64,000 nucleotides of DNA from a phage, in the NCBI GenBank assembly GCA_036930585.1, contig GCA_036930585.1_3066.1; one strand, given 5' to 3'. The notes under the pieces were generated by a model. The model did no database searches. It saw only the letters and a program-made list of their open reading frames with translations, and was not told the origin of the DNA. A program made the translations under genes and the position numbers. How positions within the stretch are numbered: position 1 is the first letter of the stretch; each line of letters opens with the position of its first letter. This document shows, one piece after another, positions 1 to 64,000 of this stretch.

Positions 1-962
1 CGATATGTATGACGGGGAGATGTGGATTCTTTAAATCGTTTTACATCTTCATTAAATGCTTTCTCACTGAGTTCTTTAACTCGTTCAATAATATTTTTAC
101 GAGTACGATCATCCAGTGAAAGAGCCTCGCGAGATGGAGCAATATCAAGTGAACCCATTGGAAACTTAATGTAATTCACTTCATTGCGAATGCTTAGCCA
201 GTTACGGTCTCTAATAACACCATCGATAGGATAAACAATACCGCCATAGATAGCATATAATCCACCACGATCAGGCCAGTATCTTTCTGGATTTACACCG
301 TAATAGTCATCAAAATCCGGAAAATAATCAATTTCGCGGTCAAGACCATTAATGATAGCCAAATCTTTGAACGGTCGCATGATATAAGAAACTTCATAAG
401 CAAAGTTTCTAAAGTCTTTTTCTTCAACTGGAACTACGATTTCAATACCAGTTTTATCATCTGGACCCATTTCTTTTACGAATGTAGGTTTAATCTGTGG
501 GCCATCACCATCCATGTAAGCTACATAACCACGAATTTCACCTTTATGATACGAAGTAATACTAAATGTATCAGTATAACTAAACGGAGATTTAGAACCT
601 AAACCAAATCCGCCAATAAAGTCATTAGATTCAGCTTTAGATGAACTGAAGTATGAATTATACAACCCAGGAGAATTATCATCACCTTGAATATCAAAAT
701 CGCTCATACCTGGACCAAAATCTCGACAAACAAATCGCGGATCTAATCGTCCTGGAACTTGAATGATAAATTTTTCAGGATTTCCATTGAGAGCATGGGC
801 ATCAATCATGTTGGTAATCAATTCACGGACTACTGCGCGAATCTTGTTTGTATACAAATCAGATGACAGAATTTTGAATACTTTAGGAGATGCTGTGATG
901 CTAAATGCCTTTGATTTAGAACCATTGCCAAGAATTGTTTCTTTTTCAGTGGTGATAATCAT
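1..962 (-). CDS. rIIA: rIIA protein, N-terminal part (gene continues beyond window start)
   Basis: ATG at 962 (minus) opens a frame that runs off the window edge; translation [56 protein letters not shown]... matches the T4 rIIA N-terminus (GHKL-type ATPase region). Absent from ORF track because no stop lies in window. Confidence 0.85.
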
Positions 963-972
963 AATTTCCTCA

Positions 973-1176
973 TTAATTCATATTGCGTTTAATAACTTCA
1001 GCAACTTCTAGTAATTCATCTTTAGTTGCGGTGTCGGATTGAATTTTATCTCTAATAGCCTTAAAGCGGTTTTTAAACTCTTCGGCTTCTCCCATATCGA
1101 AAAAGCGTTGAATGATTCTATATTCTCGATGAACTGCTTTATCAAAAAGTTCTAAATTTACTTTATATGATTTCAT
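973..1176 (-). CDS. small hypothetical protein (rIIA.1 position), 67 aa
   Basis: ATG-initiated ORF between gene 60 and rIIA; position-based assignment. Confidence 0.55.
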
Positions 1177-1201
1177 TTCAATATCCTCATTTGCCCAATT
1201 A

Positions 1202-1233
1202 ATTATACCACATCCTTGTGGTAAAGTAAACTA
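1202..1233 (-). promoter_or_regulatory. T4-type early promoter (-35 GTTTAC, 18-nt spacer, -10 TATAAT) overlapping gene 60 stop
   Basis: minus strand reads GTTTACtttaccacaaggatgtggTATAAT; identical 32-nt copy at 46673-46704. Confidence 0.5.
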
Positions 1234-1763
1234 CTGGCTCATCCATTCTTTACGAAGGTCAGCATTATCTCCCATGAGCATTTCAAAAAGTTCTTTCCAA
1301 TTCTCAGGAAGTTTAACAACATCATATACTGGATTTTGAATCATCTCACGATATTCAGATTTTTCCAAAGAGCCAAGTCCTTTAATATAACGGATGCTAT
1401 GTTTAGGTAGAGCATCTTTGGCACTCTCATATTCAGCGACTGTATAAAACCATTCTTGTTTTTTACCGACCTGAGCGATGATTACAGGAGTTTTGACGAA
1501 GCGAATTCTTCCTTGTTCAAACAGTTCTGGCCAATTACTAAAAAATCCGAGCAGAGAAGGATAAATAGAACCTAATCCAATAATCTCTTAATTATGAGGT
1601 ATTTCTATAGATAGCCCGAAGGCTATCCATCGTGATCTGCGTCTGTCATAATAGCGACATTCGCATAGTTCATTGAAGAGGATTTAATAGAACGACGAAC
1701 ATTGTTCTGCAATTTATATTTTTTCATATCAACGCTAGAAGAATCAATTTTTACAAATTTCAT
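1231..1763 (-). CDS. 60: DNA topoisomerase II small subunit gp60, decoded with 50-nt translational bypass (codons 1-46 at 1626-1763, resumes 1231-1575)
   Basis: N-terminal MKFVKIDSSSVDMKKYKLQNNVRRSIKSSSMNYANVAIMTDADHDG ends at take-off GGA followed by TAG; after the 50-nt gap the frame resumes LGSIYPSLLGFFSNWPELFEQGRIRFVK...RKEWMSQ; SD GAGGTG upstream of ATG. Confidence 0.9.
1576..1625 (-). other. gene 60 ribosomal bypass (hop) element: 50-nt coding gap between take-off GGA (1626-1628) and landing GGA (1576-1578), with UUCG-loop hairpin
   Basis: minus strand reads GGA UAG CCUUCGGGCUAUC UAUAGAAAUACCUCAUAAUUAAGAGAUUAUUGGA UUA, the classical T4 gene 60 bypass sequence. Confidence 0.9.
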
Positions 1764-2562
1764 TATACACCTCATAGAACTTTTCATCAGGAATCCAACC
1801 GCGTTTAAATTCATTAAATGCTCGGCCGAATAATTTTGAATTCACAGTTATATTATTAACTGATTTCCATTTAGCAACTCCCGTTCGTTTATAATGATCG
1901 GGGTCATATTTCGTGACGTACCATTCATATAAATTTGGTATTAATTTTACAGCCTCTGGATTTGTCGCTGATTTATTATACCATGGTTTCGCTTTTTCAA
2001 GTTCAGCTGCTTTTGCAGTAGCAGCAACAGTATTTCCAATACCAACTAATTTTTCAGCTTTAATGCGTGGGTCATTAACATGAAGACGAAAAACTTCGCC
2101 TTTTTCATTTTTAAAGCATGTCATGCCTTTAATTCCAGGAAGCTTAACACCTTTATTAACGCCGCACCATTCCTTTGGGTTAAATGATCCTTTAATTAAT
2201 AAGGCGCATTTACCCGATTTAATACTTCTCATTAAAACTTTATTTTTCATAAAGTTTTTTGACCATTCAGATACTGCTCTTTGATGGTAAATTCTAGCAA
2301 TTTCATATAATTTACTAGAACGTAAATATTTTTCAGTGTTTAACATTCTATTCATCGCATATGCCATTTCACGATTACGATGAATTTTATATAGTAGAAA
2401 ATGTGCTAAAAAGTGTTCACGAAAAGTCAGTTTCACCAAATTTTCTTTATCATCAGAACCTCCCATTGATCTTGGAAGGATATGATGAATTTCACCCTTA
2501 AATTTAGAAACGCGGGTTTTACCCCGCGCTATTAAGTCATTATAGATTTTTTCGTAATTCAC
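1744..2562 (-). CDS. mobA: HNH homing endonuclease (MobA-like), 272 aa, sitting between gene 39 and gene 60
   Basis: HNH motif region EIHHILPRSMGGSDDKENLVKLTFREHFLAHF; overlaps the 3' end of 39 and the 5' end of 60; only GTG available as start (no in-frame ATG near 5' end). Confidence 0.7.
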   Translation of the reverse strand: MNYEKIYNDLIARGKTRVSKFKGEIHHILPRSMGGSDDKENLVKLTFREHFLAHFLLYKIHRNREMAYAMNRMLNTEKYLRSSKLYEIARIYHQRAVSEWSKNFMKNKVLMRSIKSGKCALLIKGSFNPKEWCGVNKGVKLPGIKGMTCFKNEKGEVFRLHVNDPRIKAEKLVGIGNTVAATAKAAELEKAKPWYNKSATNPEAVKLIPNLYEWYVTKYDPDHYKRTGVAKWKSVNNITVNSKLFGRAFNEFKRGWIPDEKFYEVYNEICKN

Positions 2563-4090
2563 CTACTGTTATCCATTTACCATTAATCTGTACTTCATCA
2601 TTTTCATTTACGATAATTGTATCGCCATTTAGTTCGAAAGTAAACCACTCGCCATCTTCTTTTTCTTCAAACGCCTTTTCACCGAGAACTAATCCAGTGA
2701 TTGCGCAAATATCAAACAATTCTTTGTTTTTAAGCATATCAGCATATGACATACCCCAACTGTTGAGAACTTTACCGCGCAATGGATAACCACCATGAAG
2801 TTCTTTATCACGAACATCAATAAGATATCCGATAGCAGAATCACCCTCAGTCAAGAAAAGAGTAGTGTCAGCATCTTTACCGCAAAGATTCGCTTTAATG
2901 TGTTTATGAACCTTAGCTTTAGAAGCCTTTTTAGCTGCTTTAGTTTCTGCTGCCTTTTCTGCCGCCAATTTACGAGCCAAAGCAGCTTCAATAATCGGCA
3001 TTAGAATTGCTTCATTATTTAGAATAGCACGTGAAATCTTTTTAGCATCAAGTTGAATATGACTACGGATTTCACCAAATGGAGAAGTCAAACGCTCTTT
3101 AGTTTGAGAATCAAATCGCATGTTTTTCATATCACGGACAAACATAACGATAGTCAAACATTCTTTAACGCGTGCTTTAGTCACATCAATTTTGAACTTA
3201 CGTTTGATTTGTGGAATAAGGTCTTCACAAATATCATCCATAACACAGTCAATGTGATGGCCACCATTCTTAGTGTGAATGTTATTCACATAAGTTAATT
3301 GACGAAAACCATCCGGTGAACGACCAACCGCAATAGAGCAATTTTCTTGTTCTTGAACGATAGCATGTTCATCATATTGGCGTGCATATTTCTTAAAATT
3401 GCCCTGAACCTTTTTACCATTAAAGGTAAATTGAATATCAGGATAAACTACTGCAAGTGTCTGGAGACGATCTAGTGTAATGTCAAGATAAACTTGGGAC
3501 AGCTCATTAGTTTCAAATGACATAAAATCAGGAATGAAAGTAACACGAGTTCCTTTCCATTTTCCAGGAATAGTTTCCCATGATTTATTTTCCATGCCAT
3601 TTGAACAACGAACTACAATATTATTTTGACCATCACCAGTTTCACCGACAAACATCACAGAAAAAATGTTTGTCAAACTAGAACCAACACCATTCATACC
3701 ACCGGTGACACGTTCTTTATCATCACCAAAGTTACCACCTGCTTTTGGAATAGTCCAGGCAGCAACAGGACCAGGAATTTCTTCACCAGTAGGTGTTTTG
3801 ACCATCGCTTGTGGAATACCGCGACCGTTATCTTCAACTGTTACTTGATTGTTTTTAATAGTAACATTAATTTTATTTGCGAATTTAAACTTAGTACGAA
3901 TACCTTCATCTACTGAGTTATCGATAATTTCATCAATAAGCTTAACAAGACCAGGTACATACTGAACACTTTCCCATTTACCAAACAGAAAGCGCTCATG
4001 CATTTCATTAGCAGAAGAGCCAATATACATGCCGCTACGCTTTTTGATATGTTCAATATCGCTCAGAATTTTAATTTCATTCTTAATCAT
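2540..4090 (-). CDS. 39: DNA topoisomerase II large subunit gp39 (GyrB-like ATPase), 516 aa
   Basis: translation MIKNEIKILSDIEHIKKRSGMYIGSSANEMHERFLFGKW...; GHKL ATPase motifs (VEDNGRGIP); ATG at 4090 preferred over track GTG at 4093. Confidence 0.9.
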   Translation of the reverse strand: MIKNEIKILSDIEHIKKRSGMYIGSSANEMHERFLFGKWESVQYVPGLVKLIDEIIDNSVDEGIRTKFKFANKINVTIKNNQVTVEDNGRGIPQAMVKTPTGEEIPGPVAAWTIPKAGGNFGDDKERVTGGMNGVGSSLTNIFSVMFVGETGDGQNNIVVRCSNGMENKSWETIPGKWKGTRVTFIPDFMSFETNELSQVYLDITLDRLQTLAVVYPDIQFTFNGKKVQGNFKKYARQYDEHAIVQEQENCSIAVGRSPDGFRQLTYVNNIHTKNGGHHIDCVMDDICEDLIPQIKRKFKIDVTKARVKECLTIVMFVRDMKNMRFDSQTKERLTSPFGEIRSHIQLDAKKISRAILNNEAILMPIIEAALARKLAAEKAAETKAAKKASKAKVHKHIKANLCGKDADTTLFLTEGDSAIGYLIDVRDKELHGGYPLRGKVLNSWGMSYADMLKNKELFDICAITGLVLGEKAFEEKEDGEWFTFELNGDTIIVNENDEVQINGKWITVGELRKNL

Positions 4091-4143
4091 CACTTATCCT
4101 CGTTTGGTTTCGGGAATATTATACTCCGGTAATCATAAAGCTA

Positions 4144-4165
4144 AAGGCCCGAAGGCCTTTTATTT
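4144..4165 (-). terminator. stem-loop with UUCG-type loop followed by U-run (intrinsic terminator / RNA-stabilising hairpin)
   Basis: aaaggcccgaaggccttttattt. Confidence 0.5.
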
Positions 4166-4420
4166 AAAACGAATAGTCGAATCCTTGAAGAATAGTCCAG
4201 AACATACTGTTCCTTCTACTTTCTGCCCAGTAGGTCCAATAGCACGAAATCCAGTACGCTGGAAATCATTTTCAGAGCAACCGAACCAATTATATCCAGT
4301 GATTTCAATATTAGTAAAACCACTTGAAGACAAAACTTTGGTTGCATTATCAGCATCAGTACATCCTATTAAAGACACTGCTAATACTAATGCTGCGATA
4401 GAACGATTAATATATTTCAT
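4160..4420 (-). CDS. putative lipoprotein, 86 aa (signal peptide with LIGC lipobox)
   Basis: MKYINRSIAALVLAVSLIGCTDA...; ATG at 4420 preferred over track GTG at 4429. Confidence 0.6.
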   Translation of the reverse strand: MKYINRSIAALVLAVSLIGCTDADNATKVLSSSGFTNIEITGYNWFGCSENDFQRTGFRAIGPTGQKVEGTVCSGLFFKDSTIRFK

Positions 4421-4425
4421 AATTT

Positions 4426-4797
4426 TCACTTAAATTTAATGGCTTGAAGAAGACTAATAACTCTCAAGCGGCTTCTTTCATCTTTAACTGTAAAGGAAAG
4501 AGGGTCACCAGATTTCATAGTGATAGTGCATTCAAAATCAAAATCTTCGGGAACTTCTTCGAATAGATCAAATTCTTCATCATATATTAGAACATTACTC
4601 TGAAAACTGTGAAGAATTTTTCCGTCATTTCCAGATGCTGTACTAATCATTGTAACGTTATTACCTTTCATATCTTCAACGATAAATTCGCTTGTAGATA
4701 TTACATTACTAATAGAACCATTCCTATAAATAGCAGAAAATAGATATTTCTTTTCTTCACCTTCGCGAATGCGATATTTCTTACCGATTTTAAACAT
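4426..4797 (-). CDS. hypothetical protein, 123 aa
   Basis: ATG-initiated ORF in operon context. Confidence 0.55.
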   Translation of the reverse strand: MFKIGKKYRIREGEEKKYLFSAIYRNGSISNVISTSEFIVEDMKGNNVTMISTASGNDGKILHSFQSNVLIYDEEFDLFEEVPEDFDFECTITMKSGDPLSFTVKDERSRLRVISLLQAIKFK

Positions 4798-4799
4798 AA

Positions 4800-4976
4800 T
4801 TACCCTTTAAGTAAGTCGTAAAATCCGCCATTCACATGCTTAGGGGCAGAGACTAACCGAATAGCAATCCGATGACAATCAGGACATACATCAGTATCTC
4901 TTTCAGAAATTTTCTTGATTTTTTCGTATTCTTTTGCGCAGTCTTTTGATTGACATTTATAATCATAAAGCGGCAT
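4800..4976 (-). CDS. small zinc-ribbon protein (FmdB-like CxxC...CPxC), 58 aa; not in ORF track
   Basis: MPLYDYKCQSKDCAKEYEKIKKISERDTDVCPDCHRIAIRLVSAPKHVNGGFYDLLKG; fills the gap between flanking genes with 2-nt spacing. Confidence 0.5.
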   Translation of the reverse strand: MPLYDYKCQSKDCAKEYEKIKKISERDTDVCPDCHRIAIRLVSAPKHVNGGFYDLLKG

Positions 4977-4978
4977 AA

Positions 4979-5392
4979 TTATTCCTTAAAGTGAGCTTTC
5001 AACATCTGATACAAGGACCATGCCTGTTCATCATTTTCAATAGTAACTTTCATTACAGGGAATTTAGATTGATCAGTTATCGGTGCAGATTCTTCCTGCT
5101 CTTCAGCTGCCTGGTATGGATTTTCAACTTCATTAAAGAATTCAGCTTCATTCGATGAAAGCCAAATAAAATCTTCATCCAAAATATCTTTACCAGAAGA
5201 TAGTACTAAATTTCCAGCAAATGACATAATTTTAATAGGACGCCCAAGAGCATCCACATCTAAAATTTTAAAAGGATGCATGCCTAAACGGCGTGCATAG
5301 ATTCCGTTATCAGTATGGTCTTTAATAAAATTTTCTTGAGCTTGTTTATTTTTAAATTGATACCATTTATTAACTTCAAATTTAATAGCCAT
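4979..5392 (-). CDS. hypothetical protein, 137 aa (position of T4 goF/comC-alpha; not verified by sequence)
   Basis: ATG start, TAATG overlap with upstream gene. Confidence 0.55.
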
Positions 5393-5610
5393 TAATAAAT
5401 TTCCTTCCAGTAAGTTGTACCATCTTCAGTGATTTCACGAAATACACCGTAAATTGGTTGTTTATCCCCAACCTTTTCATACACATAAACCGAAGTCAAG
5501 TGAGTAAACTTAGCAGTGTGTTCCTTTTGAACTACTACCAAATCTGGATCGAATAACACATCTTCAAATTCATCATTAGTGCAATTCTGAATAATTTTAC
5601 GTTTCATCAT
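5392..5610 (-). CDS. hypothetical protein, 72 aa (position and size of T4 cef; not verified by sequence)
   Basis: ATG start; gene order. Confidence 0.5.
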
Positions 5611-5707
5611 AATTTCCTCATTAATTGAACATTGGAGCGATGCGTTTCAGAAGAGTAGCAGCACCTTTGGCAAATTTTCCATTTTATTCTCCAAGTTGTT
5701 TTCTGTA

Positions 5708-5746
5708 TCAGTAGTTGATATTGATATAGTACCATAATCAACTACT
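5708..5746. repeat. inverted repeat (11-bp arms cagtagttgat/atcaactactg, 17-nt loop) containing the recurring tatagtacca early-promoter core
   Basis: cagtagttgatattgatatagtaccataatcaactactg in intergenic region. Confidence 0.5.
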
Positions 5747-5779
5747 GATGTATATAGTTTTATGAAAAAATTTTAAACT

Positions 5780-6271
5780 TTATGCATAGCGAGCTTTGCT
5801 GTAGTGTTTAATCCAACTTTCAGGAATGACTTTGTATGTTCCTAAAAATACCGCGTTGTATAACTTAACGCCATCTTCTACCCATTGATCAGTAATGTAT
5901 GCACACATAGCGCGAGTACGCCGAGGAAGTGGTTGTCCACCTTCGATAAATTCAAACTCATAAGGAGCAATGAACTTAATAGCTTGACCGAGTTTCCACT
6001 TAAAGTCTACACCTACATGCGAAGTATCAATCGTTTCAATTCCTTTAGCGGGAACAGCTTTCAAAAACGCAGATTCAAGAAATTTCGCGCGAACATAACC
6101 AAACTGAGGTTTAGACTTTCCATCTTTAGGAATGATACGCACTTTTACTTCAGAATCTTCATCTTTAACGCCGTGTTTAAGCTGAATGCTTACAATTTCG
6201 ACCAATTTTCCTGCTGCTTTAGAACGGGATTTATCAGATACACGAGCAATTTCACCAATATTAATAATCAT
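5780..6271 (-). CDS. motB: MotB-like protein, 163 aa (position/size of T4 motB)
   Basis: ATG start; position after cef-like gene; paralogous C-terminal motif ITDQWVEDGVKLYNAVFLG shared with next gene. Confidence 0.5.
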   Translation of the reverse strand: MIINIGEIARVSDKSRSKAAGKLVEIVSIQLKHGVKDEDSEVKVRIIPKDGKSKPQFGYVRAKFLESAFLKAVPAKGIETIDTSHVGVDFKWKLGQAIKFIAPYEFEFIEGGQPLPRRTRAMCAYITDQWVEDGVKLYNAVFLGTYKVIPESWIKHYSKARYA

Positions 6272-6315
6272 AGTTATCTCTCACTTGTTAAAAAGATTTT
6301 ATACTCCACAGGACC

Positions 6316-6344
6316 ATTATACTCTGGTCCCAAGAGTTTGTAAA
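6316..6344 (-). promoter_or_regulatory. early promoter (GTTTAC-17-TATAAT)
   Basis: minus strand GTTTACaaactcttgggaccagagTATAAT upstream of 5780-6271. Confidence 0.5.
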
Positions 6345-6347
6345 CTA

Positions 6348-6893
6348 TTAATTCAAAATAGCTACCACCGCACTACGAGGTACTACACTAAAATCTCCTG
6401 CATGGACAACGTTCAGAAGCTCAACACCATCTTCAATCCACTGGTCTGTTACCCAACCACAGATAGGATTATCAAAAGGACGACGGATAGACACAGCAGC
6501 ACACAACAGGTCTGTAGGGTCTTGTTCTTCAACTTCTTGGAACAGGATGAACTCATCTTCATAAACCAGGTTTTTCTTTATTTTGTTATTATCTAACCGG
6601 CGACCGTGGATGACGTAAGATTTGTCAAACCACTCACTTTTGGCAAATTCTTCAACAATAAATTCGCCTTCGCCAAAAACATCAGTCAGAGTTTTATGAC
6701 CAGAAATCAAGGCATTAGTTTTAATTTTAGGTTCAACCAGTTTGTAGGTTTTGCCGATTTCAATAGCGGTAGTCATAGTAGGTTCCTTAATTTCCAGTGG
6801 TTTAACAGGGCATACATAAGTACTTACAACGTCAAAATCAATCAGTTTAGCTGCCGGATTCGGTGTGTATTCAGGATTATAATTAAATTTCAT
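6348..6893 (-). CDS. hypothetical protein, 181 aa, paralog of MotB-like gene
   Basis: shares C-terminal motif VTDQWIEDGVELLNVVHAG with 5780-6271 product. Confidence 0.55.
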   Translation of the reverse strand: MKFNYNPEYTPNPAAKLIDFDVVSTYVCPVKPLEIKEPTMTTAIEIGKTYKLVEPKIKTNALISGHKTLTDVFGEGEFIVEEFAKSEWFDKSYVIHGRRLDNNKIKKNLVYEDEFILFQEVEEQDPTDLLCAAVSIRRPFDNPICGWVTDQWIEDGVELLNVVHAGDFSVVPRSAVVAILN

Positions 6894-6895
6894 AA

Positions 6896-7393
6896 TTATC
6901 TCATTTCAATAAAATCTACAAGTTCAGCATGGGATTTACGGAACATTACTTGATGCCCGCCAATGATAACTTGGTCATCTGGTACTTCGTATACAGCAAG
7001 ATAAAATCCTTTCGAAGCTAATTCTTCACGCTCTTCTCGTGTGAACCATCTCATCATATCATATTCGCTAGCGAAAGCAAAATGATAAAGAGCTATAAAC
7101 CATCCTGGAATATGATATTCTACTCCAACATAATCTTTCTTGAACTTAGTATTAATTACTATATTAGCGTTTTTAACTAATAGTTTATCTTCGTGTGGTA
7201 AAGGAATTCTTTTATTATCGCTATGATGCATAAAATTAGGTCTGTCATAACCTACGTGTAATAGCCACTCTTCGCTCCATGAATCTATTATACTCCTGTA
7301 CGGCGTTATTTGAACACAAAGATTTCGACGTATTGTTATAGCATCTTCACAATCAAGAATACTAAACGATGATTCAACACGATAAATTTTCAT
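6896..7393 (-). CDS. hypothetical protein, 166 aa
   Basis: ATG at 7393 (MKIYRVESS...) preferred; track TTG start at 7432 lies inside the promoter. Confidence 0.5.
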   Translation of the reverse strand: MKIYRVESSFSILDCEDAITIRRNLCVQITPYRSIIDSWSEEWLLHVGYDRPNFMHHSDNKRIPLPHEDKLLVKNANIVINTKFKKDYVGVEYHIPGWFIALYHFAFASEYDMMRWFTREEREELASKGFYLAVYEVPDDQVIIGGHQVMFRKSHAELVDFIEMR

Positions 7394-7420
7394 TTTATTA
7401 TCCTCAGTAGCTATGGTGTT

Positions 7421-7450
7421 ATAATACCACAACTAACCGAGGAAGTAAAC
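7421..7450 (-). promoter_or_regulatory. early promoter (GTTTAC-18-TATTAT)
   Basis: minus strand GTTTACttcctcggttagttgtggTATTAT. Confidence 0.5.
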
Positions 7451-7456
7451 AACTTT

Positions 7457-8140
7457 TTATCGTTTTGTTGGAAGAGATAGAGGATCGCAATCTTCCTCTG
7501 ATGGAGCATCTTCAAGACCCATAGCATATCGCAAAGCGTACTTCATCATCAGGATGTCTTTCGCACAGTCATGAATAGAATCATGCGCAACGAATCCATC
7601 TAAAGTTCCTTTTGGAAGAGGACACGTGGTCATATCACGAACAAGTAGAAGTGCTTCAATTCTGGTACGAATATCACGCTGATTCCAGAATTTACATGGT
7701 TCTAACTTAAATGTGTCAAGCTCATTCTCAGAAACACCATTAAGACGTTGAATATCACGAATGAGATCGACTAAAATTGGAAAATCAAACGACATTCCAC
7801 GGCACCAGCCTTGAGATTTCCAAGGATCGATATTATGTGCATTGATGTAATCATTAAATTTTGCAATACCATCGATAGTGCTTACATCTTCATCTGATGG
7901 TGCAATATTTTTTCGAGCTTCAGGAGATTGATTCTTCCACCATTCGATAGTGCTTTTAGTAAAAAGACGATGTCCTTTTTGGCTTTTTAAATCAAACTTG
8001 ATTTTAATGCCGCGTGAAACTAATTCATCAAATGTTTCAACTACTTCTGGATTAGGGTCAAAAGCAATTACAGCTAAATCAATAACAGCTGCTTTTTCAC
8101 CACTTCCCATTGTTTCAAAATCTATAATAAAATCAAACAT
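7457..8140 (-). CDS. dexA: exonuclease A (DnaQ-like 3'-5' exonuclease), 227 aa
   Basis: MFDFIIDFETMGSGEKAAVIDLAVIAF...; DEDD exonuclease motifs; T4 gene order. Confidence 0.8.
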   Translation of the reverse strand: MFDFIIDFETMGSGEKAAVIDLAVIAFDPNPEVVETFDELVSRGIKIKFDLKSQKGHRLFTKSTIEWWKNQSPEARKNIAPSDEDVSTIDGIAKFNDYINAHNIDPWKSQGWCRGMSFDFPILVDLIRDIQRLNGVSENELDTFKLEPCKFWNQRDIRTRIEALLLVRDMTTCPLPKGTLDGFVAHDSIHDCAKDILMMKYALRYAMGLEDAPSEEDCDPLSLPTKR

Positions 8141-8382
8141 TAAATTTTCCTTGCTAAATCGCGAATTTGACCTACAGTATAATCTTGAATATAAACTTTA
8201 TTAATAGGTTCATCAATAAATTTTGCCATAGATTCAATATCTTTTTGTATTTCTTCAAGACTGTATACTATCTTTAAAGCTTTTTCGCGAATAGTAATAT
8301 TTTCAGGACCCTGATTTTCTTCAATGACAGCTTTAACATTTGTCATAAGAGATTTAAACTGGTACCAACTCAATTCAATCAT
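8140..8382 (-). CDS. hypothetical protein, 80 aa
   Basis: ATG start, overlaps dexA start. Confidence 0.5.
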   Translation of the reverse strand: MIELSWYQFKSLMTNVKAVIEENQGPENITIREKALKIVYSLEEIQKDIESMAKFIDEPINKVYIQDYTVGQIRDLARKI

Positions 8383-8620
8383 TAATAATCGCCTTATAAA
8401 GATAGCTAATTTCGCCTAAAATATAATCATTGATTGTAACAGTTTTCACTTCACCACAAAAGAATTCTAACGCAATTAAATCTCGTTCAATTTCTTCTAA
8501 TTGAAGCCTCAACTTACTAGATTCTATTTTTACAGTTTCACGATTTTTGCTATAAGCAATTTCATAAATTTCGCTTACTTTATCTTGAAGAAGATAAAAC
8601 TGATCTTTAGTTATTTCCAC
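8375..8620 (-). CDS. hypothetical protein, about 81 aa (likely GTG start with GAGGAA SD)
   Basis: no in-frame ATG; GTG at 8620 preceded by GAGGAAG. Confidence 0.45.
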   Translation of the reverse strand: MEITKDQFYLLQDKVSEIYEIAYSKNRETVKIESSKLRLQLEEIERDLIALEFFCGEVKTVTINDYILGEISYLYKAIIND

Positions 8621-8641
8621 GAATAGCTTCCTCAAATTTAA

Positions 8642-9961
8642 TCATACATAAAACACATCATAACGACCACGGGTTACACCAACATAAAGAAGTTGTTGAG
8701 CCAATTCAGCATCTGCATAATGAATACAAGGCGTATAAATGAAAGCACGGTCTACAGACATGCCCTGTGCTTTATGGAATGTTGATGCAGGAAGTGCTTT
8801 CACTTTACTAAACTGTGATTTAGCATCCCAAAAATCACTCCACGGGGCTTTTCCGCCTTTATTCCAATTTTTATAAGTTTCTGCCGTTTTACCTAAAAAT
8901 AGGTTAAACTTATACAGTTCTTCATCAGATGAAATTATTTTAATCTTTTCACGATAATATTCATCATCGCCATAAGTTTCTACTGTTAAATCCCAATGAC
9001 GAATTAAGTATTCTCCAGGAACACCACGAGCTTTAACAAACGTCGATGTATACTCTGCTTCTATAATACGAACTAATTGTCCGTTATTAAAAATAATTTC
9101 TGACACAGGCTTTCCATCAATTTTATATGTTTTAATTAATGGTTCCTGCATTACAATAATTTCACCGACAATAAAATCTTTATCAGTTTCAAAAATCTTT
9201 TTACGAATAATGCTATTTAACTTGTCAACAGATTTATTCGTAAATGCCATTACGCGATTTTCAAACAAATCATCTAGTGATTTTACGATTGAAAAATAAT
9301 TTACCATAAAATCGCGTAAAGCGGTATCACCTGTAAATCCACGTACTCCATGCCCGTCAACAATTTTATCATAAATCCACTTACCGTTACGAACGTCAGT
9401 AGCTACATCAATAATAGGAGCATTACTGCGTTTAACTTCAGTAAGTTCACACTGATAAAAATCTTTGTGTGTAAAGAATGGACTGATATAAGCAGTGTTT
9501 TCTCCTGGGTCAACAGGTCTAATTTGCTTATTATCACCTATTCCAATTATAGTACACCAAGGTGGAATAGTTGAAAGCAGAATTTTAAATAGCTTTCTAT
9601 CATACATTGACACTTCGTCGCAGATTAATACCCTGCATTTAGCTAAATCTGGTACTTCCTTCTGTTCAAAAAGAACGTTTTCTTCATACGTAACTGGGTT
9701 AATTTTAAGAATACTGTGAATAGTATTCGCTTCTTTCCCCGACAGTTTTGAAAGAATCTTTTTAGCTGCATGTGTAGGAGCTGCCAAAATGATACCAGTT
9801 TCGCCTGTTGATATTAAAGCTTCAATGATGAACTTAGTAAGAGTAGTCTTACCAGTACCAGCAGGTCCATTAATAGTTACATGATGTTTCTTTTCTTTAA
9901 TAGCCCTCATAACGATGTTAAAGGCATTTTTCTGGCCTTCGGTCAAATCATCAAATGTCAT
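8642..9961 (-). CDS. dda: Dda DNA helicase (SF1B), 439 aa
   Basis: MTFDDLTEGQKNAFNIVMRAIKEKKHHVTINGPAGTGKTT...GVTRGRYDVFYV essentially identical to T4 Dda. Confidence 0.95.
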   Translation of the reverse strand: MTFDDLTEGQKNAFNIVMRAIKEKKHHVTINGPAGTGKTTLTKFIIEALISTGETGIILAAPTHAAKKILSKLSGKEANTIHSILKINPVTYEENVLFEQKEVPDLAKCRVLICDEVSMYDRKLFKILLSTIPPWCTIIGIGDNKQIRPVDPGENTAYISPFFTHKDFYQCELTEVKRSNAPIIDVATDVRNGKWIYDKIVDGHGVRGFTGDTALRDFMVNYFSIVKSLDDLFENRVMAFTNKSVDKLNSIIRKKIFETDKDFIVGEIIVMQEPLIKTYKIDGKPVSEIIFNNGQLVRIIEAEYTSTFVKARGVPGEYLIRHWDLTVETYGDDEYYREKIKIISSDEELYKFNLFLGKTAETYKNWNKGGKAPWSDFWDAKSQFSKVKALPASTFHKAQGMSVDRAFIYTPCIHYADAELAQQLLYVGVTRGRYDVFYV

Positions 9962-10269
9962 CGGAAAGTCCCTGCAATTGGAATACTAACAATACGCCCA
10001 GTATCTAGAATTCGTTGATATAATCTTTGTGTATCTACATCAGGCTTAACATGTTTAACTTCTATTTTATTAAACCAAAACTTGCGTGGAGTCTCAACTA
10101 ATCTTGGAATTCCCTTACCTAAAGCTAATCGATACTGCTCTTTGAGAGTAGTAAAAACTCTATCAGCAATCTCTCTTTCAAAAAACACAGCAGGACGATG
10201 TTCATCAAGTGGAACTGGCGCCGTAAATCCGTCTTTGTCTCGGTAAACTATCGCATATACATAAACCAT
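9958..10269 (-). CDS. hypothetical protein, 103 aa
   Basis: ATG start overlapping dda. Confidence 0.55.
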   Translation of the reverse strand: MVYVYAIVYRDKDGFTAPVPLDEHRPAVFFEREIADRVFTTLKEQYRLALGKGIPRLVETPRKFWFNKIEVKHVKPDVDTQRLYQRILDTGRIVSIPIAGTFR

Positions 10270-10270
10270 A

Positions 10271-11017
10271 TTATCCTCGGATAAGTTTAAAAATTGAACA
10301 ATTTAGCGGATATCCTCTTTTCAGTTTAAGTTTATCAATAAAAGACAAGTTTTGATACCGCTCTACACCTTGAATAATTTTATCACACATATCATATTGC
10401 ATTTCTGCTTCTGACAGCTTTTTCACAGTTTTCCAATCCGAGCCTTTAAGAAGAACGTTCAATTTAACAACTTCAGCGCCTTCTGCTATACGAGAACCAT
10501 CAATACGTGCTTTAAGTGCTATAATCCTTAGCTTAATGTCAGAGGTCTGTTTTGATTTAGAAAGCTGAGAAATGTGTTCAATTCGGTTTTCACGTTTTTT
10601 CTGTATAGCTTTAATTTGATTATAAGTCTTTTTGATTTTAGCCCATTTCTTTTCATCTAAATTTAGTTTATGAACTTTTTTCGCAGATGAACGACCAATT
10701 CGCAAAGCAAATAAATCACGCTTTTCAATCAACTCTTCTAAAGTATAATCAGAACGAAATGTATTATACTTTTTCTTTACTGCAATAACATTCCCTTTAA
10801 TGTATCCAACGTTATTATCAAAACGTTCTAATGATAATTTCTCTCCTTCAATACGATTATCAAAAGGTTCTCCTGAATAGGCACAAACTTTTTGATCTAA
10901 AATGTTCTTAATGTAATTGAAGTCTAAGTTAAAATCTTTAGAACGTCTTTTTGCAGATGCCTGAGTATGCTCTAGACGACGTTTAATTTTACGAATTTGG
11001 TTATTAGATAGCTTCAT
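10271..11017 (-). CDS. srd: Srd-like protein, 248 aa (position/size of T4 srd)
   Basis: gene order dda - dda.1 - srd - modA - modB; basic coiled-coil-rich protein. Confidence 0.6.
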   Translation of the reverse strand: MKLSNNQIRKIKRRLEHTQASAKRRSKDFNLDFNYIKNILDQKVCAYSGEPFDNRIEGEKLSLERFDNNVGYIKGNVIAVKKKYNTFRSDYTLEELIEKRDLFALRIGRSSAKKVHKLNLDEKKWAKIKKTYNQIKAIQKKRENRIEHISQLSKSKQTSDIKLRIIALKARIDGSRIAEGAEVVKLNVLLKGSDWKTVKKLSEAEMQYDMCDKIIQGVERYQNLSFIDKLKLKRGYPLNCSIFKLIRG

Positions 11018-11053
11018 ATTTTTCTCACATCTTACGGACGGTTAACTACTTAT

Positions 11054-11083
11054 ACTATAACATTTTTACCTTAACTTGTAAAC
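11054..11083 (-). promoter_or_regulatory. early promoter (GTTTAC-18-TATAGT)
   Basis: minus strand GTTTACaagttaaggtaaaaatgTTATAGT upstream of srd. Confidence 0.45.
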
Positions 11084-11140
11084 AACTTTATGTAAAAATG
11101 CTTTAAAACTTTCATGGTATAATGAATCTAAGTCCTTCCA

Positions 11141-11743
11141 TTATAGATTAAATCCTTCAAAATCAAGAGTATAGATAGTGTATGTTGAATACTTTTTGTA
11201 CTCATATCTATCTGCAATTCTAAATACACTTCCAGCTGGTATCATTACTTCTTGTTCATCTGAAACTAATTCCATATTACGATAACGATGGCTATCCGGA
11301 AACTTAAAGTTTGGATTGTATTCTTTACAACGTAGAGCTTTTATAGCATACTCCTGGAAATTGAATACCATAGGAGCTTTGAATTCAAAAATAACTTGTG
11401 TGTTATACTCTAAACCGGAAGCAAAATGTAGAGCTATATTTTTATCATATGAAGCTGATACGACTTTATCAAATGTAATAATATCAATTCCTTGATTTAA
11501 TACTCGCTTAGTCTCAGCTGGAACACCTCTCCAAAGAGGTTTATCGTTTGGTTCCAAACGAGATTTGATTATTTCATTTAACCAAATATGGTCATCTGGT
11601 TTATTAGTAATACAATGAATTAAAAGTTCAATTTCAGATAAATTAAACCCTTCAGAAAGTAATTCTTCACGAATAGAAGCACGCACCGATGCATCCATTG
11701 ATTTGATTTTAAAATCTTTTAATTGCATTGCTGAATATTTCAT
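11141..11743 (-). CDS. modA: ADP-ribosyltransferase ModA, 200 aa
   Basis: size and order as T4 modA; paralogous to adjacent modB. Confidence 0.75.
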   Translation of the reverse strand: MKYSAMQLKDFKIKSMDASVRASIREELLSEGFNLSEIELLIHCITNKPDDHIWLNEIIKSRLEPNDKPLWRGVPAETKRVLNQGIDIITFDKVVSASYDKNIALHFASGLEYNTQVIFEFKAPMVFNFQEYAIKALRCKEYNPNFKFPDSHRYRNMELVSDEQEVMIPAGSVFRIADRYEYKKYSTYTIYTLDFEGFNL

Positions 11744-12363
11744 TCAACTACCTCAATATCATAAACTTTAAATGTTCCAAATGAATCGTGTAATTTTTCT
11801 TTTGAAATAGAAGTTATTCTATACTTTCCAATTGGAATCATCCATTCTTGTTCACGCACAATCATCATTAAGTTATCAGTACGCTCTGAATCTAGCCCAT
11901 CAGTATCTTCATACGTGTACTTAAACTCAGTATTAGGAGAAGAAAGTATAATATCGCTGATATGGTCAGAATAATTAAAAGCTTTATCAGTTTTTAAGCG
12001 AAATATTATTTCAGTGAAATACTCAACATAAGAAAAACCACATGCTGTGTGCAAACTAGTAGTAAATGAATCTACCCTATTCGTTGAAAACACTTCTCCA
12101 ACTTGTAAATCTTTAATGAGTTCTTTTGTCGATTTTGATATACCACGATATAACTGATAAGGTGATTTAGTTAAATGCTTTTTAACGATTTTATTCAACT
12201 GCCGATGAAGAGCTTCATTCTTTTTAGCTTCCATACATTGCCAAAGAATTGACTGCTCAAAGTCAGTAAATTTTTCACAGACTTTTTTATACATATCATA
12301 TTGAAAATCAACGCTTTCAGCTTTTATAGATAACTGTTCAACATCTGCAAGATTAATAATCAT
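11740..12363 (-). CDS. modB: ADP-ribosyltransferase ModB, 207 aa
   Basis: size and order as T4 modB; ATGA overlap with modA. Confidence 0.75.
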   Translation of the reverse strand: MIINLADVEQLSIKAESVDFQYDMYKKVCEKFTDFEQSILWQCMEAKKNEALHRQLNKIVKKHLTKSPYQLYRGISKSTKELIKDLQVGEVFSTNRVDSFTTSLHTACGFSYVEYFTEIIFRLKTDKAFNYSDHISDIILSSPNTEFKYTYEDTDGLDSERTDNLMMIVREQEWMIPIGKYRITSISKEKLHDSFGTFKVYDIEVVE

Positions 12364-12389
12364 GATAGCCTCCGTATACTTCAGAAGCT

Positions 12390-12419
12390 ATCATATCATC
12401 GTTAGAAAGGAAAGTAAAC
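12390..12419 (-). promoter_or_regulatory. early promoter (GTTTAC-18-TATGAT)
   Basis: minus strand GTTTACtttcctttctaacgatgaTATGAT. Confidence 0.45.
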
Positions 12420-12430
12420 AACTTTTTGAA

Positions 12431-12613
12431 TTATTTTGCCCAGGGAGCCCAAGGCGGAGGGTCAAGATGGTATGAAGCTAGTTCTTCTAGAAGAGCATCT
12501 GGGGCTTCAATTCCATAATTCTGTAATACTATACGGTACTCTTTCTTATAATCACTAGAATCATTCTGGTTATTCGTAGAATGATTATCTTCTAACATCT
12601 CAAATAAATCCAT
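12431..12613 (-). CDS. hypothetical protein, 60 aa
   Basis: ATG ORF. Confidence 0.5.
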   Translation of the reverse strand: MDLFEMLEDNHSTNNQNDSSDYKKEYRIVLQNYGIEAPDALLEELASYHLDPPPWAPWAK

Positions 12614-12621
12614 ATTAATTC

Positions 12622-13092
12622 CTAGCGATAAAAACCAAATTGACGATTAGCTTCAATAATCTTTCTTTCTTCTTCGGACATTCTCCAACGTAGTCCAACA
12701 TCAAAATGAGCCCAGACCATCTTAACAAATGCATTTATATCTTTAATATCTTCAATAATGAATGTTTTACTTTTAGAAGGTTGACTCACTAATTTAACTT
12801 TATCATCTTCAAACAGGTCAAAAAGACCATATTCATGAGCTCTTTTATAGCCTTTAATAGTTAAAGCTTCAGAAGAAGAAAACGGTGAATCTGTATTCTG
12901 CAAAATATCTTCAGTATGCTTTATAATTAGAATAACATTTTCTGGATATTTTCTTTCTTTTATATCTTTAATTAAAAAATCCGGATTTTCTGCTAAAGGA
13001 ATAATTAATGAGCATTTTTTACCAAGAGTATTTACTGATTTACCTTCTTTAGACATGAATTCTACTGAATAATGTTTTGCTACTTCAATCAT
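12622..13092 (-). CDS. hypothetical protein, 156 aa
   Basis: ATG ORF. Confidence 0.55.
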
Positions 13093-13249
13093 GTGATTTC
13101 CTTTTGCCTACTAATGGACCATCGGGAATTTTGTTTTCCTGGATATATTTCTCATTTTCTTCCATCATTTTACTGCCAATTTTAAGAAGCAAATCCAGTG
13201 CTTCATTTGCTTTTGCTTTAGCCTCTTCTAACGTTATATCTTTGTTCAT
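13085..13249 (-). CDS. small hypothetical protein, 54 aa (not in ORF track), translationally coupled at both ends
   Basis: [54 protein letters not shown]; ATGA overlaps. Confidence 0.45.
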
Positions 13250-13449
13250 GATTTATCACCATAGATGTCTCTCATCAATTTAAGCGCTGAGCGTTCTAAT
13301 TTCTTTTCTTTCTCAGCACTAATCATTGATTTCATCCATTCTTCCGATTCGTTCTGCATTTCTTTATTTGCTTGTTCAACCCAACCATCGTCAATATACA
13401 TTGAGTTTGGTCTATTGAACCATTCAAGAATCTTCTTGGGAGCTTTCAT
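13246..13449 (-). CDS. hypothetical protein, 67 aa
   Basis: ATG ORF. Confidence 0.5.
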
Positions 13450-13909
13450 TTATTTTACCTAAAACAATAGTAGGAGCATCGTCAAATTTATGAATTTTTA
13501 GTAAATTTGGATTTAACTTATTCCATAAAGAGGTAATAAAATATGATAGCGCACTTTCGTCCGTAATTATAAATTTATTTCCTTTATCTATTTTCCAATC
13601 ATATATTGAATCATATGAATAGAAGGATAACGGTTTATTATTATAATATGCTTCACTAACATCAATATAGTTAGATTTAGTAAATGCTTGAATTGCCATA
13701 AATGGAGAATTTTGTACAGTTTCAATAATTCCGATCTTTTTAAGTTTTATTTCAACATCTTCTGGAATTGGCATTGAAATAAAATCTTCTACTAGATACA
13801 TGTTATTGTCATATCTTTTATCAATCATTACTGCTACGGTAATTGGAACATCCTTGACAAACGCCATACTAATACTATTGATAGACATTTCAAACAAAAT
13901 TGCTTCCAT
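13424..13909 (-). CDS. hypothetical protein, 161 aa
   Basis: ATG at 13909 (MEAILFEMS...) preferred over track TTG. Confidence 0.5.
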
Positions 13910-13917
13910 AATTTTCC

Positions 13918-14259
13918 TCAATCACAAGATGTAGATGAACAACTAGAATCACAAGAACTTCCACATGAATCACCTGCCCATACGTGAACAGGAACATTTG
14001 TATCATATGAATCAGAACTAGACTGTGTTTTCTGTGCATTAGATGATGTAGTAGGTATTGACCAGCGCCAAGGATTTTTATAATATTCTTGGGCTTCTTC
14101 ATAAGTCATAGTAACTGCTTCTACTGTTCCATCTCCCATATAAACATACTCAACTACAGTTAAAGGAAGGTAGTCATTTGAAATAGGAACTACACCTTCT
14201 CCGGGAGTTGTAGAGAAAAAATCCGTAAAGAAACTTTTAAACCAATTAAAGATAAACAT
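13918..14259 (-). CDS. hypothetical protein, 113 aa, with Cys/Ser-rich C-terminal tail
   Basis: C-terminus [18 protein letters not shown]. Confidence 0.5.
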
Positions 14260-14465
14260 TACAAAAAGCCTCTTTTGAATTCAACTTGCTTCTCACCATA
14301 ATCATATCGAATCTCTGCATTAAATTCAACAGAACCATCTGCGTACATCATAAATGAATGCACAACAACTTCTGTAGACCATGGTTGTAGTTCATATTTC
14401 TTCATTACGTGTCGTGAAATGATAATATCTAAATCTTCATTCGGTTTAATCCAACGATTTAACAT
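14259..14465 (-). CDS. hypothetical protein, 68 aa
   Basis: ATG ORF. Confidence 0.5.
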   Translation of the reverse strand: MLNRWIKPNEDLDIIISRHVMKKYELQPWSTEVVVHSFMMYADGSVEFNAEIRYDYGEKQVEFKRGFL

Positions 14466-14492
14466 AGCGCTCTCCTCTATAAGATAATTCTA

Positions 14493-14521
14493 TTATACCA
14501 TACTCATTTTGGAAAGTAAAC
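14493..14521 (-). promoter_or_regulatory. early promoter (GTTTAC-17-TATAAT)
   Basis: minus strand GTTTACtttccaaaatgagtatggTATAAT. Confidence 0.5.
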
Positions 14522-14531
14522 CATTTAAATG

Positions 14532-14556
14532 AAAAAGGACTCCCGAAGGAGTCCTT
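14532..14556 (-). terminator. stem-loop terminator downstream of soc
   Basis: aaaaaggactcccgaaggagtcctt. Confidence 0.5.
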
Positions 14557-14580
14557 GAATTATTAACCACCAGTTACTTT

Positions 14581-14808
14581 TCACAAATCTTCGTTTGCAG
14601 CAATCCATTCAGTACGCTGATTTTCTTCATATACAGTAGTATATGCTGCTTTTTCTGAAGGGAACGTCTGGTAATGAGCACCAGAAATTTTGTGAACGTC
14701 AGAATAAAGAGGGAAAGCTACTGAAATTTCCTTTCCTTTAATTTTCTTATTTCCATCTAATTTCTGCTCAAATGTTTTGATATTAACATAACCGCGAGTA
14801 CTAGCCAT
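14581..14808 (-). CDS. soc: small outer capsid protein Soc; ORF closed by in-frame TGA 5 codons before a TAA
   Basis: MASTRGYVNIKTFEQKLDGNKKIKGKEISVAFPLYSDVHKISGAHYQTFPSEKAAYTTVYEENQRTEWIAANEDL then TGA AAA GTA ACT GGT GGT TAA. Confidence 0.85.
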   Translation of the reverse strand: MASTRGYVNIKTFEQKLDGNKKIKGKEISVAFPLYSDVHKISGAHYQTFPSEKAAYTTVYEENQRTEWIAANEDL

Positions 14809-14838
14809 GTAATTCTCCTTTTATTTAAATTACATGAT

Positions 14839-14846
14839 TATTTATA
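14839..14846 (-). promoter_or_regulatory. late promoter box TATAAATA upstream of soc
   Basis: plus tatttata = minus TATAAATA about 30 nt upstream of soc ATG. Confidence 0.5.
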
Positions 14847-14876
14847 ATAAATTCTCGCGGCTTTTAAGACGAGCTG

Positions 14877-15392
14877 TTAATAACCTCGGTCTTGACGTTC
14901 AAAATTATGTTTGTTTTTCAAATAATAAAGTTTAAAGATTTCTTCCGCATTCATTCCAAGGCCAGCAAACATATTTAATACGAAATGAAATATATCCACA
15001 AGCTCAAATTTAATTTCGAGCTGATCTTCTGGGGACATTTCATCAATGCGTTTTTCTTGCGCTTCAATATAACGTGCTTTCCATTTTTTCCAAACTGCCG
15101 ATGCATCTTTTTCACCACGTGACATTTCACCAAGAGAAGTCAGAAGTTCGCGGAATTCATCGTCAATGCAGTCTTTTTGTTCACGCATCCAAGAAACAAC
15201 ATCACCGGCAGTTTCTAATTTATCTGGATGATAGCAGTATTCGCGGTCATTTGCTAAACGAATCTGCAGAGATTTCTGCATGTCAAGCATTACCTGCAGC
15301 GGGTCTTTTTCATCACCGAGAATATCCCAATATTCATTTTGAGCTTTATCAGCGCCTTCGATCAGTTGACTACATTCGTTAAAGTAAGCCAT
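14877..15392 (-). CDS. 56: dCTPase / dCTP pyrophosphatase gp56 (MazG-like), 171 aa
   Basis: MAYFNECSQLIEGADKAQNEYWDILGDEKDPLQVMLDMQ...; ATG at 15392 preferred over track TTG. Confidence 0.9.
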   Translation of the reverse strand: MAYFNECSQLIEGADKAQNEYWDILGDEKDPLQVMLDMQKSLQIRLANDREYCYHPDKLETAGDVVSWMREQKDCIDDEFRELLTSLGEMSRGEKDASAVWKKWKARYIEAQEKRIDEMSPEDQLEIKFELVDIFHFVLNMFAGLGMNAEEIFKLYYLKNKHNFERQDRGY

Positions 15393-15427
15393 TATTTTTC
15401 CTTTCAATTCATTAATAAGTTAAATAA

Positions 15428-16240
<813 letters not shown>

Positions 16241-16342
16241 TCATTTATTGCAGCAAAAAACGAATTATATAATTCTTCATCATATGTATTTGATAGTAAT
16301 ACTAACACGTTTTGCGATAAATATTAATTTAAAGGAGGACAT

Positions 16343-16543
16343 ATGGCACAAAAATTAATGGCACTTGTTAATGCCATCAAAGGTAATAAAAAACGTATAG
16401 CTTTTACTATTTCTGCTATGATAGGAATTTTACTTTGGAATTTTGTTTTATCGCCAGTTGCTATTGCTCATGGTGTTAGTATTCCAGTAGTTACTCTTGA
16501 TACATTCGTAGATCTAGCATTTGCTTTAGTTGGGTTAATTTAA
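16343..16543 (+). CDS. small hydrophobic protein (predicted 2 TM helices), 66 aa, on plus strand with strong SD
   Basis: AAGGAGG 4 nt upstream of ATG; MAQKLMALVNAIKGNKKRIAFTISAMIGILLWNFVLSPVAIAHGVSIPVVTLDTFVDLAFALVGLI; only plus-strand ORF lying in an otherwise non-coding gap. Confidence 0.45.
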   Translation: MAQKLMALVNAIKGNKKRIAFTISAMIGILLWNFVLSPVAIAHGVSIPVVTLDTFVDLAFALVGLI

Positions 16544-17571
16544 ATCTTGGCATATTTAGATAACCGCATTTTAGCCATTAACCCCTGGGCAATATTATTT
16601 TTCATATATTCCACAATTTGTTCAGGGGTTGCACCTTCCTTTCTAATCATATCATTAACATCTTTTGATTTCCAGGGAGATTTATCCCAAAACATAACCC
16701 TTTCTCCTGCATCAACTAATTTAGTCATTCGCTTGATAGTGTCAGGGTGACGAGGTTCATTATCTAAAACCCACACTCGTCTATCTTTAAATGGAACAAC
16801 TTCTAGGTCTAATTGACCACCCGTAATAGCTATACCATTTTCAATAAAAAGTGAATCTATAGGTCCTTCTAGAACATATACATCACCATCTTTAACTCGT
16901 TCGACTCCATATATTTTTGTTGCCTCAGGATAAGCTTTGATGGTGATATATTTTTGAGGAGCATCTTTCTTTAATGCACGTCCTTGAAAAGACTCAGCTT
17001 TTCCGTTAGCATTATAAATTGGAATAACAAGACGAGGCTCAGGTGTTTCCTTTTTATATGTTCCTGGAGCTATACTATTAACTAATTTAGGCCATTCAGT
17101 TGTAAACCAAAGATATTTCCATTTATCCTTTGGAATACAACGAGCTTTTACATATTTTATAATTGGATGGTCTTCCGCCAATTTATCTAATCTGATGCAT
17201 GACGGAAGAGATTTAATTATTTTCTTCTCAGGTTGTTTAGGAAGTTCTTTAGGTTTTTCTACTGGACGACTTTTACCTTTTTCTTTTCTTATTTCAAAGA
17301 TATACTCACGATATAAATCAGGTTCAAACTCCTTTAAATATATTCCGATTGGTGCATGATAGTTACAGTTATAACAATGAATATTTCCTTCATTATTATC
17401 ATCGCCATAATACCATCCACGGGCTTTATTTTGATCGGTTTTTGAATCTCCACAAACGGGACATCTAAACCGTAATTTAAAAGTTGAACTATTATTTACT
17501 TGTGCGAATTTAGGTAAATGAGCCAATGCACGGTATGCAAACTCATTATCAATCCAAGGTATTGATGACAT
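16540..17571 (-). CDS. 61: DNA primase gp61, 343 aa
   Basis: MSSIPWIDNEFAYRALAHLPKFAQVNNSSTFKLRFRCPVCGDSKTDQNKARGWYYGD... zinc ribbon + TOPRIM. Confidence 0.9.
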   Translation of the reverse strand: MSSIPWIDNEFAYRALAHLPKFAQVNNSSTFKLRFRCPVCGDSKTDQNKARGWYYGDDNNEGNIHCYNCNYHAPIGIYLKEFEPDLYREYIFEIRKEKGKSRPVEKPKELPKQPEKKIIKSLPSCIRLDKLAEDHPIIKYVKARCIPKDKWKYLWFTTEWPKLVNSIAPGTYKKETPEPRLVIPIYNANGKAESFQGRALKKDAPQKYITIKAYPEATKIYGVERVKDGDVYVLEGPIDSLFIENGIAITGGQLDLEVVPFKDRRVWVLDNEPRHPDTIKRMTKLVDAGERVMFWDKSPWKSKDVNDMIRKEGATPEQIVEYMKNNIAQGLMAKMRLSKYAKI

Positions 17572-17573
17572 TT

Positions 17574-17738
17574 TTACTCTTCTTTTTCTTTAGATTCCTC
17601 TTTTTTCTTTTTAGGAATCTGTTCAGGACCTTTATTTACTACAGCGCCTGACGTTGTTCCAGTAGAGATATTTTCAGGACTACCACCTGAATCTCCAGCG
17701 ACCATATCTTCTTTGATAAATTCTTTATATGTTTTCAT
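17574..17738 (-). CDS. small hypothetical protein, 54 aa (61.1 position; not in ORF track)
   Basis: MKTYKEFIKEDMVAGDSGGSPENISTGTTSGAVVNKGPEQIPKKKKEESKEKEE. Confidence 0.5.
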   Translation of the reverse strand: MKTYKEFIKEDMVAGDSGGSPENISTGTTSGAVVNKGPEQIPKKKKEESKEKEE

Positions 17739-17784
17739 ATTAACCTCTATTCATAAAAGCATTAAAAATTTGGTCATCAATAGA
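17736..17784. repeat. 49-bp direct repeat copy A (37 nt identical, then 2 mismatches in 12) spanning the stop of the 118-aa gene and the start of 61.1
   Basis: catattaacctctattcataaaagcattaaaaatttggtcatcaataga. Confidence 0.8.
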
Positions 17785-18096
17785 TGGCGCAGTAATATTT
17801 TCTGCATCATTTAGCAAATCATTAATTTCATCAGATAGCATAACACACGTACCTTTATTTCCTGTAATTGTTACTGCACAATTACGAACGTTTTCTTTAT
17901 CAAATTTTAGGTTAATATTTTCATAGTGAAAATCCTTTAATGCCGAATATATCTTTAAAATGAAATTGTCTTTTACTACAATAAACCCAACCTCACTATT
18001 AAAACGCGGTTCATGGAAACTGTAATAAACCTTTTCATCTATAAAATCGTATGAAATTTTTTCCATTTTTAAATATGAAAATTCAGAACTATACAT
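17740..18096 (-). CDS. single-domain paralog of 61.2, 118 aa
   Basis: shares VKDN-containing domain and identical C-terminal 14 aa SIDDQIFNAFMNRG with the 210-aa 61.2 product. Confidence 0.6.
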   Translation of the reverse strand: MYSSEFSYLKMEKISYDFIDEKVYYSFHEPRFNSEVGFIVVKDNFILKIYSALKDFHYENINLKFDKENVRNCAVTITGNKGTCVMLSDEINDLLNDAENITAPSIDDQIFNAFMNRG

Positions 18097-18142
18097 ATTA
18101 ACCTCTATTCATAAAAGCATTAAAAATTTGATCGTCAATAGA
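18094..18142. repeat. 49-bp direct repeat copy B spanning the stop of 61.2 and the start of the 118-aa gene
   Basis: catattaacctctattcataaaagcattaaaaatttgatcgtcaataga. Confidence 0.8.
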
Positions 18143-18730
18143 AACTTTTACTTTAGGCTGTTCTTCAAACGGTAATTCATATCCACATATTACAATTTTG
18201 TGATCGATACCAAAATACACAGAAGCAATATGATTAATGATGTTTTCAGTAAAGTCTAAATTAACATCAATATCTTTTTGACCACAGCCCAAAGGATAAA
18301 TAATGCGAGTAATTCGATTATCTTTAACAAATATTCCACCGACATACTCTGTGCTGCGTTTAAAGTTTACACGTTTCCTAAATGAAAAATATTCAGGTTC
18401 TTTATGGGCTCGACTCATAGGGCTTAAAGTGTATTCCGAATATGAAATATCAAATCCTACACCTTCAATATGAGCCAAAGTGTCATGATTAAACCAATTA
18501 TAATCGTATGCCAAATCCATTAAATTGTAATATGTGAAAGGCACCGGATTAACATCATATGTTGTACCTTTAAAATCTGCCCAGGCAACGATTTCGTTAT
18601 CTTTAACAATTACAAAAATTGTGCCAATAAGATATCCACGGTTATTTTCATCGGGCGTTATATTATAACATTGTGCATCAGGAAATTTACCGTATTTAAA
18701 CGGTGGATTTTTGTGCATATAATAAATCAT
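18098..18730 (-). CDS. 61.2: 61.2-like two-domain protein, 210 aa (T4 61.2; possibly the protein reported as anti-DarT factor AdfA, from memory)
   Basis: position between 61.1 and sp; internal duplication of VKDN domain. Confidence 0.6.
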   Translation of the reverse strand: MIYYMHKNPPFKYGKFPDAQCYNITPDENNRGYLIGTIFVIVKDNEIVAWADFKGTTYDVNPVPFTYYNLMDLAYDYNWFNHDTLAHIEGVGFDISYSEYTLSPMSRAHKEPEYFSFRKRVNFKRSTEYVGGIFVKDNRITRIIYPLGCGQKDIDVNLDFTENIINHIASVYFGIDHKIVICGYELPFEEQPKVKVSIDDQIFNAFMNRG

Positions 18731-18731
18731 A

Positions 18732-19025
18732 TTATTCGCCTGTGATTTCGGTTACGATATTTTTATTATTGAAGTTTTTATCACAATACAGAACGTAATT
18801 ATACTGCATTACACCACCAGACTTAAGCTGTTTTTGTACTTCAGCTTTCATTTCAGGACGATCACGTTCAACGATATTCATAATATCCGCTTCAATTTGA
18901 GTTTCAACTTCAGTCTGATCTGCAGTCATAGACCATTCGCACAAATCTTTGTCATAACCCGCCATAGCAGGCTGAGCAGCGCAAGAAGATAAAGCAAAAA
19001 TTGCAGCAAAGATAAATTTTTTCAT
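18732..19025 (-). CDS. sp: Spackle (Sp), periplasmic protein with signal peptide, 97 aa
   Basis: MKKFIFAAIFALSSCAAQPAMAGYDKDLCEWSMTADQTE... Confidence 0.85.
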   Translation of the reverse strand: MKKFIFAAIFALSSCAAQPAMAGYDKDLCEWSMTADQTEVETQIEADIMNIVERDRPEMKAEVQKQLKSGGVMQYNYVLYCDKNFNNKNIVTEITGE

Positions 19026-19085
19026 GATAATCTCCTCAGTAGTTTATGTTTATATAGTATCTCAATTTCCAACAAAAGTAAATAG

Positions 19086-19343
19086 TTATTTTAAAACTTC
19101 TGCATAATCACATGTTACAAACTGTTTCTCTAACTTGGCGATTTTACGAAAGTATCTTTTGCATTGACGAATCTGTCGCTTTGTAGGGCGCACAGCAAAC
19201 TTAATAAATTCCACTCGACCAAATGGAGGGCTTTCTTCTGCCGGAATATCTAATACTAATTCCCACGTATCCGCAATAAGCGCTTTGAATTGCGTATTTT
19301 TCCTGACGTTATACGGAGTAGGTTTAAATAAAACAATATGCAT
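19086..19343 (-). CDS. hypothetical protein, 85 aa (61.4 position)
   Basis: ATG at 19343 with GAGGA SD; track TTG start rejected. Confidence 0.55.
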   Translation of the reverse strand: MHIVLFKPTPYNVRKNTQFKALIADTWELVLDIPAEESPPFGRVEFIKFAVRPTKRQIRQCKRYFRKIAKLEKQFVTCDYAEVLK

Positions 19344-19344
19344 A

Positions 19345-19527
19345 TTATCCTCGGCAATCCACTTCACATACCTTCTTGTCATCAATGAAAGCTTTAACTA
19401 GTGCTTTATTAACTTCAGCATATTGAGTAGTAGCCCATTGAACGTCATCTTTCATCATTGTGGTTTCTTTAGTAAACATGCTTTCATTCTTAAACCACCC
19501 CATAAAAACTACCTTTACCAATTCCAT
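19345..19527 (-). CDS. dmd: Dmd (discriminator of mRNA degradation; antitoxin of RnlA/LsoA), 60 aa
   Basis: MELVKVVFMGWFKNESMFTKETTMMKDDVQWATTQYAEVNKALVKAFIDDKKVCEVDCRG. Confidence 0.9.
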   Translation of the reverse strand: MELVKVVFMGWFKNESMFTKETTMMKDDVQWATTQYAEVNKALVKAFIDDKKVCEVDCRG

Positions 19528-19585
19528 AACAATCTCCTCATTTAACCAACAAGACTACTATACCATAGTCTTGTCAGCTTGTAAA

Positions 19586-21013
19586 CTAAAATTTTAATTC
19601 ATTTGCCAAAGCATCTAACTGAGCTCGAGTGGATTCATTTCTTTGATAGCGATTCTGTTCAGCCTGAATCTGTTGTGAACCTGCTACTTCACTCACTTCG
19701 GTTGGAGTAGAATCTTGTTCAATTTCTACCCATTTTTGATTTCCTTTTTGAACACCCATCAAAAACTTATTCCACTTATTCTTATCACCATATCGTGATT
19801 TGATTTGCTTAATGAGTTGCTGTTCAGCAGCTGCTAGCTCCTCTGTTTCAATGACCGCAAGCATAAAATCAGCTGTCGCAGGAAGTCCGGCAGACTCTGC
19901 AATATCGCTCATGTTAACATCAGAAGAATCCCAAGCTTGTTTACCAACCTGTGCCGCAGTCCAAAGAACAGTTTCTGTTTCAACAGCCAAAGCACGCAAT
20001 TCCTCTGCAATAGCTTTAACAGTTGTGTAACTGTTTTCTGAATAAACTCTGATGCGACAAGATTTACAAATACCTAGATAGTCGACAATAATGATTGTTG
20101 GAACAAAATTCTTCTTGAGCTTCAATTCGTTTAAAAGTGATCGAAATGTATTAGCATCTGCTCCACCAGTAGGATACTGTTTAACGATTAAACGGCCGAG
20201 AGTAGATTTCTCACGCCATTTTTCCATTTTTCCTTTATATTCAGCGTAAGAAATATGCCCATCATCAATGTCATCAAGAGAAACATCAAGCATGTTAGCG
20301 TCAATACGCTTAGCACAGACTTCTTCTGCCATTTCCATGGAGATATAAAGAACGTTATGACCAAGCTGTAAATAATCCGCTGCTAATGAACAAAGTCCTA
20401 ATGATTTACCAACGTTAACACCAGCCATTAAAACGTTCAGTGTTCCAGTCTCAGCTCCGCCTTTAGTAATTTTGTTTAGAATTCTGAGTTTAAATGGAAC
20501 CTTACGAGCTTTATTCATATAAGATAGCCAACGTGCTTCGTAGTCATCCATCCAATCATGACCAACGTAGCTATCAAATGAAATTGATAATGCTTGACGC
20601 ATGATATCAGGAATAGCACCTACATCTGGCATTTTCTTATTTCGTTTTTCCGGAGGAAGCTCAGCATTGGTTTGAATTTCGATTATTTTAGACGTAGCAT
20701 TAAACATCGCCCTTTGCTGAACATATTTTTCTGTTTCTTTTATTAACCAGCTGTGGTCTTCCGGAGAATCAACTAGTTTTGAAATAAGTGTTTTTACACC
20801 AGAATATTCTGTTTCAGTAAATGAACTATTTTCTAATGCAACATTTAACGCATTAATAGATGGAACGCTATGGTACTCATTAACATGAGATTTAATTAAT
20901 TTGAATGTATTTTTAGCTGGACCACTTTCAAAATATTCTGAATCCATATATGGCCAAACTTTTGAAAAATAAGCTTGATCAAATATGAGATGAGAAAGAA
21001 TAATTTCTACCAC
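19586..21013 (-). CDS. 41: replicative DNA helicase gp41 (DnaB family), 475 aa, GTG start
   Basis: MVEIILSHLIFDQAYFSKVWPYMDSEYFESGP...; Walker A GVNVGKS. Confidence 0.95.
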   Translation of the reverse strand: MVEIILSHLIFDQAYFSKVWPYMDSEYFESGPAKNTFKLIKSHVNEYHSVPSINALNVALENSSFTETEYSGVKTLISKLVDSPEDHSWLIKETEKYVQQRAMFNATSKIIEIQTNAELPPEKRNKKMPDVGAIPDIMRQALSISFDSYVGHDWMDDYEARWLSYMNKARKVPFKLRILNKITKGGAETGTLNVLMAGVNVGKSLGLCSLAADYLQLGHNVLYISMEMAEEVCAKRIDANMLDVSLDDIDDGHISYAEYKGKMEKWREKSTLGRLIVKQYPTGGADANTFRSLLNELKLKKNFVPTIIIVDYLGICKSCRIRVYSENSYTTVKAIAEELRALAVETETVLWTAAQVGKQAWDSSDVNMSDIAESAGLPATADFMLAVIETEELAAAEQQLIKQIKSRYGDKNKWNKFLMGVQKGNQKWVEIEQDSTPTEVSEVAGSQQIQAEQNRYQRNESTRAQLDALANELKF

Positions 21014-21022
21014 ACTTACTCC

Positions 21023-21367
21023 TTAAAAGAATTTAAATTTTTTCTTTGACCTTTTATTAAATGCATCTTGCAGTTGCATTGTAATACATTTTTCTACATG
21101 AGGAGCTAACTCAGCTTTTCTTTCTTGGTCAAGAACAGCAAAGTCCATTACGACTTTTCCATCAACCCAATCTAATTTTGTCACATACACAATGTGTGTA
21201 GAACCATCTTCTAGTTTAATGACAATCTCCTGGATAACATTTTCCATAGCGGATTTAATTATCTTAAGAGATTCATTAAAAAGACGTTCTTTTCTTTCTT
21301 CTTCCCCCTCCGAAGAGGGGGATTCATCGATAATTTCTAGATCTAAGTCTAAATCATCTTTATTCAT
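21023..21367 (-). CDS. 40: gp40 head vertex assembly chaperone, 114 aa
   Basis: ATG at 21367 (MNKDDLDLDLEIIDESPSSEGEEERKER...) 2 nt after uvsX stop. Confidence 0.7.
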   Translation of the reverse strand: MNKDDLDLDLEIIDESPSSEGEEERKERLFNESLKIIKSAMENVIQEIVIKLEDGSTHIVYVTKLDWVDGKVVMDFAVLDQERKAELAPHVEKCITMQLQDAFNKRSKKKFKFF

Positions 21368-22535
21368 TAAATTCTTCCATATCACTTAACTGCTCGAGGT
21401 CAGTTTCTAAATCAGCAGCTGATTTACTTTTACTTTCTGGAGATTTAAATTTTTCAACCTTTGAGTTAATCAATTCATCAACTTCAGCTTCAACAATTTC
21501 ATTACTATCAATAGCACCTAACTGATAAGCACGTTTAATAGCATCTCGGAATGGTTGATGCTTAAATAAAGGACCCCAGAATGTAGTGCAGTTAGTATCT
21601 TTTGCACGCCAAGATTTTTCTTCGCGAATCATCTCGCCGGTTTCTTCGTCAAGAAATTCACGAGCATACCAACCATTCTTAGGTTTTACTACAAATCCTA
21701 ATTCTAGAGCCATATCTAACAATCCAGAATAAGGATCGATACCACCGTCAAATTTAACATCAATAAAGAATTTACTTTTTTCTTTAACGGTACGAGATTT
21801 TTCTACATTTAGAACAAATTGATACCCCTGAAGATCAGAACCATCTTTAATCTGACGTTTACCGATAATGAATACAGTATCAGCCGAATACATCGGTCCA
21901 GTACCACCTCCCATAACTGTTTTACTAAACATTTCTTGTGTTTCGTATGTATGGTTAATAGCAATACATGGAATATTTTTAGTACTAAAATAGGGAGTTA
22001 CGATACGAAATAAGCTTTTCATTGTTTTAGCTCTAGTCATATCACTAACAACTTTTTCATTTAAAGCATCTTCAGTTTCTTTCTTAGAAGCTAAGTTACC
22101 AAGTGAATCGATAAAAACGACTACCTTTTCGCCGCGTTCAATTGCATCCAATTGATTAACCATGTCAATACGTAATTGCTCAAGTGATTGAACCGGAGTA
22201 TGAATTACTCGTTCTGGATCGACTCCCATAGACCGCAAATAAGCAGGAGTAATACCAAATTCACTATCATAAAACAAACATACTGCATCAGGATATTGAC
22301 GCATGTAAGATGACACCATTGTTAATCCAAAGTTTGATTTAAATGATTTCGATGGACCTGCCAAAATTAACAGACCAGATTGCATACCACCAGTAATTTC
22401 ACCAGAAAGTGCAATATTCATCATAGGAATTTTTGTTCGAACTACATCTTTTTCATTAAAGAATTTAGATGCTGTTAATTCTGCAGTCAATTTAGAAGTA
22501 GAAGCTTTAATCAAACGAGATTTTAAATCAGACAT
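21360..22535 (-). CDS. uvsX: UvsX recombinase (RecA/Rad51 family), 391 aa
   Basis: MSDLKSRLIKASTSKLTAELTASKFFNEKDVVRTKIPMMNIALSGE... Confidence 0.95.
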   Translation of the reverse strand: MSDLKSRLIKASTSKLTAELTASKFFNEKDVVRTKIPMMNIALSGEITGGMQSGLLILAGPSKSFKSNFGLTMVSSYMRQYPDAVCLFYDSEFGITPAYLRSMGVDPERVIHTPVQSLEQLRIDMVNQLDAIERGEKVVVFIDSLGNLASKKETEDALNEKVVSDMTRAKTMKSLFRIVTPYFSTKNIPCIAINHTYETQEMFSKTVMGGGTGPMYSADTVFIIGKRQIKDGSDLQGYQFVLNVEKSRTVKEKSKFFIDVKFDGGIDPYSGLLDMALELGFVVKPKNGWYAREFLDEETGEMIREEKSWRAKDTNCTTFWGPLFKHQPFRDAIKRAYQLGAIDSNEIVEAEVDELINSKVEKFKSPESKSKSAADLETDLEQLSDMEEFNE

Positions 22536-22543
22536 ATAATACC

Positions 22544-23209
22544 TTATAGTAGTGTTCTTGTTCCACGAAATACTTCGAGCATTCTTGCATAAGATTTATT
22601 TGGAAATCCAGCTTCAATTGCTAATTTTTTAAGCTTAATAGCACCGGGTTTTCCAGAGTTTTCCCATATTTCTTTAATCTTTTCAATGTTATCCCACATT
22701 ATTGGGTCACGTTTATGTGATGGTTTATTTCTATTATAACCATATGGATTATTAAGCAAAGCTTCTTTTCGTTTTGCTTTAGTTTCTTCTGACTGCTTTT
22801 TGCCTAGCTGGGCTTTCCGGCAAACATCACTAAATCCAAGATGTTTTGGTTTTCCTTTTTGAGCTTTTGAAATTTTTTCTTTGGTTTCTGATGAAACTCT
22901 ATAACCAATTCTTCTACCACCCTCTCCACCAATTTTTAAATTATAAGTCATAGGATCATTTACCACATCTATTGTTACTAATTCTCTTTCAGCATCACGG
23001 GCTGATTTAAAATCTTTATAAAACCCAAGAATGCTTAAATTAAAATTTTTCTTACCATACTTTTTCTTGGCTTGTGCTAATAAAGTTCCTGATCCCATAT
23101 AACCATCATTTAAATCATCGGTTGAATGAGTTCCATAGTAAATTTTATTATTAACTAAATTAGTTATAACATAAGTATAATTATATTTCTTTTCTTTATG
23201 TCTTTTCAT
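22544..23209 (-). CDS. segA: GIY-YIG homing endonuclease SegA, 221 aa
   Basis: MKRHKEKKYNYTYVITNLVNNKIYYGTHS... GIY-YIG motif; located between uvsX and the glucosyltransferase locus as in T4. Confidence 0.85.
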   Translation of the reverse strand: MKRHKEKKYNYTYVITNLVNNKIYYGTHSTDDLNDGYMGSGTLLAQAKKKYGKKNFNLSILGFYKDFKSARDAERELVTIDVVNDPMTYNLKIGGEGGRRIGYRVSSETKEKISKAQKGKPKHLGFSDVCRKAQLGKKQSEETKAKRKEALLNNPYGYNRNKPSHKRDPIMWDNIEKIKEIWENSGKPGAIKLKKLAIEAGFPNKSYARMLEVFRGTRTLL

Positions 23210-23213
23210 GTCA

Positions 23214-24062
23214 TTAATCAACTGCTATTGGATGAATAGCATTAAACTTATGAAATGCTTCTGATTTTTCTTTACGCGAAACACACATGCGAAGAACCTT
23301 TAATGGTTCGTCTTCTTCACCCAACGATTTTCGTTTTTCAATATTAGAAGTTTTCCAACGAGCTTGCTCTGGAAACTCTCTATTGATTTGCTCAAGCGCT
23401 CTATTATGTTTAGAATTACTACGAATTGAACTACACCCGCCAGGAGCTTGTGCTTTTCCAGATACAACCAGATATTTGAACAAGGCCAAATGCGGATAAC
23501 CTTGATTAATTAAATTGAGAAATGCATACATATCTTCGCACAAATCAATTTTTCCATACCCAATTTGTTCTGTCGTAAGTTTTCCGAGGTCATACCATGT
23601 ATTCGTGAATCCATATGAATTTTCACGATAATTACCCCAAGATGAAGTAATTTTAAAAATAGGTAGGCGAGCATGACCGTGATAATACCCGCAATCCATG
23701 GCATCTTCGACGTATTGAATCAATTCATAGAACTGTTCATGAGTCAATTGATTGACTTTATCTACACAGCGACGATCATCTTTCTTTCGCATTGAACTCA
23801 TACGAATAGTAGTATCATCGTCAATCATCCAGATTCGTTGACCTGCATACATATCAGTAATCGCTTTACGAGTACCAGCAATTCCATTAACATCATCAGG
23901 AATAGTTATAATTTTAGCTCTAGAGCCATAAGCGTCATAATAAGCTTTTTCTTCGTGTTCACGTACTACAATATGTGGTTCATAATCAGTCGGAAACATA
24001 TCAAGGGCAGAAACTGCCCCTACGCGTTGATAACTTGGAATTACGAATTGAATCATTTCCAT
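23214..24062 (-). CDS. GT-A fold glycosyltransferase (DxD), 282 aa, at the locus occupied by beta-glucosyltransferase in T4; candidate beta-glucosyl-HMC alpha-glucosyltransferase (T2/T6 type)
   Basis: N-terminal VIPSYQR and MIDDDTT (DxD) motifs; no resemblance to T4 Bgt (GT-B); locus between segA and 42. Confidence 0.65.
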   Translation of the reverse strand: MEMIQFVIPSYQRVGAVSALDMFPTDYEPHIVVREHEEKAYYDAYGSRAKIITIPDDVNGIAGTRKAITDMYAGQRIWMIDDDTTIRMSSMRKKDDRRCVDKVNQLTHEQFYELIQYVEDAMDCGYYHGHARLPIFKITSSWGNYRENSYGFTNTWYDLGKLTTEQIGYGKIDLCEDMYAFLNLINQGYPHLALFKYLVVSGKAQAPGGCSSIRSNSKHNRALEQINREFPEQARWKTSNIEKRKSLGEEDEPLKVLRMCVSRKEKSEAFHKFNAIHPIAVD

Positions 24063-24793
24063 TCACCGTTATAATCTTTTTTCGCAATATGAGTTTCACC
24101 AGTGTTCCACCAATGGTCAACTAAATAAAACTGATTTTCGTACACATGAAGACTTCCAACGTTCCATATAATAGAACCTGCTTTATATTGCCGCGATGGG
24201 TCGCCTGCATTCAAATCAGATACTAATTTATCTAGTACGTATTTTTGCCAAGCATAATCATTACGATAGCCTGCCCAGCAATCATTGCTTCTCATGCTAA
24301 CAACCGCATTGACTTTCTTATCACGAATCAGGTACTGTACTGTATTAGTACACATGAAATCTGACATACCATCTTTATTGTAGTCAAATTGCATGGATGG
24401 ACGAGTATAAATCATGATACCACGTCGAGAATCAGGATTTTGACCAAGTTCAGCTAAACACATATCATACTGGGCATAGTTATCTTCTGACCAAATAGCC
24501 CAACCATAATTCGAGTTAATTTCGCCTTTAGAAGATGCTACCTGCTGCCAAATCTTTGGTGTTTCACCTGGAATATCTTTAACAAACAAACTCTTAGATT
24601 TATACCATTCAAGTTCACGCTGAATGTATTCATCATTAAGAGCGCCAAAAATAAACGGTTCATCTGCTATAAATGATGCGCCAATAATTTCAATAGTTTT
24701 AACGCCAGTTTTATCAACTACGAAATCTTTTTCCTTTAATGCAAGCCCCAAATGAAGACGGATTTCTTCAACTGTCATAGAGTCACTAATCAT
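24053..24793 (-). CDS. 42: dCMP hydroxymethylase gp42, 246 aa
   Basis: MISDSMTVEEIRLHLGLALKEKDFVVDKTGVKTIEIIGASF... Confidence 0.95.
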   Translation of the reverse strand: MISDSMTVEEIRLHLGLALKEKDFVVDKTGVKTIEIIGASFIADEPFIFGALNDEYIQRELEWYKSKSLFVKDIPGETPKIWQQVASSKGEINSNYGWAIWSEDNYAQYDMCLAELGQNPDSRRGIMIYTRPSMQFDYNKDGMSDFMCTNTVQYLIRDKKVNAVVSMRSNDCWAGYRNDYAWQKYVLDKLVSDLNAGDPSRQYKAGSIIWNVGSLHVYENQFYLVDHWWNTGETHIAKKDYNGEWK

Positions 24794-24800
24794 TTAAACC

Positions 24801-24950
24801 TCAATTGATACATTCATATTTAACTTGTAACAGTAATAAACCCCACCCTATGATAAAAGTTGGAATCATAAGAGGAACCGTTACACTATAGTATATACTT
24901 ATTATAATCATCAAGATTAAAAGCAACACTGTTATAATTTTGCTTTTCAT
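24801..24950 (-). CDS. small membrane protein, 49 aa (imm.1 position; not in ORF track)
   Basis: MKSKIITVLLLILMIIISIYYSVTVPLMIPTFIIGWGLLLLQVKYECIN; ATGA overlap with imm stop. Confidence 0.5.
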   Translation of the reverse strand: MKSKIITVLLLILMIIISIYYSVTVPLMIPTFIIGWGLLLLQVKYECIN

Positions 24951-25198
24951 TCCTTCTCTCTGATGATAATTACCTGATTTGGCTGTGCAGACTTTTTAGT
25001 TTCACCCGCAATTGACCAAATAAATGTAATAAACCAACCAATAATTGACCAGTTAAACAGTAAAGATGTGAAAAAGATTCCTACTGTCGATTTTGACCCA
25101 CGCATCAAGGCAATGAACCATGGAAGCATGTATATAATAATAGCCAACACACCTGAAACTAAAACCATAAAAATTGAACCTGCTACTAAAGTTTCCAT
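24947..25198 (-). CDS. imm: superinfection immunity protein Imm, 83 aa
   Basis: METLVAGSIFMVLVSGVLAIIIYMLPWFIALMRGSKSTVGIFFTSLLFNWSIIGWFITFIWSIAGETKKSAQPNQVIIIREKE. Confidence 0.9.
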   Translation of the reverse strand: METLVAGSIFMVLVSGVLAIIIYMLPWFIALMRGSKSTVGIFFTSLLFNWSIIGWFITFIWSIAGETKKSAQPNQVIIIREKE

Positions 25199-25205
25199 GT
25201 TTTCC

Positions 25206-25586
25206 TCACTTAGTCAAATTTTTTACACATGAATTATAAGAATTCACTACATACTCCATCGGAGCATTTTTACCAGTACGCCATTGGTAATTATTAGCCC
25301 AATTAGCCCAAAGCTCGGCGCAGTAGTTTTCAATTTTTTCTTCGCGTGTAATTACATCTGAATTACGATATGCTTGAGCAGATTCATCTGGACGAATAGC
25401 TTCGTCAAAATTCGCCTGCATTTGTTCTACTGTTTGCTTTGGAGCTTCTTTATAACACTTGACATTAGGATTATAAAACTTGCTTGAACAGTTTACAATT
25501 TTTCCTGCATCAGACTGATTTACTACCGGTCCTTGAGCTACACAACCAGTAAGACCTAATGCAATAACCAAAATAGCGATTTTCAT
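25206..25586 (-). CDS. putative lipoprotein, 126 aa
   Basis: MKIAILVIALGLTGC lipobox signal peptide. Confidence 0.6.
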   Translation of the reverse strand: MKIAILVIALGLTGCVAQGPVVNQSDAGKIVNCSSKFYNPNVKCYKEAPKQTVEQMQANFDEAIRPDESAQAYRNSDVITREEKIENYCAELWANWANNYQWRTGKNAPMEYVVNSYNSCVKNLTK

Positions 25587-25596
25587 AATAATTTCC

Positions 25597-25833
25597 TCAA
25601 ATGCAAGTAGTAATTACTCCAGTAGTGCTTATGCAGGTATTACCCATTTGCACACCTAAAGATCCATTTGTATTCACATGAAGATTATCATCAATTTTAA
25701 CTGATATTTTACCATTAGTGTGAATAACGGTGCTAGATTCAATCACAGGTTGAGTATCATTTTCAACACTAACAAATGGAACTGCTGCTAATGCAACTAA
25801 ACAAACTGCTAAGCATCCCATAACAATTTTCAT
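25597..25833 (-). CDS. small secreted/membrane protein, 78 aa
   Basis: ATG at 25833 (MKIVMGCLAVCLVALAAVPF...); track TTG rejected. Confidence 0.5.
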   Translation of the reverse strand: MKIVMGCLAVCLVALAAVPFVSVENDTQPVIESSTVIHTNGKISVKIDDNLHVNTNGSLGVQMGNTCISTTGVITTCI

Positions 25834-25870
25834 TTCATTCTCCAAATCCGTATCAGTAGTTGATAGTTGT

Positions 25871-25900
25871 ATAGTACCATAGAAGAACAGGGATGTAAAC
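25871..25900 (-). promoter_or_regulatory. early promoter (GTTTAC-18-TACTAT)
   Basis: minus strand GTTTACatccctgttcttctatggTACTAT. Confidence 0.5.
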
Positions 25901-25987
25901 AGTTTTGTGAAAAAATTTTTAGGGAATCCAAAGGGTCCAGAATCATCTCTTTTTCATAAGTATAGATTTATATTACTTGTATGAAAA

Positions 25988-26005
25988 AGGGACCTGGAGG
26001 TCCCT
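25988..26005 (-). terminator. stem-loop downstream of gene 43
   Basis: gggacctggaggtccc. Confidence 0.45.
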
Positions 26006-26017
26006 AGATTTATTCTA

Positions 26018-28714
26018 TCAGCCAAACAGGAAGTCTAACGAAGCTTTTTCTTCATAGTCCATACCTGCCGATTCACACATACCCGCAAGCGGTTTAACAA
26101 ACGATTTTTGGAACAAAGTTGAGTGGTCAATCCAAGATAGCACATCAGAACGAATTTCTTTTGGAAGTTCTGTACCCGATGGCCAAGCAATGCACTTGTC
26201 ACCAAATGGATTTCCTTCACGTAATGGAAGAACCATTACTTTATTTCCATCCAAAATTGGAGCTACACCCAGACCACTAACAGCTCGACGATAAGTTAGC
26301 ACACCGCGAATATGGAACGGGCATTTAAATCCTGGCCAACCTTTATCATCATATTTCGCTATATCGTTCGCAGTTTTTACTTCAGCAATAACTTTATAGT
26401 CAAGTTGACGATATTCTTTCTCGAAGTTCTTGTAGTATTCTTGGACAGACTCTTCACCTTCTTGAAGAATACGACGAATACTTTCTTCGAGAGCTTCTTG
26501 CACTGCTTTTGGTGTTGAACTCTGCTGAGTTTCCATACCCATGATTTTTAGATGCGGTTCAGCAAATCGTTTATCTTCCATATCATAAACGTTCAGAGCA
26601 TAACGCTTTTTCGCTTTCCAAAATCCACCAACACCCTTTGAACCAAGTGGAGGGCAAGAAATAGCTTCACGGTCCATATGCATCAGATGCTCGCGGTTAT
26701 TCATATAATCACATAACTCACGATATGCAGCATCAATCATAGGTTCCATCTTTTTCTTACCGAACTGATTCATGAATTCAACTAAATCGTTCTGCTCTTT
26801 GAATCGGTCAAGACCAACTTTTTCAATAACTTTATCTACACAAACATATACCGAATCAGTATCACCTGCTGCGATGAAATCTTCACCATTAGTTCCGCAT
26901 ACTTTATTCAGATATTCATTAATTTTACGAGCAATCCACTGAATACCAACTTGGCCGAAAATTGTGATAGCAGTAGCATTTCGCAAATCATAGTAACGGA
27001 AATGAATATTACCAAGAGCACCGTAAAGACTGTTAATAAGAATTTTACGGTTCAGCTGATTTGTGTTAGCAAGTGTAGCTGCTTTTTCACATTCTTCAAT
27101 CAAACTATTGAGAACAGATTCGGTGTAATTCGATAGTTCATTTAAGAAATCATCACTGAACTTAACATATCGTTCAACTTCAGGTTTAGTTGAACAAGAC
27201 CCTGCGCCTTTCATAATAATCTTTTTGATAGCTTCGGCATTCATTTCTTCAGCGAACATTTTCTTTTTCCAGTCTTTACGCTGGAAAAATACTTTAGCGA
27301 TTTCCTTTGGAATGATACCTTCTTGATGCTTATCATACATCCATCCATTCGGAGAACAAGAATATTCATCACTTGGTTTAGGAGCTGTTCCTGCGATATA
27401 TTCATGAATTGGATGAACTTTAAACTGACCACGAATAGTCTCAGGACTAATGTTAACCTGACGAATAATGCTCGGATACAGAGACGTCAAGTCAAAACTC
27501 ATAATATATCGACGAGCAATTGGTTTAGGTTCAAATACGAATGCACCCGGAAAACTCTGTTTAACGTGCGAACCTTGTTGAGGAATAACCTTATGTTCAC
27601 CTTTCAATGAGTTAAAAATAATAGCATCCCAAGTTTTAATAGGACTCATTACACCAGAAAAAGGCATTTTAGCGTAATAAGACATACTTAAAACTAGATC
27701 GATAAACCCGCGAATTTTATCAATTGCTTGAACTGATTCTACGTCAATGATGTTATAACTAATGTATCGTTGATGATTAGTCTCACGAAGTTTATTAATA
27801 GGACCGTCGTATGGTAATTTACCTTTTTTGGTTTCATGTTGAGCAACTGATTCCAAAGAGAATGACGGCAAATTAGTAAAAGCGAATTTCTTGTACAAAT
27901 CTAAATAATCAAGAATAGATACGCCATCAATAGAATAAATTTCTTTGCTACCGTACACATTTTGAATTAGTTTAGATTTTACCCGACCGATTGGAGAGAA
28001 ACGTTTCATACTACGTTCACCGAGAACCATTTTAACACGATTCATGATATACGGAACGTCAAATCCCTCAATATTCCAACCAGTAAAAATAGCAGGTCGT
28101 TTCTGTTCCCAAAGATTAATATATTCCATGAGCATATCACGCTCATTATCGAATGGCATATAAATTACTCGGTCAAGAATTTCTTGAGGAACTTCATCAC
28201 CACCTTCACAGTCAAGCTTAGCAGCTAACTTTGCATCCCATTTTGATACTGAACCGTACATTGAATTCAAAAGGTCGAAAACATAAAAACGATCATCAAT
28301 TGAATCATAATGAGTAATAGCATCAATTTCATATTCTGCTTTCATTGGGTCAGGAAATTTATCACCAGTAACCTCAATGTCACAGTTAGCTACACGAACA
28401 AATTTTCGGTCATAAACAATTTCTGAACCGTATGTATCACTGATATAAGCGAGTTTAAAATCGTTCATACCAAGAGCTTCGAGACCGATGTCTTCCATTC
28501 GCTTCATCCAATCTTGAGCATCTTTCATTGATGGAAATTTTTGAGGAGCACAGTTTTTACCATAGATGTCTTTGTACTTTGACTCTTCCTTACAATGCCT
28601 AAACATAGTCGGAAGATATTCTACTTCACGAGTACGTTCCTTTCCGTTTTCATCAATATAACGTTCAACAATGTTATTTCCGACTGTTTCGATAGAGATA
28701 TAAAATTCTTTCAT
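26018..28714 (-). CDS. 43: DNA polymerase gp43 (family B), 898 aa
   Basis: MKEFYISIETVGNNIVERYIDENGKERTREVEYLPTMF...; exonuclease and polymerase motifs (YGDTDS). Confidence 0.95.
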   Translation of the reverse strand: MKEFYISIETVGNNIVERYIDENGKERTREVEYLPTMFRHCKEESKYKDIYGKNCAPQKFPSMKDAQDWMKRMEDIGLEALGMNDFKLAYISDTYGSEIVYDRKFVRVANCDIEVTGDKFPDPMKAEYEIDAITHYDSIDDRFYVFDLLNSMYGSVSKWDAKLAAKLDCEGGDEVPQEILDRVIYMPFDNERDMLMEYINLWEQKRPAIFTGWNIEGFDVPYIMNRVKMVLGERSMKRFSPIGRVKSKLIQNVYGSKEIYSIDGVSILDYLDLYKKFAFTNLPSFSLESVAQHETKKGKLPYDGPINKLRETNHQRYISYNIIDVESVQAIDKIRGFIDLVLSMSYYAKMPFSGVMSPIKTWDAIIFNSLKGEHKVIPQQGSHVKQSFPGAFVFEPKPIARRYIMSFDLTSLYPSIIRQVNISPETIRGQFKVHPIHEYIAGTAPKPSDEYSCSPNGWMYDKHQEGIIPKEIAKVFFQRKDWKKKMFAEEMNAEAIKKIIMKGAGSCSTKPEVERYVKFSDDFLNELSNYTESVLNSLIEECEKAATLANTNQLNRKILINSLYGALGNIHFRYYDLRNATAITIFGQVGIQWIARKINEYLNKVCGTNGEDFIAAGDTDSVYVCVDKVIEKVGLDRFKEQNDLVEFMNQFGKKKMEPMIDAAYRELCDYMNNREHLMHMDREAISCPPLGSKGVGGFWKAKKRYALNVYDMEDKRFAEPHLKIMGMETQQSSTPKAVQEALEESIRRILQEGEESVQEYYKNFEKEYRQLDYKVIAEVKTANDIAKYDDKGWPGFKCPFHIRGVLTYRRAVSGLGVAPILDGNKVMVLPLREGNPFGDKCIAWPSGTELPKEIRSDVLSWIDHSTLFQKSFVKPLAGMCESAGMDYEEKASLDFLFG

Positions 28715-28751
28715 AGATATTCCTTAGTTTATAGCCCGAGTTATTAGGCTC
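28715..28751 (-). promoter_or_regulatory. gene 43 translational operator (hairpin AGCC-uaauaacuc-GGGCU plus SD) for autogenous repression by gp43
   Basis: minus strand gAGCCtaataactcGGGCTataaactAAGGAatatctATG. Confidence 0.6.
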
Positions 28752-28772
28752 TTGATATATTATACTCCAATT

Positions 28773-28790
28773 AAGGGGCCGAAGCCCCTT
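28773..28790 (-). terminator. GC-rich stem-loop (aaggggccgaagcccctt)
   Basis: perfect 7-bp stem with GAAG loop. Confidence 0.45.
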
Positions 28791-28792
28791 GC

Positions 28793-29014
28793 TTAAATTA
28801 GTACTATTTGTCGGGTGAAAATTGTCAATCCATCTGCATTAATTGACTTAACGACCGCGGTAAAGTGTTTTTGTTCTGGGTGAACTAATTTTTGAAATTC
28901 TACCTGAAATTTTAGTTGAAGGTTTTCTGGTAAATCGAAAAGTGTTTCTGTTGCAGAAAGATTATATTTTTCTTTAAGAGACGCCATGTATTCTTGCGGA
29001 GTTATAGCAGTCAT
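28793..29014 (-). CDS. hypothetical protein, about 73 aa, in the regA-43 intercistronic region
   Basis: ATG at 29014 directly after regA stop (MTAITPQEYMASLKEKYNLSATETLFDLPENLQLKFQ...); track start at 29056 overlaps regA. Confidence 0.45.
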   Translation of the reverse strand: MTAITPQEYMASLKEKYNLSATETLFDLPENLQLKFQVEFQKLVHPEQKHFTAVVKSINADGLTIFTRQIVLI

Positions 29015-29015
29015 A

Positions 29016-29384
29016 TTAATTACCAATCGTATATTTAGGAACGAGTTTCCATTCATGTTTTTGTTTAAAAGAAATAACTCGGAAATTATTAGTTAAATCT
29101 TTCATAAAAGTTCTTTGACCAGGAACGATTTCAATCAGTCCCCAATCTTCTAACAGCCATGCAATCGAATCACGACGAACTTCATCTTCTTCTGTCATTT
29201 CAACTTGACGGCCATCCATACGAAGCATTTCTTTAAAATGAACGATATAGTATAGTCCTTTTTTCTGAAGAATATGACAGGACTGATACAGAACTTTATC
29301 TTTATTATTAGCAATTCCCATACGAGTCAAAGTTTCTTTTACTTTCAGAAAATCTTCAGGTTTTTTAAGAGTAATTTCAATCAT
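29016..29384 (-). CDS. regA: translational repressor RegA, 122 aa
   Basis: MIEITLKKPEDFLKVKETLTRMGIANNKDKVLYQSCHILQKKGLYYIVHFKEMLRMDGRQVEMTEEDEVRRDSIAWLLEDWGLIEIVPGQRTFMKDLTNNFRVISFKQKHEWKLVPKYTIGN. Confidence 0.9.
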   Translation of the reverse strand: MIEITLKKPEDFLKVKETLTRMGIANNKDKVLYQSCHILQKKGLYYIVHFKEMLRMDGRQVEMTEEDEVRRDSIAWLLEDWGLIEIVPGQRTFMKDLTNNFRVISFKQKHEWKLVPKYTIGN

Positions 29385-29385
29385 T

Positions 29386-29949
29386 TTACCATTCCAATGC
29401 TAGTTTTTTGAGTTGTTTCTGTTCTTTTACGTTCTTAGTCACTTCTTTCAAAAAATCATCCGTGACTAAACCTTTAAGTTCTTTTAATACTAAAGGTAGT
29501 TTTCCATTTTTAGTAAGAATTGATTTATAGTTAATTGCATCATTTGTATTAACTTGATACCGTTTAGCAAGTAACTTAATAATCAATACTTCGGTGGAAT
29601 CTTCAACCAGTTTTGCCCATTTACCATATCTTTTACCACGAGGAACTGCAGCCATTAGATAATTAAAATGAGCTTCATCACTTAATCCAGAACCGATTAA
29701 ATTCATTGCATACACTGCTGGCATGCACTCTGGAAATTGTGATAATGCATTTTCGACCATGAATTTTGAATAATCTTTTTGAGCAATAGAGCATTTAGTT
29801 TTATTATTGATAGCTCCAATTATTTCAAAAAACTCATTTTCAGCTTTTTCTTTAAAAGAATCAGCAGCAGATTGGACAGCTGTCCAATCTTTTGAATACC
29901 AAGCAACTTGATGCTCGTTTAATTGAATATCATCTTCAAATAAGCTCAT
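29386..29949 (-). CDS. 62: clamp loader small subunit gp62, 187 aa
   Basis: ATG at 29949 ([22 protein letters not shown]...). Confidence 0.9.
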
Positions 29950-29950
29950 A

Positions 29951-30910
29951 TCACTTCCACTGCATTTCACATGCTAATTGAATGAAAAGATAAGCTAGAT
30001 GCAATTCAGTATTAGCTGCAATACCATGATACTGATTATTTTCGCCGACAATTTCGTACATACGAATAATACTCGGTGGAGTTACACGTGAATAGATTTC
30101 TTCGGCAAGTTTACCCACGAACCACGAATAATCGGCTGCATATTTTGGTGCTAAAGCTCTGAGTTGTTTAACATCTTTATTTTTGAGAGACTCAAGAACA
30201 TCATCAATAGCACCACGATCGTTAGTAACCAGTGATAAAATACCAGCATCCAAAACACCTTTAGATGAATAACTATCGAGCTCGCCAATAGTTTTACGAA
30301 AATCAGGAAAATTCTTTTTAACCAAAGCTGCTACAACTTTCATATCAGCTATAGCAATTCCTTCATGCTTACAGATTTCAGTCAATCGACGAATCATCTG
30401 CTTCATCATTTCAATTTTATCTTCATCGGTCGGTTGACCGAACGTAATAACTCGGCAGCGTGACTGAAGTGGTTTAATAATACCATCAATATTATTAGCA
30501 GTAATAATAATACTACAGTTTGAACTATAAGCTTCCATAAAGGAACGAAGATGTCGCTGAGATTCTGCTAAACCTGAACGGTCAAATTCATCAATAACGA
30601 TTACTTTTTGACGACCATCAAATGAAGCGGCGCTGGCAAAATTAGTCAAAGGACCACGAACGAAATCAATTTTACAATCTGAACCATTCACAAACATCAT
30701 ATCAGCATTTACATCATGACACAATGCTTTTGCTACAGTTGTTTTACCTGTTCCTGGAGAAGGAGAATGAAGAATAATATGTGGAATCTTACCTTTACTT
30801 GTAATAGATTTAAAGGTTTCTTTATCAAAGGCGGGAAGAATACATTCATCGATAGTAGATGGACGATATTTCTGTTCAAGAATGTGTTCTTTTTCATTTA
30901 CGGTAATCAT
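29951..30910 (-). CDS. 44: clamp loader large subunit gp44 (AAA+), 319 aa
   Basis: ATG at 30910 ([22 protein letters not shown]...); Walker [11 protein letters not shown]. Confidence 0.9.
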
Positions 30911-30942
30911 AATTTCCTCATTCAAGTTTTAGTGTAAATTAT

Positions 30943-30960
30943 AAAGGGCCGAAGCCCTTT
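30943..30960 (-). terminator. stem-loop between genes 45 and 44
   Basis: aaagggccgaagcccttt. Confidence 0.5.
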
Positions 30961-30961
30961 A

Positions 30962-31648
30962 TTAAAAATCGTGGGTAGAATCAGCTTCAAGAGCTACCAC
31001 ATAATTCGCGTGTTCACCTTCAAATTTAGCAGCACCTTGTTTACCTTTTGCCCAGAGCAGAAGTTTATAATTTCCTGGTTGCATTTTCATATTTGCCATA
31101 TTGATAATGAAATTAAATGTGTTTTCACCATCATAATCACCAAGAGTCAAAGAATATTTAACACGAGTCAAAGCAGAATCTTCTACTTTATTAAAACCGT
31201 TAATTACGATTTTACCTTCTTTTACTGTGATAGCAATTGTATCAATCTGCAGACCGCGAGATACACGCAACAGCTGTTGAAGGTCTTCAGCTTTAATTTC
31301 GGTAACAACAGATGCTACCGGGAATGGAATTGGTTTATTAGGAGCAACTACTGTACTCGGATCGGCTGCTGGCCAAAAAATTGTTGAACGAGCATCAGCA
31401 ATTTTAATATTTCCATCTTCTGACTGAGAAATTTCTGCATCATCATTAACTAGCGACAGAATACCGAGAAAACCGTTCAAATCGTAAATTGCTACATCAA
31501 AATCAATAACGTCAGAAATATTTGCTTCCGCATAAGTTGTACCATTAACTGCGCGAGTCATAATAAATTGACCGGATTTAAGCATAATGCCAGAGTTAAT
31601 AGTAGCGAAATTTTTAAGCAGAGCAGTAGTATCTTTAGACAGTTTCAT
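30962..31648 (-). CDS. 45: sliding clamp gp45, 228 aa
   Basis: MKLSKDTTALLKNFATINSGIMLKSGQFIMTRAVNGTTYAEANISDVIDFDVAIYDLNGFLGILSLV... Confidence 0.95.
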   Translation of the reverse strand: MKLSKDTTALLKNFATINSGIMLKSGQFIMTRAVNGTTYAEANISDVIDFDVAIYDLNGFLGILSLVNDDAEISQSEDGNIKIADARSTIFWPAADPSTVVAPNKPIPFPVASVVTEIKAEDLQQLLRVSRGLQIDTIAITVKEGKIVINGFNKVEDSALTRVKYSLTLGDYDGENTFNFIINMANMKMQPGNYKLLLWAKGKQGAAKFEGEHANYVVALEADSTHDF

Positions 31649-31677
31649 GTAATTTCCTTCAATTCAAATGAGATTTA

Positions 31678-31704
31678 ATTTTATAACTAATTTAATAAAG
31701 CAAT
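31678..31704 (-). promoter_or_regulatory. candidate MotA-dependent middle promoter upstream of gene 45 (MotA box TTGCTTTA, 12-nt spacer, -10 TAAAAT)
   Basis: minus strand aaTTGCTTTAttaaattagttaTAAAATtaaatc. Confidence 0.4.
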
Positions 31705-32093
31705 TAACGATTAAAATCAGCCGCAATTGTTTCCGCAACAATTTGTGCAGCAACAATTAGACGTTCATCTGCATTACCGCAATAATCATCTTCAAGACGT
31801 TCACCACATGAAGTCATAATAAATTTAGCACCGGCGTTTAGGGATTCTGTAGTATGTTTGCGCATTAGTTCAATCCATTTATTACTTACTTCACGATCGA
31901 TAGCTTCATAATACGCATGACGAGCAGGTGCAGATTTAATTTTGTTCTGAATAACTTCCATTGCGTTATCAGAAAGAGACAAAACCCATGCTCGACGAAT
32001 TTTATTTTGGTTTTGTGGATTTGATTCAGAACGCACGTGTTTTGGCTGAATATCTTTTACGTCAACAGTATAATTCACAGTAATTTTAGTCAT
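31704..32093 (-). CDS. rpbA: RNA polymerase-binding protein RpbA, 129 aa
   Basis: size and position as T4 rpbA between 45.2 and 45. Confidence 0.7.
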
Positions 32094-32102
32094 AATACAC
32101 CT

Positions 32103-32291
32103 TTAGTCATAATAATCAGTAACAGTCCAAGCTTCATTTCTGTTGGACATTATTTTCGTATATTCTGATTTAAATGCATTCTTAAGCATAGATTCAGTAA
32201 CTATATGCTCTTCATTAGAAAAATTATTTCTCAGAATATATCGTTTTATTTCAGGAATAGTTAATAGATGCTGTCCAGTTGAATATTCCAT
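32103..32291 (-). CDS. hypothetical protein, 62 aa (45.2 position)
   Basis: ATG ORF. Confidence 0.55.
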   Translation of the reverse strand: MEYSTGQHLLTIPEIKRYILRNNFSNEEHIVTESMLKNAFKSEYTKIMSNRNEAWTVTDYYD

Positions 32292-32346
32292 GTTTTTCCT
32301 CCATAGAGATTATACTCTAATAAATTAAAGCATAATCTCTTATAAA

Positions 32347-34029
32347 TTAAACCATTACAGTAAATCGACCAACTTTCTTCATTTGAAGGTGCTGACCATA
32401 TGCTTGTGGGTCATGGTCTCTATGCGAAATAACAAAAACATTAGTATTTTTTAAACTATCTAAAATAGTTGAAATAGCTTTTACACCTTCAACGTCGGTC
32501 GCTGAATCAAAAACTTCATCAAGAATTAGTGTGTTTATTTTAACACCTGAAACTTTTTCAGCAATATCACGCCAAGTAAATAAAAGAGCAATATCAATTC
32601 GTGCTTTTTCACCTTGACTGAATGAAGCATAACTAAAATCTTCACGACCACGTGATTTAATTGTCTCATTAAATTCTTCATCTAATGTAAACACATAATC
32701 CGCTTCCATTATTTTAAGATAATGGTTAATCTGCTTATTAAATAATGGAATGTACTTTTTAATAATAGCACCTTTAATACCAGAATCTTTGAGCATATCA
32801 GTCAAAATTCCTCGGTGATATTTTTCCATTACTAAATTAGTTTTTGTCTTAACAATTTTATCAAGTTCTTCTTGAAGCAGTGCTATTTCATCAGCATGGT
32901 CAATAAACTCAGAAGATGCTTTTTCTATAGCCGCTTTAACCTTTTTAGCTTTATCTACTGCTGCGATCAGAGATTGCTTTTTATTGCGAATATCATTTGC
33001 CAACGTCTGCTGGGTTTTAATATTATCTCGGTATTCATCAACAAGAACTTTTAAATTATCACGATGTGTTGAAAGCTGTTCAAACGAATGCGTACATTCA
33101 GAAACTTTATCTTTAATTTTAGAAACAACTTTATCACCGGAACTTAATTGTGACAAGCAGGTTGGACATAATCCACCTTCGTGATACATATTAATGACTT
33201 TATTATACGAGTCAATTTTTGATTTAATTAAAACTGCTTCTTGACCGATTTTATTAAATGCATCAGTCGGGTCTTCATCTAAAACAATATTAACTAATCT
33301 TTCGTTAGCTTCTTCTATTTCCGATTTTAGCGTTCTAGCTTCTTTTGCCAAATCATCATACATATTTTGAAGACGAGTAAGGTTGTCACCCGTTAATTTT
33401 TTCTGGCGTTCAACGTTATCATTATATATTTTAATTTGTTGGATAATACTATCTTTTTTAACATCAAGCACTTGGTTTTGTGAATTTAATTCACGTATTA
33501 GTGCTTTATTAAGCTTATCCATTTCAGCTAATGTTCCTACCTCGAGCAGGTCTTCCACAAGCTTTCTTCGCGCAGGGGTCGACAAACCCATGAAAGGGGT
33601 ATACCCTGCTGTACCAAGGACAACAATCTGCTTGAAACTGGCATATGACATTCCGATAAGCTGTTCAAATTCTGCTTGGAAATCTTTACTGCTGGCAGAT
33701 TCATTAAGACGTGTACCGTTAACGGTGATTTCGAAAACGTTCGGTTTTTGTCCTCTTTTGATATAGTACTTTTTCTCATCATATTCCATCCACAGTTCAA
33801 CTAAAAGTTCTTTCTTATTTGTGCTGTTTATTAATTGACCTTTCTTTACATCACGAAATGGCTTGCCAAAAAGCCCAAACGTGATGGCTTCTAACATAGT
33901 AGACTTACCACCGCCATTTCGTCCAGTAATAAGAGTTTTTTGAACCTTATCTAATTGAATGTCAACTCCATTTTGACCAACTGACATTATATTTTTATAC
34001 CTAACTCGGTTTAGTTTAAAATTTTTCAC
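32347..34029 (-). CDS. 46: recombination endonuclease subunit gp46 (Rad50/SbcC-like ATPase), 560 aa, GTG start
   Basis: Walker A GRNGGGKST, coiled coil with CPTC zinc hook, Walker B ILDEVFDS. Confidence 0.9.
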   Translation of the reverse strand: MKNFKLNRVRYKNIMSVGQNGVDIQLDKVQKTLITGRNGGGKSTMLEAITFGLFGKPFRDVKKGQLINSTNKKELLVELWMEYDEKKYYIKRGQKPNVFEITVNGTRLNESASSKDFQAEFEQLIGMSYASFKQIVVLGTAGYTPFMGLSTPARRKLVEDLLEVGTLAEMDKLNKALIRELNSQNQVLDVKKDSIIQQIKIYNDNVERQKKLTGDNLTRLQNMYDDLAKEARTLKSEIEEANERLVNIVLDEDPTDAFNKIGQEAVLIKSKIDSYNKVINMYHEGGLCPTCLSQLSSGDKVVSKIKDKVSECTHSFEQLSTHRDNLKVLVDEYRDNIKTQQTLANDIRNKKQSLIAAVDKAKKVKAAIEKASSEFIDHADEIALLQEELDKIVKTKTNLVMEKYHRGILTDMLKDSGIKGAIIKKYIPLFNKQINHYLKIMEADYVFTLDEEFNETIKSRGREDFSYASFSQGEKARIDIALLFTWRDIAEKVSGVKINTLILDEVFDSATDVEGVKAISTILDSLKNTNVFVISHRDHDPQAYGQHLQMKKVGRFTVMV

Positions 34030-34289
34030 AAAAGATTCCTTTTAATGTATCTTTTAGACCATTCTATCATATCATCATAATCTAAAAAGTATTCATCAAA
34101 TTCAGCCATGCAAACAACACCTTGTGCTGTTTTTGATGTAATATAAATTATTCCAACATATCTAGAATCTTCTTCGGTGTAATCAATATTTGCTATGAAT
34201 TCATCATTAATGTCAAATGTCGAAAACTTCACAGTATGCATCCTTAATACAAGATACAGCCATATCTCGTAATGATTTAGGTGTATCAT
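34026..34289 (-). CDS. hypothetical protein, 71-87 aa (46.1 position); start uncertain (ATG 34289 or 34241)
   Basis: overlaps next gene in a different frame. Confidence 0.45.
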   Translation of the reverse strand: MIHLNHYEIWLYLVLRMHTVKFSTFDINDEFIANIDYTEEDSRYVGIIYITSKTAQGVVCMAEFDEYFLDYDDMIEWSKRYIKRNLL

Positions 34290-34476
34290 TATCTAAAATG
34301 TTGAAGTTAAAAGATACGGCCCAATCAGTGCATACCGTAACCTTTTTAATACAATTATCTTCAACCTCTAGCGGTTCAAACCAATATTCAATAATTTCTT
34401 TATGCCCAATATCATCTTTTACTTCGCATTCAAAATGCTGACTCATCATAACATTTTTAAATTCATCAAAAGTCAT
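34213..34476 (-). CDS. hypothetical protein, 87 aa (46.2 position)
   Basis: ATG ORF overlapping gene 47 stop. Confidence 0.5.
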   Translation of the reverse strand: MTFDEFKNVMMSQHFECEVKDDIGHKEIIEYWFEPLEVEDNCIKKVTVCTDWAVSFNFNILDNDTPKSLRDMAVSCIKDAYCEVFDI

Positions 34477-35492
34477 TGTGTTGCCTCTACATATAACTGA
34501 TTTGCATATTGAATAAGTGCTTCACGGTCAGAATCAGTGATGTCTGGAATTGCATTAATGTATTCTTCCATCAATGTCTGAAGCGATTGAACTTCAACTT
34601 CTTCACTGTCATCTGACTCGACAGAGTTATCAATCTTTGACACAACTCGTAATGAATGCACAACTTTTTCTAGTTCAGATTCGAACTTCGTCAGATTTTT
34701 GTCTACTTCAGTTACTATAACACGTACTGATAGATTTGTAAAATCTTTATAGTCAATTTTTCCTTTAAATGGATAATGAATTCTACGATGCCAGGTAGTA
34801 TTATTTGGAATAAATTCCATTCGTTCTGTTTCTGTATCAAACATCCAGAACCCACGAGGGTCATTCTCGTCACCTGCAGTTAGTGTCCATGGTGTCCCAA
34901 TATATCTGACGTTAGCAGCCTCAGAGATAGTATGGAAGTGACCAGACCACACTTCCTTATAAGTCTTAAGGAAATCAGGTTCAAGACCGTGAGATTTCAT
35001 TCCTTTATAAAAATAAAATCCGTTCAGTTCCCAGTGACCAACACAAAAAGAAGCAGATGAAGTTTTGATATGCTCAAGAATTTCACCAGTATTTTCTTCA
35101 CACATCCAAGGAATTAAATCAATTAAACATCCGTCAAAATCTACTGTAGTAGGCTTATCATATACTTTAACATTAGGATATTTAGCCAAAAGCTCAGTAG
35201 AGGCATTTGGATGCATTACATTTTTATAGTGGAGATCGTGATTTCCTACAATAGTATGTAATGTGATTCCAGCACCATCAAGCATTTGAACTATTTCACG
35301 GGCAAACTCCATAGTTTTATGCGTGATTGCTTTTCGCACATCAAAAATATCACCATATTGAATCCAGGTAGTAATTCCATTTTTCTTAGAATATTCTATC
35401 GCTTGCTTAATTCCGTCAAGTTGAATACCGCGAATCCATTCATCATCAGCTTTAACGCCTAAATGCCAATCACCTAAATTTAAAATTTTCAT
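34473..35492 (-). CDS. 47: recombination endonuclease subunit gp47 (Mre11/SbcD-like phosphoesterase), 339 aa
   Basis: MKILNLGDWHLGVKADDEW...GNHD phosphoesterase motifs. Confidence 0.9.
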   Translation of the reverse strand: MKILNLGDWHLGVKADDEWIRGIQLDGIKQAIEYSKKNGITTWIQYGDIFDVRKAITHKTMEFAREIVQMLDGAGITLHTIVGNHDLHYKNVMHPNASTELLAKYPNVKVYDKPTTVDFDGCLIDLIPWMCEENTGEILEHIKTSSASFCVGHWELNGFYFYKGMKSHGLEPDFLKTYKEVWSGHFHTISEAANVRYIGTPWTLTAGDENDPRGFWMFDTETERMEFIPNNTTWHRRIHYPFKGKIDYKDFTNLSVRVIVTEVDKNLTKFESELEKVVHSLRVVSKIDNSVESDDSEEVEVQSLQTLMEEYINAIPDITDSDREALIQYANQLYVEATQ

Positions 35493-35629
35493 ATATCAAG
35501 AACCGTCATTGAAATGCAAAATAAAATTATTGAAATAAATCCATCTGGAGTGCTAAAGAACCCAATCCAACATGCTCTAGTGAATAGATAAAATGCAAGA
35601 AAAAGTATCACATATCCAAGAAATATCAT
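35489..35629 (-). CDS. small hydrophobic protein, 46 aa (not in ORF track)
   Basis: MIFLGYVILFLAFYLFTRACWIGFFSTPDGFISIILFCISMTVLDI; ATGA overlap with gene 47 start. Confidence 0.4.
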   Translation of the reverse strand: MIFLGYVILFLAFYLFTRACWIGFFSTPDGFISIILFCISMTVLDI

Positions 35630-35653
35630 TATATCAAACTCCGTATAAAGCTA

Positions 35654-35670
35654 AAGGGCCGAAGCCCTTT
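35654..35670 (-). terminator. stem-loop at 3' end of alpha-gt
   Basis: aagggccgaagccctt. Confidence 0.45.
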
Positions 35671-36871
35671 ATTTTGTAATAATGTCAAACTGTTCTTTAA
35701 AGCAGAAGCTTGAATCTTGATGCTGATACAAAAATTCATATGCTTTTTCTCGCTCACGGTCATAAAGAGCTCGGTCAGATGACAGTTCTTTAATACGCTC
35801 GAATGTTGATTCCATGTCATTTTCATCAAACCAAATGATACCGCTATCATGCGAGGTCAAAGGAGTATTATCAACACGGAATTTTAAATTTTCGCCAGTA
35901 GATTTCCAAAATACCGGAATTGTTCCACATGCACCAAGCTCGAGATGAGTATATTCTAAAGAGCGCTGTAGATATTTTTTATCCAACTTACTCAACTGAT
36001 AACCAAAACCGGATTTACTCATACGTTCAAGCATTTCGCTATTTACATAACGGTCAAGAATTTGCGTTGGCAAATTAGGAGCAATTTTAATTTGGTCTAC
36101 TTGATGAAGACGATAATACTCGTATGGAATTCCTTTTTCTTTAATAGGAATGAACGCTGGAGAACGTTCCAGACCTTCCATAATAGTACTTAGTCCTGCA
36201 GGTTTAAGATGTTTTTCGTGAAAATCAAACATCTGATAAAAACCTTTCCATGTAGTCGTACGACCAATCCAACGGTTGATATTCATATTAATTTCAGAAA
36301 CATCTTTCCAGTAGGTTGACCGAACCTTCGCAATATCCATAGGAGGCTGAAAGTTATATACGGTCGGTGCTTCTTCAATATCATCAAACAGAGAAACAGT
36401 TTCTGGATACCATTCTTTCATCAGAACTTTATTAAAATCACCATTATCAGAATGACTAAAAATAACATCAGCTCGACGAACAGTTTCTTCTAATCCCAAA
36501 TTTCGACGCAAAGAAAGAGAAGAATGGTCATGTTGATAAACTACAACACGAACAGAAGGTTTAATGTTATCAATAATTTTTTTATAGTTATTAATAGTGT
36601 CTTCTTCAACCGAAGTAGCAGGAACTGAATTGATAATTAGAATATCACAATCATTTACCAGCTTAAGTGTTTTATCGTATTCTTTTGCCAATAAAACCGG
36701 AATTGAAAATGATTTATAATCATGCGCGCAATTACGAGTAAATGATTTATCTTTAGCATAAACCAAAGTCACTTCATGACCATTTTTAATAAACCAATCA
36801 CGTTGCTCGAGTGAGAATTTTGTTACACCACAACCTTCAAGACCTCGAGCCATAAAAATACATGCTTTCAT
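35669..36871 (-). CDS. agt: DNA alpha-glucosyltransferase, 400 aa
   Basis: MKACIFMARGLEGCGVTKFSLEQRDWFIKNGHEVTLVYAKDKSF... Confidence 0.9.
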   Translation of the reverse strand: MKACIFMARGLEGCGVTKFSLEQRDWFIKNGHEVTLVYAKDKSFTRNCAHDYKSFSIPVLLAKEYDKTLKLVNDCDILIINSVPATSVEEDTINNYKKIIDNIKPSVRVVVYQHDHSSLSLRRNLGLEETVRRADVIFSHSDNGDFNKVLMKEWYPETVSLFDDIEEAPTVYNFQPPMDIAKVRSTYWKDVSEINMNINRWIGRTTTWKGFYQMFDFHEKHLKPAGLSTIMEGLERSPAFIPIKEKGIPYEYYRLHQVDQIKIAPNLPTQILDRYVNSEMLERMSKSGFGYQLSKLDKKYLQRSLEYTHLELGACGTIPVFWKSTGENLKFRVDNTPLTSHDSGIIWFDENDMESTFERIKELSSDRALYDREREKAYEFLYQHQDSSFCFKEQFDIITK

Positions 36872-36922
36872 TTAATATCCTCTTTGTTTTGGTTTATTTT
36901 ACCAAAAAATTTATAAAGCAAT

Positions 36923-36942
36923 ATAGGAGCCGAAGCTCCTAT
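36923..36942 (-). terminator. stem-loop upstream of alpha-gt
   Basis: ataggagccgaagctcctat. Confidence 0.45.
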
Positions 36943-37115
36943 CCGCATAATACACCGTATAGAGGCTCATTAGAGCTTCTAAATTTTATGCGCTTATATT
37001 TTATAGTTCCTTCTGCTTTAGCTTTATCATGAGACTCTTTAAAGAGTCTCATCATTTCCTTTTTAGAGGAACGAATTTTATTATAATCTATTTCAGAAGT
37101 CTGGGTGTTCATCTT

Positions 37116-37319
37116 TCATAGTTGCCACCATTTTTTGACTTGATAGGAATCAACCCACACTTTCATATTAGGGTCTGCTCTTACAATAGGAGGATTAACT
37201 TCTTTAATTGAACTATCGTGGTATTCTTTTTCAGAAATTTTCACACAAAGATGACCATTCAAAGATTCAGTAAATCCTGCATTAATTTTAAGACGCTTGA
37301 ATTTTACGCGTGTAAGCAT
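37116..37319 (-). CDS. hypothetical protein, 67 aa
   Basis: ATG at 37319. Confidence 0.45.
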   Translation of the reverse strand: MLTRVKFKRLKINAGFTESLNGHLCVKISEKEYHDSSIKEVNPPIVRADPNMKVWVDSYQVKKWWQL

Positions 37320-37605
37320 CAATCATATCCTCAATCTGCGATCTAGTAGTCTTCCAAAGAATACTAATGAGTTCATCGTTATATGGCTGTTTTAGAATAT
37401 CCCGACTTTTCTTGATAGCATATTCGTATTGAGCAAAATTATTATTTTCAGCTGCGATCTGAGCATGCTTATAAAGACGATTCAGTTCGCGTTTGTTTTT
37501 AGACAATAACTTATTTGCTTTTCTTTCTGCTTCAAGACGGTTCTTTTCTTCAATAGAAGAAATAAGCTTTTCCACTTCATCATTAATTTCGGGTTTATCA
37601 GTCAT
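37288..37605 (-). CDS. hypothetical protein, 105 aa
   Basis: ATG ORF. Confidence 0.5.
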   Translation of the reverse strand: MTDKPEINDEVEKLISSIEEKNRLEAERKANKLLSKNKRELNRLYKHAQIAAENNNFAQYEYAIKKSRDILKQPYNDELISILWKTTRSQIEDMIDAYTRKIQAS

Positions 37606-37606
37606 A

Positions 37607-37825
37607 TTATTTCTCTAATATAAAATAAAAATCATCATCTGTTAAATGATATCTGTAATTTAATTCTACACCATTAGATTTAAAAGCGGTATCATACGGA
37701 TTTTCTGGATCAATATCAATGTCAAGAGCTAAAACTTCCCTGAGATACATTTTAAGTAAATAGGGAATAGCTTCAACTTCAGGTATTTCTTCCAAGAATC
37801 CGGAGAGGTTAATCGTTAGCCTCAT
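37607..37825 (-). CDS. hypothetical protein, 72 aa
   Basis: ATG ORF overlapping gene 55 stop. Confidence 0.5.
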
Positions 37826-38366
37826 ATAAAAAATCCAAACTAGGAGAATCGTCTACAACACTTTTCTTTTCAGCCCCCGGTGTTCTATAGGTTGATTCTT
37901 CGTAATGCGTCATTTTATCGTAGATGTCTTGAATAAAAGTTTCATCTACTAACGCAACCATATCGTCGTCACGACTGTCATAGACATTGTGAACGAAGTA
38001 ACTATATTTCTTTGCAACTTCCTTACGTTCTTTTTTAATACGTTGGACGAATGCATTAAAACAAGCTTGAGTTATATATGCATGTGGGTTTTTATATTTC
38101 GTTTCATCAAAATTATGAAGCCCCTTAATAGAAGCTTCTATACCATCTGCAATCATTTCTTGTTTCCAAGACTGGGTGTATCCTGAAAAGTTGAAACGTT
38201 TAGATAAGCCTTCTGCAATAAGCATAATGGCTAATCCGATAGTATCATTCTGACGAACTACTTTATTTGGGTCTTTATTATTTGCTAATTCTGTTTTCCA
38301 ATCAATAATAGCTTGTAAAAGCTCTTTATTGTTTACGTAATTATATTTAGGCTTAGTTTCTGACAT
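37809..38366 (-). CDS. 55: late-transcription sigma factor gp55, 185 aa
   Basis: ATG at 38366 ([58 protein letters not shown]...). Confidence 0.9.
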
Positions 38367-38444
38367 TTTCACCTCTTAGCTCAATTCATAGATCTATTAT
38401 ATCATAATATTTGAAGATCTATCTTAAAGCATAGAGGATATCAG

Positions 38445-38714
38445 TTATCTAAGTAAACAGTATGCTTGGAATACTTTCTCCATCATCTTTTTAAATTCAT
38501 GAATATCTATATAATGACTAGTTAGATCAGCATGATATAAAAAGTCTAAAAACTTTTCATGTGTACTAACATATTCACTTTCATTTAATTCAGAAACATG
38601 GCTTTCCCAATATCCAACACCAGTCTTATTTGGGAAAAATGAAATTTTCATGTATTTGTCAACATAGAAAATGCCATAATTTTCAATAGTAATAGAAATA
38701 TTAATAAATTTCAT
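38445..38714 (-). CDS. hypothetical protein, 89 aa
   Basis: ATG ORF. Confidence 0.5.
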   Translation of the reverse strand: MKFINISITIENYGIFYVDKYMKISFFPNKTGVGYWESHVSELNESEYVSTHEKFLDFLYHADLTSHYIDIHEFKKMMEKVFQAYCLLR

Positions 38715-38926
38715 ACATTCATCAACTTAGCCGCTTCAAGAGCTGCATCTAGTGAATCAAATTGATCAACATATTCAATCAATTCGCCGTAATTAGCATA
38801 TAACCACCATTGGCTAAATTCATACTCAAGGATGAATCCGTTTCCTTCAATTTGAGTTAAACCAATGCCATTTGTATTTACTTCATACCAAGCAAGACGT
38901 AAATCGTTAATAAGAGCTTCGTTCAT
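38711..38926 (-). CDS. hypothetical protein, 71 aa
   Basis: ATG ORF. Confidence 0.5.
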   Translation of the reverse strand: MNEALINDLRLAWYEVNTNGIGLTQIEGNGFILEYEFSQWWLYANYGELIEYVDQFDSLDAALEAAKLMNV

Positions 38927-38928
38927 AA

Positions 38929-39255
38929 TTATACCTTAGTAATTTTCAGGTCTGCAAATTTTTTCTTGCGTTGATTTTTCATGCGACGAATAGTTTTATC
39001 GGAAATTTCATGCTTTTGATAAGCTTTAGATTCTACACCAAAAGCTTTAACATCAAATTCTGACAAGATATATTGAACCAACAATTCACGGACAGTATTG
39101 CGTCCAATCTTCTGATCATTCTGTTTCATCGTCTGATGAAGCTCTTTTTCCCATTTATCCAAAATTTGAGGAGTTACAATATCGCCTTTTTCTAGCAAAG
39201 AAACTACTTTATCATATGCGTAAGAATTAATGACGTTTTTAATTTGAATAGTCAT
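38929..39255 (-). CDS. hypothetical protein, 108 aa
   Basis: ATG ORF. Confidence 0.5.
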   Translation of the reverse strand: MTIQIKNVINSYAYDKVVSLLEKGDIVTPQILDKWEKELHQTMKQNDQKIGRNTVRELLVQYILSEFDVKAFGVESKAYQKHEISDKTIRRMKNQRKKKFADLKITKV

Positions 39256-39293
39256 ACATTATCCTCAATTACGTTAAAATTTTATTATCCAAA

Positions 39294-39309
39294 AAGGGCC
39301 GAAGCCCTT
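39294..39309 (-). terminator. stem-loop (aagggccgaagccctt)
   Basis: perfect 6-bp stem, GAAG loop. Confidence 0.45.
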
Positions 39310-39508
39310 AGCTAAACTTTTTGGCACCCTTCCAGCCTTCGTACATCATTGCGACTGACAATGACAAAGCTCCTTCACATGCTGCATACTTATTATTCCA
39401 GAACCAATTTAGAAAAACTTCATCCTCAATACCATTGTGTTTCATGTTCTGGAAAAATTTGGCGCGTTCTTCAGCAATTCGCTGCGATAATTTAGATTCA
39501 GGATTCAT
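39308..39508 (-). CDS. hypothetical protein, 66 aa
   Basis: ATG ORF. Confidence 0.5.
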   Translation of the reverse strand: MNPESKLSQRIAEERAKFFQNMKHNGIEDEVFLNWFWNNKYAACEGALSLSVAMMYEGWKGAKKFS

Positions 39509-39640
39509 TTAAATTTCCCAATTGCCATTTTCATCAATAAATTTAATCCAGTCATTTACTGACCACTTAGTTGTATCGCCTTTTGGAGTAACATTTAAAG
39601 TATATAACCCCTGCTTAAAAAGCATTCGTTTGATATTCAT
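39509..39640 (-). CDS. small hypothetical protein, 43 aa
   Basis: ATG at 39640 with GAGGA SD (MNIKRMLFKQGLYTLNVTPKGDTTKWSVNDWIKFIDENGNWEI); the longer track ORF start overlaps the upstream gene. Confidence 0.4.
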   Translation of the reverse strand: MNIKRMLFKQGLYTLNVTPKGDTTKWSVNDWIKFIDENGNWEI

Positions 39641-39647
39641 ATTTTCC

Positions 39648-39941
39648 TCAGCTATAACGATAACACTCGTTTGATTTACGTTTAGCAACTCGTTGAGAAG
39701 TATTATAATCAAAATCATCGTCAATGTAAACTGATTTTTTCAACTTTCTTACTTCACCGCGTAATTGACGATTTAACTCATCTTTAACTTCTGAATCAAT
39801 ACCTTTCATTCTACGCCATTTATCTGAGCGAAAAATGTTTTCAACCATATCTTTATGACTTACAGCATCAGGAGCTTTACGCTTTCCGAAATAGTCATAA
39901 TCACGAACTTTCAAGTCTTTACGACGATACGTTTTACCCAT
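39648..39941 (-). CDS. hypothetical basic protein, 97 aa
   Basis: ATG at 39941 with AAGGAA SD. Confidence 0.45.
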   Translation of the reverse strand: MGKTYRRKDLKVRDYDYFGKRKAPDAVSHKDMVENIFRSDKWRRMKGIDSEVKDELNRQLRGEVRKLKKSVYIDDDFDYNTSQRVAKRKSNECYRYS

Positions 39942-40116
39942 GGAGTTTAATTTCCTTAGCAACTGAACTAAATGCAGCACGATCGCAAATCATGTGTTTA
40001 TGTAACTTAAGTATAAGATAATAAACATCATAACCATTTACGTAAGTAACACGAACAGCATTACCATTAATGAGATAATACTGCCCCTTTTTAATTTCTT
40101 TATCAACCATAACCAT
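39934..40116 (-). CDS. hypothetical protein, 60 aa
   Basis: ATG ORF. Confidence 0.45.
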   Translation of the reverse strand: MVMVDKEIKKGQYYLINGNAVRVTYVNGYDVYYLILKLHKHMICDRAAFSSVAKEIKLHG

Positions 40117-40145
40117 ATCAATTCCTCAAAGGCAATTCATATGTT

Positions 40146-40175
40146 AATAATACCACAGTTTGAGCTCGTTGTAAA
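40146..40175 (-). promoter_or_regulatory. early promoter (GTTTAC-18-TATTAT)
   Basis: minus strand GTTTACaacgagctcaaactgtggTATTAT. Confidence 0.5.
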
Positions 40176-40274
40176 CAACTTTGTGAAAATTATTTTAGGG
40201 AATGATAAGAAGGGAACGATAGCTTAGAATGGTAATATACAGAATGTGAGAAAGAAGGACCCAGAGGGCCCGTC

Positions 40275-40598
40275 TTAGTCTTCTATGATATCTCTATCAT
40301 ATCCAAGTGAAATGAGAGTTTCTTTGAAGTGTTTAATGTTCTTTTGTCTAGAATCATTAATGAAAATGACTGGATAACGAATGTTAAGAGATGTGAATCC
40401 AGCGCGTTTAGCAAGAGATACAATCAGCGGACGATCATACTCAATCTTACCGTTATTTGTAAGAACTTTATAGAAAGTAAAAGGAGCATTGAGCTCCTTT
40501 AGAAGTTTTGTAACTGATTGACATCCAGGACAACGACCTACTTCTTCGGGGATGCCATAGATTTCAATCTTATTCTTTAAGTTCGAGTTTTGTTCCAC
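40275..40598 (-). CDS. nrdH: glutaredoxin-like protein (CPGC active site), NrdH-like; start uncertain (GTG at 40598 with AAGGA SD proposed)
   Basis: KIEIYGIPEEVGRCPGCQSVTKLLKELNAPF...; long track ORF N-terminus overlaps upstream gene and is low-complexity. Confidence 0.55.
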   Translation of the reverse strand: MEQNSNLKNKIEIYGIPEEVGRCPGCQSVTKLLKELNAPFTFYKVLTNNGKIEYDRPLIVSLAKRAGFTSLNIRYPVIFINDSRQKNIKHFKETLISLGYDRDIIED

Positions 40599-40881
40599 GA
40601 GAAATAATTCCTTGATAAGCCCAGTATGGCGGGTTAACAGAATCCTCACCAGAGTTTTCTTCAGGAAAATAAACCTGGATAACAAATCCAGATGCATCAA
40701 AGGTAAAATAAACCGTAGGCAGTTCACCTAACAATTCGGCACGAGCATTAATTTCTTCGAGATCTCGTTCACGTCCAGCCCAAAAACTAGGATTTAGACT
40801 ACATTCGTAAAAATAATAGTCATTACCGAACATATCAAAACCCTTCCAACTCTCTACTACATACCGCTCAAAACTAATCAT
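40570..40881 (-). CDS. hypothetical protein, 103 aa
   Basis: ATG ORF. Confidence 0.5.
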   Translation of the reverse strand: MISFERYVVESWKGFDMFGNDYYFYECSLNPSFWAGRERDLEEINARAELLGELPTVYFTFDASGFVIQVYFPEENSGEDSVNPPYWAYQGIISRGTKLELKE

Positions 40882-40883
40882 AA

Positions 40884-41099
40884 TTAAGCCTTTTTATCAA
40901 GAACAGAATTCAGCTTGTTAGTAATTTTATCCAGACGCTCATTGAACTCGCTAGAAGATAAACCCTTTTCTGGAGAAATCAAACTAATCACGAAAAATAT
41001 AGCAATAAAAGGAATAAGGAAAATAGCTCCAACTGCCATAAACAGAAAGAATGTTACAGTTGTAAGAAAATCAGCTAAACCTTTACGAAATTTATACAT
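40884..41099 (-). CDS. small membrane protein, 71 aa
   Basis: hydrophobic N-terminal segment. Confidence 0.5.
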   Translation of the reverse strand: MYKFRKGLADFLTTVTFFLFMAVGAIFLIPFIAIFFVISLISPEKGLSSSEFNERLDKITNKLNSVLDKKA

Positions 41100-41214
41100 A
41101 TTTTACCCTTAATCGATTAACCGAGCATTGATAAGTACTAAACTATACTGCGAATAAAATTCTGGACCAAAATGAAAAATCATATCATTTATAGTATCCA
41201 TAATGTAATTCAAT

Positions 41215-41652
41215 TTAATCATGTGTCCACACCCCATCGGTATTTGACCAAAGCCGCTGATTATCTGATCCTCGCCACAGCTTTTTGGTCGGAAGATTTT
41301 TCTCATACTTCCCATCAATAATAACATCAACATATTTAAGCATTTCTAGCTGTTTAATATCTTCAAACTTATATCCTGTCCACAACCAAATGTCTTTCTC
41401 AGGAAATCTTGCTTTAACCCAAGAAACTAAATTTGAAATCTCTTCTCGGTTCTGTGGATAAAGCGGGTCACCACCGGTTAAGGTAAGGCCTTGGATATAT
41501 GATTTGCTTAAATGGGACGCAAGTTCTTTAACGGTATTCATAGTGAATAACTGTCCGTTACGAGCATTCCAAGTACTACGATTATAACAACCTTCGCATT
41601 TATGCAAACAACCTGTAACGAAAAGAACGGTCCTGCATCCAGGGCCATTCAC
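41215..41652 (-). CDS. nrdG: anaerobic ribonucleotide reductase activase NrdG (radical SAM), lacking a canonical ATG start
   Basis: VNGPGCRTVLFVTGCLHKCEGCYN (CxxxCxxC); only GTG at 41652 available; in-frame TAG TAG 7-8 codons upstream. Confidence 0.7.
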   Translation of the reverse strand: MNGPGCRTVLFVTGCLHKCEGCYNRSTWNARNGQLFTMNTVKELASHLSKSYIQGLTLTGGDPLYPQNREEISNLVSWVKARFPEKDIWLWTGYKFEDIKQLEMLKYVDVIIDGKYEKNLPTKKLWRGSDNQRLWSNTDGVWTHD

Positions 41653-41716
41653 AAAGCAGCACGGGATTGTCTACTAGAGAGGTTCCCCGTTTAGACCGGT
41701 TTTACATGAGCCTGAA

Positions 41717-42263
41717 TTAAATTAACTCATACGCCTGGAATGCATCGTATACATCTTTTTCTGTTTTAGATTGGGCATAATTCAATGCATCAGCGATTTG
41801 CCATTTTTCTGCGTCCTCAATATGTTTTGCGTAGGTACGTTTAACATAAGGAGAAAGTACTTTATCTACATTCGCAAAAGTCGTTCCGCCGTATTGGTGA
41901 GAAGCAACCTGTGCAGTAATTTGTGCCATAATTGCAGTAGCAACACCGATTGATTTAGGAGTTTCAATCTGTGCATTACCAAGCTTAAATCCGTTTTCAA
42001 GCATTCCTTTTAAATCTACTAAACAACAATTAGTAAATGGCAATGATATACTGTAATCTAAATCATGGAAATGAATAATTCCGCTTTCATGCGCTTTCAT
42101 AATAAAAGACGGGACCATATTTTTGGCAATGTGTTTAGACACAATACCAGGCCATAAGGTCCCGTTGAGTTGGAAAAACACGAGAATCTTTATTAGCATT
42201 CTCGTTTAAAAGGTCTTTATTAGTTTTATGAATCAATCCTTCAATTTCTTTTTCAATTGTCAT
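41717..42263 (-). pseudogene. nrdD: nrdD (anaerobic ribonucleoside-triphosphate reductase) remnant: only about the first 180 codons, with a +1 frameshift near codon 37 and no C-terminal catalytic/glycyl-radical region
   Basis: frame 1 MTIEKEIEGLIHKTNKDLLNENANKDSRVFPTQRDLMA then stop; second frame continues GIVSKHIAKNMVPSF...IHFHDLDYS...VYDAFQAYELI-stop; homology to NrdD N-terminal region ends abruptly about 65 nt before nrdG. Confidence 0.8.
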
Positions 42264-42733
42264 TTTAAACTCTTTCTAAGCTGCTTCTTGAATGAAGCTA
42301 TTAATTGTGTTTTGGTGTCAGATTCATTATATTCAAATCCTCTTTGAAGCATCTCGGCCATCATTTCCTCTTTTCCGAAACGAGAAAATTCCTTTGATTT
42401 ATCTCCAACAAAGTTAGGGTGAATATTATTTTGGGTGTAATCGGATTTTAAATAAGTAAGTAAATTTTCTAACCATTCAAGATAATCAACACCTTGTCCC
42501 TTTAAGCCAGAACGATTAAATTTATGCTTCATTTGACCTTCTGCGGCATTGCATAGATTACAAAGCAATCCACGTACCTTTCCTGCTTTTGGTCCATTTA
42601 ATTCATGGTCATGATCAAGATGATTAGCTTGAACATCAGGATTTAGTTCTCGTTGGCAAATTAAGCATTTACCGTTTTGTGCATCATAAAATTTCTGTTT
42701 TTCTTCTTTATATAATTTGCCAGTCAATAACAT
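42260..42733 (-). CDS. 49: endonuclease VII (Holliday junction resolvase) gp49, 157 aa
   Basis: MLLTGKLYKEEKQKFYDAQNGKCLICQRELNPDVQANHLDHDHELNGPKAGKVRGLLCNLCNAAEG... Confidence 0.95.
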   Translation of the reverse strand: MLLTGKLYKEEKQKFYDAQNGKCLICQRELNPDVQANHLDHDHELNGPKAGKVRGLLCNLCNAAEGQMKHKFNRSGLKGQGVDYLEWLENLLTYLKSDYTQNNIHPNFVGDKSKEFSRFGKEEMMAEMLQRGFEYNESDTKTQLIASFKKQLRKSLK

Positions 42734-42774
42734 AATAAACCCTTACCTTAAATAGATAAGGGTATTTATTATTT

Positions 42775-43260
42775 TCAAGTATTGTAAAACATTTGATTCA
42801 ATCGCTTATATTGCCGAATCTTTTGGTCAGAAAAAGAAATTTGGGTTTCAAGCCATTCAATGTACTCTGCGGCAGCTTGCATCAGGTTACCTTCATAGCC
42901 ATCGTTATTTTCTTGCGCAGCTAATTTAGCTAATGCGTATGAAATACGTTCACCTTGAAAAGCGGCTTTAGGCTTCTGAACATCTTGGCTAGTTCTCTCT
43001 ACAACTTCTTCAATTTCGCCATTTTCTACTGATTCAGTATTCCACAAACACCAGTATGTAATTGGCTTATCATAGATGTTAATAATCTTTCCGTCAGAAA
43101 GTTCAATTTCAATAATTCCAGTGTCAGGCTCTATATCATCTTCACATTCTTTTACAAGTTCACGAACTTTAAAGACAGTACCTGCACTAAGTTCCGGCCA
43201 GTAATTACACAGCCCTGTATCAGCACGATTAATTCTAAACCACTTATCTACTGTAATCAT
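42775..43260 (-). CDS. pin: Pin (inhibitor of host Lon protease), 161 aa
   Basis: ATG at 43260 gives 161 aa as in T4; position next to gene 49. Confidence 0.7.
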   Translation of the reverse strand: MITVDKWFRINRADTGLCNYWPELSAGTVFKVRELVKECEDDIEPDTGIIEIELSDGKIINIYDKPITYWCLWNTESVENGEIEEVVERTSQDVQKPKAAFQGERISYALAKLAAQENNDGYEGNLMQAAAEYIEWLETQISFSDQKIRQYKRLNQMFYNT

Positions 43261-43382
43261 GTCCCATCTCCATATCAATTAAGTCATTTATCGTTGGTTC
43301 ATTATATACTGTTTCTTCATCAGTGTAAACCGGTTCTTCCGGCTCTGGCTCTACAGTTTCCCATCTAGCCGCCCACCAAGGT

Positions 43383-43553
43383 TTAACCCCGAAGCTTATT
43401 AAGTTCTTCATCATCAATCCAGGATTCTAGTCCTGATGGCAGGTCACATTCAATTTCCCAAAGAAGTTCTTCAATTTTTTGAAGACGATCTAGTTCTTCA
43501 GCAGGAATAGTAACCATTGACGGAGCTCTTGCTACATTAATATCGTAAATCAT
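43383..43553 (-). CDS. small hypothetical protein, about 56 aa
   Basis: ATG at 43553. Confidence 0.35.
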   Translation of the reverse strand: MIYDINVARAPSMVTIPAEELDRLQKIEELLWEIECDLPSGLESWIDDEELNKLRG

Positions 43554-43555
43554 AT

Positions 43556-43771
43556 TTACCCCAGTTTGACCATACAATCGCCGTATTTCCACTTAGAAAT
43601 AGACTTTTCACCATTAGAATAATAAACTTCAAGTTTAGCACGATTATTTTTAATTTGAATAACCTTTGCTGTCATCAAAGTTCCATACCCATAATAAACT
43701 GCAACTTCATCACCTACATATACCGCACTTCCGCGGTAATCGTGAATATAGTCAGTTCCTTCGAGCATCAT
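43556..43771 (-). CDS. hypothetical protein, 71 aa
   Basis: ATG ORF overlapping nrdC stop. Confidence 0.5.
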   Translation of the reverse strand: MMLEGTDYIHDYRGSAVYVGDEVAVYYGYGTLMTAKVIQIKNNRAKLEVYYSNGEKSISKWKYGDCMVKLG

Positions 43772-44031
43772 TTAAAGTATTCCCGCAATTGGTCAAATCC
43801 ACCAATATGACTTCCATCTGGAGCGAATACCTGCGGCATTGTCAATCCAATTTGAGTATCACGACCTAGTTTAGTCAGAAGCTCAGCGATTTTCTCATCA
43901 TCAAAAACACCTTTTTCCGGCATAATGTTGATAAATTCAAACGGCTGTTTCTTCACGGTCAAAAGACGTTTTGCATTATCGCAATACACACATTTATGGA
44001 TGTTGCTATCATAACCATATACTTTAAACAT
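43768..44031 (-). CDS. nrdC: thioredoxin/glutaredoxin NrdC, 87 aa
   Basis: MFKVYGYDSNIHKCVYCDNAKRLLTVKKQPFEFINIMPEKGVFDDEKIAELLTKLGRDTQIGLTMPQVFAPDGSHIGGFDQLREYFK. Confidence 0.9.
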   Translation of the reverse strand: MFKVYGYDSNIHKCVYCDNAKRLLTVKKQPFEFINIMPEKGVFDDEKIAELLTKLGRDTQIGLTMPQVFAPDGSHIGGFDQLREYFK

Positions 44032-44032
44032 A

Positions 44033-44275
44033 TTATTCCTTAATTCCTAGTACTTGTTTAAAAGTCTCGTCGTAATCAAGACTTTGGCCCGTTTGTTCTT
44101 TATGTTTGTATATAATATCACTTACTTCTGATAGCATATTTTTATATGAACGAGTTAAAGCAGATTTAAGCACGCTGTATCTATCAGGAAATTTACCATG
44201 TTCATTATAATAAGCTATTGCTAATTCACGGACTGCCTTTTCAGCAGCCTCCATATATTCTTTACGCTTGGTCAT
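44033..44275 (-). CDS. hypothetical protein, 80 aa
   Basis: ATG ORF. Confidence 0.5.
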
Positions 44276-44277
44276 TT

Positions 44278-44667
44278 TTAATCCAAAATATTATTAGGCA
44301 TTGGTTGAACACTCACAAGTTCTTTAAAGAACTCAGTAGAGTCAGGCAATTTAACCATTTCCGGAGCATGCTTACTGAATTTATGTTTACATTGACGGCA
44401 TTTATATTCAAGCTCTGGTTTACGCCAGTTAATCAATTGAACTTGTTCAGTTCCACATTCAGGGCAATTAGGAACGTTTTTAGAAGCTCTTTCACGTCGT
44501 TCAACCATAGCCATAATAGCATCCCATGCTGGAGGTTTAAAATCTAAATCGTCGCAGCCGTGAATCTTTCCACGCATTTCCATATCATCTTCCTCACCAG
44601 CCATAATAATTTTAATTAAACTGGAATTACTTGAAGCTGCAATGTCTTCTAATAGACGCTTTTTCAT
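44278..44667 (-). CDS. hypothetical zinc-binding protein, 129 aa
   Basis: CPECG...CRQCKH cysteine pairs. Confidence 0.5.
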
Positions 44668-45590
44668 TTCAATACCTCAATAGCATTACGTAAACCATTT
44701 GCTTTGGCGGTTAAAGCCTTAAGAACTTTAGTATGCTCTTCAATTTGTTTTTCAACTTCAGTCAAACGGACATTGAGATATTCACGTTCTTCTTTCATAG
44801 TATCATTTCCATGATTGGGTTTTGGTATAGGTTTAAATTCACTAGGGTCCTTTAATTTAATAACAAATTTAGTTTCAAACAGTGAAAGACCATAATTCGT
44901 ATTATCATCAAAGGATTTGACTACATCCATATCAGATAATAACACGCGCAAATTATAAGCCAAAGAACTAATAGTTTCATTGTGTTTATTAGCTTCGCGT
45001 GGTTTCATATACGGAAGATTTTTATATATCTCATGCGGAGCGCAAACGATAATTGACAATTCAAATTGTCCATTCTGGGACGATGGAATGAATTTAGCCG
45101 TAACCCAGTCTTTTACATTCACATTAATAGTACGGTTATCACCATGACAAAACAGTCTACGAGAATGCTTAAAAAGCATATTCACGTTATTATTGAATTC
45201 GTGTGAAAATTCACTAGCAAATTTTTCTTTACTATCTTTAGAAAACCATTCTTCTAAATAAGTTCTTTTCACGTCGTTAATAATATTAAATGTAACAACA
45301 CTAGCATTTGATACATTAGTCTTAATGTAGCTTGGATACATAAATTTTTTAACATTATTAACAGCTATCACAGAAGATAGTAATCGGGAACGTTTGAACC
45401 ACTCGAGCAAAGAACCAAGAGAATGTGAATACGCATTTTGTGTATCTTTACAAATATGGTTTTCCCATCCAATATAGTCTAAAAAATCACGAAGAATATT
45501 ATTGATTACTGCTCTGTGTCCGATCTGATAATTACGGTGTTTAGTAATAAGACTGTCAAAATAATCAATATAATGTTTACGAGTTTTCAT
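44664..45590 (-). CDS. hypothetical protein, 308 aa, member of tandem paralog family with C-terminal coiled coil
   Basis: MKTRKHYIDYF... N-terminus and C-terminal coiled coil shared with the next three genes. Confidence 0.6.
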   Translation of the reverse strand: MKTRKHYIDYFDSLITKHRNYQIGHRAVINNILRDFLDYIGWENHICKDTQNAYSHSLGSLLEWFKRSRLLSSVIAVNNVKKFMYPSYIKTNVSNASVVTFNIINDVKRTYLEEWFSKDSKEKFASEFSHEFNNNVNMLFKHSRRLFCHGDNRTINVNVKDWVTAKFIPSSQNGQFELSIIVCAPHEIYKNLPYMKPREANKHNETISSLAYNLRVLLSDMDVVKSFDDNTNYGLSLFETKFVIKLKDPSEFKPIPKPNHGNDTMKEEREYLNVRLTEVEKQIEEHTKVLKALTAKANGLRNAIEVLK

Positions 45591-45642
45591 ATTCTTCTCA
45601 CTTGGTTAATGGTTTATACTCCGAGCCATCCTTGGCTTTAAA

Positions 45643-46644
45643 TTACTTAATTAACTGTAAAGCTTGTTCAAGACGATTAAGACGATTAACGGATTCTTCC
45701 CAAATCTTTTTAGCCTGCTCATATTCTTTCTGCGCTTTATTAGAAATTTCTAGAACTTCTTTATAAGCTTTTTCTAGTGCAATAACTTCTGGACGAATTT
45801 CTACTGGTTCAGGCGAATCGTCAAGACATTCCATTAGTTCCTCAAGGGTAGTTTCTTCTTTAGGAGTATTCACAATTTCATCACATTTTTGTTGGTAAAT
45901 TTCTTTATCAGTCGGTGAGTACGCACACTTTACTTCACGGAGACTAACTACAATTTTATATCCTTCCCAACCGCATATATTCTTAAAAGGATAAGTATGA
46001 ATATTTTCTACTGTTTCCATACAAAGTAATGCGGTCTCTAATTGACGAGTTATAGTGCTAGCAATTGAGAAAAATTTATTAATGTTCTTTTGATTAGCTT
46101 CTGGTGTAAAAAATCTGTAATTAATAAAAATAGCTACTTTGTTTTTATCAAGTTCATATTCTTCTGCTATAATCATATCATCAGCTAAGGGATGAATTTG
46201 ACGATAATCGCCATAACATAATTTAGAAGCTGATTTTAGAATTTGCTTCGTAAAACTCCTAAATTCACTAACCCAACGACGAGTAAAAATATTCTCAGGG
46301 TCTTCTTTAGTATTAAGATGATAAGTATTAACATCACCGAACCAATTATATCCTACTACATCTTTAGTTCGTTTAATTTCTTTCCCAAATTTACTAAGAA
46401 TATCTCTGTTGACTAAGTATGAAAGAAGACGAGACTCTTTAAAGGTTTTCTTGATAAGATCTTTATCTACACGACTAGAAATTTTACGAATTTCATGAAT
46501 AAATTTGCTGGAAGAAACAATACTTGCATCAGTATTGTTGAGCCACTGATTGATAATAGAAAGAACACTATTCTGACTAGACATAGGTTTAACTTTATCA
46601 TCAATAACGCTATTGAATGATTTGATATATTCGTTACGAGTCAT
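45643..46644 (-). CDS. hypothetical protein, 333 aa, tandem paralog family member
   Basis: ATG at 46644 with GAGGAG SD (MTRNEYIKSF...); track start at 46674 lies within the promoter. Confidence 0.6.
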   Translation of the reverse strand: MTRNEYIKSFNSVIDDKVKPMSSQNSVLSIINQWLNNTDASIVSSSKFIHEIRKISSRVDKDLIKKTFKESRLLSYLVNRDILSKFGKEIKRTKDVVGYNWFGDVNTYHLNTKEDPENIFTRRWVSEFRSFTKQILKSASKLCYGDYRQIHPLADDMIIAEEYELDKNKVAIFINYRFFTPEANQKNINKFFSIASTITRQLETALLCMETVENIHTYPFKNICGWEGYKIVVSLREVKCAYSPTDKEIYQQKCDEIVNTPKEETTLEELMECLDDSPEPVEIRPEVIALEKAYKEVLEISNKAQKEYEQAKKIWEESVNRLNRLEQALQLIK

Positions 46645-46672
46645 ATTAATCTCCTCAGTAGAAAGTAAGAAC

Positions 46673-46704
46673 ATTATACCACATCCTTGTGGTAAAGTAA
46701 ACTA
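46673..46704 (-). promoter_or_regulatory. early promoter; exact 32-nt repeat of the promoter at 1202-1233
   Basis: attataccacatccttgtggtaaagtaaacta identical at both sites. Confidence 0.5.
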
Positions 46705-47730
46705 GTTCAGTGCATTTAATGCATTGTTCAGTTTAGAACGTTGCTTCGTGAGATTTTTGACTTTTTCTTGTGCTTTTTCTAGCATCTTTTCAGCTTCTAG
46801 CATTTCATTGGTCGCTTTAACGAGTTCATCATCTACTGCCTTAAGAGACTTTTCAATCGCATCAGCGTGCCATTTTTCTACAGGTTTAAAATTTGAATTT
46901 TCAGTAGGAAGAAAACTCACTTTATTAAGTTTACATGCATCTATGTTACTTGAACTGTACATCCAACATTTAGGATCGTTTGATAAGTAATTGGATAAAT
47001 TTAAATTTAAGGTATCTTGCACTTCCTGCTTTTTCTCTTGCGGGACTTCATCCTTTCTCAAAAAATCGTATTTAAATGAAACGATCATATCAAGTTCATA
47101 CGTTGTTGTATGTTCCCAATTTCGCTCAAAATGAGGTAAAATCTTAGACTGAACAGCGGCAACAACATCCATATACTTAAATGCTTCTGTCAACTGTGAT
47201 TTAAGGCATTCACAAATTGAAAGAGAATTTTTTGTATTAGGTTTAAAGCTAATTCGTGCAGTTCTATTATTTTCTTTTAACGGTCTTACTTCCATCTGAA
47301 GAGTATAACCATCAAATTTCAGGTTCTTTAAGTTAATGTCAGAACCTTTTAATCGACTAGCCGTCGACAAAATTTGCTTTAATTGTCTACGGAACAGAGC
47401 AATAAATCTCCATTCAATGCGATAATGATTTGGATTGAAAAATCCAGATGATAAATCGACCTTACTCTGACCAACACCTTGAACAAATAGAGGATTTTTA
47501 TAATCAATAGTTTTACAGAAATCGGTGAGCTGTTCACGAGCAGTCATTTGAGTAATATACCCAGCTTCATTAAAATTACGCACCCATTCACTGCTGTTCA
47601 GATGTTTAAAGGCGTGAATGGAACAATTAACTTTACCAAGGTCTAAATTATTTTCGCACAAAAATGTCATAGCATCACGAGTATAGCTGGCATTACGAAC
47701 CATATCTTCAATTTGAGAACGAGTTTTCAT
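46702..47730 (-). CDS. hypothetical protein, 342 aa, tandem paralog family member
   Basis: MKTRSQIEDMV...; C-terminal coiled coil. Confidence 0.6.
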   Translation of the reverse strand: MKTRSQIEDMVRNASYTRDAMTFLCENNLDLGKVNCSIHAFKHLNSSEWVRNFNEAGYITQMTAREQLTDFCKTIDYKNPLFVQGVGQSKVDLSSGFFNPNHYRIEWRFIALFRRQLKQILSTASRLKGSDINLKNLKFDGYTLQMEVRPLKENNRTARISFKPNTKNSLSICECLKSQLTEAFKYMDVVAAVQSKILPHFERNWEHTTTYELDMIVSFKYDFLRKDEVPQEKKQEVQDTLNLNLSNYLSNDPKCWMYSSSNIDACKLNKVSFLPTENSNFKPVEKWHADAIEKSLKAVDDELVKATNEMLEAEKMLEKAQEKVKNLTKQRSKLNNALNALN

Positions 47731-47738
47731 GGTGTTCC

Positions 47739-48626
47739 TTAAGATTTAAGTAAATCGATAATTTTAATTAACTTTTCACGCTCAGATTTAGCTTTACTAC
47801 TCAGTCCAGATAGTCTGAAAATTTCATCATCATATTGTTGAATAGAAATATTCAGTTCTTCAATCTGTTTATTAAAATAATCAATTTGTTCAGAATGTTT
47901 TTCGTTACTACGAACTGGTACAGGTTTCGTAGGCAATGTAGTTGAACTGGATTCATCCGGGCGATAAATTAAAATACAATTTGAACCAATCGGGCATTTA
48001 GCACCAGACACATATTCTAGTGTTCCAGCTTCTTTTAAAACTTCAAAAGCTAAACAGAGATGATGACCCATATTGACATAATCTGTAGAGTGAGCTCTGA
48101 TATAATAATCATCTCCACGAGTACTAAATTTAAAGCATTTAAGGTCTTCTGTATTATTAGTTTTAAAAATCATTTGTTTATCTAGACCTTTAGCTAATCG
48201 AGCGCCTAATGCTAATAATCGTCGTTGATTTTCCCACAAATCTGCGATCATTTGGTCAAATGATAATTTCGGCATTAGTCGACCATAAAGGTCATATCCT
48301 TTATTATAATTGCGAAGGATTTCACACGCATTAATACGAGACAACGCTCCAATTTTATTAAGTGCTTTCATAATGCGATTAGATAAAAGCATTCCAGACC
48401 CGTTTGTTCGTTGTAAATGTTTATCTAATCCAAACCCAATATCAACTTTAAACTTATCTAAAATTTCAGCATGAACATCTCTGTCAATAACATTCAAATC
48501 CAAAGTTGGGTTAAATCTATGAAAAAATTTATCTGGTTCTCCACGGCGAAGTACAGTCCATTCATTTGATTTTTTATTAACTAAAGATTTAATTACTGCA
48601 TTGACATTATTAATTACTACTGACAT
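47739..48626 (-). CDS. hypothetical protein, 295 aa, tandem paralog family member
   Basis: ATG at 48626; C-terminal coiled coil ...SEREKLIKIIDLLKS. Confidence 0.55.
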   Translation of the reverse strand: MSVVINNVNAVIKSLVNKKSNEWTVLRRGEPDKFFHRFNPTLDLNVIDRDVHAEILDKFKVDIGFGLDKHLQRTNGSGMLLSNRIMKALNKIGALSRINACEILRNYNKGYDLYGRLMPKLSFDQMIADLWENQRRLLALGARLAKGLDKQMIFKTNNTEDLKCFKFSTRGDDYYIRAHSTDYVNMGHHLCLAFEVLKEAGTLEYVSGAKCPIGSNCILIYRPDESSSTTLPTKPVPVRSNEKHSEQIDYFNKQIEELNISIQQYDDEIFRLSGLSSKAKSEREKLIKIIDLLKS

Positions 48627-48637
48627 ATTTTTCTCAC

Positions 48638-49042
48638 TCAATTTTCAATTTTACTAAATACACAGAATATGATGGAAAAGACTATATAAGCACCGCATAC
48701 AGATTGAACTAATACCATTCCAAAGAACCAAACAATATTATCAAACAATGTCTGTTTTACGTCGAAAGGACGTAAACTTACAGTAATATTATCGCCTTTT
48801 TCTATTGATGAATACATCTCTGGGGAAATATATTCACTAAATCTATAACCGTCTTTGAGTTCATATACGGCAATAAACGATAAACTAGACCCCTTTCCTT
48901 GAGTTCCTGTAAGGGTATTAACTACAGTAACATCATAATCTTTATAATGCATATAATCATTAATTGCATAATAACCATATGCAACTACTACACATAAACA
49001 ACATATCAATAAATTCAATCTTTTAATTATCAACTGTTTCAT
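48638..49042 (-). CDS. membrane protein, 134 aa
   Basis: N- and C-terminal hydrophobic helices. Confidence 0.55.
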   Translation of the reverse strand: MKQLIIKRLNLLICCLCVVVAYGYYAINDYMHYKDYDVTVVNTLTGTQGKGSSLSFIAVYELKDGYRFSEYISPEMYSSIEKGDNITVSLRPFDVKQTLFDNIVWFFGMVLVQSVCGAYIVFSIIFCVFSKIEN

Positions 49043-49097
49043 AATAATCTCAATTAAAAGGGCTTAGAACCATTATACCATCCTTGGTATAAAGCGG

Positions 49098-49625
49098 TTA
49101 TGCGAGTACCGTCTTTAACCGTTCTTCAAACTTCCGAAGAGTATTTTGGCGTTCAGCTCTTTGCTTTTTGTAAGTTTCAATACGCTCTGAAATGAGAGTG
49201 TATCGTTCATTTACTGATTCTTTCATAAAATCAGGAATTTCACGAGAAGCTTTAATCTCATCAAATTTATCAATAACAGCTTGCTCTTCAGCAATTAAGT
49301 TATCATACATCAAAATATCTTTCTTGATGAACTCAATATCTTCTTGAGTTACACGAGATAATTTAGATGCTTTATCCTTTTTGTACTGTTCGTTAGTATC
49401 ACGAGACCAGTGTAATGTACGATTTTTATTCGTATTCTTGTAAATTTCTACAATACCAATCTCATCGATAATAACGATCCAATTCCAATGAGATTTGTAA
49501 ATTTGTCCTCCGTCAACCGTGATTTCACCTCCGATTGAGATGTCATTAAAGAACTTGCTTTGTGCTTCAGATTTAAATTTACCATCGTTGTAATTTACCA
49601 GGTTGAAAATATCTTTAGCGTTCAT
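49098..49625 (-). CDS. hypothetical protein, 175 aa
   Basis: ATG ORF. Confidence 0.55.
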   Translation of the reverse strand: MNAKDIFNLVNYNDGKFKSEAQSKFFNDISIGGEITVDGGQIYKSHWNWIVIIDEIGIVEIYKNTNKNRTLHWSRDTNEQYKKDKASKLSRVTQEDIEFIKKDILMYDNLIAEEQAVIDKFDEIKASREIPDFMKESVNERYTLISERIETYKKQRAERQNTLRKFEERLKTVLA

Positions 49626-49653
49626 TTTGTGTTCCTCCGTAGTTGATAGTTGT

Positions 49654-49683
49654 ATAGTACCACAGAGGAACAGTCTTGTAAAC
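49654..49683 (-). promoter_or_regulatory. early promoter (GTTTAC-18-TACTAT)
   Basis: minus strand GTTTACaagactgttcctctgtggTACTAT. Confidence 0.45.
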
Positions 49684-49685
49684 CA

Positions 49686-50000
49686 CTAAAAGAAACTTCT
49701 TTCACAATTTTTTCCACTGAACCATGCGCTTACCGCTTTCTTAGTCTCAGGAGCAGTGTTATCCATAAACCATTCAAAGGCAGCCTTTTTATGATTCTGG
49801 AGGGCTTCTCGGGCTTTAATCTGCTCACGGTCTATTAACACTAACATATGAGCCTTTCTTGTCACCATGGGCTTCTTATGATTTTTTGAATACTCCCAGT
49901 CATTTGTCCAACGCATCGTTGTTGCGAACTGATGAACCGCGTCTTTAATTTTAGTTTCGTAAATTTCACGAGCCTTTGAGTATAACATCATTACCTCCAT
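49686..50000 (-). CDS. hypothetical protein, 104 aa
   Basis: ATG ORF. Confidence 0.5.
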   Translation of the reverse strand: MEVMMLYSKAREIYETKIKDAVHQFATTMRWTNDWEYSKNHKKPMVTRKAHMLVLIDREQIKAREALQNHKKAAFEWFMDNTAPETKKAVSAWFSGKNCERSFF

Positions 50001-50090
50001 TCACCAGTTTAATTCTAGTCATCTTTTTAATGGCAGTCCATATAATCTATTTCTGAACTGCCTTTTTGTCATAGAAGTCCTCTTATGAAT

Positions 50091-51059
50091 TTATTTCAGA
50101 AGAGTAACCTCAGCGATTTCTTGCCAACCGTTTTTGTCGGTCATAATAAAGTCAGCAAGATAAAGTGCAGTACGCAGTGAAACATTGCGTAAACGATTAA
50201 CATTGACTTTCATCCATGATAATGCTTTATAAGTTTCTTCATCAGAAAGACCGCGCTTTTGCATCATGTCAGTTGAAAGAATAACATCTTCAACCCTGAC
50301 CATAATTTCTTCATTAGTGTGAACACCCAAATCCAAATAAACCGAGCGGGACACTAATGCTTGTAAATGTGGAGCAAGTTTAGTACCACGGTCTAATTCG
50401 CGGTCAATGTCAACGTTTGTGATAAAAACAATCGTTCCTTTAAATTCAAACTCACGCTCAATGCCTTTTTCTTCTAAGTAAGAAGATGCGGTGCTCCAGC
50501 AGACTTTACGGGTCTCTCCAGTGTCCAGAGCAGCTTTCAGAAGATTAAGAATGTCCATATCAGAGAAAACATCCACATCATCAATCAAAAGGACAGAATT
50601 CTCTTCACGATTATTCCAAAGTTGTTCATAAAGACCGATACCGGAGATTTTACCGTTAATGCTTTTATATTCAATGTATCCATTATCATTTGCTTTATTC
50701 AAAGCTTTATCTAAAGAATACGTTTTACCAATACCCGCCGCACCAGAGATAATTAATGAACGAATGTTTCCGTTAATAATACCATTCGTCATCATTCCCA
50801 TAACATTAAATCTTTTATTAATGCGGGTTTTCATATCTTCATATGATTCTTTAACTTCTTCAACTTTTACACCATCATATGAAATGTCTGATTTGTAAAC
50901 CCAAACACCGCGACGCTTACCGTCAATTTCAACAAAAACTTTACCATCTCCTTGTGCATCTACCGGAGCATTATCTGGGAACCATTCACCTAAGAACTCA
51001 AAAGTTCCAGAGATTTCTTTACCGAAGTAGATACCCTTATTGATAGTTACAGTTTTCAT
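50091..51059 (-). CDS. AAA+ ATPase, 322 aa
   Basis: Walker A GAAGIGKT, Walker B LLIDDVD; ATG at 51059 with GGAG SD. Confidence 0.6.
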   Translation of the reverse strand: MKTVTINKGIYFGKEISGTFEFLGEWFPDNAPVDAQGDGKVFVEIDGKRRGVWVYKSDISYDGVKVEEVKESYEDMKTRINKRFNVMGMMTNGIINGNIRSLIISGAAGIGKTYSLDKALNKANDNGYIEYKSINGKISGIGLYEQLWNNREENSVLLIDDVDVFSDMDILNLLKAALDTGETRKVCWSTASSYLEEKGIEREFEFKGTIVFITNVDIDRELDRGTKLAPHLQALVSRSVYLDLGVHTNEEIMVRVEDVILSTDMMQKRGLSDEETYKALSWMKVNVNRLRNVSLRTALYLADFIMTDKNGWQEIAEVTLLK

Positions 51060-51128
51060 TTTATTCTCCAATCTCACATTTGTTTTGATAGGGTAATAGT
51101 ATCACACTACTACCCTTCTGTAAACAAT

Positions 51129-51392
51129 TTATTTTAACGTTCGCCAAATTTTTACTGCTTCACGGCGAGATACTTCTACAGCTCCAAGTTCTACAGCTTT
51201 TTGGCGTCGGCGAGCGTGTAAGTCATAATGTTTAATGCGTTTATCTTGAAACCAAGAACGTTTCATTCCTATTGCTTCTGCCATTTCATGAAGCTCTTCA
51301 ATATCTCCATCAGTGAACATATGACAATTTTTAGTTGGATGACCGCGAAGTTTCCATCCATGATTCATTAAAACATCTACGTAAACTGTCAT
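51129..51392 (-). CDS. DUF4031-like small protein, 87 aa
   Basis: MTVYVDVLMNHGWKLRGHPTKNCHMFTD... Confidence 0.5.
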   Translation of the reverse strand: MTVYVDVLMNHGWKLRGHPTKNCHMFTDGDIEELHEMAEAIGMKRSWFQDKRIKHYDLHARRRQKAVELGAVEVSRREAVKIWRTLK

Positions 51393-51538
51393 TGATTCTT
51401 CTCCAAATAAGTTTCGATAATTTTCTGAGCGAGATAAACTGCATTATCTTCAGTTGCATCTTCTAAGAAACTTTCAAAACACTCTGAAATTTCTTCTGTG
51501 TCAATCAACTTTTTTACTTCAATTGGTGTAATTTTCAT
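51389..51538 (-). CDS. small hypothetical protein, 49 aa
   Basis: ATG at 51538; the longer TTG-initiated track ORF would start inside the promoter. Confidence 0.4.
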   Translation of the reverse strand: MKITPIEVKKLIDTEEISECFESFLEDATEDNAVYLAQKIIETYLEKNQ

Positions 51539-51575
51539 TTTGTTTTTCCGTTTAAGTGTTTGTTTTGATAGTTGT

Positions 51576-51605
51576 ATAGTACCATAAAGCTTTATGCTTG
51601 TAAAC
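51576..51605 (-). promoter_or_regulatory. early promoter (GTTTAC-18-TACTAT)
   Basis: minus strand GTTTACaagcataaagctttatggTACTAT. Confidence 0.5.
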
Positions 51606-51635
51606 AATTTTGTGAAAAATTTTTGAAATAAAAAA

Positions 51636-51653
51636 GGGAGCCCGAAGGCTCCC
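51636..51653 (-). terminator. stem-loop downstream of nucleotidyltransferase gene
   Basis: gggagcccgaaggctccc. Confidence 0.5.
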
Positions 51654-51655
51654 TA

Positions 51656-52666
51656 TCATTTATAATAACTTCGGTGGTTTTCAAGATAAACCCTCTCAAG
51701 GAAGTCATCCCAGAAACCCATGTCTACTTTTTGCTGCATACCGTTCTTAGAAGCTTCAGTAGATGCTGCTTCTACTTGATCGACCACATCTTCCAAAAAC
51801 TCTTGAACCGTTTTAAATGGATGTTTACCCAACTTCACGTCGAGAATAAATGGAGCATCTTTGAGTGGATAAACCAAGTCACCAGTTTTGTAAATTTCCA
51901 ATAGTTGGAGTCCACCACGGCAAGCATGGCTCAGAGCTTTCCAGTCAATACCTTCATTGGCTTCGGCCTTACGAGCACGTTCACCATATTCAGCATCTAA
52001 TTTGTTCAGTGACTGCTTAAGCTCAATAAGAGAAAGCGTTGTCTGATATTTACGACCCAACACTGTGTAAAACGTCTGTGGGCCTGTTTTCTCATGATTA
52101 TGGAACACCCATTCACAGAATTCGTTTTCTGGAAGACGATGCTTAATATCTTCAACTTTAGTACGACGCTGCTTAATGGAACCGTCTTCTTGGTAATCAA
52201 CCCATTGCTCAGGGATTTGATTAACTACTTTCAATACATCACGTAATGCAGCCAAACGAGAACCCTTGACACCGTATTTAGAAGCTTGCTTGCGGACATA
52301 TCCTAAATAGGATTTCATGTTAGTCGTATAAAAACGAGAACGGTTGTCTTGAATAAACTTCCACACATCAGGCAAATCAGATTTAACCACTAGTTCAGGT
52401 GGAGTGTGAAGCATATCCAATGCTACAGTTTCACCATCTGCTGCTAATTTAAAGAAATATTTAAGACTGTATAGTTCATGGTCAATATCATCTTTAGTGT
52501 TTTTAGATGATGTGTTGTTAGTGTTTTTACTCATGTGCTCTTTAACGTTTCCGATAAGAATATCACGAGCAGGAGGAACAAAGATTTCTTTAAAATCTAC
52601 ATCAGATTCTGGGGTAGAAGTTCCATAAAGATGACTACCAAAATAAGACTTAACTACAGTTTTCAT
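51656..52666 (-). CDS. Pol-beta-superfamily nucleotidyltransferase-like protein, 336 aa
   Basis: N-terminal FGSHLYGTSTPESDVDF (GS...DxD minimal nucleotidyltransferase motif). Confidence 0.55.
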   Translation of the reverse strand: MKTVVKSYFGSHLYGTSTPESDVDFKEIFVPPARDILIGNVKEHMSKNTNNTSSKNTKDDIDHELYSLKYFFKLAADGETVALDMLHTPPELVVKSDLPDVWKFIQDNRSRFYTTNMKSYLGYVRKQASKYGVKGSRLAALRDVLKVVNQIPEQWVDYQEDGSIKQRRTKVEDIKHRLPENEFCEWVFHNHEKTGPQTFYTVLGRKYQTTLSLIELKQSLNKLDAEYGERARKAEANEGIDWKALSHACRGGLQLLEIYKTGDLVYPLKDAPFILDVKLGKHPFKTVQEFLEDVVDQVEAASTEASKNGMQQKVDMGFWDDFLERVYLENHRSYYK

Positions 52667-53127
52667 TATTCAGCCTTATATTCAATAACAGGACATACTT
52701 TAGCTTTACGAGCTTTTAAAAATTCAACGATAACCGATTTCTTTGGTTGAATAGGAGGTAAACCTTTATACGCCCTATCAATATTTTCTACATGTAAAGC
52801 ATAATCCTTTTTCCATTTATAATCTTTATATTTTTCATGCAGTTGTGCAGGAATAACAAATGAACCAATAATAAGTAAAATAAGCAAAATGGCAAGTATA
52901 AATGCTGATGGAATAAGAGTCCATAAACTACCAAAAATAAGCCATTTCTGTATGATTTCTGCACAGATAATAGTTAGACCTGCGAGTATAGTACATCCGA
53001 AAAAAGAAACGAAAAATGTAGGGATAACAATAGACCAAAAGTATGCACACAATGTCTTAGGTCGTTTCCATTCGTCGTTAAACAGTTTGAATAATTTATA
53101 GTGCCAAGAGTTTTCATTAATAATCAT
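52666..53127 (-). CDS. membrane protein, 153 aa
   Basis: multiple hydrophobic helices. Confidence 0.55.
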   Translation of the reverse strand: MIINENSWHYKLFKLFNDEWKRPKTLCAYFWSIVIPTFFVSFFGCTILAGLTIICAEIIQKWLIFGSLWTLIPSAFILAILLILLIIGSFVIPAQLHEKYKDYKWKKDYALHVENIDRAYKGLPPIQPKKSVIVEFLKARKAKVCPVIEYKAE

Positions 53128-53129
53128 AA

Positions 53130-53651
53130 TTATCCTTTCATTGAAGGTGTAACAGTTGTTAAATACTTAATCATAGCCTCAGCTTCTGATTTTGATAATG
53201 AAATTTCTTCATTGTTTTGACGAATAGAAATAAAATCCGGATGACGGTCACCACCAGCTTTTAAAACACACATATAAGTATCAGTTTCATCTTCAATATC
53301 TGAAATGATTGAAGCAGTTCCACATGAATGTGGTTTTTGATAAATCAATACAGCTTTTCTTCCACCGTTTGACTGTTCATAAACTTTTAACACATCAAAC
53401 AAATCGCTTCTTTTATCAATAGCTAAGATGTTGTTTTCATCTTCAATATTAAATCCTTCGGATACTTCATAAAGTGTCACCCATAAATCACCAATATCAA
53501 TAACAGCGTTCACTTTTCCATGACTTTCAAGAGCATTACAAATTTTCTTAATTTCATCATAACTCATTTTAATAATATCATCTCCTTGAATAAGGAAGAT
53601 GTCATTTTTAAATTCAACACGAATTAAACCGCTTCCACTTGAAATAAACAT
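53130..53651 (-). CDS. hypothetical protein, 173 aa (paralog pair with next gene)
   Basis: similar C-terminus to 53658-54191 product. Confidence 0.5.
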   Translation of the reverse strand: MFISSGSGLIRVEFKNDIFLIQGDDIIKMSYDEIKKICNALESHGKVNAVIDIGDLWVTLYEVSEGFNIEDENNILAIDKRSDLFDVLKVYEQSNGGRKAVLIYQKPHSCGTASIISDIEDETDTYMCVLKAGGDRHPDFISIRQNNEEISLSKSEAEAMIKYLTTVTPSMKG

Positions 53652-53657
53652 ATTTCC

Positions 53658-54191
53658 TCACTTTGAAATCATAGTTGGAATGACAGAATCAAGATAAGTC
53701 TTTAACGCAATAGCTTCGTCTTTGGTAAATGTGACAATATGTGCTTGAAAATCGTCAATTTGACGAATAGTTAAGACATCTCCCTCTTCATAACATTTTG
53801 ATACATTTAAAAGAGTTTCATCATTCTGATTGCAAGCGTTAGTAATAATAGCATTGCAATTTTTGAGCCATTTTAAACTATGTTTTCTTTCATTAGAATA
53901 ATAAAAATATTTAATCTTAGCTATAAAACTATCCCAATGGATAACTGATAAACACATTGACTCACTTTTAATATTAAATCCTGGGCATGAAGAATAAAAA
54001 TGAATTTTGTGCTCATCATTGATGCTTACTATTTTATCAGTATAAGGATATTCAATTTGGGTTAAATGAATGATTTCACTAGGCGTAAAATATAGCATAT
54101 CGTCTTCTTGCGTCAAACGATACATGTTATTTACTTTTTCTATAGCCAATTCACCAAAAAGCGGACTAACTTCTAATACTAATCGTTTCAT
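53658..54191 (-). CDS. hypothetical protein, 177 aa
   Basis: ATG at 54191. Confidence 0.5.
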   Translation of the reverse strand: MKRLVLEVSPLFGELAIEKVNNMYRLTQEDDMLYFTPSEIIHLTQIEYPYTDKIVSINDEHKIHFYSSCPGFNIKSESMCLSVIHWDSFIAKIKYFYYSNERKHSLKWLKNCNAIITNACNQNDETLLNVSKCYEEGDVLTIRQIDDFQAHIVTFTKDEAIALKTYLDSVIPTMISK

Positions 54192-54192
54192 A

Positions 54193-54459
54193 TTAATCCT
54201 TTTTATTGGCACGAATTTGTTCTAAAATTTTAGAATATTCCTTTGTATCAGATTTACGTACAATTGATACACTATAAGGCATACTATCGGTGTCTTTTAT
54301 AAAGCGTTCCAAATGACACTCTAACAAAATTTCTGGATTATAAATCGTGTACATCAAATTACCTGTTGCTCCACGATATTGGCAGATTTCTACTGATTGA
54401 ACACCATTCCATAATTTTGTTAAAACTAAATCACCTACTTCTAATTTAGGAAAGCCCAT
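54193..54459 (-). CDS. hypothetical protein, 88 aa
   Basis: ATG at 54459. Confidence 0.45.
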   Translation of the reverse strand: MGFPKLEVGDLVLTKLWNGVQSVEICQYRGATGNLMYTIYNPEILLECHLERFIKDTDSMPYSVSIVRKSDTKEYSKILEQIRANKKD

Positions 54460-54460
54460 G

Positions 54461-54646
54461 TTATTCACCAATTAAAGTTTCAATATAAGAATCAAGATTT
54501 ACTTTAGCTTCTTCCATAAGAGTTTTGTATTTAATCTTGTTAGCATGTCCGGAGAAAGCTGATTCATCAATAACTGTTGATGTATGAACAGCTCTACTAT
54601 ACGTCTCAATTAATTCTCTTAATTTAAAAGCCTGCTCACTTGTCAT
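54461..54646 (-). CDS. small helical protein, 61 aa
   Basis: ATG ORF. Confidence 0.45.
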   Translation of the reverse strand: MTSEQAFKLRELIETYSRAVHTSTVIDESAFSGHANKIKYKTLMEEAKVNLDSYIETLIGE

Positions 54647-54778
54647 TACATACTCCTTTGAATCATATCAATAATATTGTTCACCAGATTATAAGTAAAC
54701 ATTGGATAATTATATTGAATCATCACATACACAACAAACAAAACTTTCATTCTCTTCTCCTTGGCAGTTGACAAGATT

Positions 54779-54808
54779 ACTATATCATAACCTTGCCAAC
54801 TTGTAAAC
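54779..54808 (-). promoter_or_regulatory. early promoter (GTTTAC-18-TATAGT)
   Basis: minus strand GTTTACaagttggcaaggttatgaTATAGT. Confidence 0.45.
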
Positions 54809-54810
54809 CA

Positions 54811-54984
54811 TTAAATGACGTTTTCAATAAAATTCTGAAGCTTTGTGTGAGCATCAACCATGATTTTCATTTCTTCCTTTGCGAAAGCTGTACCTCTTTC
54901 CCTAGCAGAATACTCATAGTCAGAAACTGCATTAGCATATTCTTCAATTAGCTTCATTAAAAACATCTGCTTTTCAGTTTTCAT
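54811..54984 (-). CDS. small helical protein, 57 aa (not in ORF track)
   Basis: MKTEKQMFLMKLIEEYANAVSDYEYSARERGTAFAKEEMKIMVDAHTKLQNFIENVI. Confidence 0.4.
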   Translation of the reverse strand: MKTEKQMFLMKLIEEYANAVSDYEYSARERGTAFAKEEMKIMVDAHTKLQNFIENVI

Positions 54985-55168
54985 TATTCCACCTAATCAT
55001 TTCAAGATATTGAACTAACTTAGCTTTGGATTTATCCAAATCCTTTTTAGCTGCTTCTATACCATCGTATGAGTATCCTTCACAATGCTCAACTGCTAAT
55101 TGATATGAATCTATTTCAACATCACGTGCTAATTTAATAATTTTTTCAAACTGTTCACGTGTTAGCAT
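54974..55168 (-). CDS. small helical protein, 64 aa
   Basis: ATG ORF. Confidence 0.45.
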   Translation of the reverse strand: MLTREQFEKIIKLARDVEIDSYQLAVEHCEGYSYDGIEAAKKDLDKSKAKLVQYLEMIRWNNEN

Positions 55169-55170
55169 AC

Positions 55171-55374
55171 TTAAACTCTCGTATTATGATCGATAATTTC
55201 ATCAAGAAACATATCTAAAGCTTCTACAGCATTATCAACTTTAGCTTCAAATTTTTCAATACCTTTATTTGCAATGCCTGCCGAAAACCAAGCAAAGTCA
55301 CTAAGTTCCTCATCTGCTTTGCGAATTAAAGCTACCAATTCTTTAATTTTATCTGCTTGTTCAATTCTAGTCAT
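55171..55374 (-). CDS. small helical protein, 67 aa
   Basis: ATG at 55374. Confidence 0.45.
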   Translation of the reverse strand: MTRIEQADKIKELVALIRKADEELSDFAWFSAGIANKGIEKFEAKVDNAVEALDMFLDEIIDHNTRV

Positions 55375-55562
55375 TATTCCACCACATATGAAAGAGAGAA
55401 TATTGCACACGCCATATGAGTTGCAGCTTCATCACACATATCATAACGTTTCTTAAGAAGTTCTACAAGTTCTTCACTAGTGACTTCATCCATGTCGACG
55501 AAAAAATCACCATTAATGATGACATAGATATTTCCTTCTTGATTAAGTGCTTCAATTTTCAT
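55374..55562 (-). CDS. small acidic protein, 62 aa
   Basis: ATG at 55562. Confidence 0.45.
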
Positions 55563-55590
55563 GATGTTCTCCTCTTTATCCGATGGTTGT

Positions 55591-55620
55591 ATAGTACCAC
55601 AGCTCAAACGGAAAGTAAAC
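55591..55620 (-). promoter_or_regulatory. early promoter (GTTTAC-18-TACTAT)
   Basis: minus strand GTTTACtttccgtttgagctgtggTACTAT. Confidence 0.45.
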
Positions 55621-55634
55621 CGGTAAAATGAAAA

Positions 55635-55653
55635 AAGTCTCCCGAAGGAGACT
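55635..55653 (-). terminator. stem-loop (aagtctcccgaaggagact)
   Basis: 7-bp stem, CGAAG loop. Confidence 0.45.
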
Positions 55654-55657
55654 AATG

Positions 55658-56044
55658 TTATTCGAGGGAAAGAAGATATTTGCTCTGGTAAAACATCCCA
55701 GTAATATCATCTATCGTGCTTTGAATGGCTGGAGGCATTTCTTTATAAATGCTGTTAGATTGGTCTAGTATGTGATCAATCATTCTAATTGTGTCGGTAG
55801 GAAGTTTACTGGCATCTGGAATAGAAGGCGTGTATTTTCTACCAGAATACCCCAAATATTGCTCACCAAATTTATCAATCAAATCTGGCAACTCGGAGAA
55901 AATAAAATCGTATGCTTTGTGTCTAGCATAACTTTTAGTTTCAAAATGCGCAGAATGAAAATAAGCTTGTGCAGCCATTAATAAACCTAAGTATTCATCT
56001 GCCTTTGAAGGTTTTCCACTTTGTGAAAAGTCGCTGAATTTCAT
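55658..56044 (-). CDS. hypothetical protein, 128 aa (rI.1 position)
   Basis: ATG ORF overlapping rI stop. Confidence 0.5.
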
Positions 56045-56334
56045 TCAGTCTCCAATTTAATGTTCATAATTCTAGCGTATGATTGTGCCATCTCCGCGCC
56101 TCGCTCTATACATTCAAAATCGGAAGAGCACGGGTCATTTTTATAAGTCGTTCGCATAAAACTATAGAACTGTTCAGATGATTCTATGCTTTTGTTTTCA
56201 AAAAGCATATAAACGTGTCTAATACCAGATTCCATAAATTTATCAAAATGAGGATCGACATTCGCTTCAATTGGTGGAGATAAAGCAAACGCTAATCCTA
56301 GCATGACAAATAGTGCCGTTGCTTTTAAGGCCAT
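56041..56334 (-). CDS. rI: lysis inhibition regulator rI, 97 aa
   Basis: [97 protein letters not shown]. Confidence 0.85.
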   Translation of the reverse strand: MALKATALFVMLGLAFALSPPIEANVDPHFDKFMESGIRHVYMLFENKSIESSEQFYSFMRTTYKNDPCSSDFECIERGAEMAQSYARIMNIKLETE

Positions 56335-56346
56335 AAAGGCCTCCTA

Positions 56347-56559
56347 TCATTTTTGTCCTGTATTTACTTTATGCCGATGCACGGCCTTAACTTTATCAAG
56401 GTATTTTTCAAAATTTCGCAATCTAGTATAGTCTGCCGGAGATTGGTTGAGTGATACTTCTCGACGCAAAGCTGAAATGATATTTCCAACTTCCCTACGA
56501 ATTTCATCTAATTGAAGAACAGTAAGATTGCGAAGTTGCTTTTCAGTTAATTGTAGCAT
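56347..56559 (-). CDS. hypothetical protein, 70 aa (rI.-1 position)
   Basis: ATG ORF. Confidence 0.5.
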
Positions 56560-56602
56560 ATATACCCCTTTAGTTAGATAAAACCTATTTATAACTTTTG
56601 CA

Positions 56603-57184
56603 CTAACCGAGCTTTTTAGTTAATTCATTCCAATGTTTTCTACACAAAGAAACATAAATTTCATCACCAATACAGATTTGATTACCTTCTTTAACTGGTG
56701 TTCCATCTTCCATTAATCGAGCTGTCATAATAGCTTTTTTACCACAATGACAAACTGCCTTTAGTTCAATAAGTTTATCTGCAATCGCCAAAAGTTCTTT
56801 AGAACCTTCAAATAATTTTCCAGCGAAATCAGTCCTTAGCCCATAAGCCATAACAGGAACATTATATGTATCAACAATTCGACTTAATTGATGCACCTGT
56901 TCAGTTTTTAAAAACTGAACTTCATCTACAAATACACAATGAATATCTTTTTGTGCTTCAGCCCATTTATAGAACTCAAAAATATCCATATCATCCGTAA
57001 TAATATTCGCTTCCTGCTTAATTCCAATGCGAGAAACGACTTCACAGACAGAATCGCGAGTATCAATAGCAGGCTTAAGAACTAATACACTCATCCCACG
57101 TTCTTTATAATTATGCGCAGCAGTCAAAAGAGAAGCAGATTTTCCAGCATTCATTGCTGCATAAGTAAAAATTAAACTCGCCAT
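56603..57184 (-). CDS. tk: thymidine kinase, 193 aa
   Basis: [44 protein letters not shown]... Confidence 0.95.
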
Positions 57185-57193
57185 ATCACCTTC

Positions 57194-57379
57194 TTAAAGC
57201 ATATTCACATAAGCTATTAATTCGTTTTCTTTCTTATCAAACCGATCAGCAAATTCTTCTTGCTGTTCGGGAGATAGCGGGCCGTATTCATCATAAAAGG
57301 TGTTTGCTTCTGTATGCTCATCTAGAAGTTCATGGATAAGCTCAAACAATTTATCTTTTTGTTCTTTACTCAGACTCAT
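57194..57379 (-). CDS. small acidic protein, 61 aa
   Basis: ATG ORF. Confidence 0.5.
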   Translation of the reverse strand: MSLSKEQKDKLFELIHELLDEHTEANTFYDEYGPLSPEQQEEFADRFDKKENELIAYVNML

Positions 57380-57549
57380 ATATTAATTTCCAGGAGTTTT
57401 AAAATAATTCGCTTTTGCTTAAATATTTCCATAGTTAAATGACCAGTATCTTTTTGACCGATTCCAATGGCAAAACCTTTATTGACAGCGAGTTCAATTA
57501 AATTATCAAGCTCACGTAACACTTCATACTGTAACTCAAAACTATTCAT
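57376..57549 (-). CDS. small hypothetical protein, 57 aa (not in ORF track)
   Basis: MNSFELQYEVLRELDNLIELAVNKGFAIGIGQKDTGHLTMEIFKQKRIILKLLEINI; ATGA overlaps. Confidence 0.4.
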   Translation of the reverse strand: MNSFELQYEVLRELDNLIELAVNKGFAIGIGQKDTGHLTMEIFKQKRIILKLLEINI

Positions 57550-57758
57550 TTCGGTTTACCTTCTTTAACGAAATCTGGATAAGGATAAAATCCCGAATAA
57601 AATCCTTCACCTTTATGATTGATGCATCCTTTATTAGAACAATAGCACCAATAATCGAAATCACAAGCCATTTCATCGTTGCATAAAGCAAAAACAACTG
57701 GCCATTTACACTTTTCACAATGGGCATTTTTAAGAATACTAGTTTGGCTCATAACCAT
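57546..57758 (-). CDS. cysteine-rich small protein, 70 aa
   Basis: CEKCKW...CDFDYWCYCSNKGCINH. Confidence 0.5.
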   Translation of the reverse strand: MVMSQTSILKNAHCEKCKWPVVFALCNDEMACDFDYWCYCSNKGCINHKGEGFYSGFYPYPDFVKEGKPK

Positions 57759-57961
57759 GTAACCTTTAAGCAGTATTCTTCTACATGCTGTTTACGACCT
57801 TTCTTATCAATAAAGGTATATTCAACGAATGTTCCAATGTAGTCTTTATCTACATCATGCGGACTATTAATTGGACATTTAGTACGGCAAATGCGTTCCC
57901 ATTGACGAATAATTACTGCCTTATTCTTTGGGTCATATGGATGTGGATAATGTATATTCAT
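57749..57961 (-). CDS. hypothetical protein, 70 aa
   Basis: ATG at 57961 overlapping macro-domain gene stop (ATGA). Confidence 0.45.
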   Translation of the reverse strand: MNIHYPHPYDPKNKAVIIRQWERICRTKCPINSPHDVDKDYIGTFVEYTFIDKKGRKQHVEEYCLKVTWL

Positions 57962-58425
57962 AATAACGGTTCCCAATCAACAATCACAATTTCTAATTTA
58001 GAGGAATATGTATCTAAAATCCCCTCAATAATATCCCAGTTCCCTTTACCTATGCCTGCACCAATCCTAGGCATATAGATTGTAGGTTTAATCAGTTTAT
58101 TTTCACCAAACTCATTTAATTCTAACATACAATTCATTAAAGCGGAATACTCAAAATTTGGCCCTGGTTGAAATTGAGTATAAAGGTTGAAGCAATACGC
58201 TTTATGAGTCCTAAAGTATTTTTCATAGACTGAGTAAGAACCGAGTTTAGTTACATCACCCCATTCAGTCTGTAATTTATCAGCTTCCAAAATTTTAGGG
58301 AAAGCTTTGGTTAATTGACCCGCTACGCCTGAACCCATAGTATGAAAACAATTGCATCCATGCGCAATATTTTTACCTTCAGCGAAAAGGGCGACAATAT
58401 CGCCCTTGATATATTTTACAATCAT
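57958..58425 (-). CDS. macro domain protein (putative ADP-ribose binding/hydrolase), 155 aa
   Basis: GDIVALFAEGKNIAHGCNCFHTMGSGVAGQL and MPRIGAGIGKGNW resemble macro-domain glycine-rich loops. Confidence 0.55.
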   Translation of the reverse strand: MIVKYIKGDIVALFAEGKNIAHGCNCFHTMGSGVAGQLTKAFPKILEADKLQTEWGDVTKLGSYSVYEKYFRTHKAYCFNLYTQFQPGPNFEYSALMNCMLELNEFGENKLIKPTIYMPRIGAGIGKGNWDIIEGILDTYSSKLEIVIVDWEPLL

Positions 58426-58763
58426 CTAGTACTCAATCCTCGATTATAAGAATCTACCAAACGGTCAACCATTGAATGACAAGCGGCTTTATCTTTCTCC
58501 TCCGCAACTGAACATTCTAAGGTATTCCACTTTTTAGCATATCGTTTTAATAATGTATCGTTTTTGTATCTGCTTGATTTATCTCTTTCTCCGTCTTTAT
58601 ATGCATATATTAATTTCTGCGCAAATTCAGCTTGGCATTCTTTATTTTTCCCACAATAATCCGCGGCAGTACGGTTTACATACTCTCTAATTTCAGTATA
58701 TGATGTATCTGCTAACGCAGAAAATGAAATTAATCCTATACATAAAACCAAAATTTTAGTCAT
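58422..58763 (-). CDS. secreted protein with signal peptide, 113 aa
   Basis: MTKILVLCIGLISFSALA signal peptide. Confidence 0.5.
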   Translation of the reverse strand: MTKILVLCIGLISFSALADTSYTEIREYVNRTAADYCGKNKECQAEFAQKLIYAYKDGERDKSSRYKNDTLLKRYAKKWNTLECSVAEEKDKAACHSMVDRLVDSYNRGLSTR

Positions 58764-59301
58764 TTACTATTTCCAAAAGTTTATTATTTTTAAGGTAATT
58801 AGCCTTTTCTAGGACTTCAGAAGCATATTTAGAACCAGCTTTAACATTCCATCCCGAATTATAAGAGGATATTGCTTTTCTTATATCGCCCTTATGTATA
58901 TTTAACCAATAAGAAAGTTCAATGCACGCCCAGGAAGCTGAATTGGATCGTTTATTCAACATTCTTTTTATTTCAGCATCGGTCATATTATAACCAAGTT
59001 CCTTAACTCTTGCTCGCATAGTAGGCAAATAATTTTGGAACATTCCATAAGCGTGATGCTTTGGTTTAGATTTTAAATTAACTCCGCCAGAGCTTTCTTG
59101 CCATAAAATAGCAGCCATTATATGACCTAATCCGCTCTTGCGGATATTTTTGTGTGTTTTATATTTTCCATCCTTAGAAAATTGTTCCCCGAATTGATAC
59201 GCGTAACGCATGTTATCGAGTTGGACATTACTGAAAGTATGCTCGGAGCTATGTGCCATCATTGAAATGGCCAATAGACCAGCGAGTAGTGCTTTTCTCA
59301 T
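58756..59301 (-). CDS. periplasmic lytic transglycosylase-like protein, 181 aa
   Basis: signal peptide; ILWQESSGG...YGMFQ resembles Slt catalytic motif. Confidence 0.5.
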   Translation of the reverse strand: MRKALLAGLLAISMMAHSSEHTFSNVQLDNMRYAYQFGEQFSKDGKYKTHKNIRKSGLGHIMAAILWQESSGGVNLKSKPKHHAYGMFQNYLPTMRARVKELGYNMTDAEIKRMLNKRSNSASWACIELSYWLNIHKGDIRKAISSYNSGWNVKAGSKYASEVLEKANYLKNNKLLEIVND

Positions 59302-59308
59302 GCTTACC

Positions 59309-59770
59309 TCATTGAGTTTTAATTACTGCTTTAGAAGCCTTTCCTGGTAAACGACGACTGTTGATAATTGCCATCCTACATTGAAGTGACGGGTCTTTGA
59401 ACTTCGCGTTAGGTTTACAAACTGTAAATCCAAGCCAAAGATTTCCATCTGTGATTTCTAAACGTCCAGGACGGTATTCAACCCCATCAATAAAATCCTC
59501 ATCAATGTCAGGACGCGGAGGCATACTCAGGAATTCATTAACTTCTAAAACATGGTCTTTTATTTTGTGGAATAATTCAAAAACATATGTCTCATCAATC
59601 TCCCGTTGAATTGCACGATCAAGAAGATGCTGAGAATATTTTAGATGAAACGATGAGACCCCTGCTGCTTTTGATGCCTCACGAATATCATTGTTAATTT
59701 GACGAAACTCCGACTCAAAGTGACGACGAAGCTTATTTCGACGGATAAAAACTTCTGTGTTGATAGTCAT
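59309..59770 (-). CDS. regB: endoribonuclease RegB, 153 aa
   Basis: MTINTEVFIRRNKLRRHFESEFRQINNDIREASKAAGVSSFHLKYSQHLLDRAIQREIDETYVFELF... Confidence 0.9.
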   Translation of the reverse strand: MTINTEVFIRRNKLRRHFESEFRQINNDIREASKAAGVSSFHLKYSQHLLDRAIQREIDETYVFELFHKIKDHVLEVNEFLSMPPRPDIDEDFIDGVEYRPGRLEITDGNLWLGFTVCKPNAKFKDPSLQCRMAIINSRRLPGKASKAVIKTQ

Positions 59771-59797
59771 GTTATTCTCCTCTTAACTGATAGAAAA

Positions 59798-59827
59798 ATT
59801 ATACCACAGTCAAGAGGAAAAGTAAAC
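59798..59827 (-). promoter_or_regulatory. early promoter (GTTTAC-18-TATAAT) upstream of regB
   Basis: minus strand GTTTACttttcctcttgactgtggTATAAT. Confidence 0.5.
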
Positions 59828-59829
59828 AG

Positions 59830-60108
59830 TTATTCTTTAAATCTAATCAATTTATTCATAGACTTTGAAACTTCGGCACGAACCTCATGTAGATTTTTGA
59901 GCTGTTCAAGACGCTGCGTATAGTAAGCAATTTCATCTTCTTCGAGACAGTCCTGTGAATCTTCTTTAAGATACCGTGCATAGTCCTGGAAAGCGTTACG
60001 GACTACTTCCTGGAAGTCATCAAGACTTTGAATTTTCTTAGGAGCAGCAGACACACGACGAGGGGCAGTATAATACTCATAACCAAACCCTGCGCTTAAT
60101 TGAGCCAT
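59830..60108 (-). CDS. hypothetical protein, 92 aa
   Basis: ATG at 60108. Confidence 0.45.
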
Positions 60109-60374
60109 TAGTATTTTTCCTCTGGTTGGAACACAGCACGACAAGCCCACATACTGGCTTCTTTGAGTTTCGTTTTAGCAATAGCTAACTGATCGAGGCT
60201 TTCAGCATAATTCTTCGCGAGTTCAAAGTCTTCGCAATTATCTAGTGCTTCCCAGAATTCATCATATAAAGCATCAAAGATAAGTCCTAAACGAACTTCA
60301 GCGTCTTTAATAGCATTTACTTTACCGATTTTTTCGTCGGTATGTGGCTTATAACCTTTAATATCTTCAATCAT
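60108..60374 (-). CDS. hypothetical protein, 88 aa
   Basis: ATG at 60374. Confidence 0.45.
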
Positions 60375-60588
60375 ATTTGACTTCCTCACCAGTACATAAA
60401 TCGTATTCAACTAAACGAATAGGTTCATGAATGCCATATCCTTGAACAGAAATTTCTGTCGTAGGATAAATTCCACTAATATCACCCATATTCCACGCTT
60501 CATTAAATTGCTGTTCGCCTGAATTACTAAACCATTCTGCGAAAGCATTTAACACATCTTTAGAACCTTCAATAATTATCTTTGCCAT
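60367..60588 (-). CDS. hypothetical protein, 73 aa
   Basis: ATG ORF. Confidence 0.5.
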   Translation of the reverse strand: MAKIIIEGSKDVLNAFAEWFSNSGEQQFNEAWNMGDISGIYPTTEISVQGYGIHEPIRLVEYDLCTGEEVKYD

Positions 60589-60949
60589 TACAAGCTCTCA
60601 GTAAAGGTACGAGCGATAACGTCGCGCTGCTGTTCCGGAGTCAGAGAGTTAAAGCGAACTGCATAACCGGATACACGGATGGTCAGCTGCGGATATTTTT
60701 CCGGATGCTTAACTGCATCTTCCAGAGTTTCACGACGCAGAACGTTAACGTTCAGGTGTTGACCACCTTCAATTTTAACTGTAGGCTGTGGTTCAATTTC
60801 AATTTCACGGGCATGCAAACCGTAGAAAATTTCTGGGTCTACAAAAGAGTCCTCTTTAAAGGTTTAGAAACAATAATTCGTGCTTGAATACCATCTTCAA
60901 AATAAATAGTACCTTTATGTGTGCCTTCAAGAATTTGATATGCTTTCAT
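60588..60949 (-). pseudogene. grcA/yfiD-like autonomous glycyl-radical cofactor gene (T4 Y06I-type), interrupted by a 1-nt frameshift in a homopolymer run
   Basis: frame a [36 protein letters not shown]-stop; shifted frame [90 protein letters not shown] (glycyl radical motif RVSGYAV). Confidence 0.75.
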
Positions 60950-60955
60950 ATAACC

Positions 60956-61285
60956 TCAATTAGAAAATAAATTTATCCAAGATTGTTCTTTAATTAAAAA
61001 TGGCTCAGAATCATATGCCATTAAACTCTGTGTGATTAGTCCTTTAAAAGGCCCATCAATAAATTCCATGGTAAAATATGGAATTTTATTCATTAGCCGT
61101 GCATTAGGAGCAGTACATAAAACTCTGCATCCTTTGAATACACCTTTTTGTAATTTGTATTGCTTGGGATAAAATTCGCTCAAAATGTTATTATTTGCTA
61201 AAATTTCAAAATGATTCACCAATTTATTTTTAATAGTTTTTGGCGAAAAATAAAGATATTCGAAAAGCTGTGTGTCTGTCATCAT
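60956..61285 (-). CDS. hypothetical protein, 109 aa
   Basis: ATG ORF. Confidence 0.5.
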   Translation of the reverse strand: MMTDTQLFEYLYFSPKTIKNKLVNHFEILANNNILSEFYPKQYKLQKGVFKGCRVLCTAPNARLMNKIPYFTMEFIDGPFKGLITQSLMAYDSEPFLIKEQSWINLFSN

Positions 61286-61824
61286 TGCATTCCAATCACA
61301 AAAAATTGAGGACGAACTGTTTCACCTGTTTCAGCATTATAGCTTCGACAACAGTGCTGCACAGTTTCAATATGAATATCGTAAATTTTATCCATATCAG
61401 GAGATTTAACAGGCTCATCAATTATATACAAAATTCGTGAAAGCGATAAACCTCTGAACTTGCTACCTCTATTACCAATAAAACTGCGCACAGAATCAGT
61501 AAATAAACGAAAACGTATATCATCATTAGAATAACGCGAAAATTCCTTTTTAATGTTATTTGCAGAAATTTTAGCGTAAGCTGAAGTATTAGATAGAACA
61601 ATAACTGTTCCGCCATCATACAGCCAATTAGCAGCAAAGTTAGTCACAGCAAGTGATTTACCGGATTGACGTCCACCATCTATACGAAGTGTGCAGTACT
61701 GTTTAAGTACGTCTTCAAATGGTGGGACATAACCGTTCTTACAAATTTCTTCTACTCTAGCATCAGAATGGTGTGTAAAAGCATTCATCAGGGATAGATA
61801 AGGTCCAGTTAAAAATGTTCTCAT
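61282..61824 (-). CDS. P-loop NTPase, 180 aa
   Basis: Walker A GGRQSGKS, Walker B-like ILYIIDEP. Confidence 0.55.
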   Translation of the reverse strand: MRTFLTGPYLSLMNAFTHHSDARVEEICKNGYVPPFEDVLKQYCTLRIDGGRQSGKSLAVTNFAANWLYDGGTVIVLSNTSAYAKISANNIKKEFSRYSNDDIRFRLFTDSVRSFIGNRGSKFRGLSLSRILYIIDEPVKSPDMDKIYDIHIETVQHCCRSYNAETGETVRPQFFVIGMQ

Positions 61825-61982
61825 TTAGTTTCTCTTTTAGGTTGGGCCATTCCGTGGCACATGAATTGTCCATTTCTGTATTTACCCATTACCGCACTTG
61901 GGCACGACCTTATTACAGGTTGGCGGGAATCCCTCATAGAATCATGAGGTCCAGGTTGTTCCCATTTTATTTGAATGTAAAT

Positions 61983-62000
61983 AGGCCTAAGTATAGGCCT
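61983..62000 (-). terminator. stem-loop formed by two palindromic AGGCCT sites downstream of ipIII
   Basis: aggcctaagtataggcct. Confidence 0.4.
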
Positions 62001-62002
62001 TA

Positions 62003-62581
62003 TTAATTACCGCGGGCCGCATTAGCGACGGCGTAAGCGTACTGAACATTAGCGTCTTTAAACGTACCTTTAGAGGTATCTATTTCTGCCTTAAAGCCAC
62101 CTTTAGCCATAACATCGGCAAATTCTTTACGGAAAGCCATTGCATCAAGACCTTTCCATGATGATTTATGCTTGGCAAATTCAAGACCAGCGTAGTTGAC
62201 AGCTTTAGCTAATTTATTATCAATAACCCATTTACCGGCTTTAGGCACAAACTTCGGGCCTTTTTGTTTAGAGAACAGTTTTAAATTCCAGCGACGAAGA
62301 TCACTGTCGGCTTTAACAAAAGCTGCATCTAAGTTACTAGCAACAACATCTTCAATATGAGCAAATTTGAGTCCGTCAACTTCAATATTTAGATCGTTAC
62401 GCCAGCGAAGTCCTTCCCAAGCAAAGGCTTTAAAATCAGAAGCCTTTGTAGCTAAGTACCGTTCAATAGGAGCAGTTTTAGGGTCAAAGCCGTTTCCGCC
62501 ACGATAAGTCCACTCGTCCTTATTAATGCCTTGAGCTTTTCCTGCAAAGGCCTCGGCGATAAATTCTTTATACGTTTTCAT
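62003..62581 (-). CDS. ipIII: internal protein III (IPIII) with N-terminal capsid-targeting sequence, 192 aa
   Basis: MKTYKEFIAEAFAGKAQGINKDEWTYRGGNGFDPK... Confidence 0.8.
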   Translation of the reverse strand: MKTYKEFIAEAFAGKAQGINKDEWTYRGGNGFDPKTAPIERYLATKASDFKAFAWEGLRWRNDLNIEVDGLKFAHIEDVVASNLDAAFVKADSDLRRWNLKLFSKQKGPKFVPKAGKWVIDNKLAKAVNYAGLEFAKHKSSWKGLDAMAFRKEFADVMAKGGFKAEIDTSKGTFKDANVQYAYAVANAARGN

Positions 62582-62670
62582 TTTTGTTTCCTTTAAATAT
62601 TTTAATTGGTAATTGTCTATTCAAGTAATTGTGAATATACTATCACAATTCTAGGAGAAAGTAAATAACT

Positions 62671-63639
<969 letters not shown>

Positions 63640-63643
<4 letters not shown>

Positions 63644-63933
63644 TTTAATTTCCTGCAATCACTCACAAACTCTTTCATTGATTCATTTTCAATATAAGAC
63701 ACGTAGTTGTTATATTCTTTTAATTGTATTTTGTAATCCTTTTTTCTTTGCCAATTTATTTTAAAATTATCATAATGAAAATATAACATAATACCAAAGA
63801 ATGAAAATAATGAAATAATTTTAGTATAGTGAAGTTCACTCCAAACTTCTATTATATCTACTGTGCCGTCGATGTTTAAAATAAGACAGTCAATTAACAA
63901 TCCAAAAAGACTACCCGCAAGAGCTGCAGCCAA
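63640..63933 (-). CDS. hypothetical membrane protein, up to 97 aa; start uncertain (TTG only)
   Basis: in-frame stop at 63958-63960 limits N-terminus; no ATG near 5' end. Confidence 0.4.
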
Positions 63934-64000
63934 CGCTACAGCAAAAATTAAAAATGACTCAGGAAGCGAATATTTGACTTTATTTAGTTTTGGCTTTTGC

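Follow-up and report, generated by a model that had tools for sequence, protein, structure and literature searches.

Putative counter-defence paralogues in the nrdC.3-nrdC.6 block of a T4-like phage

Dsr1 is a widespread sirtuin (SIR2-type) defence, and its neutralisation was reported for phage T4, in which the nrdC.5 gene, expressed in trans, restored plating on cells carrying this system (Srikant et al., 2022, eLife; PMC9391042). In that study, nrdC.5 was treated as a lone uncharacterised early gene, and the searchable text and supplements of the article mention neither its three neighbours nor a mechanism. No other dedicated Dsr1-specific factor was found to have been reported, and the NAD+-rebuilding pathways NARP1-3 also counteract Dsr1. 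The nrdC.1-6 block is dispensable in T4 on a laboratory host (PMC9825161), and gp49.2 of T6, which is encoded near the array described below, inhibits OLD (PMC13096335).

In the present study, we analysed a stretch of phage DNA of 64,000 nucleotides (the window), which belongs to a Tequatrovirus (T4-like phage) and in which the region of interest is the nrdC.3-nrdC.6 block. The open reading frame list confirmed the four consecutive genes described in an earlier note on this DNA, with the same coordinates and sizes and all on the minus strand:

44664 to 45590, minus strand: nrdC.3, 308 aa, from the open reading frame list, paralogue of the Phage_T4_Y04OP / phrog_1435 type
45643 to 46644, minus strand: nrdC.4, 333 aa, from the open reading frame list, paralogue of the Phage_T4_Y04OP / phrog_1435 type
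46702 to 47730, minus strand: nrdC.5, 342 aa, DUF7235, orthologue of the T4 anti-Dsr1 protein
47739 to 48626, minus strand: nrdC.6, 295 aa, Phage_T4_Y05B / phrog_2257, the most diverged paralogue

The nrdC.3 and nrdC.4 proteins were each 92% identical to their T4 counterparts, and nrdC.5, which lies between nrdC.6 and nrdC.4 in both phages, was 89% identical to T4 NrdC.5. Each of the four proteins matched a described family over its full length, namely phrog_1435 for nrdC.3 (1.4e-98) and nrdC.4 (7e-165; its homologues carry PF26897), PF23882 (DUF7235) for nrdC.5 (3e-117, 391.9 bits with a gathering cut-off of 30 bits), and phrog_2257 for nrdC.6 (1.1e-150; all 105 of its homologues carry PF26899). 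In the profile search, PF23882 was matched by neither nrdC.4 nor nrdC.6, while nrdC.3 reached 14.5 bits, in the tail only and below the cut-off, leaving nrdC.5 as the single protein assigned to DUF7235. Since none of the Pfam and PHROG families that were matched has a known function, the earlier remark that no domain could be assigned holds in substance, although such families do match. No enzyme domain was found in the four proteins in Pfam or NCBIfam, and neither a solved structure nor a defence family matching them was found.

Regarding transcription, nrdC.4 is preceded by a promoter-like site that resembles the early promoters of T4 and is part of an exact repeat within the window:

46673 to 46704, minus strand: putative T4 early-type promoter (GTTTAC, 17 nt, TGGTATAAT), 32-nt exact repeat directly upstream of nrdC.4
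1202 to 1233, minus strand: second identical 32-nt copy of this putative promoter, just after gene 60 and upstream of an rIIA.1-like ORF

The identity of the two copies extends over 32 of 32 nucleotides, for which 0 chance matches were expected. An exact copy of the gene 60 promoter ahead of one array gene was thus correctly noted before; however, the other copy adjoins gene 60 just past its stop codon and is not in front of it. The annotated features under the match at 1202-1233 are the topoisomerase small subunit, an 8.1 kDa protein and rIIA. The copy at 46673-46704 overlaps the stop codon of nrdC.5. A GAGGAG ribosome-binding site is located 7 nt before the nrdC.4 ATG at 46644, and an alternative ATG at 46674 falls inside the -10 box of the putative promoter.

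The relationship among the four proteins is remote. A common N-terminal pattern had been proposed for the array, and it was present in three genes (MKTRKHYIDYF, MTRNEYIKSF and MKTRSQIEDMV) but not in nrdC.6, which starts with MSVVINNVNAV. Sequence identity among the paralogues was 14-26%, and an all-against-all BLASTP comparison detected the nrdC.3/nrdC.4 pair (26% over 168 aa, E 5.5e-6) and yielded no match for any other pair; the pairwise similarity beyond composition that was expected for a family did emerge, but by profile methods only (hhalign, with clean controls). The nrdC.3 family aligned to the nrdC.4 family with a probability of 98% (E 1e-14), and nrdC.4 to nrdC.5 with a probability of 94% (E 1e-7). 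Initial, shallow profiles gave no clear link of nrdC.5 and nrdC.6 to the family, and the links emerged after Mosigvirus and Dhakavirus members had been added and profiles merged. The merged nrdC.3+4+5 profile matched the nrdC.6 family at 88-94% (E 3e-6 to 1e-7), a link that requires the merged profile because the pairwise family comparisons of nrdC.6 were weak (1-22% probability). These comparisons show that nrdC.3, nrdC.4, nrdC.5 and nrdC.6 are deeply diverged paralogues that originated from one ancestral gene, and uniting these four known genes, together with DUF7235, in one superfamily represents a modest new step.

Several further proteins were considered as members of the family and rejected. 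These were the adjacent nrdC.8 (175 aa), whose tail is likewise helical (probability of 0.8% or less), and, at 1.5% or less, neighbours from distant phages (Roth34, 272 aa; CF1, 262 aa; HK6, 315 aa) as well as the nrdC.10- and nrdC.11-like proteins of Navy71. A 371-aa protein of Muldoon had no sequence support, though its PS2 relative was a Foldseek match.

The C-terminal heptad segments that had been noticed in all four proteins were borne out by a test in which the observed register score of each tail was compared with 2000 shuffles; each segment kept one continuous register, with 80-88% of the a/d positions hydrophobic:

44667 to 44804, minus strand: nrdC.3 C-terminal coiled-coil segment, aa 263-308, 11 of 13 a/d positions hydrophobic, score reached by 0 of 2000 shuffles
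45646 to 45789, minus strand: nrdC.4 C-terminal coiled-coil segment, aa 286-333, 12 of 14 a/d positions hydrophobic, score reached by 3 of 2000 shuffles
46708 to 46884, minus strand: nrdC.5 C-terminal coiled-coil segment, aa 283-341, 15 of 17 a/d positions hydrophobic, score reached by 0 of 2000 shuffles
47745 to 47903, minus strand: nrdC.6 C-terminal coiled-coil segment, aa 242-294, 12 of 15 a/d positions hydrophobic, score reached by 0 of 2000 shuffles

In the AlphaFold models, the tail is a single 59-residue helix (283-341) in nrdC.5 and two helices (242-271 and 276-294) in nrdC.6, and the tails of nrdC.4 and nrdC.5 were also aligned with each other by hhalign. The N-terminal region is helical in both models and is followed by a long helix-ββ-α-ββ core, after which a disordered linker leads to a long C-terminal helix, but the confidence for nrdC.5 was low (mean pLDDT of 59.6, compared with 77.8 for nrdC.6). 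In Foldseek searches, the two models matched the same uncharacterised proteins of T4-like phages, with low TM-scores of 0.2-0.5. The reference nrdC.6 of T4 lacks the coiled coil due to a frameshift, which suggests that nrdC.6 can do without this tail, at least when the phage grows on laboratory hosts. The tail of nrdC.5 was also observed on a different head in a database protein (P0231), the contig of which, at 803 nt, is uninformative about genomic context. Taken together with the profile comparisons, the heptad test upholds the earlier description of tandemly arranged, diverging paralogues that carry coiled coils at their C-termini and occupy an accessory region.

The nrdC.3-6 family is confined to T4-like phages. 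An HMM search with the nrdC.5 profile against 1.84 billion representatives returned only 13 matches and no bacterial family; P0198, which lies on a 489-kb contig labelled E. coli and was considered as a bacterial homologue, was rejected because it represents a complete T4-like array. The family was traced back to a gene that adjoins nrdC in single copy in T4-like phages infecting Klebsiella, Citrobacter and Acinetobacter; distant genera carry one such copy, and Tequatrovirus, Mosigvirus and Dhakavirus carry three to four. The copy number of the array varies across phages, and natural subsets are found in ACG-C40 (nrdC.6 only), CJY920 (without nrdC.4) and Dhakavirus VR5 (without nrdC.3). In nrdC.3, for which three head alleles were distinguished, heads have been swapped on a conserved tail: the DNA encoding the head forms a divergent cassette that shares 43-79% identity with phage G157lw and is flanked by conserved ends, while the DNA encoding the tail is 89-97% conserved. 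Within Tequatrovirus, nrdC.5 (87-100%) and nrdC.6 (93-99%) are fairly conserved, which is not what a rapid arms race would leave in every member and speaks against a counter-defence role for the whole family.

Considering how little of this similarity is visible to BLASTP, which found nothing beyond nrdC.3/nrdC.4, the four proteins might be suspected not to be true paralogues, but unrelated heads that gained a mobile coiled-coil module and resemble each other through composition and convergent architecture. Pfam and PHROGs hold them as three separate families, and a few database proteins (P0231, P0236) bear the tails on unrelated heads. A shared module of this type is difficult to reconcile with the significant comparison of nrdC.4 and nrdC.5 after exclusion of the tail (94%, E 9e-8), with the match of nrdC.6 to the merged profile, which spans 150-270 columns of the N-terminal and central parts and not the tail, or with the alignment registers, which agree between independent hhalign pairs. 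Reversed profiles and nrdC.8, which also bears a helical tail, scored at or below 0.5% (the controls for the merged profile and nrdC.6 at or below 0.3%), and the order of secondary structure elements is common to the nrdC.5 and nrdC.6 models. Therefore, we regard separate origins as very improbable, and the present analysis largely refutes them.

If common ancestry is accepted, the remaining issue is what the family does. Since nrdC.5 of T4 switches off Dsr1, its paralogues are good candidates for counter-defence genes against other systems, and the most likely reading is that nrdC.3-6 encode related coiled-coil proteins that inhibit host defences, which we consider probable. The earlier guess of a host-range or counter-defence function has experimental support for nrdC.5 only, in its T4 allele; for nrdC.3, nrdC.4 and nrdC.6, paralogy and context point to the same function and make them candidates. 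There is a smaller, though appreciable, chance that the family is functionally heterogeneous, with nrdC.5 directed against Dsr1 and the other three serving non-immune roles, such as early host takeover or the modulation of host or phage proteins, so that only ancestry and architecture are shared. The literature searched reports no phenotype for these three genes, functions could have drifted at so low an identity, and nrdC.6 is well conserved across Tequatrovirus. Nevertheless, nrdC.1-6 are dispensable on laboratory hosts, the number of copies differs between phages and natural losses have recurred, the head cassette of nrdC.3 is swapped, and the neighbourhood includes two validated anti-defence genes; dispensability, variable copy number, head swapping and such neighbours are typical of accessory genes that are host-specific or serve counter-defence. 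A hetero-oligomeric complex, in which similar coiled coils hold the four proteins together for joint action on a single target, for instance Dsr1, would fit adjacent genes that are probably co-transcribed early, local alignments of the nrdC.3 tail with the other three tails (z of 3.4-4.8) and the weak match of this tail to the C-terminus of DUF7235. We regard it as improbable because nrdC.5 alone in trans restored plating on Dsr1 cells (the paralogues left in that phage are not stated in PMC9391042 or its supplements), natural phages carry subsets (ACG-C40, CJY920, Dhakavirus VR5 and the single-copy distant genera), and the tail of nrdC.6 has been lost in T4.

In the reading that we prefer, that of a family of inhibitors of host defences, the four proteins would be made early in infection and act as non-enzymatic, stoichiometric inhibitors. 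The coiled coil is expected to make them oligomers, and the variable head may bind an immune protein of the host. NrdC.5 is likely to target Dsr1 itself and may bind it directly, probably at the sensor region, at a stage that precedes the appearance of the late capsid protein by which Dsr1 is activated. The paralogues may have been retargeted to other defence systems or alleles through duplication and the exchange of heads. In its most specific form, which we put forward only tentatively, the array would be a modular inhibitor platform, made up of a conserved coiled-coil stalk for oligomerisation and an exchangeable head for the recognition of an immune sensor of the host. Different defence proteins, such as variants of Dsr1- or Avs7-type sensors, would be disarmed by the individual paralogues and by the individual head alleles of nrdC.3, and the heads would be reshuffled by recombination, both among paralogues and among phages, to keep pace with host immunity.

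The gain is incremental, as these genes have been annotated for decades and the role of one was already known. The placement of NrdC.5 in a four-member tandem family singles out three further genes of T4 as candidates for counter-defence, and this family view distinguishes a conserved tail, predicted to oligomerise, from a variable head in which target specificity probably resides.

Among known systems, T4 NrdC.5 (PF23882) is the closest, and the nrdC.5 of the window is its orthologue by identity, array position and full-length PF23882 match; the anti-Dsr1 activity was demonstrated with the T4 allele. The pairing of nrdC.3 with nrdC.4 was already recorded in PF26897 / phrog_1435, whereas PF26897, PF26899 and PHROGs 1435, 2351 and 2257 constitute three separate families of unknown function, which were joined with DUF7235 in the present analysis. 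No enzyme domains of the NAD+ reconstitution pathway (NARP1/2/3) were found in the array in Pfam or NCBIfam. The nearest functional analogue is DSAD1, described in PMC10973363 and PMC11087589 as a phage protein that neutralises the SIR2-domain NADase defence DSR2, and tests for similarity of the four proteins to DSAD1 in sequence or fold revealed none. The counter-defence genes of T-even phages, including dmd, tifA and adfA (the anti-toxin-antitoxin island), ipI, ipIII and gp49.2 (anti-OLD), are likewise non-essential, accessory and clustered; several are early, each acts against one host defence, and they are readily lost or amplified by recombination. Their sequences are unrelated to nrdC.3-6, and their clusters have not been described as tandem arrays of paralogues, whereas nrdC.3-6 share one ancestor.

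The database families PF26897 (nrdC.3 and nrdC.4), PF23882 (DUF7235; nrdC.5), and PF26899 (nrdC.6) constitute one superfamily, for which a defined architecture is proposed, and joining them is what the present analysis adds; the array genes have long been known, and the function of one member was published in 2022. The sizes and coordinates of the four genes were exactly those first claimed in the earlier note:

44664-45590, minus strand: nrdC.3, 308 aa, 92% identity to T4 NrdC.3
45643-46644, minus strand: nrdC.4, 333 aa, 92% identity to T4 NrdC.4
46702-47730, minus strand: nrdC.5, 342 aa, 89% identity to T4 NrdC.5
47739-48626, minus strand: nrdC.6, 295 aa, 97% identity to the T4 nrdC.6 protein

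The window has a G+C content of approximately 35% with all genes on the minus strand, and the region was matched in 596 phage records, with identities among Tequatrovirus genomes of 96.8% to phage MLP2 and 93% to T4. The array separates nrdC.7-nrdC.10 from a group that comprises endonuclease VII, Pin, the NrdC thioredoxin, nrdC.1, and nrdC.2; plus-strand ORFs in the array region are all short, and no Rfam families were found there. Since nrdC.7 and nrdC.6 slightly overlap and only 8 nt separate nrdC.6 from nrdC.5, these three genes are probably co-transcribed, putatively from an upstream early promoter-like site at approximately 49654-49682 that was recognized by consensus matches.

The promoter copy noticed ahead of one array gene is indeed exact, and the gene is nrdC.4: 46673-46704, directly upstream of it, equals 1202-1233 over all 32 nt (0 expected by chance), and a GAGGAG ribosome-binding site precedes the ATG at 46644. 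The other copy lies immediately past the gene 60 stop codon, before an rIIA.1-like ORF. Both consist of GTTTAC, a 17-nt spacer, and TGGTATAAT, which we take to be the T4 early promoter form. Because the copies are identical yet 45 kb apart, they are possible substrates for recombination-driven deletion or amplification, events that have been described for T4. The early promoter-like repeat family in the window also includes 14492-14523, 59798-59829, and 62746-62777.

Regarding the neighbouring genes, nrdC.2 (44278-44667) encodes 129 aa here versus approximately 104 aa in T4, with a Zn_ribbon_8 match (E 6.6e-6) under the Pfam cut-off; the 3' portion of the gene and the spacer that follows it are strongly diverged from T4 (15-80% identity) and near-identical to phage G157lw. 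The nrdC.10 gene (50091-51077, 328 aa) gave weak P-loop/STAND-like NTPase matches, all under Pfam cut-offs (nSTAND3, 1.2e-4; AAA_16, 2e-4). On the minus strand near 42150, nrdD is disrupted near codon 38 (window CTTATGGCCTGGTATTG vs T4 CTTATGGCTGGTATTG) by one additional C, which leaves two ORFs in place of one, one of them 42 aa long; the gene is a pseudogene unless the extra base is a sequencing error.

By BLASTP, nrdC.3/nrdC.4 was the sole array pair supported (26% over 168 aa, E 5.5e-6), and nrdC.4/nrdC.5 was collinear over 265 residues, but at E = 1. Against shuffles, the head regions of these pairs gave z = 11 and z = 5, respectively, and no remaining head pair stood out. Family alignments were then compared that comprised database homologues and the arrays of T4, G157lw, a Mosigvirus, a Dhakavirus, and others.

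Profile-profile comparisons by hhalign (probability; E-value; aligned columns)
nrdC.3 / nrdC.4: 98%; about 1e-14; 211
nrdC.4 / nrdC.5: 94%; 1.4e-7; 248
nrdC.4 / nrdC.5 without tail: 94%; 9e-8; 182
nrdC.3 / nrdC.5: 67%; 5e-5; 120
nrdC.6 / each family singly: 1-22%; 1e-3 to 4e-2; 65-97
merged nrdC.3+4+5 / nrdC.6: 88%; 3.3e-6; 274
merged nrdC.3+4+5 plus three distant single-copy genes / nrdC.6: 94%; 1.3e-7; 148

The paralogy proposed for the four genes was thus borne out, for nrdC.6 via the merged profile only. Shallower alignments gave 54% for nrdC.4/nrdC.5 (E 1.3e-4), 21% for nrdC.4/nrdC.6, and 0.6% for nrdC.5/nrdC.6, collinear and with mutually consistent registers in all three. Twelve reversed-profile controls reached at most 0.5%, and five unrelated neighbours from distant phages at most 1.5%. 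The neighbour nrdC.8, which has a similar helical tail, was rejected as a member (at most 0.8%).

The C-terminal heptad segments held for all four proteins: each tail keeps a single unbroken register with 80-88% hydrophobic a/d positions, its heptad score was matched by no more than 3 of 2000 shuffles, and AlphaFold predicted a 59-residue helix in nrdC.5 and two long helices in nrdC.6. That the array merely shares this coiled-coil module on non-paralogous heads is very improbable, as the profile comparisons of heads without tails go most of the way to excluding it. The common N-terminal pattern stood in part: M(K)TR-x2-(Y/I)I occurs in nrdC.3, nrdC.4, nrdC.5, and distant relatives (MTRSHYIEYF, MSRNEYIKAF, MNIKTRKEYS, MITREEFIASM), and is absent from the nrdC.6 N-terminus. 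Also recurring among the array proteins are FK-x-S/G-x-L(S/T)-x5-A-x3-L-x2-(F/Y) and a long helix ending in (A/S)-x-(K/R)-L-x2-3-G-D.

The AlphaFold model of nrdC.6 was good (pLDDT 77.8, pTM 0.65) and that of nrdC.5 mediocre (pLDDT 59.6); both, the latter at low confidence, run in the order N-terminal helices, long helix, β-hairpin, helix, β-hairpin, disordered linker, and C-terminal helix. In a viral structure library, both matched uncharacterised proteins of approximately 220-375 aa from other T4-like phages, with five common targets (IME523, Mineola, PM2, Merlin, and PS2; for IME523, 1.3e-5 and 1.9e-7). TM-scores were low (0.2-0.5), as expected because these are flexible multi-part proteins.

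Array content by phage or protein
T4 and the window: all four members
Mosigvirus O157tp3: three (nrdC.3-, nrdC.5-, and nrdC.6-like)
Dhakavirus VR5: three (nrdC.4-, nrdC.5-, and nrdC.6-like)
CJY920: three, with an nrdC.4/nrdC.3 recombinant
ACG-C40: nrdC.6 and an nrdC.5 stump
P0225 (database protein): nrdC.5::nrdC.3 fusion

A search of 1.84 billion cluster representatives with the nrdC.5 profile returned no more than 13 proteins, and the family is therefore narrow. T4-like phages of Klebsiella, Citrobacter, and Acinetobacter carry, adjoining nrdC, a single gene of 324-335 aa with a coiled-coil tail, which scored 17-57% against nrdC.4 or nrdC.5 profiles. A 489-kb contig labelled E. coli (JAODFN010000001.1, GCA_025336695.1) also contains a complete T4-like nrdC array at 16-29 kb, which probably reflects a mixed or chimeric assembly and not an integrated phage.

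Alleles of nrdC.3 fall into three classes (identity >90%, about 60%, and about 55%). Compared with G157lw, nrdC.3 shows just 43-79% identity in the DNA for the head and 89-97% over the first ~100 nt and over the ~200 nt for the tail; the pattern is that of a conserved stalk bearing a swapped head. In CJY920 (locus L006, 4661-5617), the nrdC.4 leader and first codons are joined in register to the nrdC.3 body (MFLLSTEEINMTR followed by KHYIDYF), with nrdC.4 lost and nrdC.3 now behind the nrdC.4 promoter. P0225 (299 aa; three contigs, the longest 167 kb) is fused out of register and lacks nrdC.4, and the ACG-C40 deletion left a 71-aa nrdC.5 stump (locus L002, 5802-6017) and reduced nrdC.3 to its final ~70 codons. 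Two nrdC.6 observations may be added. The homologue of Shigella phage Sf25 (P0001, 378 aa) contains an internal tandem duplication of ~83 residues (IRAHSTDYVNMGHHL…QIEEL twice). The T4 reference protein (AF158101; locus L001, 2967-3794) has 275 aa versus 295 aa in the window and matches only through residue 258 before an unrelated tail (…FLFNNMMMKFSDYLD); a frameshift, possibly a mutation of the laboratory strain or a mistake in the sequence, has therefore removed the coiled coil.

The earlier note read the array as a host-range or counter-defence locus, and this reading is partly supported, counter-defence having been demonstrated for one member, in T4. Dsr1, a sirtuin defence, prevented a T4 deletion clone from plating on ECOR17, and expression of T4 nrdC.5 by itself was enough to restore plating on dsr1-carrying MG1655 (Srikant et al., PMC9391042). 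Since the three families form one superfamily, nrdC.3, nrdC.4, and nrdC.6 may be regarded as concrete counter-defence candidates; our literature search found no later paper on the NrdC.5 mechanism and none on the functions of these three. Functional heterogeneity among the members is unlikely in our assessment, and a single hetero-complex of the array proteins appears more doubtful still. A genome-reduction study counts nrdC.1-6 with the fragments that can be deleted from T4 (PMC9825161). OLD is inhibited by T6 gp49.2, whose gene lies immediately past nrdC (PMC13096335). By tblastn, T4 gp49.2 and gp49.3 had no match in the phage of the window; in their neighbourhood (43244-43771), only 49.1, pin, nrdC.1, and nrdC.2 matched, and other small ORFs (57, 69, and 71 aa) occupy their place.

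Under the counter-defence reading, the array proteins would be early, non-enzymatic, oligomeric binders, and the paralogues would aim different heads at other targets. In Dsr1, a SIR2 effector is joined to an Avs7-type sensor for the phage major capsid protein (PMC13581612). This late trigger probably finds Dsr1 already occupied or locked by NrdC.5. NrdC.5 may thereby be likened to DSAD1 acting on DSR2, although the two proteins are unrelated in sequence.

Follow-up and report, generated by a model that had tools for sequence, protein, structure and literature searches.

Background

The classical tRNA repair pathway of phage T4, in which Pnkp (PseT) and RNA ligase 1 (Rnl1) act, counters the anticodon nuclease PrrC, and the damage mended by it is a single cut without nucleotide loss. 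RlaP proteins (RNA ligase-associated Pol-beta nucleotidyltransferases) of Pseudomonas add 1–2 NMPs to an RNA 3′-OH with cleaved-tRNA mimics as the preferred substrates, and this Mn2+-dependent addition is known only for the P. fluorescens and P. aeruginosa proteins; the same study named T4 NrdC.11 as a member of the RlaP family, in SSN cluster 5 (bioRxiv 10.64898/2025.12.29.696909). The same RNA-repair role has been predicted for the RlaPs of jumbo phages (PMC7824862). Because the idea is in print already for RlaP proteins, the window considered here (a whole stretch of 64,000 nucleotides of phage DNA) adds no new kind of system. Among what is added are neighbourhood statistics specific to the NrdC.11 subfamily.

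The second kind of described system with which the locus can be compared is the PeSL (promoter-early stem-loop) element of T4-type phages, for which the promoter consensus in PST/T4 is TTTACW-N17-TAYWAT (PMC4122927). We consider it probable that the locus consists of three independently promoted early-gene units, with NrdC.11 an RlaP tRNA-repair enzyme, a small cassette inserted by way of PeSL and NrdC.10 standing alone.

The locus and its transcription signals

The window is from a T2/T4-like coliphage and the locus lies within the nrdC–mobD hyperplastic region. The region is 98–99% identical to many Tequatrovirus genomes, where the annotated orthologues are NrdC.10 and NrdC.11. These are long-catalogued T4 genes and there is nothing new about them as genes; a search of the literature under their name variants found no functional study of either. 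The synteny with T4 which the earlier note had named as grounds for doubting its own interpretation is present, since the genes are T4 nrdC.10 and nrdC.11. The housekeeping role coupled to it there does not apply, nrdC.11 being an accessory gene (nrdC.11–mobD.3 can be deleted from T4; PMC9825161).

All features lie on the minus strand. The T4/T2 nrdC.11 orthologue (52666–51656, 336 aa) is followed, 2 nts past its stop codon, by a terminator-like hairpin with an 8-bp stem, AGGGAGCC-TTCG-GGCTCCCT, and a T-run (51654–51635), a putative intrinsic terminator whose sequence is identical in T4. Next comes a T4-type early promoter (copy 1, GTTTACA-N17-TACTAT, 51605–51576), which fits the PeSL consensus. 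Hairpin and promoter are the stem-loop half and the promoter half of a PeSL element. Promoters of the form TTTACA-N17-TACTAT occur six times in the window, each time on the minus strand; the number expected by chance is 0.21. Downstream are orf49 (51538–51389), the DUF4031 gene (51392–51129) and a second early promoter (copy 2, 51125–51096) that is near-identical to copy 1, directly upstream of nrdC.10 (51059–50091) and had been overlooked. Copies 1 and 2 form a direct repeat spaced 480 bp that bounds the cassette. In this phage copy 1 drives orf49 and the DUF4031 gene, and in T4 it drives nrdC.10 directly.

The earlier note had placed promoter and terminator as brackets around a cluster of three genes. 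Both lie inside it, between nrdC.11 and the DUF4031 gene, so that the three genes are transcribed as separate units.

The orf49–DUF4031 cassette

That the 87-aa product is DUF4031-like, as first supposed, is borne out: it is a true DUF4031 protein that matches Pfam PF13223 over nearly its full length (77.7 bits against a cut-off of 25.6, E=8e-22). The 49-aa acidic, conserved product of orf49 had gone unnoticed. The end of orf49 overlaps the DUF4031 start by 4 nts (ATGA); its product matches phrog_6888 (E=5e-31) and is 44% identical to that of the ORF preceding DUF4031 in Klebsiella Jiaodavirus.

Together the two genes are a 480-bp mobile insert. They are absent from T4, located elsewhere in Jiaodavirus, and 95% identical in contigs where nrdC.10 is only 73% and nrdC.11 only 68% identical. 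The cassette would have been gained by recombination between the repeated early promoters (shuffling of PeSL type), which would make it a clear case of two genes acquired together through PeSL.

Residues D6, H24, Q49, H55, Y56 and D57 are invariant in the DUF4031 alignment, and the Asp and His residues among them suggest a small enzyme, marking the cassette as an uncharacterised candidate. The AF2 model of the DUF4031 protein (pLDDT 92.5) has no confident structural relatives; searches of the PDB with the sequence of each protein of the locus, and with family profiles, gave nothing useful. In long metagenomic and bacterial contigs the surroundings of DUF4031 are arrays of small phage-like ORFs that carry no annotation, and no link to RlaP, AAA+ or RNA-repair genes was seen; the literature search on DUF4031 yielded one phage-genome paper only. 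That the mobile pair provides a new small enzyme in phage–host conflict is a less likely reading.

NrdC.11 as a member of the RlaP family

The earlier description of the 336-aa protein as opening with a nucleotidyltransferase signature stands, with FGSHLYGTSTPESDVDF at residues 9–25. From its sequence NrdC.11 is assigned to the RlaP family (PF10127) of Pol-beta nucleotidyltransferases: the Pfam match scores 43.9 bits (gathering cut-off 23, E=3e-11) and is limited to residues 7–134, which correspond to model positions 24–142 of 249. All 36 of 36 diverse relatives match the same model. The Pol-beta signature (G[GS], Dx[DE] and a third acidic residue) is present with every catalytic residue kept; G10, S11, D22, D24 and D62 are invariant across 36 sequences, down to 28% identity, and the three Asp residues align with conserved acidic residues of canonical RlaP in an hhalign comparison (residues 4–97 aligned, 38% probability). 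Towards the C-terminus both the Pfam and the hhalign alignments to RlaP end at about residue 100–134, and the long helical region beyond appears to be specific to the NrdC.11 subfamily. A PDB search by sequence and family profile detected no RlaP structure.

RNA-repair neighbours and a proposed role of NrdC.11

Among 37 phage loci with an NrdC.11 homologue of less than 55% identity, 18 have an RNA-repair gene within 10 kb (those counted were Rnl1-type ligase, Rnl2-type ligase, HD-kinase, HD protein and CCA-adding enzyme), many of these neighbours being 0–2.5 kb away on the same strand. None of the 34 distant NrdC.10 loci used as a control has such a neighbour (Fisher p=6e-7 against 18/37 for NrdC.11), a comparison that somewhat favours the RNA-repair hypothesis because the neighbour families were picked after the NrdC.11 loci had been viewed. 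In bacteria, half of the NrdC.11-type loci (40/80) have at least one of RtcB, Pnkp, Hen1, Ro60, Rnl1, an HD protein and a canonical RlaP in tandem, in most cases as the immediate neighbour. A tandem with canonical RlaP is found at 23 of the 80, and such tandems occur inside RtcB/Ro60 or Pnkp/Hen1 operons. Because they are often in tandem, the NrdC.11 type and canonical RlaP may not be equivalent.

Neither this window nor any of 45 T4-like loci has an RNA-repair gene adjoining nrdC.11; ligase and Pnkp genes are elsewhere in T4-like genomes, with pseT and rnlA about 80 kb away in T4. By phage genus, T4 Rnl1 homologues and NrdC.11 are counted at 287 and 286 for Klebsiella, 83 and 83 for Shigella, and 69 and 69 for Acinetobacter phages.

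By analogy, the likeliest role for NrdC.11 would be to restore nucleotides on damaged tRNA before ligation by T4 Pnkp/Rnl1, and the RNA tailing or repair that had been one option in the earlier note was the right direction for this RlaP-family enzyme. A host anticodon nuclease would cut tRNA and also remove a nucleotide (RloC-type damage); after end-healing and before sealing, NrdC.11 would put back what was lost, and the phage's Pnkp and RNA ligase 1, whose genes lie elsewhere in the genome, would then reseal the tRNA. What we infer here is the activity of NrdC.11, the tRNA on which it acts and its working together with Pnkp/Rnl1. A bolder proposal, possible if rather doubtful, is that the long NrdC.11-type RlaP is a distinct second RNA-end nucleotidyltransferase, the sole type kept by T-even phages, and an unrecognised third T4 tRNA-repair enzyme that defeats nucleotide-excising anticodon nucleases such as RloC. 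If NrdC.11 does put excised nucleotides back ahead of ligation, the textbook account of T4 tRNA repair (Pnkp and Rnl1 against PrrC) would gain a third component, and there would be an answer to a long-standing question, namely whether RloC-type ‘repair-proof’ anticodon nucleases can be countered by phages.

NrdC.11 might instead be an RNA 3′-end nucleotidyltransferase acting outside ligase-coupled anticodon-loop repair, either mending trimmed 3′-CCA ends of tRNAs or adding tails to RNAs of the host or the phage that change how stable they are. CCA-adding enzymes do recur beside distant homologues in phages (at 5 loci), T4-like genomes show no linkage of nrdC.11 to pseT or rnlA, and the substrates labelled by the Pseudomonas RlaPs include full-length tRNA and rRNA, with little discrimination among NTPs (bioRxiv 10.64898/2025.12.29.696909). 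However, ligases and end-healing enzymes (Rnl1, Rnl2-type, RtcB, Pnkp/Hen1, HD-kinase) are the commonest neighbours of NrdC.11 relatives overall, and with cleaved-tRNA mimics RlaP prefers the 5′ half to the 3′ end of the acceptor (bioRxiv 10.64898/2025.12.29.696909); we regard this alternative as unlikely.

NrdC.10 and the case for a module

The nrdC.10 ORF gives 322 aa from an ATG with a GGAG ribosome-binding site (mechanical prediction from an upstream GTG gives 328 aa). The Walker motifs that had been reported for it are there, Walker A, GAAGIGKT, at residues 106–113 and Walker B, LLIDDVD, at 157–163. By its predicted fold NrdC.10 is a genuine AAA+ ATPase: an N-terminal beta domain (1–62) and a linker helix (73–95) precede an AAA+ core (about 100–245) and a helical lid (249–320), the order of a P-loop alpha/beta core and then a C-terminal helical lid being that of AAA+ proteins. 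GAAGIGKT, D160–D161, N215, R238 (in SRS) and R291/R296 are invariant in 26 homologues. In the model N215 is probably sensor-1 and R238 the Arg finger, with R291/R296 in the lid assigned by position as putative sensor-2. No Pfam AAA-clan model reaches its gathering score with NrdC.10 itself (best nSTAND3, 22.3 bits against a cut-off of 27.2, and AAA, 16.1 against 21.2); a distant homologue passes PF00004 (32.7 bits against 21.2).

Clustering of the genes around distant NrdC.10 homologues revealed no partner kept across lineages. Lineage-specific neighbours (an InlB-repeat protein, a radical-SAM protein and a NUMOD3 protein) are uninformative. NrdC.10 would stand alone as an AAA+ ATPase under an early promoter of its own; it never adjoins RNA-repair genes and would not be tied to RNA repair.

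The reading that follows from the earlier note takes the nucleotidyltransferase and the AAA+ ATPase, perhaps with the DUF4031 protein, as a module for making or removing a nucleotide signal (in the manner of anti-CBASS or anti-Thoeris systems) or for ATP-driven RNA tailing. The three units share a strand and are all early genes, and terminator read-through could still co-express them. Within 10 kb, NrdC.11 accompanies NrdC.10 in 9 of 9 NrdC.10 loci of at least 66% identity, and NrdC.10 accompanies NrdC.11 in 32 of 45 close NrdC.11 loci. Such lasting proximity at 66% identity and above might point to a weak functional link, but simple synteny accounts for it just as well. Outside close T4 relatives, however, the adjacency is lost: it is seen at 0 of 34 NrdC.10 loci of at most 58% identity and at 1 of 37 distant NrdC.11 loci. 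In Aeromonas phage 44RR2.8t (a 173,591-bp record) NrdC.11 is at about 46.6–47.5 kb, and the NrdC.10 locus is at 148–169 kb in an IMG/VR contig taken as the same phage. In Ackermannviridae and KVP40-like phages the genes around NrdC.10 are those of replication and nucleotide metabolism, and no RlaP is close by. An NrdC.10 homologue is in the flank of only 1 of 80 bacterial NrdC.11-type loci (L145, on a 167-kb contig that may be phage-derived). The terminator and separate promoters between nrdC.11 and nrdC.10, and a DUF4031 cassette that is mobile and absent from T4, also speak against a module, as does the scan of four proteins with PADLOC, which gave no match at E≤0.1 and none of CD-NTase type.

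The module is accordingly given up as very unlikely, and with it the synthesis or removal of a nucleotide signal; for NrdC.11 the sole significant nucleotidyltransferase family is RlaP, as opposed to the CD-NTase/CBASS-type signal enzymes. The adjacency of nrdC.10 and nrdC.11 appears to be by descent rather than that of a working unit, and the evidence here speaks against a functional reading of it. A narrower version, in which NrdC.10 assists NrdC.11 in T-even phages only, is likewise a less likely reading. A CBASS/Thoeris-type signal enzyme was rejected as a candidate, there being no model match.

Least credible of all is that NrdC.11 is a minimal-nucleotidyltransferase (MNT/MntA-like) protein modifier, nucleotidylylating a host toxin or other protein as in HEPN–MNT: a weak NTP_transf_2 match and a faint MntA match of the N-terminal GS...DxD motif (NCBIfam E=0.066, far below the cut-off) are set against the significant and consistent RlaP assignment, the RNA-repair genes that neighbour its relatives, the search that found no HEPN partner near NrdC.11, and the failure of bacterial RlaPs to label E. 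coli proteins or DNA (bioRxiv 10.64898/2025.12.29.696909). An MntA-like protein adenylyltransferase was rejected on that sub-threshold match, the NCBIfam scan having given no significant one.

Comparison with known systems

PeSL elements pair a stem-loop terminator with an early promoter downstream of it (Arbiol et al. 2010, PMC2839356; Comeau et al. 2014, PMC4122927), and the order is the same here. Also PeSL-like are variable ORFs, within a hyperplastic region, that have repeated copies on either side, and a presence/absence polymorphism of close relatives that maps exactly to the promoter repeats. What differs is that the right-hand boundary carries a second copy of the promoter half alone; no further stem-loop was found before nrdC.10.

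For NrdC.10 the nearest known proteins are the pre-sensor-1-insert AAA+ group (MoxR-type NorQ/CbbQ, NtrC-type activators and MCM), with only 10–18% sequence identity, and more loosely DnaA/ORC/RFC. Its N-terminal beta domain is unique to it, its Walker B has DD rather than DE, and neither a VWA partner (as of the MoxR type) nor a DNA-binding domain was detected.

NrdC.11 has in common with RlaP (PF10127/COG3541) an N-terminal Pol-beta nucleotidyltransferase domain with GS...DxD and a third Asp. It is longer (336 aa against about 270 for canonical RlaP), over its C-terminal two-thirds there is no alignment to canonical RlaP, and the characterised P. fluorescens and P. aeruginosa RlaPs fall in a sequence cluster other than its own. 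Like RlaP, its relatives are found in RtcB, Pnkp/Hen1 and Rnl1 neighbourhoods; unlike RlaP, in T4-like phages nrdC.11 is unlinked to ligase genes. With the T4 Pnkp/Rnl1 pathway it shares the phage lineage and the arms race, and the distribution of Rnl1 over phage genera mirrors that of NrdC.11.

Gene identity

GC content in the window is about 34% and the genes are on the minus strand. Bases 49600-53200 have 98-99% identity to many Tequatrovirus genomes (EC101, fFiEco06, D5505 and others), and comparison with annotated relatives, T4 itself included, identifies the two large ORFs as nrdC.10 and nrdC.11. The 322-aa ORF (51059-50091), which the earlier note had read as a AAA+ ATPase, does contain both GAAGIGKT and LLIDDVD, the 336-aa ORF (52666-51656) does start with the putative nucleotidyltransferase signature FGSHLYGTSTPESDVDF, and the 87-aa product, previously called DUF4031-like, is a genuine DUF4031 (Pfam E=8e-22).

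Both nrdC.10 and nrdC.11 have been in the T4 catalogue for decades. Domain hints, AAA for the former and COG3541 NTase for the latter, were printed in 2006 (PMC1524935). Many GenBank T4-like genomes have nrdC.4-nrdC.11 labelled as "thioredoxin", and "putative DNA polymerase" and "HNH homing endonuclease" are further wrong labels on these genes. The searches run gave no thioredoxin identity for the proteins so labelled, and the label looks like a name that has spread from the locus-tag prefix nrdC.

In T4, the mobD HNH homing endonuclease gene is between nrdC.11 and mobD.1 (PMC2988022). Two other minus-strand ORFs are in its place in the window (52666-53651), one encoding a 153-aa predicted membrane protein (phrog_944), with its stop overlapping the nrdC.11 start, and the other a 173-aa protein. 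No tRNA genes were found by ARAGORN in the window (1-64000), nor any Rfam family at gathering threshold, and a group I intron signal is likewise absent; T4 has such an intron in nrdD, in the part of its genome that corresponds to the window.

NrdC.11 and RNA repair

NrdC.11 scores 43.9 bits against Pfam RlaP (RNA ligase-associated Pol-beta nucleotidyltransferase, PF10127; cut-off 23), a model matched by 36/36 members of a diverse alignment of its family. Residues G10, S11, D22, D24 and D62 are invariant in the family down to 28% identity and, in profile-profile alignment, pair with conserved motifs of canonical RlaP. NrdC.11 is therefore, as judged from alignment, an RlaP member whose catalytic apparatus is predicted to be intact. 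Its C-terminal two-thirds does not align to canonical RlaP.

Elsewhere the NrdC.11 subfamily sits in RNA-repair operons. Among 37 IMG/VR phage loci with homologues of <55% identity, 18 have at least one RNA-end enzyme gene within 10 kb, often immediately adjacent and on the same strand: HD + P-loop kinase (6 loci), CCA-adding enzyme (5), Rnl1-type ligase (5), PHA02142-OB + RNA_ligase of Rnl2-type (4) and HD protein (4). Such neighbours are absent from all 43 NrdC.10 control loci and, for families that were picked after the NrdC.11 loci had been inspected, the comparison with the 34 distant controls gives a Fisher p=6e-7. [At the distant phage loci L105, L108, L110, L132 and L135, genes for NAD salvage (NAMPT, PRPP synthetase) are a few kb from the NrdC.11 homologue, and they co-occur with CCA-adding enzyme or HD-kinase genes.]

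The bacterial sample comprised 80 genome loci (L143-L222), many from Alphaproteobacteria, encoding full-length homologues of 29-54% identity, and half of them (40/80) have RNA-repair neighbours: RtcB (8 loci), Pnkp (5), Ro60 (5), HD protein (5), Hen1 (4) and Rnl1-type ligase (4). The most frequent, at 23 of the 80 (e.g. L218 and L165), is a canonical 269-aa RlaP encoded directly downstream, about 0-75 bp on and on the same strand, the tandem often being inside Ro60-RtcB or Hen1-Pnkp operons. Its frequency suggests that the NrdC.11-type and canonical RlaP are two non-redundant paralogues with differing roles. In T4-like genomes RNA-end or repair genes are linked to nrdC.11 in 0/45 loci; in the phage collection T4 Rnl1 homologues and NrdC.11 have a near-equal genus distribution.

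Both the RlaP assignment of NrdC.11 and its proposed repair role are already known from the literature. A December 2025 preprint reported that two RlaPs from Pseudomonas extend an RNA 3′-OH by one or two NMPs, that they are Mn2+-dependent, do not use DNA or protein as substrates and, in a cleaved-tRNA mimic, favour the 5′ half; it proposed that RlaP serves as an antidote against "smart" ribotoxins, RloC being one, and listed T4 NrdC.11 in the family as a protein of unknown function (bioRxiv 10.64898/2025.12.29.696909). That role had already been predicted in 2021 for the RlaPs of jumbo phages (PMC7824862). In the likeliest mechanism a host anticodon nuclease would, during infection, cleave tRNA and trim one nucleotide; T4 Pnkp would heal the ends, NrdC.11 would restore what was lost, and Rnl1 would then seal the break, so that a fraction of the products may be functional again. 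The T4 nrdC.11-mobD.3 segment is dispensable (PMC9825161), as would be expected of a counter-defence accessory gene.

NrdC.10

The pairing of ATPase and nucleotidyltransferase had earlier been taken as a sign of joint function. Proximity is limited to close T4 relatives. NrdC.11 is within 10 kb of NrdC.10 in 9/9 IMG/VR loci at ≥66% identity and in 0/34 at ≤58% (43 loci); reciprocally, NrdC.10 is within 10 kb of NrdC.11 in 32/45 close loci and 1/37 distant ones. Among bacterial NrdC.11-type loci, a homologue of NrdC.10 is nearby only in L145, a 167-kb contig which may be phage-derived. The adjacency is synteny inherited within close T4 relatives and does not count as evidence that the two act jointly; between the genes lie a terminator, two promoters and a mobile cassette.

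With sequence models all P-loop matches of NrdC.10 are below threshold. Its AF2 model (pLDDT 89.4) begins with a beta domain (residues 1-62) and a linker helix, which lead into a AAA+ core carrying an insert ahead of sensor 1 and then into a helical lid. The homologue is surrounded by clamp-loader, regA, MazG-like and RNase H genes in an Ackermannviridae vibriophage, has ribonucleotide reductase and topoisomerase II on either side in a KVP40-like phage, and is among unknown genes in jumbo phage CBB. NrdC.10 probably works on its own, as an early AAA+ remodeller or switch.

The orf49-DUF4031 cassette

The hairpin terminator (51654-51635, minus strand) has its first base 2 nt past the nrdC.11 stop codon and is followed by an early promoter (51605-51576, minus), so that, though their coordinates were given correctly in the earlier note, both are within the gene cluster rather than bracketing it. 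Downstream of this promoter is orf49 (51538-51389, minus; 49 aa; phrog_6888, E=5e-31), then, with a 4-nt overlap, the DUF4031 gene (51392-51129, minus) and, ahead of nrdC.10, a second, near-identical promoter copy (51125-51096, minus). The conserved, acidic orf49 product, encoded directly upstream of DUF4031, had not been listed before. The window has 6 occurrences of GTTTACA-N17-TACTAT, all of them on the minus strand (0.21 expected by chance), the four further early promoter copies, GTTTACA-N17-TA(C/T)TAT, being at 25871-25900, 40147-40176, 49654-49683 and 55591-55620. The copy at 49654-49683 and the promoter at 51576-51605 share a 60-nt repeat, 72% identical.

T4 has the same terminator and promoter and then nrdC.10 directly; the window therefore holds a 480-bp insert, consisting of orf49, DUF4031 and a promoter copy, with promoter repeats at its bounds. 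DUF4031 is present in 337 phage records, NrdC.10 in 1313 and NrdC.11 in 1520. In Klebsiella Jiaodavirus the pair is about 1.8 kb downstream of nrdC.10, not upstream, with the small ORF 44% identical to orf49, and orf49 accompanies DUF4031 in other T4-like genera. nrdC.10 is near DUF4031 in 10 of 80 IMG/VR DUF4031 loci, all 10 T4-like. Elsewhere DUF4031 is found in arrays of small phage-type ORFs without annotation. The pair was acquired independently, as an accessory cassette. In three IMG/VR contigs (L225-L227, about 4855-5261) the two cassette products share 94-96% identity with those of the window, whereas the flanking NrdC.10 and NrdC.11 share only 73% and 68%; a disparity of this kind indicates that the cassette was transferred laterally, and recently, between T4-like lineages.

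DUF5131 (PF07505, phage Gp37/Gp68 family) recurs beside DUF4031 in seven unrelated viral contigs (L233, L245, L247, L277, L286, L287 and L297), immediately downstream in the representative locus, L287, at least, and is about 2.3 kb upstream in L009-L011 (P0207 contigs with a Mycobacterium-like DUF4031). A functional link between the two is possible.

The terminator-promoter-repeat architecture of the insert is that published for the promoter-early stem-loop (PeSL) elements of T4-type phages, where it mediates modular shuffling (PMC4122927, PMC2839356), and the window promoter matches the consensus reported for T4/PST, TTTACW-N17-TAYWAT (PMC4122927).

Follow-up and report, generated by a model that had tools for sequence, protein, structure and literature searches.

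The stretch of DNA analysed here (the window, 64 kb) comes from a T4-like Tequatrovirus. Every gene in the region from tk to regB lies on the minus strand (Table 1), and gene order and names match those of the T4 RefSeq record NC_000866. The three ORFs that the initial annotation had picked out in this region were all found where it had placed them, on the minus strand, and the ModA and ModB genes that it had reported in the same genome were both located in the window by PHROG match. It did not recognise the three ORFs as the named T4 genes tk.4, vs and vs.1. A 2.1-kb stretch around these genes shares 99.6% identity with Escherichia phage Elenatom, and 657 phage records match this stretch. The phage of the window is a close relative of T4 and not T4 itself (its Vs leader lacks 2 aa and an extra ORF lies between tk.3 and tk.4), but the locus and its neighbours are alike in the two phages and these differences amount to nothing substantive. 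regB is the first gene of a conserved run, regB-vs.1-vs-tk.4, whose order is kept in Tequatrovirus and Marfavirus and also, with one inserted gene, in Roskildevirus; it is shared by T4, Erwinia phage Cronus (which has one extra gene between vs and the macro gene) and Klebsiella phage pzk-kv8. The stop codon of vs overlaps the start codon of tk.4 (ATGA) and the 3′ end of vs.1 overlaps the start of vs by 8 nt. One GenBank record marks a hairpin at 58387–58407 as a terminator. The hairpin has a 9-bp stem and a short T-run, but its 66-nt context is no more stable than shuffled sequences (z = −1.33), and the terminator call was not adopted.

Table 1. Genes and other features of the tk–regB region and the two Mod genes, in coordinates of the window
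Feature	Position	Strand	Remarks
tk, thymidine kinase	56603–57184	minus	
tk.1, tk.2, tk.3, small ORFs	57194–57758	minus	
DUF7202 ORF, 75 aa	57749–57976	minus	between tk.3 and tk.4; missing in the T4 reference
tk.4 / adfM, 155 aa	57958–58425	minus	stand-alone macrodomain, ALC1/TARG1-like class
vs, 113 aa	58422–58763	minus	annotated ‘valyl-tRNA synthetase modifier’; PHROG 1256, E 2e-40
vs.1, 181 aa	58756–59301	minus	SLT-like (family-1 lytic transglycosylase-like); Pfam SLT, PHROG 600
regB endoribonuclease	59309–59770	minus	Pfam REGB_T4, E 2.2e-68
promoter-like site, sigma-70-like, early	59826–59798	minus	TTTACT-17-TATAAT with TG; just upstream of regB
ModA	11141–11743	minus	PHROG ‘RNA polymerase ADP-ribosylase’
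ModB	11740–12363	minus	PHROG ‘RNA polymerase ADP-ribosylase’

Going by its sequence, the 155-aa ORF is the phage T4 gene tk.4, since renamed adfM, its product being 100% identical to T4 ORF 60.5/Tk.4. All three genes (tk.4 or adfM, vs and vs.1) are thus already known, and the anti-DarTG2 role of the first was reported in 2025. The macro-domain call made in the initial annotation is borne out by the Pfam Macro profile (PF01661), which scores 27.7 bits on Tk.4 (gathering score 22; residues 22–132 aligned with profile positions 2–113 of 118), and by a confident AlphaFold2 model (106 homologues, pLDDT 96.1, pTM 0.91); the structure prediction that had been proposed as a check gave a three-layer alpha/beta/alpha macro fold and not the non-macro fold that would have spoken against the call. 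The glycine-rich loops on which the call had been based, GCNCFHTMGSGVAGQ and MPRIGAGIGKGNW, are residues 23–37 and 118–130. In a Foldseek search of the PDB the best matches (E 3.6e-10 to 3e-7) were human TARG1/OARD1, yeast Poa1p and Bacteroides BT1257 (2fg1/2afc), which are the closest solved folds, together with DarG. As these are its neighbours, Tk.4 is placed in the ALC1/TARG1-like class; its structural surroundings are TARG1/DarG/Poa1p/SCO6735-like and clearly apart from the MacroD, viral and PARG classes. Poa1p is known as an Appr-1″-p phosphatase. The N terminus of Tk.4 carries no leader. Genes like tk.4 occur in 2,751 phage records from many groups, rV5-like and Felix O1-like phages among them, and a similarity of tk.4 to A1pp was reported as early as 2006 (PMC1524935, accessible text).

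The signature of Tk.4 consists of H22-G-C-N25, M30-G-S-G33, Y82-T83-Q84 and P119-R-I-G122-A-G124, and the conserved Asn and the two Gly-rich phosphate-binding loops of an ADP-ribose pocket are present. Eight residues are invariant in 106 homologues (G33, A35, Y82, Q84, P119, I121, G122 and G124) and conservation is 90% or more at a further six (H22, G23, C24, N25, C26 and T83). When Tk.4 was aligned with DarG from T. aquaticus and M. tuberculosis, PhiKZ gp104 and human TARG1, Q84 of the Y-T-Q motif fell in the column of the catalytic Lys of the other proteins (F-P-T-K or I-T-K), a register that profile–profile alignment (hhalign) supports at 98% probability. This Lys (K80 in T. aquaticus DarG, K84 in TARG1) is absent from Tk.4 and from the 106 family members, all of which have Gln. 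The Lys84/Asp125 dyad of TARG1, an enzyme that also cleaves thymidine-ADPr, is likewise missing from Tk.4, which has Q84 and G126 in those columns. Judged from these alignments the active site of Tk.4 is of a Gln type and not of the Lys type of DarG, TARG1 and PhiKZ AdfM, a point that goes beyond the accessible text of the literature found. Suitable catalytic-dead controls for Tk.4 would be Q84A or N25A, not a Lys mutant.

A Gln-type enzyme for comparison is SCO6735 of Streptomyces coelicolor (PDB 5e3b), which resembles Tk.4 in being a stand-alone macrodomain with Gln at the Lys position, a His-x-x-Asn motif and a P-R-I-G-x-G loop. Its residues His24-x-x-Asn27, Gln85 and Gly126-x-Gly128 correspond to H22-x-x-N25, Q84 and G122-x-G124 of Tk.4. 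Without the Lys, and with Gln85 in that place, SCO6735 cleaves thymidine-linked ADP-ribose and protects cells from DarT; on thymidine-ADPr DNA its Q85A mutant has no activity left and N27S hardly any (PMC9411070, accessible text). The two proteins are distant in sequence (E 3.3e-4) and, as a direct alignment of Tk.4 with SCO6735 covers 28 residues only, the equivalence of Q84 and Q85 was drawn transitively, via DarG K80 and TARG1 K84. Two DNA-contacting residues of SCO6735, Lys34 and Lys89, have no obvious counterpart in Tk.4, where spacing would put S32 and P/N in their places, and the genes differ in setting, SCO6735 being a DNA-damage-inducible gene of a bacterium and tk.4 a counter-defence gene of a phage. 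With Gln in place of Lys, the Asn, and a His three residues before it, Tk.4 has the residues expected of a putative SCO6735-like macrodomain of the Gln type.

The likeness to DarG is of another order. DarG (T. aquaticus, 5m31/5m3e; M. tuberculosis, 5m3i) and PhiKZ AdfM have their Lys in F-P-T-K where Tk.4 has Y-T-Q, and DarG has a second, DarT-binding domain of which Tk.4 shows no counterpart (155 aa against 338 positions in the DarG model). The NCBIfam DarG equivalog NF048014 scores 30.3 bits on Tk.4 over positions 2–146 of 338, against a cutoff of 250. A darT gene was not found beside tk.4, whose neighbours are tk.3/DUF7202 and vs, nor was any adjacent ART-like ORF. Tk.4 falls outside the DarG antitoxins on three counts: the score lies below the equivalog cutoff, the catalytic Lys is missing and there is no adjacent darT. 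PhiKZ AdfM, on the other hand, matches DarG at E 1e-24 and aligns with Tk.4 over 23 residues only. Since Tk.4 is Gln-type with a low DarG score, PhiKZ AdfM is DarG-like and the two overlap in so short an alignment, the T4 and PhiKZ AdfM proteins are members of different macrodomain subfamilies. The one name AdfM covers two mechanistically different subfamilies, a Lys type and a Gln type, and this split bears on any forecast of the ADP-ribosylating defences that a given phage macrodomain can counter. The T4 protein, being Gln-type, may have been recruited independently of the Lys-type AdfM of PhiKZ, and its substrate range may therefore differ from that of the PhiKZ protein.

As to function, T4 lacking both adfA and adfN is still resistant to DarTG2, from which a further factor was predicted (PMC11825919, accessible text). 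In the accessible part of a 2025 preprint describing HIDEN-SEQ, a T4 transposon library was grown on a host expressing DarTG2; tk.4 was the single significant match under this condition, its clean knock-out rendered T4 sensitive to DarTG2 and the gene was renamed adfM, for anti-DarT factor Macrodomain (bioRxiv 10.1101/2025.11.20.689424). These DarTG2 experiments, published as a preprint, used T4 and not the phage of the window. The initial annotation had suggested that the macrodomain might reverse host defence toxins that ADP-ribosylate, an idea that now gains support because tk.4 was the only match in that screen and because its loss sensitised the phage. The second protein named AdfM, the PhiKZ gp104 macrodomain, strips DarT2-made ADP-ribose off DNA in vitro (PMC13309987, accessible text), and this enzymology gave macrodomain counter-defence its biochemical backing in 2026. 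Taken together we think it very probable that Tk.4/AdfM is an early-expressed stand-alone macrodomain which shields the phage from DarTG2, likely by hydrolysis of ADP-ribose. In the mechanism proposed, DNA would be ADP-ribosylated by DarTG2, a host toxin–antitoxin defence, the macrodomain pocket of Tk.4 would most likely bind the ADP-ribose, and cleavage of the N-glycosidic bond between ribose and thymine would most likely restore normal DNA. The chemistry could be that proposed for the Gln-type SCO6735, in which a positioned water takes part and the Gln sets the orientation of the distal ribose. Direct support for Tk.4 is the genetics in T4; hydrolysis by the T4 protein is what we infer by analogy, as the preprint did from structural similarity (bioRxiv 10.1101/2025.11.20.689424, accessible part), and the literature found, in its accessible text, contained no enzymatic assay of T4 Tk.4.

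A different way to protect the phage would be for Tk.4 to neutralise DarT2 mainly without catalysis, either by attaching to the toxin or by covering ADP-ribosylated sites, its pocket then being no more than a binding module. Catalytically dead SCO6735 (Q85A), DarG (K80A) and TARG1 (K84A) still inhibit DarT in vitro, SCO6735 most of all, and the authors of the SCO6735 study took this as inhibition through interaction (PMC9411070, accessible text), so that a non-catalytic contribution by Tk.4 is possible; the missing catalytic Lys points the same way. However, the residues used by SCO6735 in catalysis (His, Asn, Gln and Gly-x-Gly) are invariant or nearly so in the 106 homologues of Tk.4, which fits an enzyme, and the C-terminal domain through which DarG binds DarT has no counterpart. 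Protection mainly by binding is for these reasons an improbable account of Tk.4, and ADP-ribose hydrolysis remains our preferred one.

It had also been suggested that the macrodomain might tune the phage's own ADP-ribosylation; Tk.4 would in that case strip host proteins of the ADP-ribose (or RNA chains) that Alt, ModA and ModB attach to them. The window does contain the genes of ModA and ModB, and all of these are early genes. Alt, ModA and ModB modify arginine, whereas the known substrates of the ALC1-like class are Asp/Glu esters, thymidine-N3 and ADP-ribose linked to phosphate; no macrodomain of this class is known to cleave an arginine linkage. In the accessible text of the literature found only thymidine and protein substrates are confirmed for the class, and nowhere is tk.4 linked to Alt or Mod targets. 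Moreover, tk.4 was a condition-specific match under DarTG2 only, and tk.4-like genes are spread over phages of many groups. The suggestion thus finds no support in a phenotype that is specific to DarTG2, and we regard it as very unlikely. GenBank records call the protein a ‘phosphatase’ on account of its A1pp motif, and Tk.4 could on that basis remove phosphate or acetyl groups from small molecules, namely ADP-ribose 1″-phosphate or O-acetyl-ADP-ribose. Such in vitro activities are common to many macrodomains, but the annotation comes from domain similarity only and a function of this kind would leave the DarTG2-specific phenotype unexplained, which makes it hardly credible as the role of Tk.4 beside the hydrolysis of DNA-linked ADP-ribose.

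Upstream in the same run, the 181-aa Vs.1 scores 25.6 bits with the Pfam SLT profile (PF01464; GA 21.3). The initial annotation had described an Slt-like motif in this protein, and E69-S70 and Y85-G-M-F-Q89 are indeed present alongside a score above the Pfam threshold. E69 lies in W-x-E-S and, in 23 homologues with identities down to 41%, is invariant together with G86, F88-Q89, Y147-N148 and G150. Homologues were found in 2,048 phage records, and a search against PDB sequences gave no match at E≤1. The protein begins with a leader (MRK, ALLAGLLAISMM, then A-H-S before S; residues 1–18; hydropathy maximum 2.35 in the first 30 residues) whose pattern is kept in the homologues. Family-1 soluble lytic transglycosylases share with Vs.1 the E-S, G-x-F/M-Q and Y-N-x-G motifs and the leader peptide, but Vs.1 is very divergent from them and is a single small domain; it is made early in infection and is neither a tail nor an endolysin component. 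From profile and motifs it is a putative member of SLT family 1. The SLT similarity of vs.1 was reported in 2006 (PMC1524935), and the literature found, as far as its text was accessible, contained no murein-cleaving assay of the protein.

The product of vs, called a secreted protein in the initial annotation, does carry what looks like a Sec-type leader (MTK, ILVLCIGLISFS, then A-L-A before D; residues 1–18) with a basic n-region, a 12-residue hydrophobic core and an A-x-A/S site. Its hydropathy maximum is 3.0 in the first 30 residues against 0.75 in the remainder, and in homologues down to 29% identity it is the pattern of the leader, not its sequence, that is conserved. Both Vs and Vs.1 thus have the features of candidates for Sec export (basic n-region, hydrophobic core, small residues at −3 and −1). 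Vs has in addition four conserved Cys, C37-x5-C43 and C84-x10-C95 (again kept down to 29% identity), and a predicted mature mass of 11.1 kDa. An AlphaFold2 model from a 7-sequence alignment is helical and of low confidence (pLDDT 62); in it the Cys pairs flank two helix–helix turns. The family is confined to T4-like phages (810 phage records), and a profile search of a library of 1.84 billion proteins for distant relatives returned only 7 proteins, all of the same family, and no functional lead. These features suggest that Vs is exported and contains two disulfides, which is hard to square with binding of the cytoplasmic ValRS. Nothing relevant to Vs export or to the original assignment of the vs ORF was found in the literature, and the export signals go beyond what its accessible text describes. 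That text does record that in HIDEN-SEQ no gene was more strongly depleted in minimal medium than vs (bioRxiv 10.1101/2025.11.20.689424) and that, in one study, full-length Vs with an N-terminal tag proved insoluble on expression (PMC8076793). We would tentatively, and with considerable doubt, picture Vs as a Sec-exported periplasmic protein of about 11 kDa with two disulfides, possibly a partner or regulator of the coupled SLT-like Vs.1. The decades-old annotation of vs as a ValRS modifier conflicts with the export signals and, if Vs is periplasmic, the ValRS link and the requirement in minimal medium call for a new explanation.

The initial annotation had set the macrodomain beside its two neighbours in a way that implied a link, and tk.4, vs and vs.1 might be read as a single functional module, such as a system for lysis or the cell envelope in which the macrodomain has a part. 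The overlapping stop and start codons and an order, regB-vs.1-vs-(x)-tk.4, that is conserved in three genera would accord with this, yet Vs and Vs.1 carry leaders where Tk.4 has none, and the three genes are distributed quite differently (tk.4 in 2,751, vs in 810 and vs.1 in 2,048 phage records). A long distance separates the tk.4-like from the vs.1-like gene in Ackermannviridae-like phages (in Se-B they are at 51 kb and 0.1 kb), the extra gene in Cronus parts vs from the macro gene, and the conditional phenotypes are not the same, that of vs appearing in M9 medium and that of tk.4 under DarTG2. A three-gene module is so improbable that we ruled it out on grounds of distribution and localisation, synteny being the sole basis of the implied link. 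We read the adjacency of tk.4, vs and vs.1 as a gene order that T4-like phages have kept within an early transcription unit, in which vs.1 and vs would be co-transcribed and translationally coupled upstream neighbours of tk.4.

A glutamine (Q84) is invariant in the family of Tk.4, the macrodomain protein, at the position occupied by the catalytic lysine in DarG, TARG1 and the PhiKZ protein AdfM (gp104). The signature of SCO6735, a Gln-type enzyme from Streptomyces, is matched by the Tk.4 family. T4 Tk.4 and PhiKZ gp104 therefore belong to separate macrodomain subfamilies, although both have been named AdfM. The initial annotation had placed the ADP-ribosyltransferases ModA and ModB in the same genome as the macrodomain protein, and both genes were indeed located in the window, where they overlap by 4 nt.

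Features discussed in the text, with their positions in the window
Feature	Coordinates	Strand	Remarks
ModA gene	11141-11743	(-)	200 aa, ADP-ribosyltransferase
ModB gene	11740-12363	(-)	207 aa, ADP-ribosyltransferase
tk.3	57546-57758	(-)	Pfam 'Phage zinc binding domain', E 2.6e-29
75-aa ORF	57749-57976	(-)	Pfam DUF7202, PHROG 2008
tk.4	57958-58425	(-)	residue of note Q84
Palindrome	58387-58407		inside tk.4 codons 7-13
vs	58422-58763	(-)	annotated modifier of cytoplasmic valyl-tRNA synthetase
vs.1	58756-59301	(-)	SLT-like, leader-bearing product

The N-terminus of Vs is a canonical Sec-type leader with a predicted cleavage site after A-L-A18, and four conserved cysteines (C37-x5-C43 and C84-x10-C95) are retained even by homologues with as little as 29% identity. 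Together, these sequence features suggest that Vs is exported and disulfide-bonded, with a mass of 11.1 kDa, a prediction which conflicts with the role annotated for it on a cytoplasmic synthetase. In the phage collection, SLT-like homologues of the neighbouring Vs.1 that carry a leader occur in about 2,000 records from large virulent myoviruses (T4-like, Ackermannviridae-like and Felix O1-like), and their catalytic-type glutamate is invariant in 23 homologues. At the window locus vs.1 is part of an early transcription unit.

On the other side of tk.4, the DUF7202 ORF lies between tk.3 and tk.4 and overlaps both. The T4 reference genome lacks this ORF, and its tk.3 and tk.4 genes abut, so the phage in the window is a relative of T4 and not T4 itself. 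The T4 RefSeq label for the tk.3 product, 'Tk.2 conserved hypothetical protein', looks like an annotation slip.

A hairpin 18 nt into tk.4 has a perfect, G+C-rich stem of 8-9 bp (AAGGGCGA-tattg-TCGCCCTT, followed by TTTC) and is labelled a rho-independent terminator in one GenBank record. Its folding energy in context is unexceptional (z = -1.33), and it occurs only once in the window.

Follow-up and report, generated by a model that had tools for sequence, protein, structure and literature searches.

A frameshifted allele of the chimeric glycyl radical cofactor gene vs.6 in a T4-like phage, probably a real pseudogene with an E. coli-like 3´ half

The phage T4 protein Y06I, the product of vs.6 (NP_049730), is counted as one of only two biochemically validated spare-part proteins (PMC8683613, citing Wagner et al. 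2001). Both Y06I and E. coli YfiD (GrcA) obtain a radical from the pyruvate formate-lyase (PFL) activase and then complement PFL that has been cleaved by O2 at Gly734 (PMC8683613, citing Wagner et al. 2001). E. coli GrcA has a two-part architecture that is also found in the phage protein, with an N-terminal half for binding and activation followed by a structured radical domain, to which residues 68-127 essentially correspond (domain limits from PMC8683613). YfiD truncated to residues 61-127 retains catalysis, with activation lowered fourfold (PMC8683613). Other phages, including JS09, Jiaodavirus JD18, Slopekvirus M1, Pseudotevenvirus Taquito, and T5-like Bf23, likewise encode standalone GrcA proteins of 120-122 aa with the same domain order. 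In all of these phages the gene is intact, and the 3´ half is GC-richer and far more conserved than the 5´ half. The likeness of this 3´ half to host grcA is graded, with 97% identity to E. coli for JS09, 93-94% to Klebsiella-like grcA for JD18, ~84-85% to any enterobacterium for M1 and Taquito, and ~75% for Bf23.

We analyzed a 64,000-nt stretch of phage DNA (contig GCA_036930585.1_3066.1, hereafter the window), for which an initial annotation had proposed a GrcA/YfiD-like gene at positions 60588-60949. The proposal holds: this region carries, on the minus strand, the ortholog of T4 vs.6 (Y06I, "autonomous glycyl radical cofactor GrcA"), flanked by vs.7 and vs.5 and upstream of regB, and BW-1 and T4 are arranged alike. 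A 421-nt query for the locus matched 794 phage records, 778 of them over ≥80% of the query length, and DNA identity to these 778 records was 98-99.8%, the best match being at 99.8%. Many of the matched T4-like phages annotate the ortholog as "autonomous glycyl radical cofactor", and among the matches listed for this query, each was 1 base longer than the query. The placement of the locus in the vs-regB early cluster, with vs.7 and vs.5 as neighbors, and its DNA identity of >95% agree with membership in the T4 vs.6 orthologous group. The vs.6 gene had been described before, along with its function and its host-like C-terminus, and as a gene the locus is nothing new.

The homologues in BW-1 and T4 are each a single 363-nt ORF, whereas the window copy is split between two frames. 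Its start codon, ATG at 60949-60947 on the minus strand, is preceded at a distance of 4 nt by a Shine-Dalgarno sequence, GAGG (60954-60957), which overlaps the vs.7 stop codon TGA (60956-60958) and is identical in BW-1, T4, and the Logan contigs considered below. The ATG opens a 36-codon ORF (60839-60949, minus strand) comprising 29 authentic GrcA codons and 7 out-of-frame codons (PLKRTLL) before a TAG stop at 60841-60839; a Pfam search with this 36-aa stub gave no match. The out-of-frame remainder of 90 codons (60588-60863, minus strand) encodes GrcA residues 30-120 (TFKEDSF...TFTESL) and ends with TAA at 60590-60588, overlapping the ATG of vs.5 (60586-60588, minus strand) in the sequence TAATG, likewise in T4 and BW-1. 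Within the remainder, the GGT codon for the radical glycine lies at 60666-60668 (minus strand) in RVSGYAV, and alignment to 6OWR and PFL 1H16 equates this residue with Gly102 of E. coli GrcA and Gly734 of PFL. A mechanically called 76-aa ORF that starts with TTG (60588-60818, minus strand) forms part of the same remainder. We rejected it as a real gene, as it has neither a Shine-Dalgarno sequence nor an ATG or GTG start and is merely the tail of the shifted frame.

When the missing base is restored, the product is 120 aa long, in place of the ~110 aa that had been estimated, and its exact sequence is on record from 187 contigs, with several sources naming it GrcA. The Gly_radical family PF01228 scores 66.8-68.5 bits for the vs.6 sequences (cut-off 22.2) and spans residues 61-101 of the repaired protein, with RVSGYAV matching the motif RVxG[FWY]. 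The repaired protein matches PDB 6OWR with E = 9e-42; its residues 22-120 align to residues 28-127 of this structure, and its residues 20-120 align to positions 25-126 of TIGR04365. Against TIGR04365, the repaired protein scores 153.3 bits and the 76-aa frame 146.1 bits, both below the 170-bit NCBIfam equivalog cut-off. The repaired protein falls short because the phage N-terminal half has diverged, and since T4 Y06I differs from it by one residue (R73 in the window, H in T4), Y06I should miss the cut-off too, though it is experimentally validated. Only the repaired protein is both of the size of a standalone GrcA (~120-127 aa) and, in its N-terminal half, homologous to GrcA residues 1-60, and the single unbroken frame that characterizes the GrcA/YfiD/Y06I family (IPR011140, TIGR04365) is absent from vs.6 in the window. 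The 76-aa frame resembles the 78-80-aa proteins GrcA2 and GrcA3 (NF008341, NF038360) in that it covers the same radical domain (profile positions 19-78), but it scores 94-108 bits against their cut-offs of 145-158 and, unlike them, is a frameshift by-product that has neither a ribosome-binding site nor a start codon of the ATG or GTG type.

Compared with T4 vs.6, the window copy occupies the same position and has the same chimeric structure and junction, with DNA identity of 97.8% in the 5´ half and 98.4% in the 3´ half. Unlike T4 vs.6, it is short of one A at codon 30 and yields no full-length protein by normal translation. With E. coli GrcA (YfiD; 6OWR, TIGR04365) it shares an identical C-terminal 60 residues and the RVSGYAV loop. 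Its N-terminal half (codons 1-59), however, is AT-rich, 7 residues shorter, and a diverged homolog at ~35% protein identity, whose alignment starts at profile position 25 of TIGR04365 and covers residues 28-67 of the NMR structure 6OWR. The genomic settings also differ: phage vs.6 belongs to an early-gene cluster, whereas E. coli grcA is located next to ung.

In alignments with BW-1 and T4, the relatives read TCTAAAACC and the window reads TCTAAACC, such that one A of an A4 run is absent and an A3 run is left at 60863-60865 (minus strand). The loss of a single nucleotide from a short homopolymer had been predicted correctly, but at 60855-60860, 3-8 nt away from the actual site. The deletion falls at codon 30 and accounts for both the 36-codon stub and the 90-codon out-of-frame remainder. 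A 60-nt query centered on the deletion found it in 0 of 508 GenBank phage relatives, the best identity of 98.4% corresponding to the gap itself, and the deletion allele had no exact match among the viral contigs of IMG/VR. The exact 36-aa stub is also called as a gene in the Logan assemblies of SRR28171614 and ERR7569065. The contig from SRR28171614 (L005), the product of an independent k-mer assembly, also carries the deletion and matches the window at 100% identity across 3,207 nt; this sample evidently holds the same phage. The contig associated with ERR7569065 (L004, two samples) has the same deletion but is ~93% identical to the window upstream, shows SNPs of the T4 type near the deletion, including one at a distance of 4 nt, and keeps every other gene in its 3.2 kb intact. 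It is a different phage with the same vs.6 deletion. The allele is rare, being found in 3 SRA samples and the window. A 67-aa product in the same protein cluster (P0002; ...GLHAVKLKLKLK) represents another frameshift allele of vs.6.

We also compared the rest of the window with T4. Full-length alignment in one frame was obtained for 91 of the 108 T4 ORFs with matches in the window, including all large replication genes. In dam, 1 T has been lost from a T6 run, leaving T5 at 15546-15550, a deletion present in 0 of 184 relatives. In nrdD, a 1-nt insertion (G to GG at 42150-42151), outside any run, was found in 0 of 679 relatives. The genes nrdD and nrdG, which encode the phage's own glycyl-radical enzyme and its activase, are additionally affected by a private deletion of ~2.9 kb, where the window, at 41657/41658, jumps from T4 coordinate 42887 to 45781; the deleted DNA takes in mobC, exon 2 of nrdD with most of the nrdD intron, and the initial codons of nrdG, and the junction is spanned by 0 of 594 relatives. 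Logan contigs of SRR28171614 reproduce the dam frameshift as well as the nrdD insertion and the nrdD/nrdG deletion. No gene on record corresponds to the 160-aa ORF remaining from nrdD, while the 42-aa nrdD stub did match. Three single-base indels per 64 kb are more than a clean natural isolate would usually show. Their common avoidance of essential genes is not significant, as essential genes make up ~22% of the region (P ~0.47, an estimate). An apparent "frameshift" in vs.8 in the tblastn comparison was rejected as a signal of error; it consists of a 7-nt indel plus substitutions, the product is 180 aa, the vs.8 product of BW-1 is also shortened (179 aa), and the change appears to be a natural variant.

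The 3´ half of vs.6 had been described as GC-rich and host-like, and this is what we observed. A tract of 185 nt at 60588-60772 (minus strand) matches E. coli grcA with 2 synonymous mismatches, at 60597 and 60593; both fall within the final ten bases, leaving 175 nt (60598-60772) without any mismatch. The tract matches grcA in all 5,426 complete E. coli genomes at 98.9% (183/185), and in a megablast against these genomes, run as three chunked searches, it was the only matching part of the 64 kb. The near-identity to E. coli GrcA, initially put at 63 codons, extends over the last 60 codons, where the protein is identical to GrcA residues 68-127 (60/60) and the DNA matches at 181/183 positions. 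GC content rises from 0.33 in the 5´ half to 0.49-0.50 in the 3´ half (window mean 0.34), and GC3 from 0.18 to 0.45 (0.245 ± 0.05 for the ORFs of the window). No other 183 nt of the window are as GC-rich, a GC content of this level being reached by 0.02% of positions, all of them here. The codons are of the E. coli type, with CTG used for 5 of 6 leucines (8% in window ORFs) and CCG for 3 of 3 prolines (14% in window ORFs).

Over the 183 nt, the phage sequence matches E. coli at 181 positions, Escherichia sp. at 179, and Citrobacter at 168, while E. coli grcA itself matches Citrobacter at 170, Salmonella at 154, and Klebsiella or Enterobacter at 155-160. The identity to E. coli grcA is thus high, well above the 154/183 that separates E. 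coli from Salmonella. The corresponding E. coli matches are 180/183 for T4 and 178/183 for the Mosigvirus JS09. On these comparisons, the donor of the tract is specifically E. coli.

The junction of the two halves lies immediately 5´ of TTGAAGGTGG, which encodes EGGQHLNV, and the tract with this same junction is common to T4, other Tequatroviruses, and Mosigviruses, amounting to hundreds of phages in two genera. The 5´ half of the window gene is 88% identical to that of JS09, 73% to that of JD18, and 59% to that of M1; the values for the 3´ half are 97%, 85%, and 83%. The Klebsiella phage JD18 has the same junction as well, followed by a 3´ half with a GC content of 0.55 and the Klebsiella-type LLDAVEH. 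This 3´ half matches Klebsiella-like chromosomal grcA genes from gut metagenomes at 170-172/183 positions and E. coli grcA at 156/183, whereas the JD18 5´ half is 46-47% identical to the same metagenome genes. The metagenome contigs are nearest to Klebsiella and Raoultella, and the donor is known only as Klebsiella-like; the matches were obtained with a degenerate pattern, an exact 33-mer of the JD18 3´ half giving no match in metagenome contigs.

Taken at the sequence level, these patterns point to an old phage homolog that host sequence has partly converted, and not to a capture specific to the window phage. The same part of the gene would have been replaced from the host at least twice independently, once by E. 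coli and once by Klebsiella-like sequence, and the shared junction would fit recombination limited by the end of phage-host homology. We found no published account of vs.6/grcA gene conversion in our literature searches. The initial annotation had instead proposed a recent capture from the host, in which the lineage would have taken up a whole host grcA whose 5´ half was since replaced or drifted to AT-richness. The virtual identity of the 3´ half to E. coli grcA and the razor-sharp junction speak for this idea, and its host-origin component stands. A recent or whole-gene event is very hard to maintain, given that T4 and hundreds of phages in two genera have an identical chimera and junction and that the 5´ half is an old homolog of the GrcA N-terminal half whose divergence is graded among phages (88%, 73%, 59%). 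Joint capture of the whole gene is excluded because the 3´ half has 175 nt free of substitutions, which is incompatible with ~50% identity in the 5´ half. Recent capture is in effect refuted by the existing comparisons.

A second choice, between a gene that is broken and one that is mis-sequenced, had been posed for the frameshift; these are the right alternatives, the frameshift being either a strain-level defect or an error, and the evidence leans toward the former. We consider it likely that vs.6 is a real pseudogene, because the genome truly carries private lesions and because the deletion recurs on a second background. A 2.9-kb deletion with a unique junction is no base-calling error, which argues that private lesions in dispensable genes of this phage are real. 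If the frameshift were instead an artefact, the phage would have an intact 120-aa vs.6 with A4, and the dam and nrdD indels would be errors too, arising from miscalling of homopolymers or modified bases. All three single-base indels are indeed private (0/508, 0/184, and 0/679 relatives), two of the three are in homopolymer runs (A4 and T6), and systematic errors are plausible on some platforms for T4-type DNA with glucosyl-hmC and 6mA. An identical "mutation" in an unrelated phage dataset is also what a motif-specific systematic error would produce, and the only assembly that confirms all of the indels is from the same run, SRR28171614. Since the Logan contigs of this run possibly derive from the same reads as the window assembly, they dispose of an assembler artefact while leaving room for a systematic base-calling error. 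We nevertheless regard an artefact as unlikely. A run of A4 is too short to be a usual error site in Illumina-type data, the nrdD insertion is not in a run at all, the 2.9-kb deletion resides in the same genome, and 91 of 108 T4 ORFs are intact. Moreover, k-mer assemblies require a variant to be present in repeated reads, and the ERR7569065 contig has no other broken gene in its 3.2 kb. We infer that the deletion is present in the phage DNA itself, beyond the reads.

A real deletion might still leave some function if the allele were leaky. Read from the sequence, the window has a T_TTA_AAG heptamer at 60854-60860 (minus strand), with the zero frame reading CCT TTA AAG (60862-60854), and this heptamer follows the X_XXY_YYZ pattern in the zero frame, with the -1 frame corresponding to the conserved GrcA frame. 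A -1 slip at U_UUA_AAG would give ...SKPLKEDSF... in place of ...SKTFKEDSF... and with it some near-normal 120-aa GrcA; another product could be the 76-aa fragment from the TTG at 60818. In E. coli, ribosomes tend to shift at A_AAG and X_XXA_AAG sites, U_UUA_AAG serves as a working shift site, and cases of low-level frameshifting that rescues "savior indels" have been described (PMC5009743). Other points in favor are the occurrence of the same deletion on two backgrounds, the natural existence of GrcA2 and GrcA3 at only 78-80 aa, and the catalysis retained by truncated YfiD(61-127) (PMC8683613). Opposing these, we found no stimulatory structure downstream of the heptamer (folding of 93 nt, MFE -18 kcal/mol, z = -0.23 relative to shuffles), no GGAGG-like Shine-Dalgarno element within the 20 nt upstream of it, and no Shine-Dalgarno sequence before the TTG at 60818. 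Slippage without such stimulation is expected to reach at most a few percent. The heptamer exists only since the wild type happens to read ACC TTT AAA G, the split-frame arrangement is conserved in 0 of 508 GenBank relatives, and the allele is rare (3 samples and the window). On balance, a leaky allele seems improbable. There is an equally slender chance, if not a slightly smaller one, that the change from A4 to A3 is an attenuating, "savior-type" indel, in which the in-frame U_UUA_AAG would permit a trickle of full-length GrcA and the recurrence would reflect selection for reduced, but not abolished, synthesis of a protein in which repeated gene conversion maintains a host-identical radical half. 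We also considered transcriptional slippage, which is supported by A/T runs of 7-9 or more, and rejected it as a means of rescue, the A3 run being far below this length.

The best overall explanation, which we hold to be probable, is that vs.6 in the window is a chimera with an E. coli tract that has been inactivated by a real frameshift. In its intact form, the protein is proposed to work as follows. [quoted passage not shown] The 5´ half (codons 1-59) would be the old, phage-adapted N-terminal half of GrcA, and the last 60 codons would have been installed from E. coli grcA by homologous recombination or gene conversion. With the A lost from A4 at codon 30, translation is predicted to end after 36 codons, upstream of the radical domain, making the window gene a presumptive real loss-of-function allele and one of several private lesions in dispensable genes. 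The co-occurrence of the grcA and nrdD/nrdG losses suggests relaxed selection on anaerobic functions in this lineage. Having apparently lost both of its glycyl-radical functions, one to the grcA frameshift and the other to the nrdD/nrdG deletion, the phage may serve as a ready-made natural mutant, useful for asking what anaerobic auxiliary genes contribute to the fitness of T4-like phages in low-oxygen hosts.

Beyond this allele, the DNA of phage grcA follows the host clade in the half that encodes the radical domain, which is E. coli-like in Tequatroviruses and Mosigviruses and Klebsiella-like in Jiaodavirus, with the same junction near the domain boundary. Phage grcA may offer a small, natural case in which host sequence has repeatedly converted a gene of lytic phages. 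The host-like tract is also a practical hazard for assembly, in that de Bruijn contigs break there. Both of the Logan contigs that carry the deletion stop ~1 k-mer inside the E. coli-like tract, which is where a branch of the assembly graph into host grcA would be expected to end them.

The Klebsiella phage JD18 carries a GrcA gene (318-680 of its matching record, L008) that is chimeric like the vs.6 copy of the window, with a Klebsiella-type 3´ half. This half has a GC content of 0.55, encodes the motif LLDAVEH, and matches the Klebsiella-like chromosomal grcA genes found in gut-metagenome contigs (L095-L149) at 170-172 of 183 positions, compared to 156/183 for E. coli grcA. These sequence matches imply that the same gene segment was replaced independently, by transfer from host to phage, in another phage genus. 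GrcA-like genes also are widely distributed outside the T4-like phages among the phage matches listed, where they are carried by T5-like Tequintavirus, Salmonella phages, the Vibrio phage VS1, an Erwinia jumbo phage and the Klebsiella phage RaK2. The gene in the T5-like phage Bf23 (L011, 220-588) adjoins tRNA genes. Among the matches listed, the 3´ halves of the genes outside T4-like phages show 70-76% identity to that of the window.

We noted that two Logan k-mer assembly contigs, L004 (from ERR7569065, a different phage background) and L005 (from SRR28171614, evidently the same phage as the window), have 3´ ends ~30 nt into the E. coli-identical tract of vs.6, at the equivalent of window position ~60743. 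These ends probably are caused by branching of the de Bruijn graph into host grcA k-mers, and vs.6, with its host-identical tract, therefore would be a point at which T4-like phage genomes break up in k-mer assemblies. A second vs.6 frameshift allele, distinct from that of the window, is present in public data as protein P0002 (beginning MKAY), encoded on a Logan contig of 1,716 nt; its sequence is consistent with the loss of one C from GCCCGT. The existence of this allele suggests that vs.6 has been repeatedly inactivated or mis-called.

The window also carries changes that were absent from all GenBank relatives matching each local query. At 41657-41658 (context 41215-42263), ~2.9 kb corresponding to T4 42888-45780 is lost. 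Most of the nrdD group I intron is gone, together with I-TevII, as are nrdD exon 2 and mobC, and nrdG lacks its first ~10 codons; a 5´ intron stub is left, fused to a 145-aa nrdG with a GTG start. None of 594 relatives spanned this junction; an identical structure was found in Logan contig L094 of SRR28171614. What remains of nrdD exon 1 is broken into two ORFs of 42 and 160 aa by a +1 insertion (G to GG, 42150-42151), seen in 0/679 relatives and again in the SRR28171614 assembly. Close to the 3´ end of dam (15428-16231, minus strand), shortening of a T6 run to T5 (15546-15550) gives the Dam methyltransferase a different C-terminal sequence over its last ~30 residues, in an ORF lengthened to 267 aa; this deletion, found in none of 184 relatives, likewise is in a contig from that run (L093).

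A stretch without ORFs (61818-62002) lies upstream of the vs.8 homolog (61282-61824, 180 aa). Relative to T4 vs.8 (219 aa), the homolog has a 7-nt indel and several substitutions, due to which the N-terminal 40 codons of T4 vs.8 are in another frame in the window. Since phage BW-1 has a 179-aa version, this difference appears to reflect natural variation and not an error.
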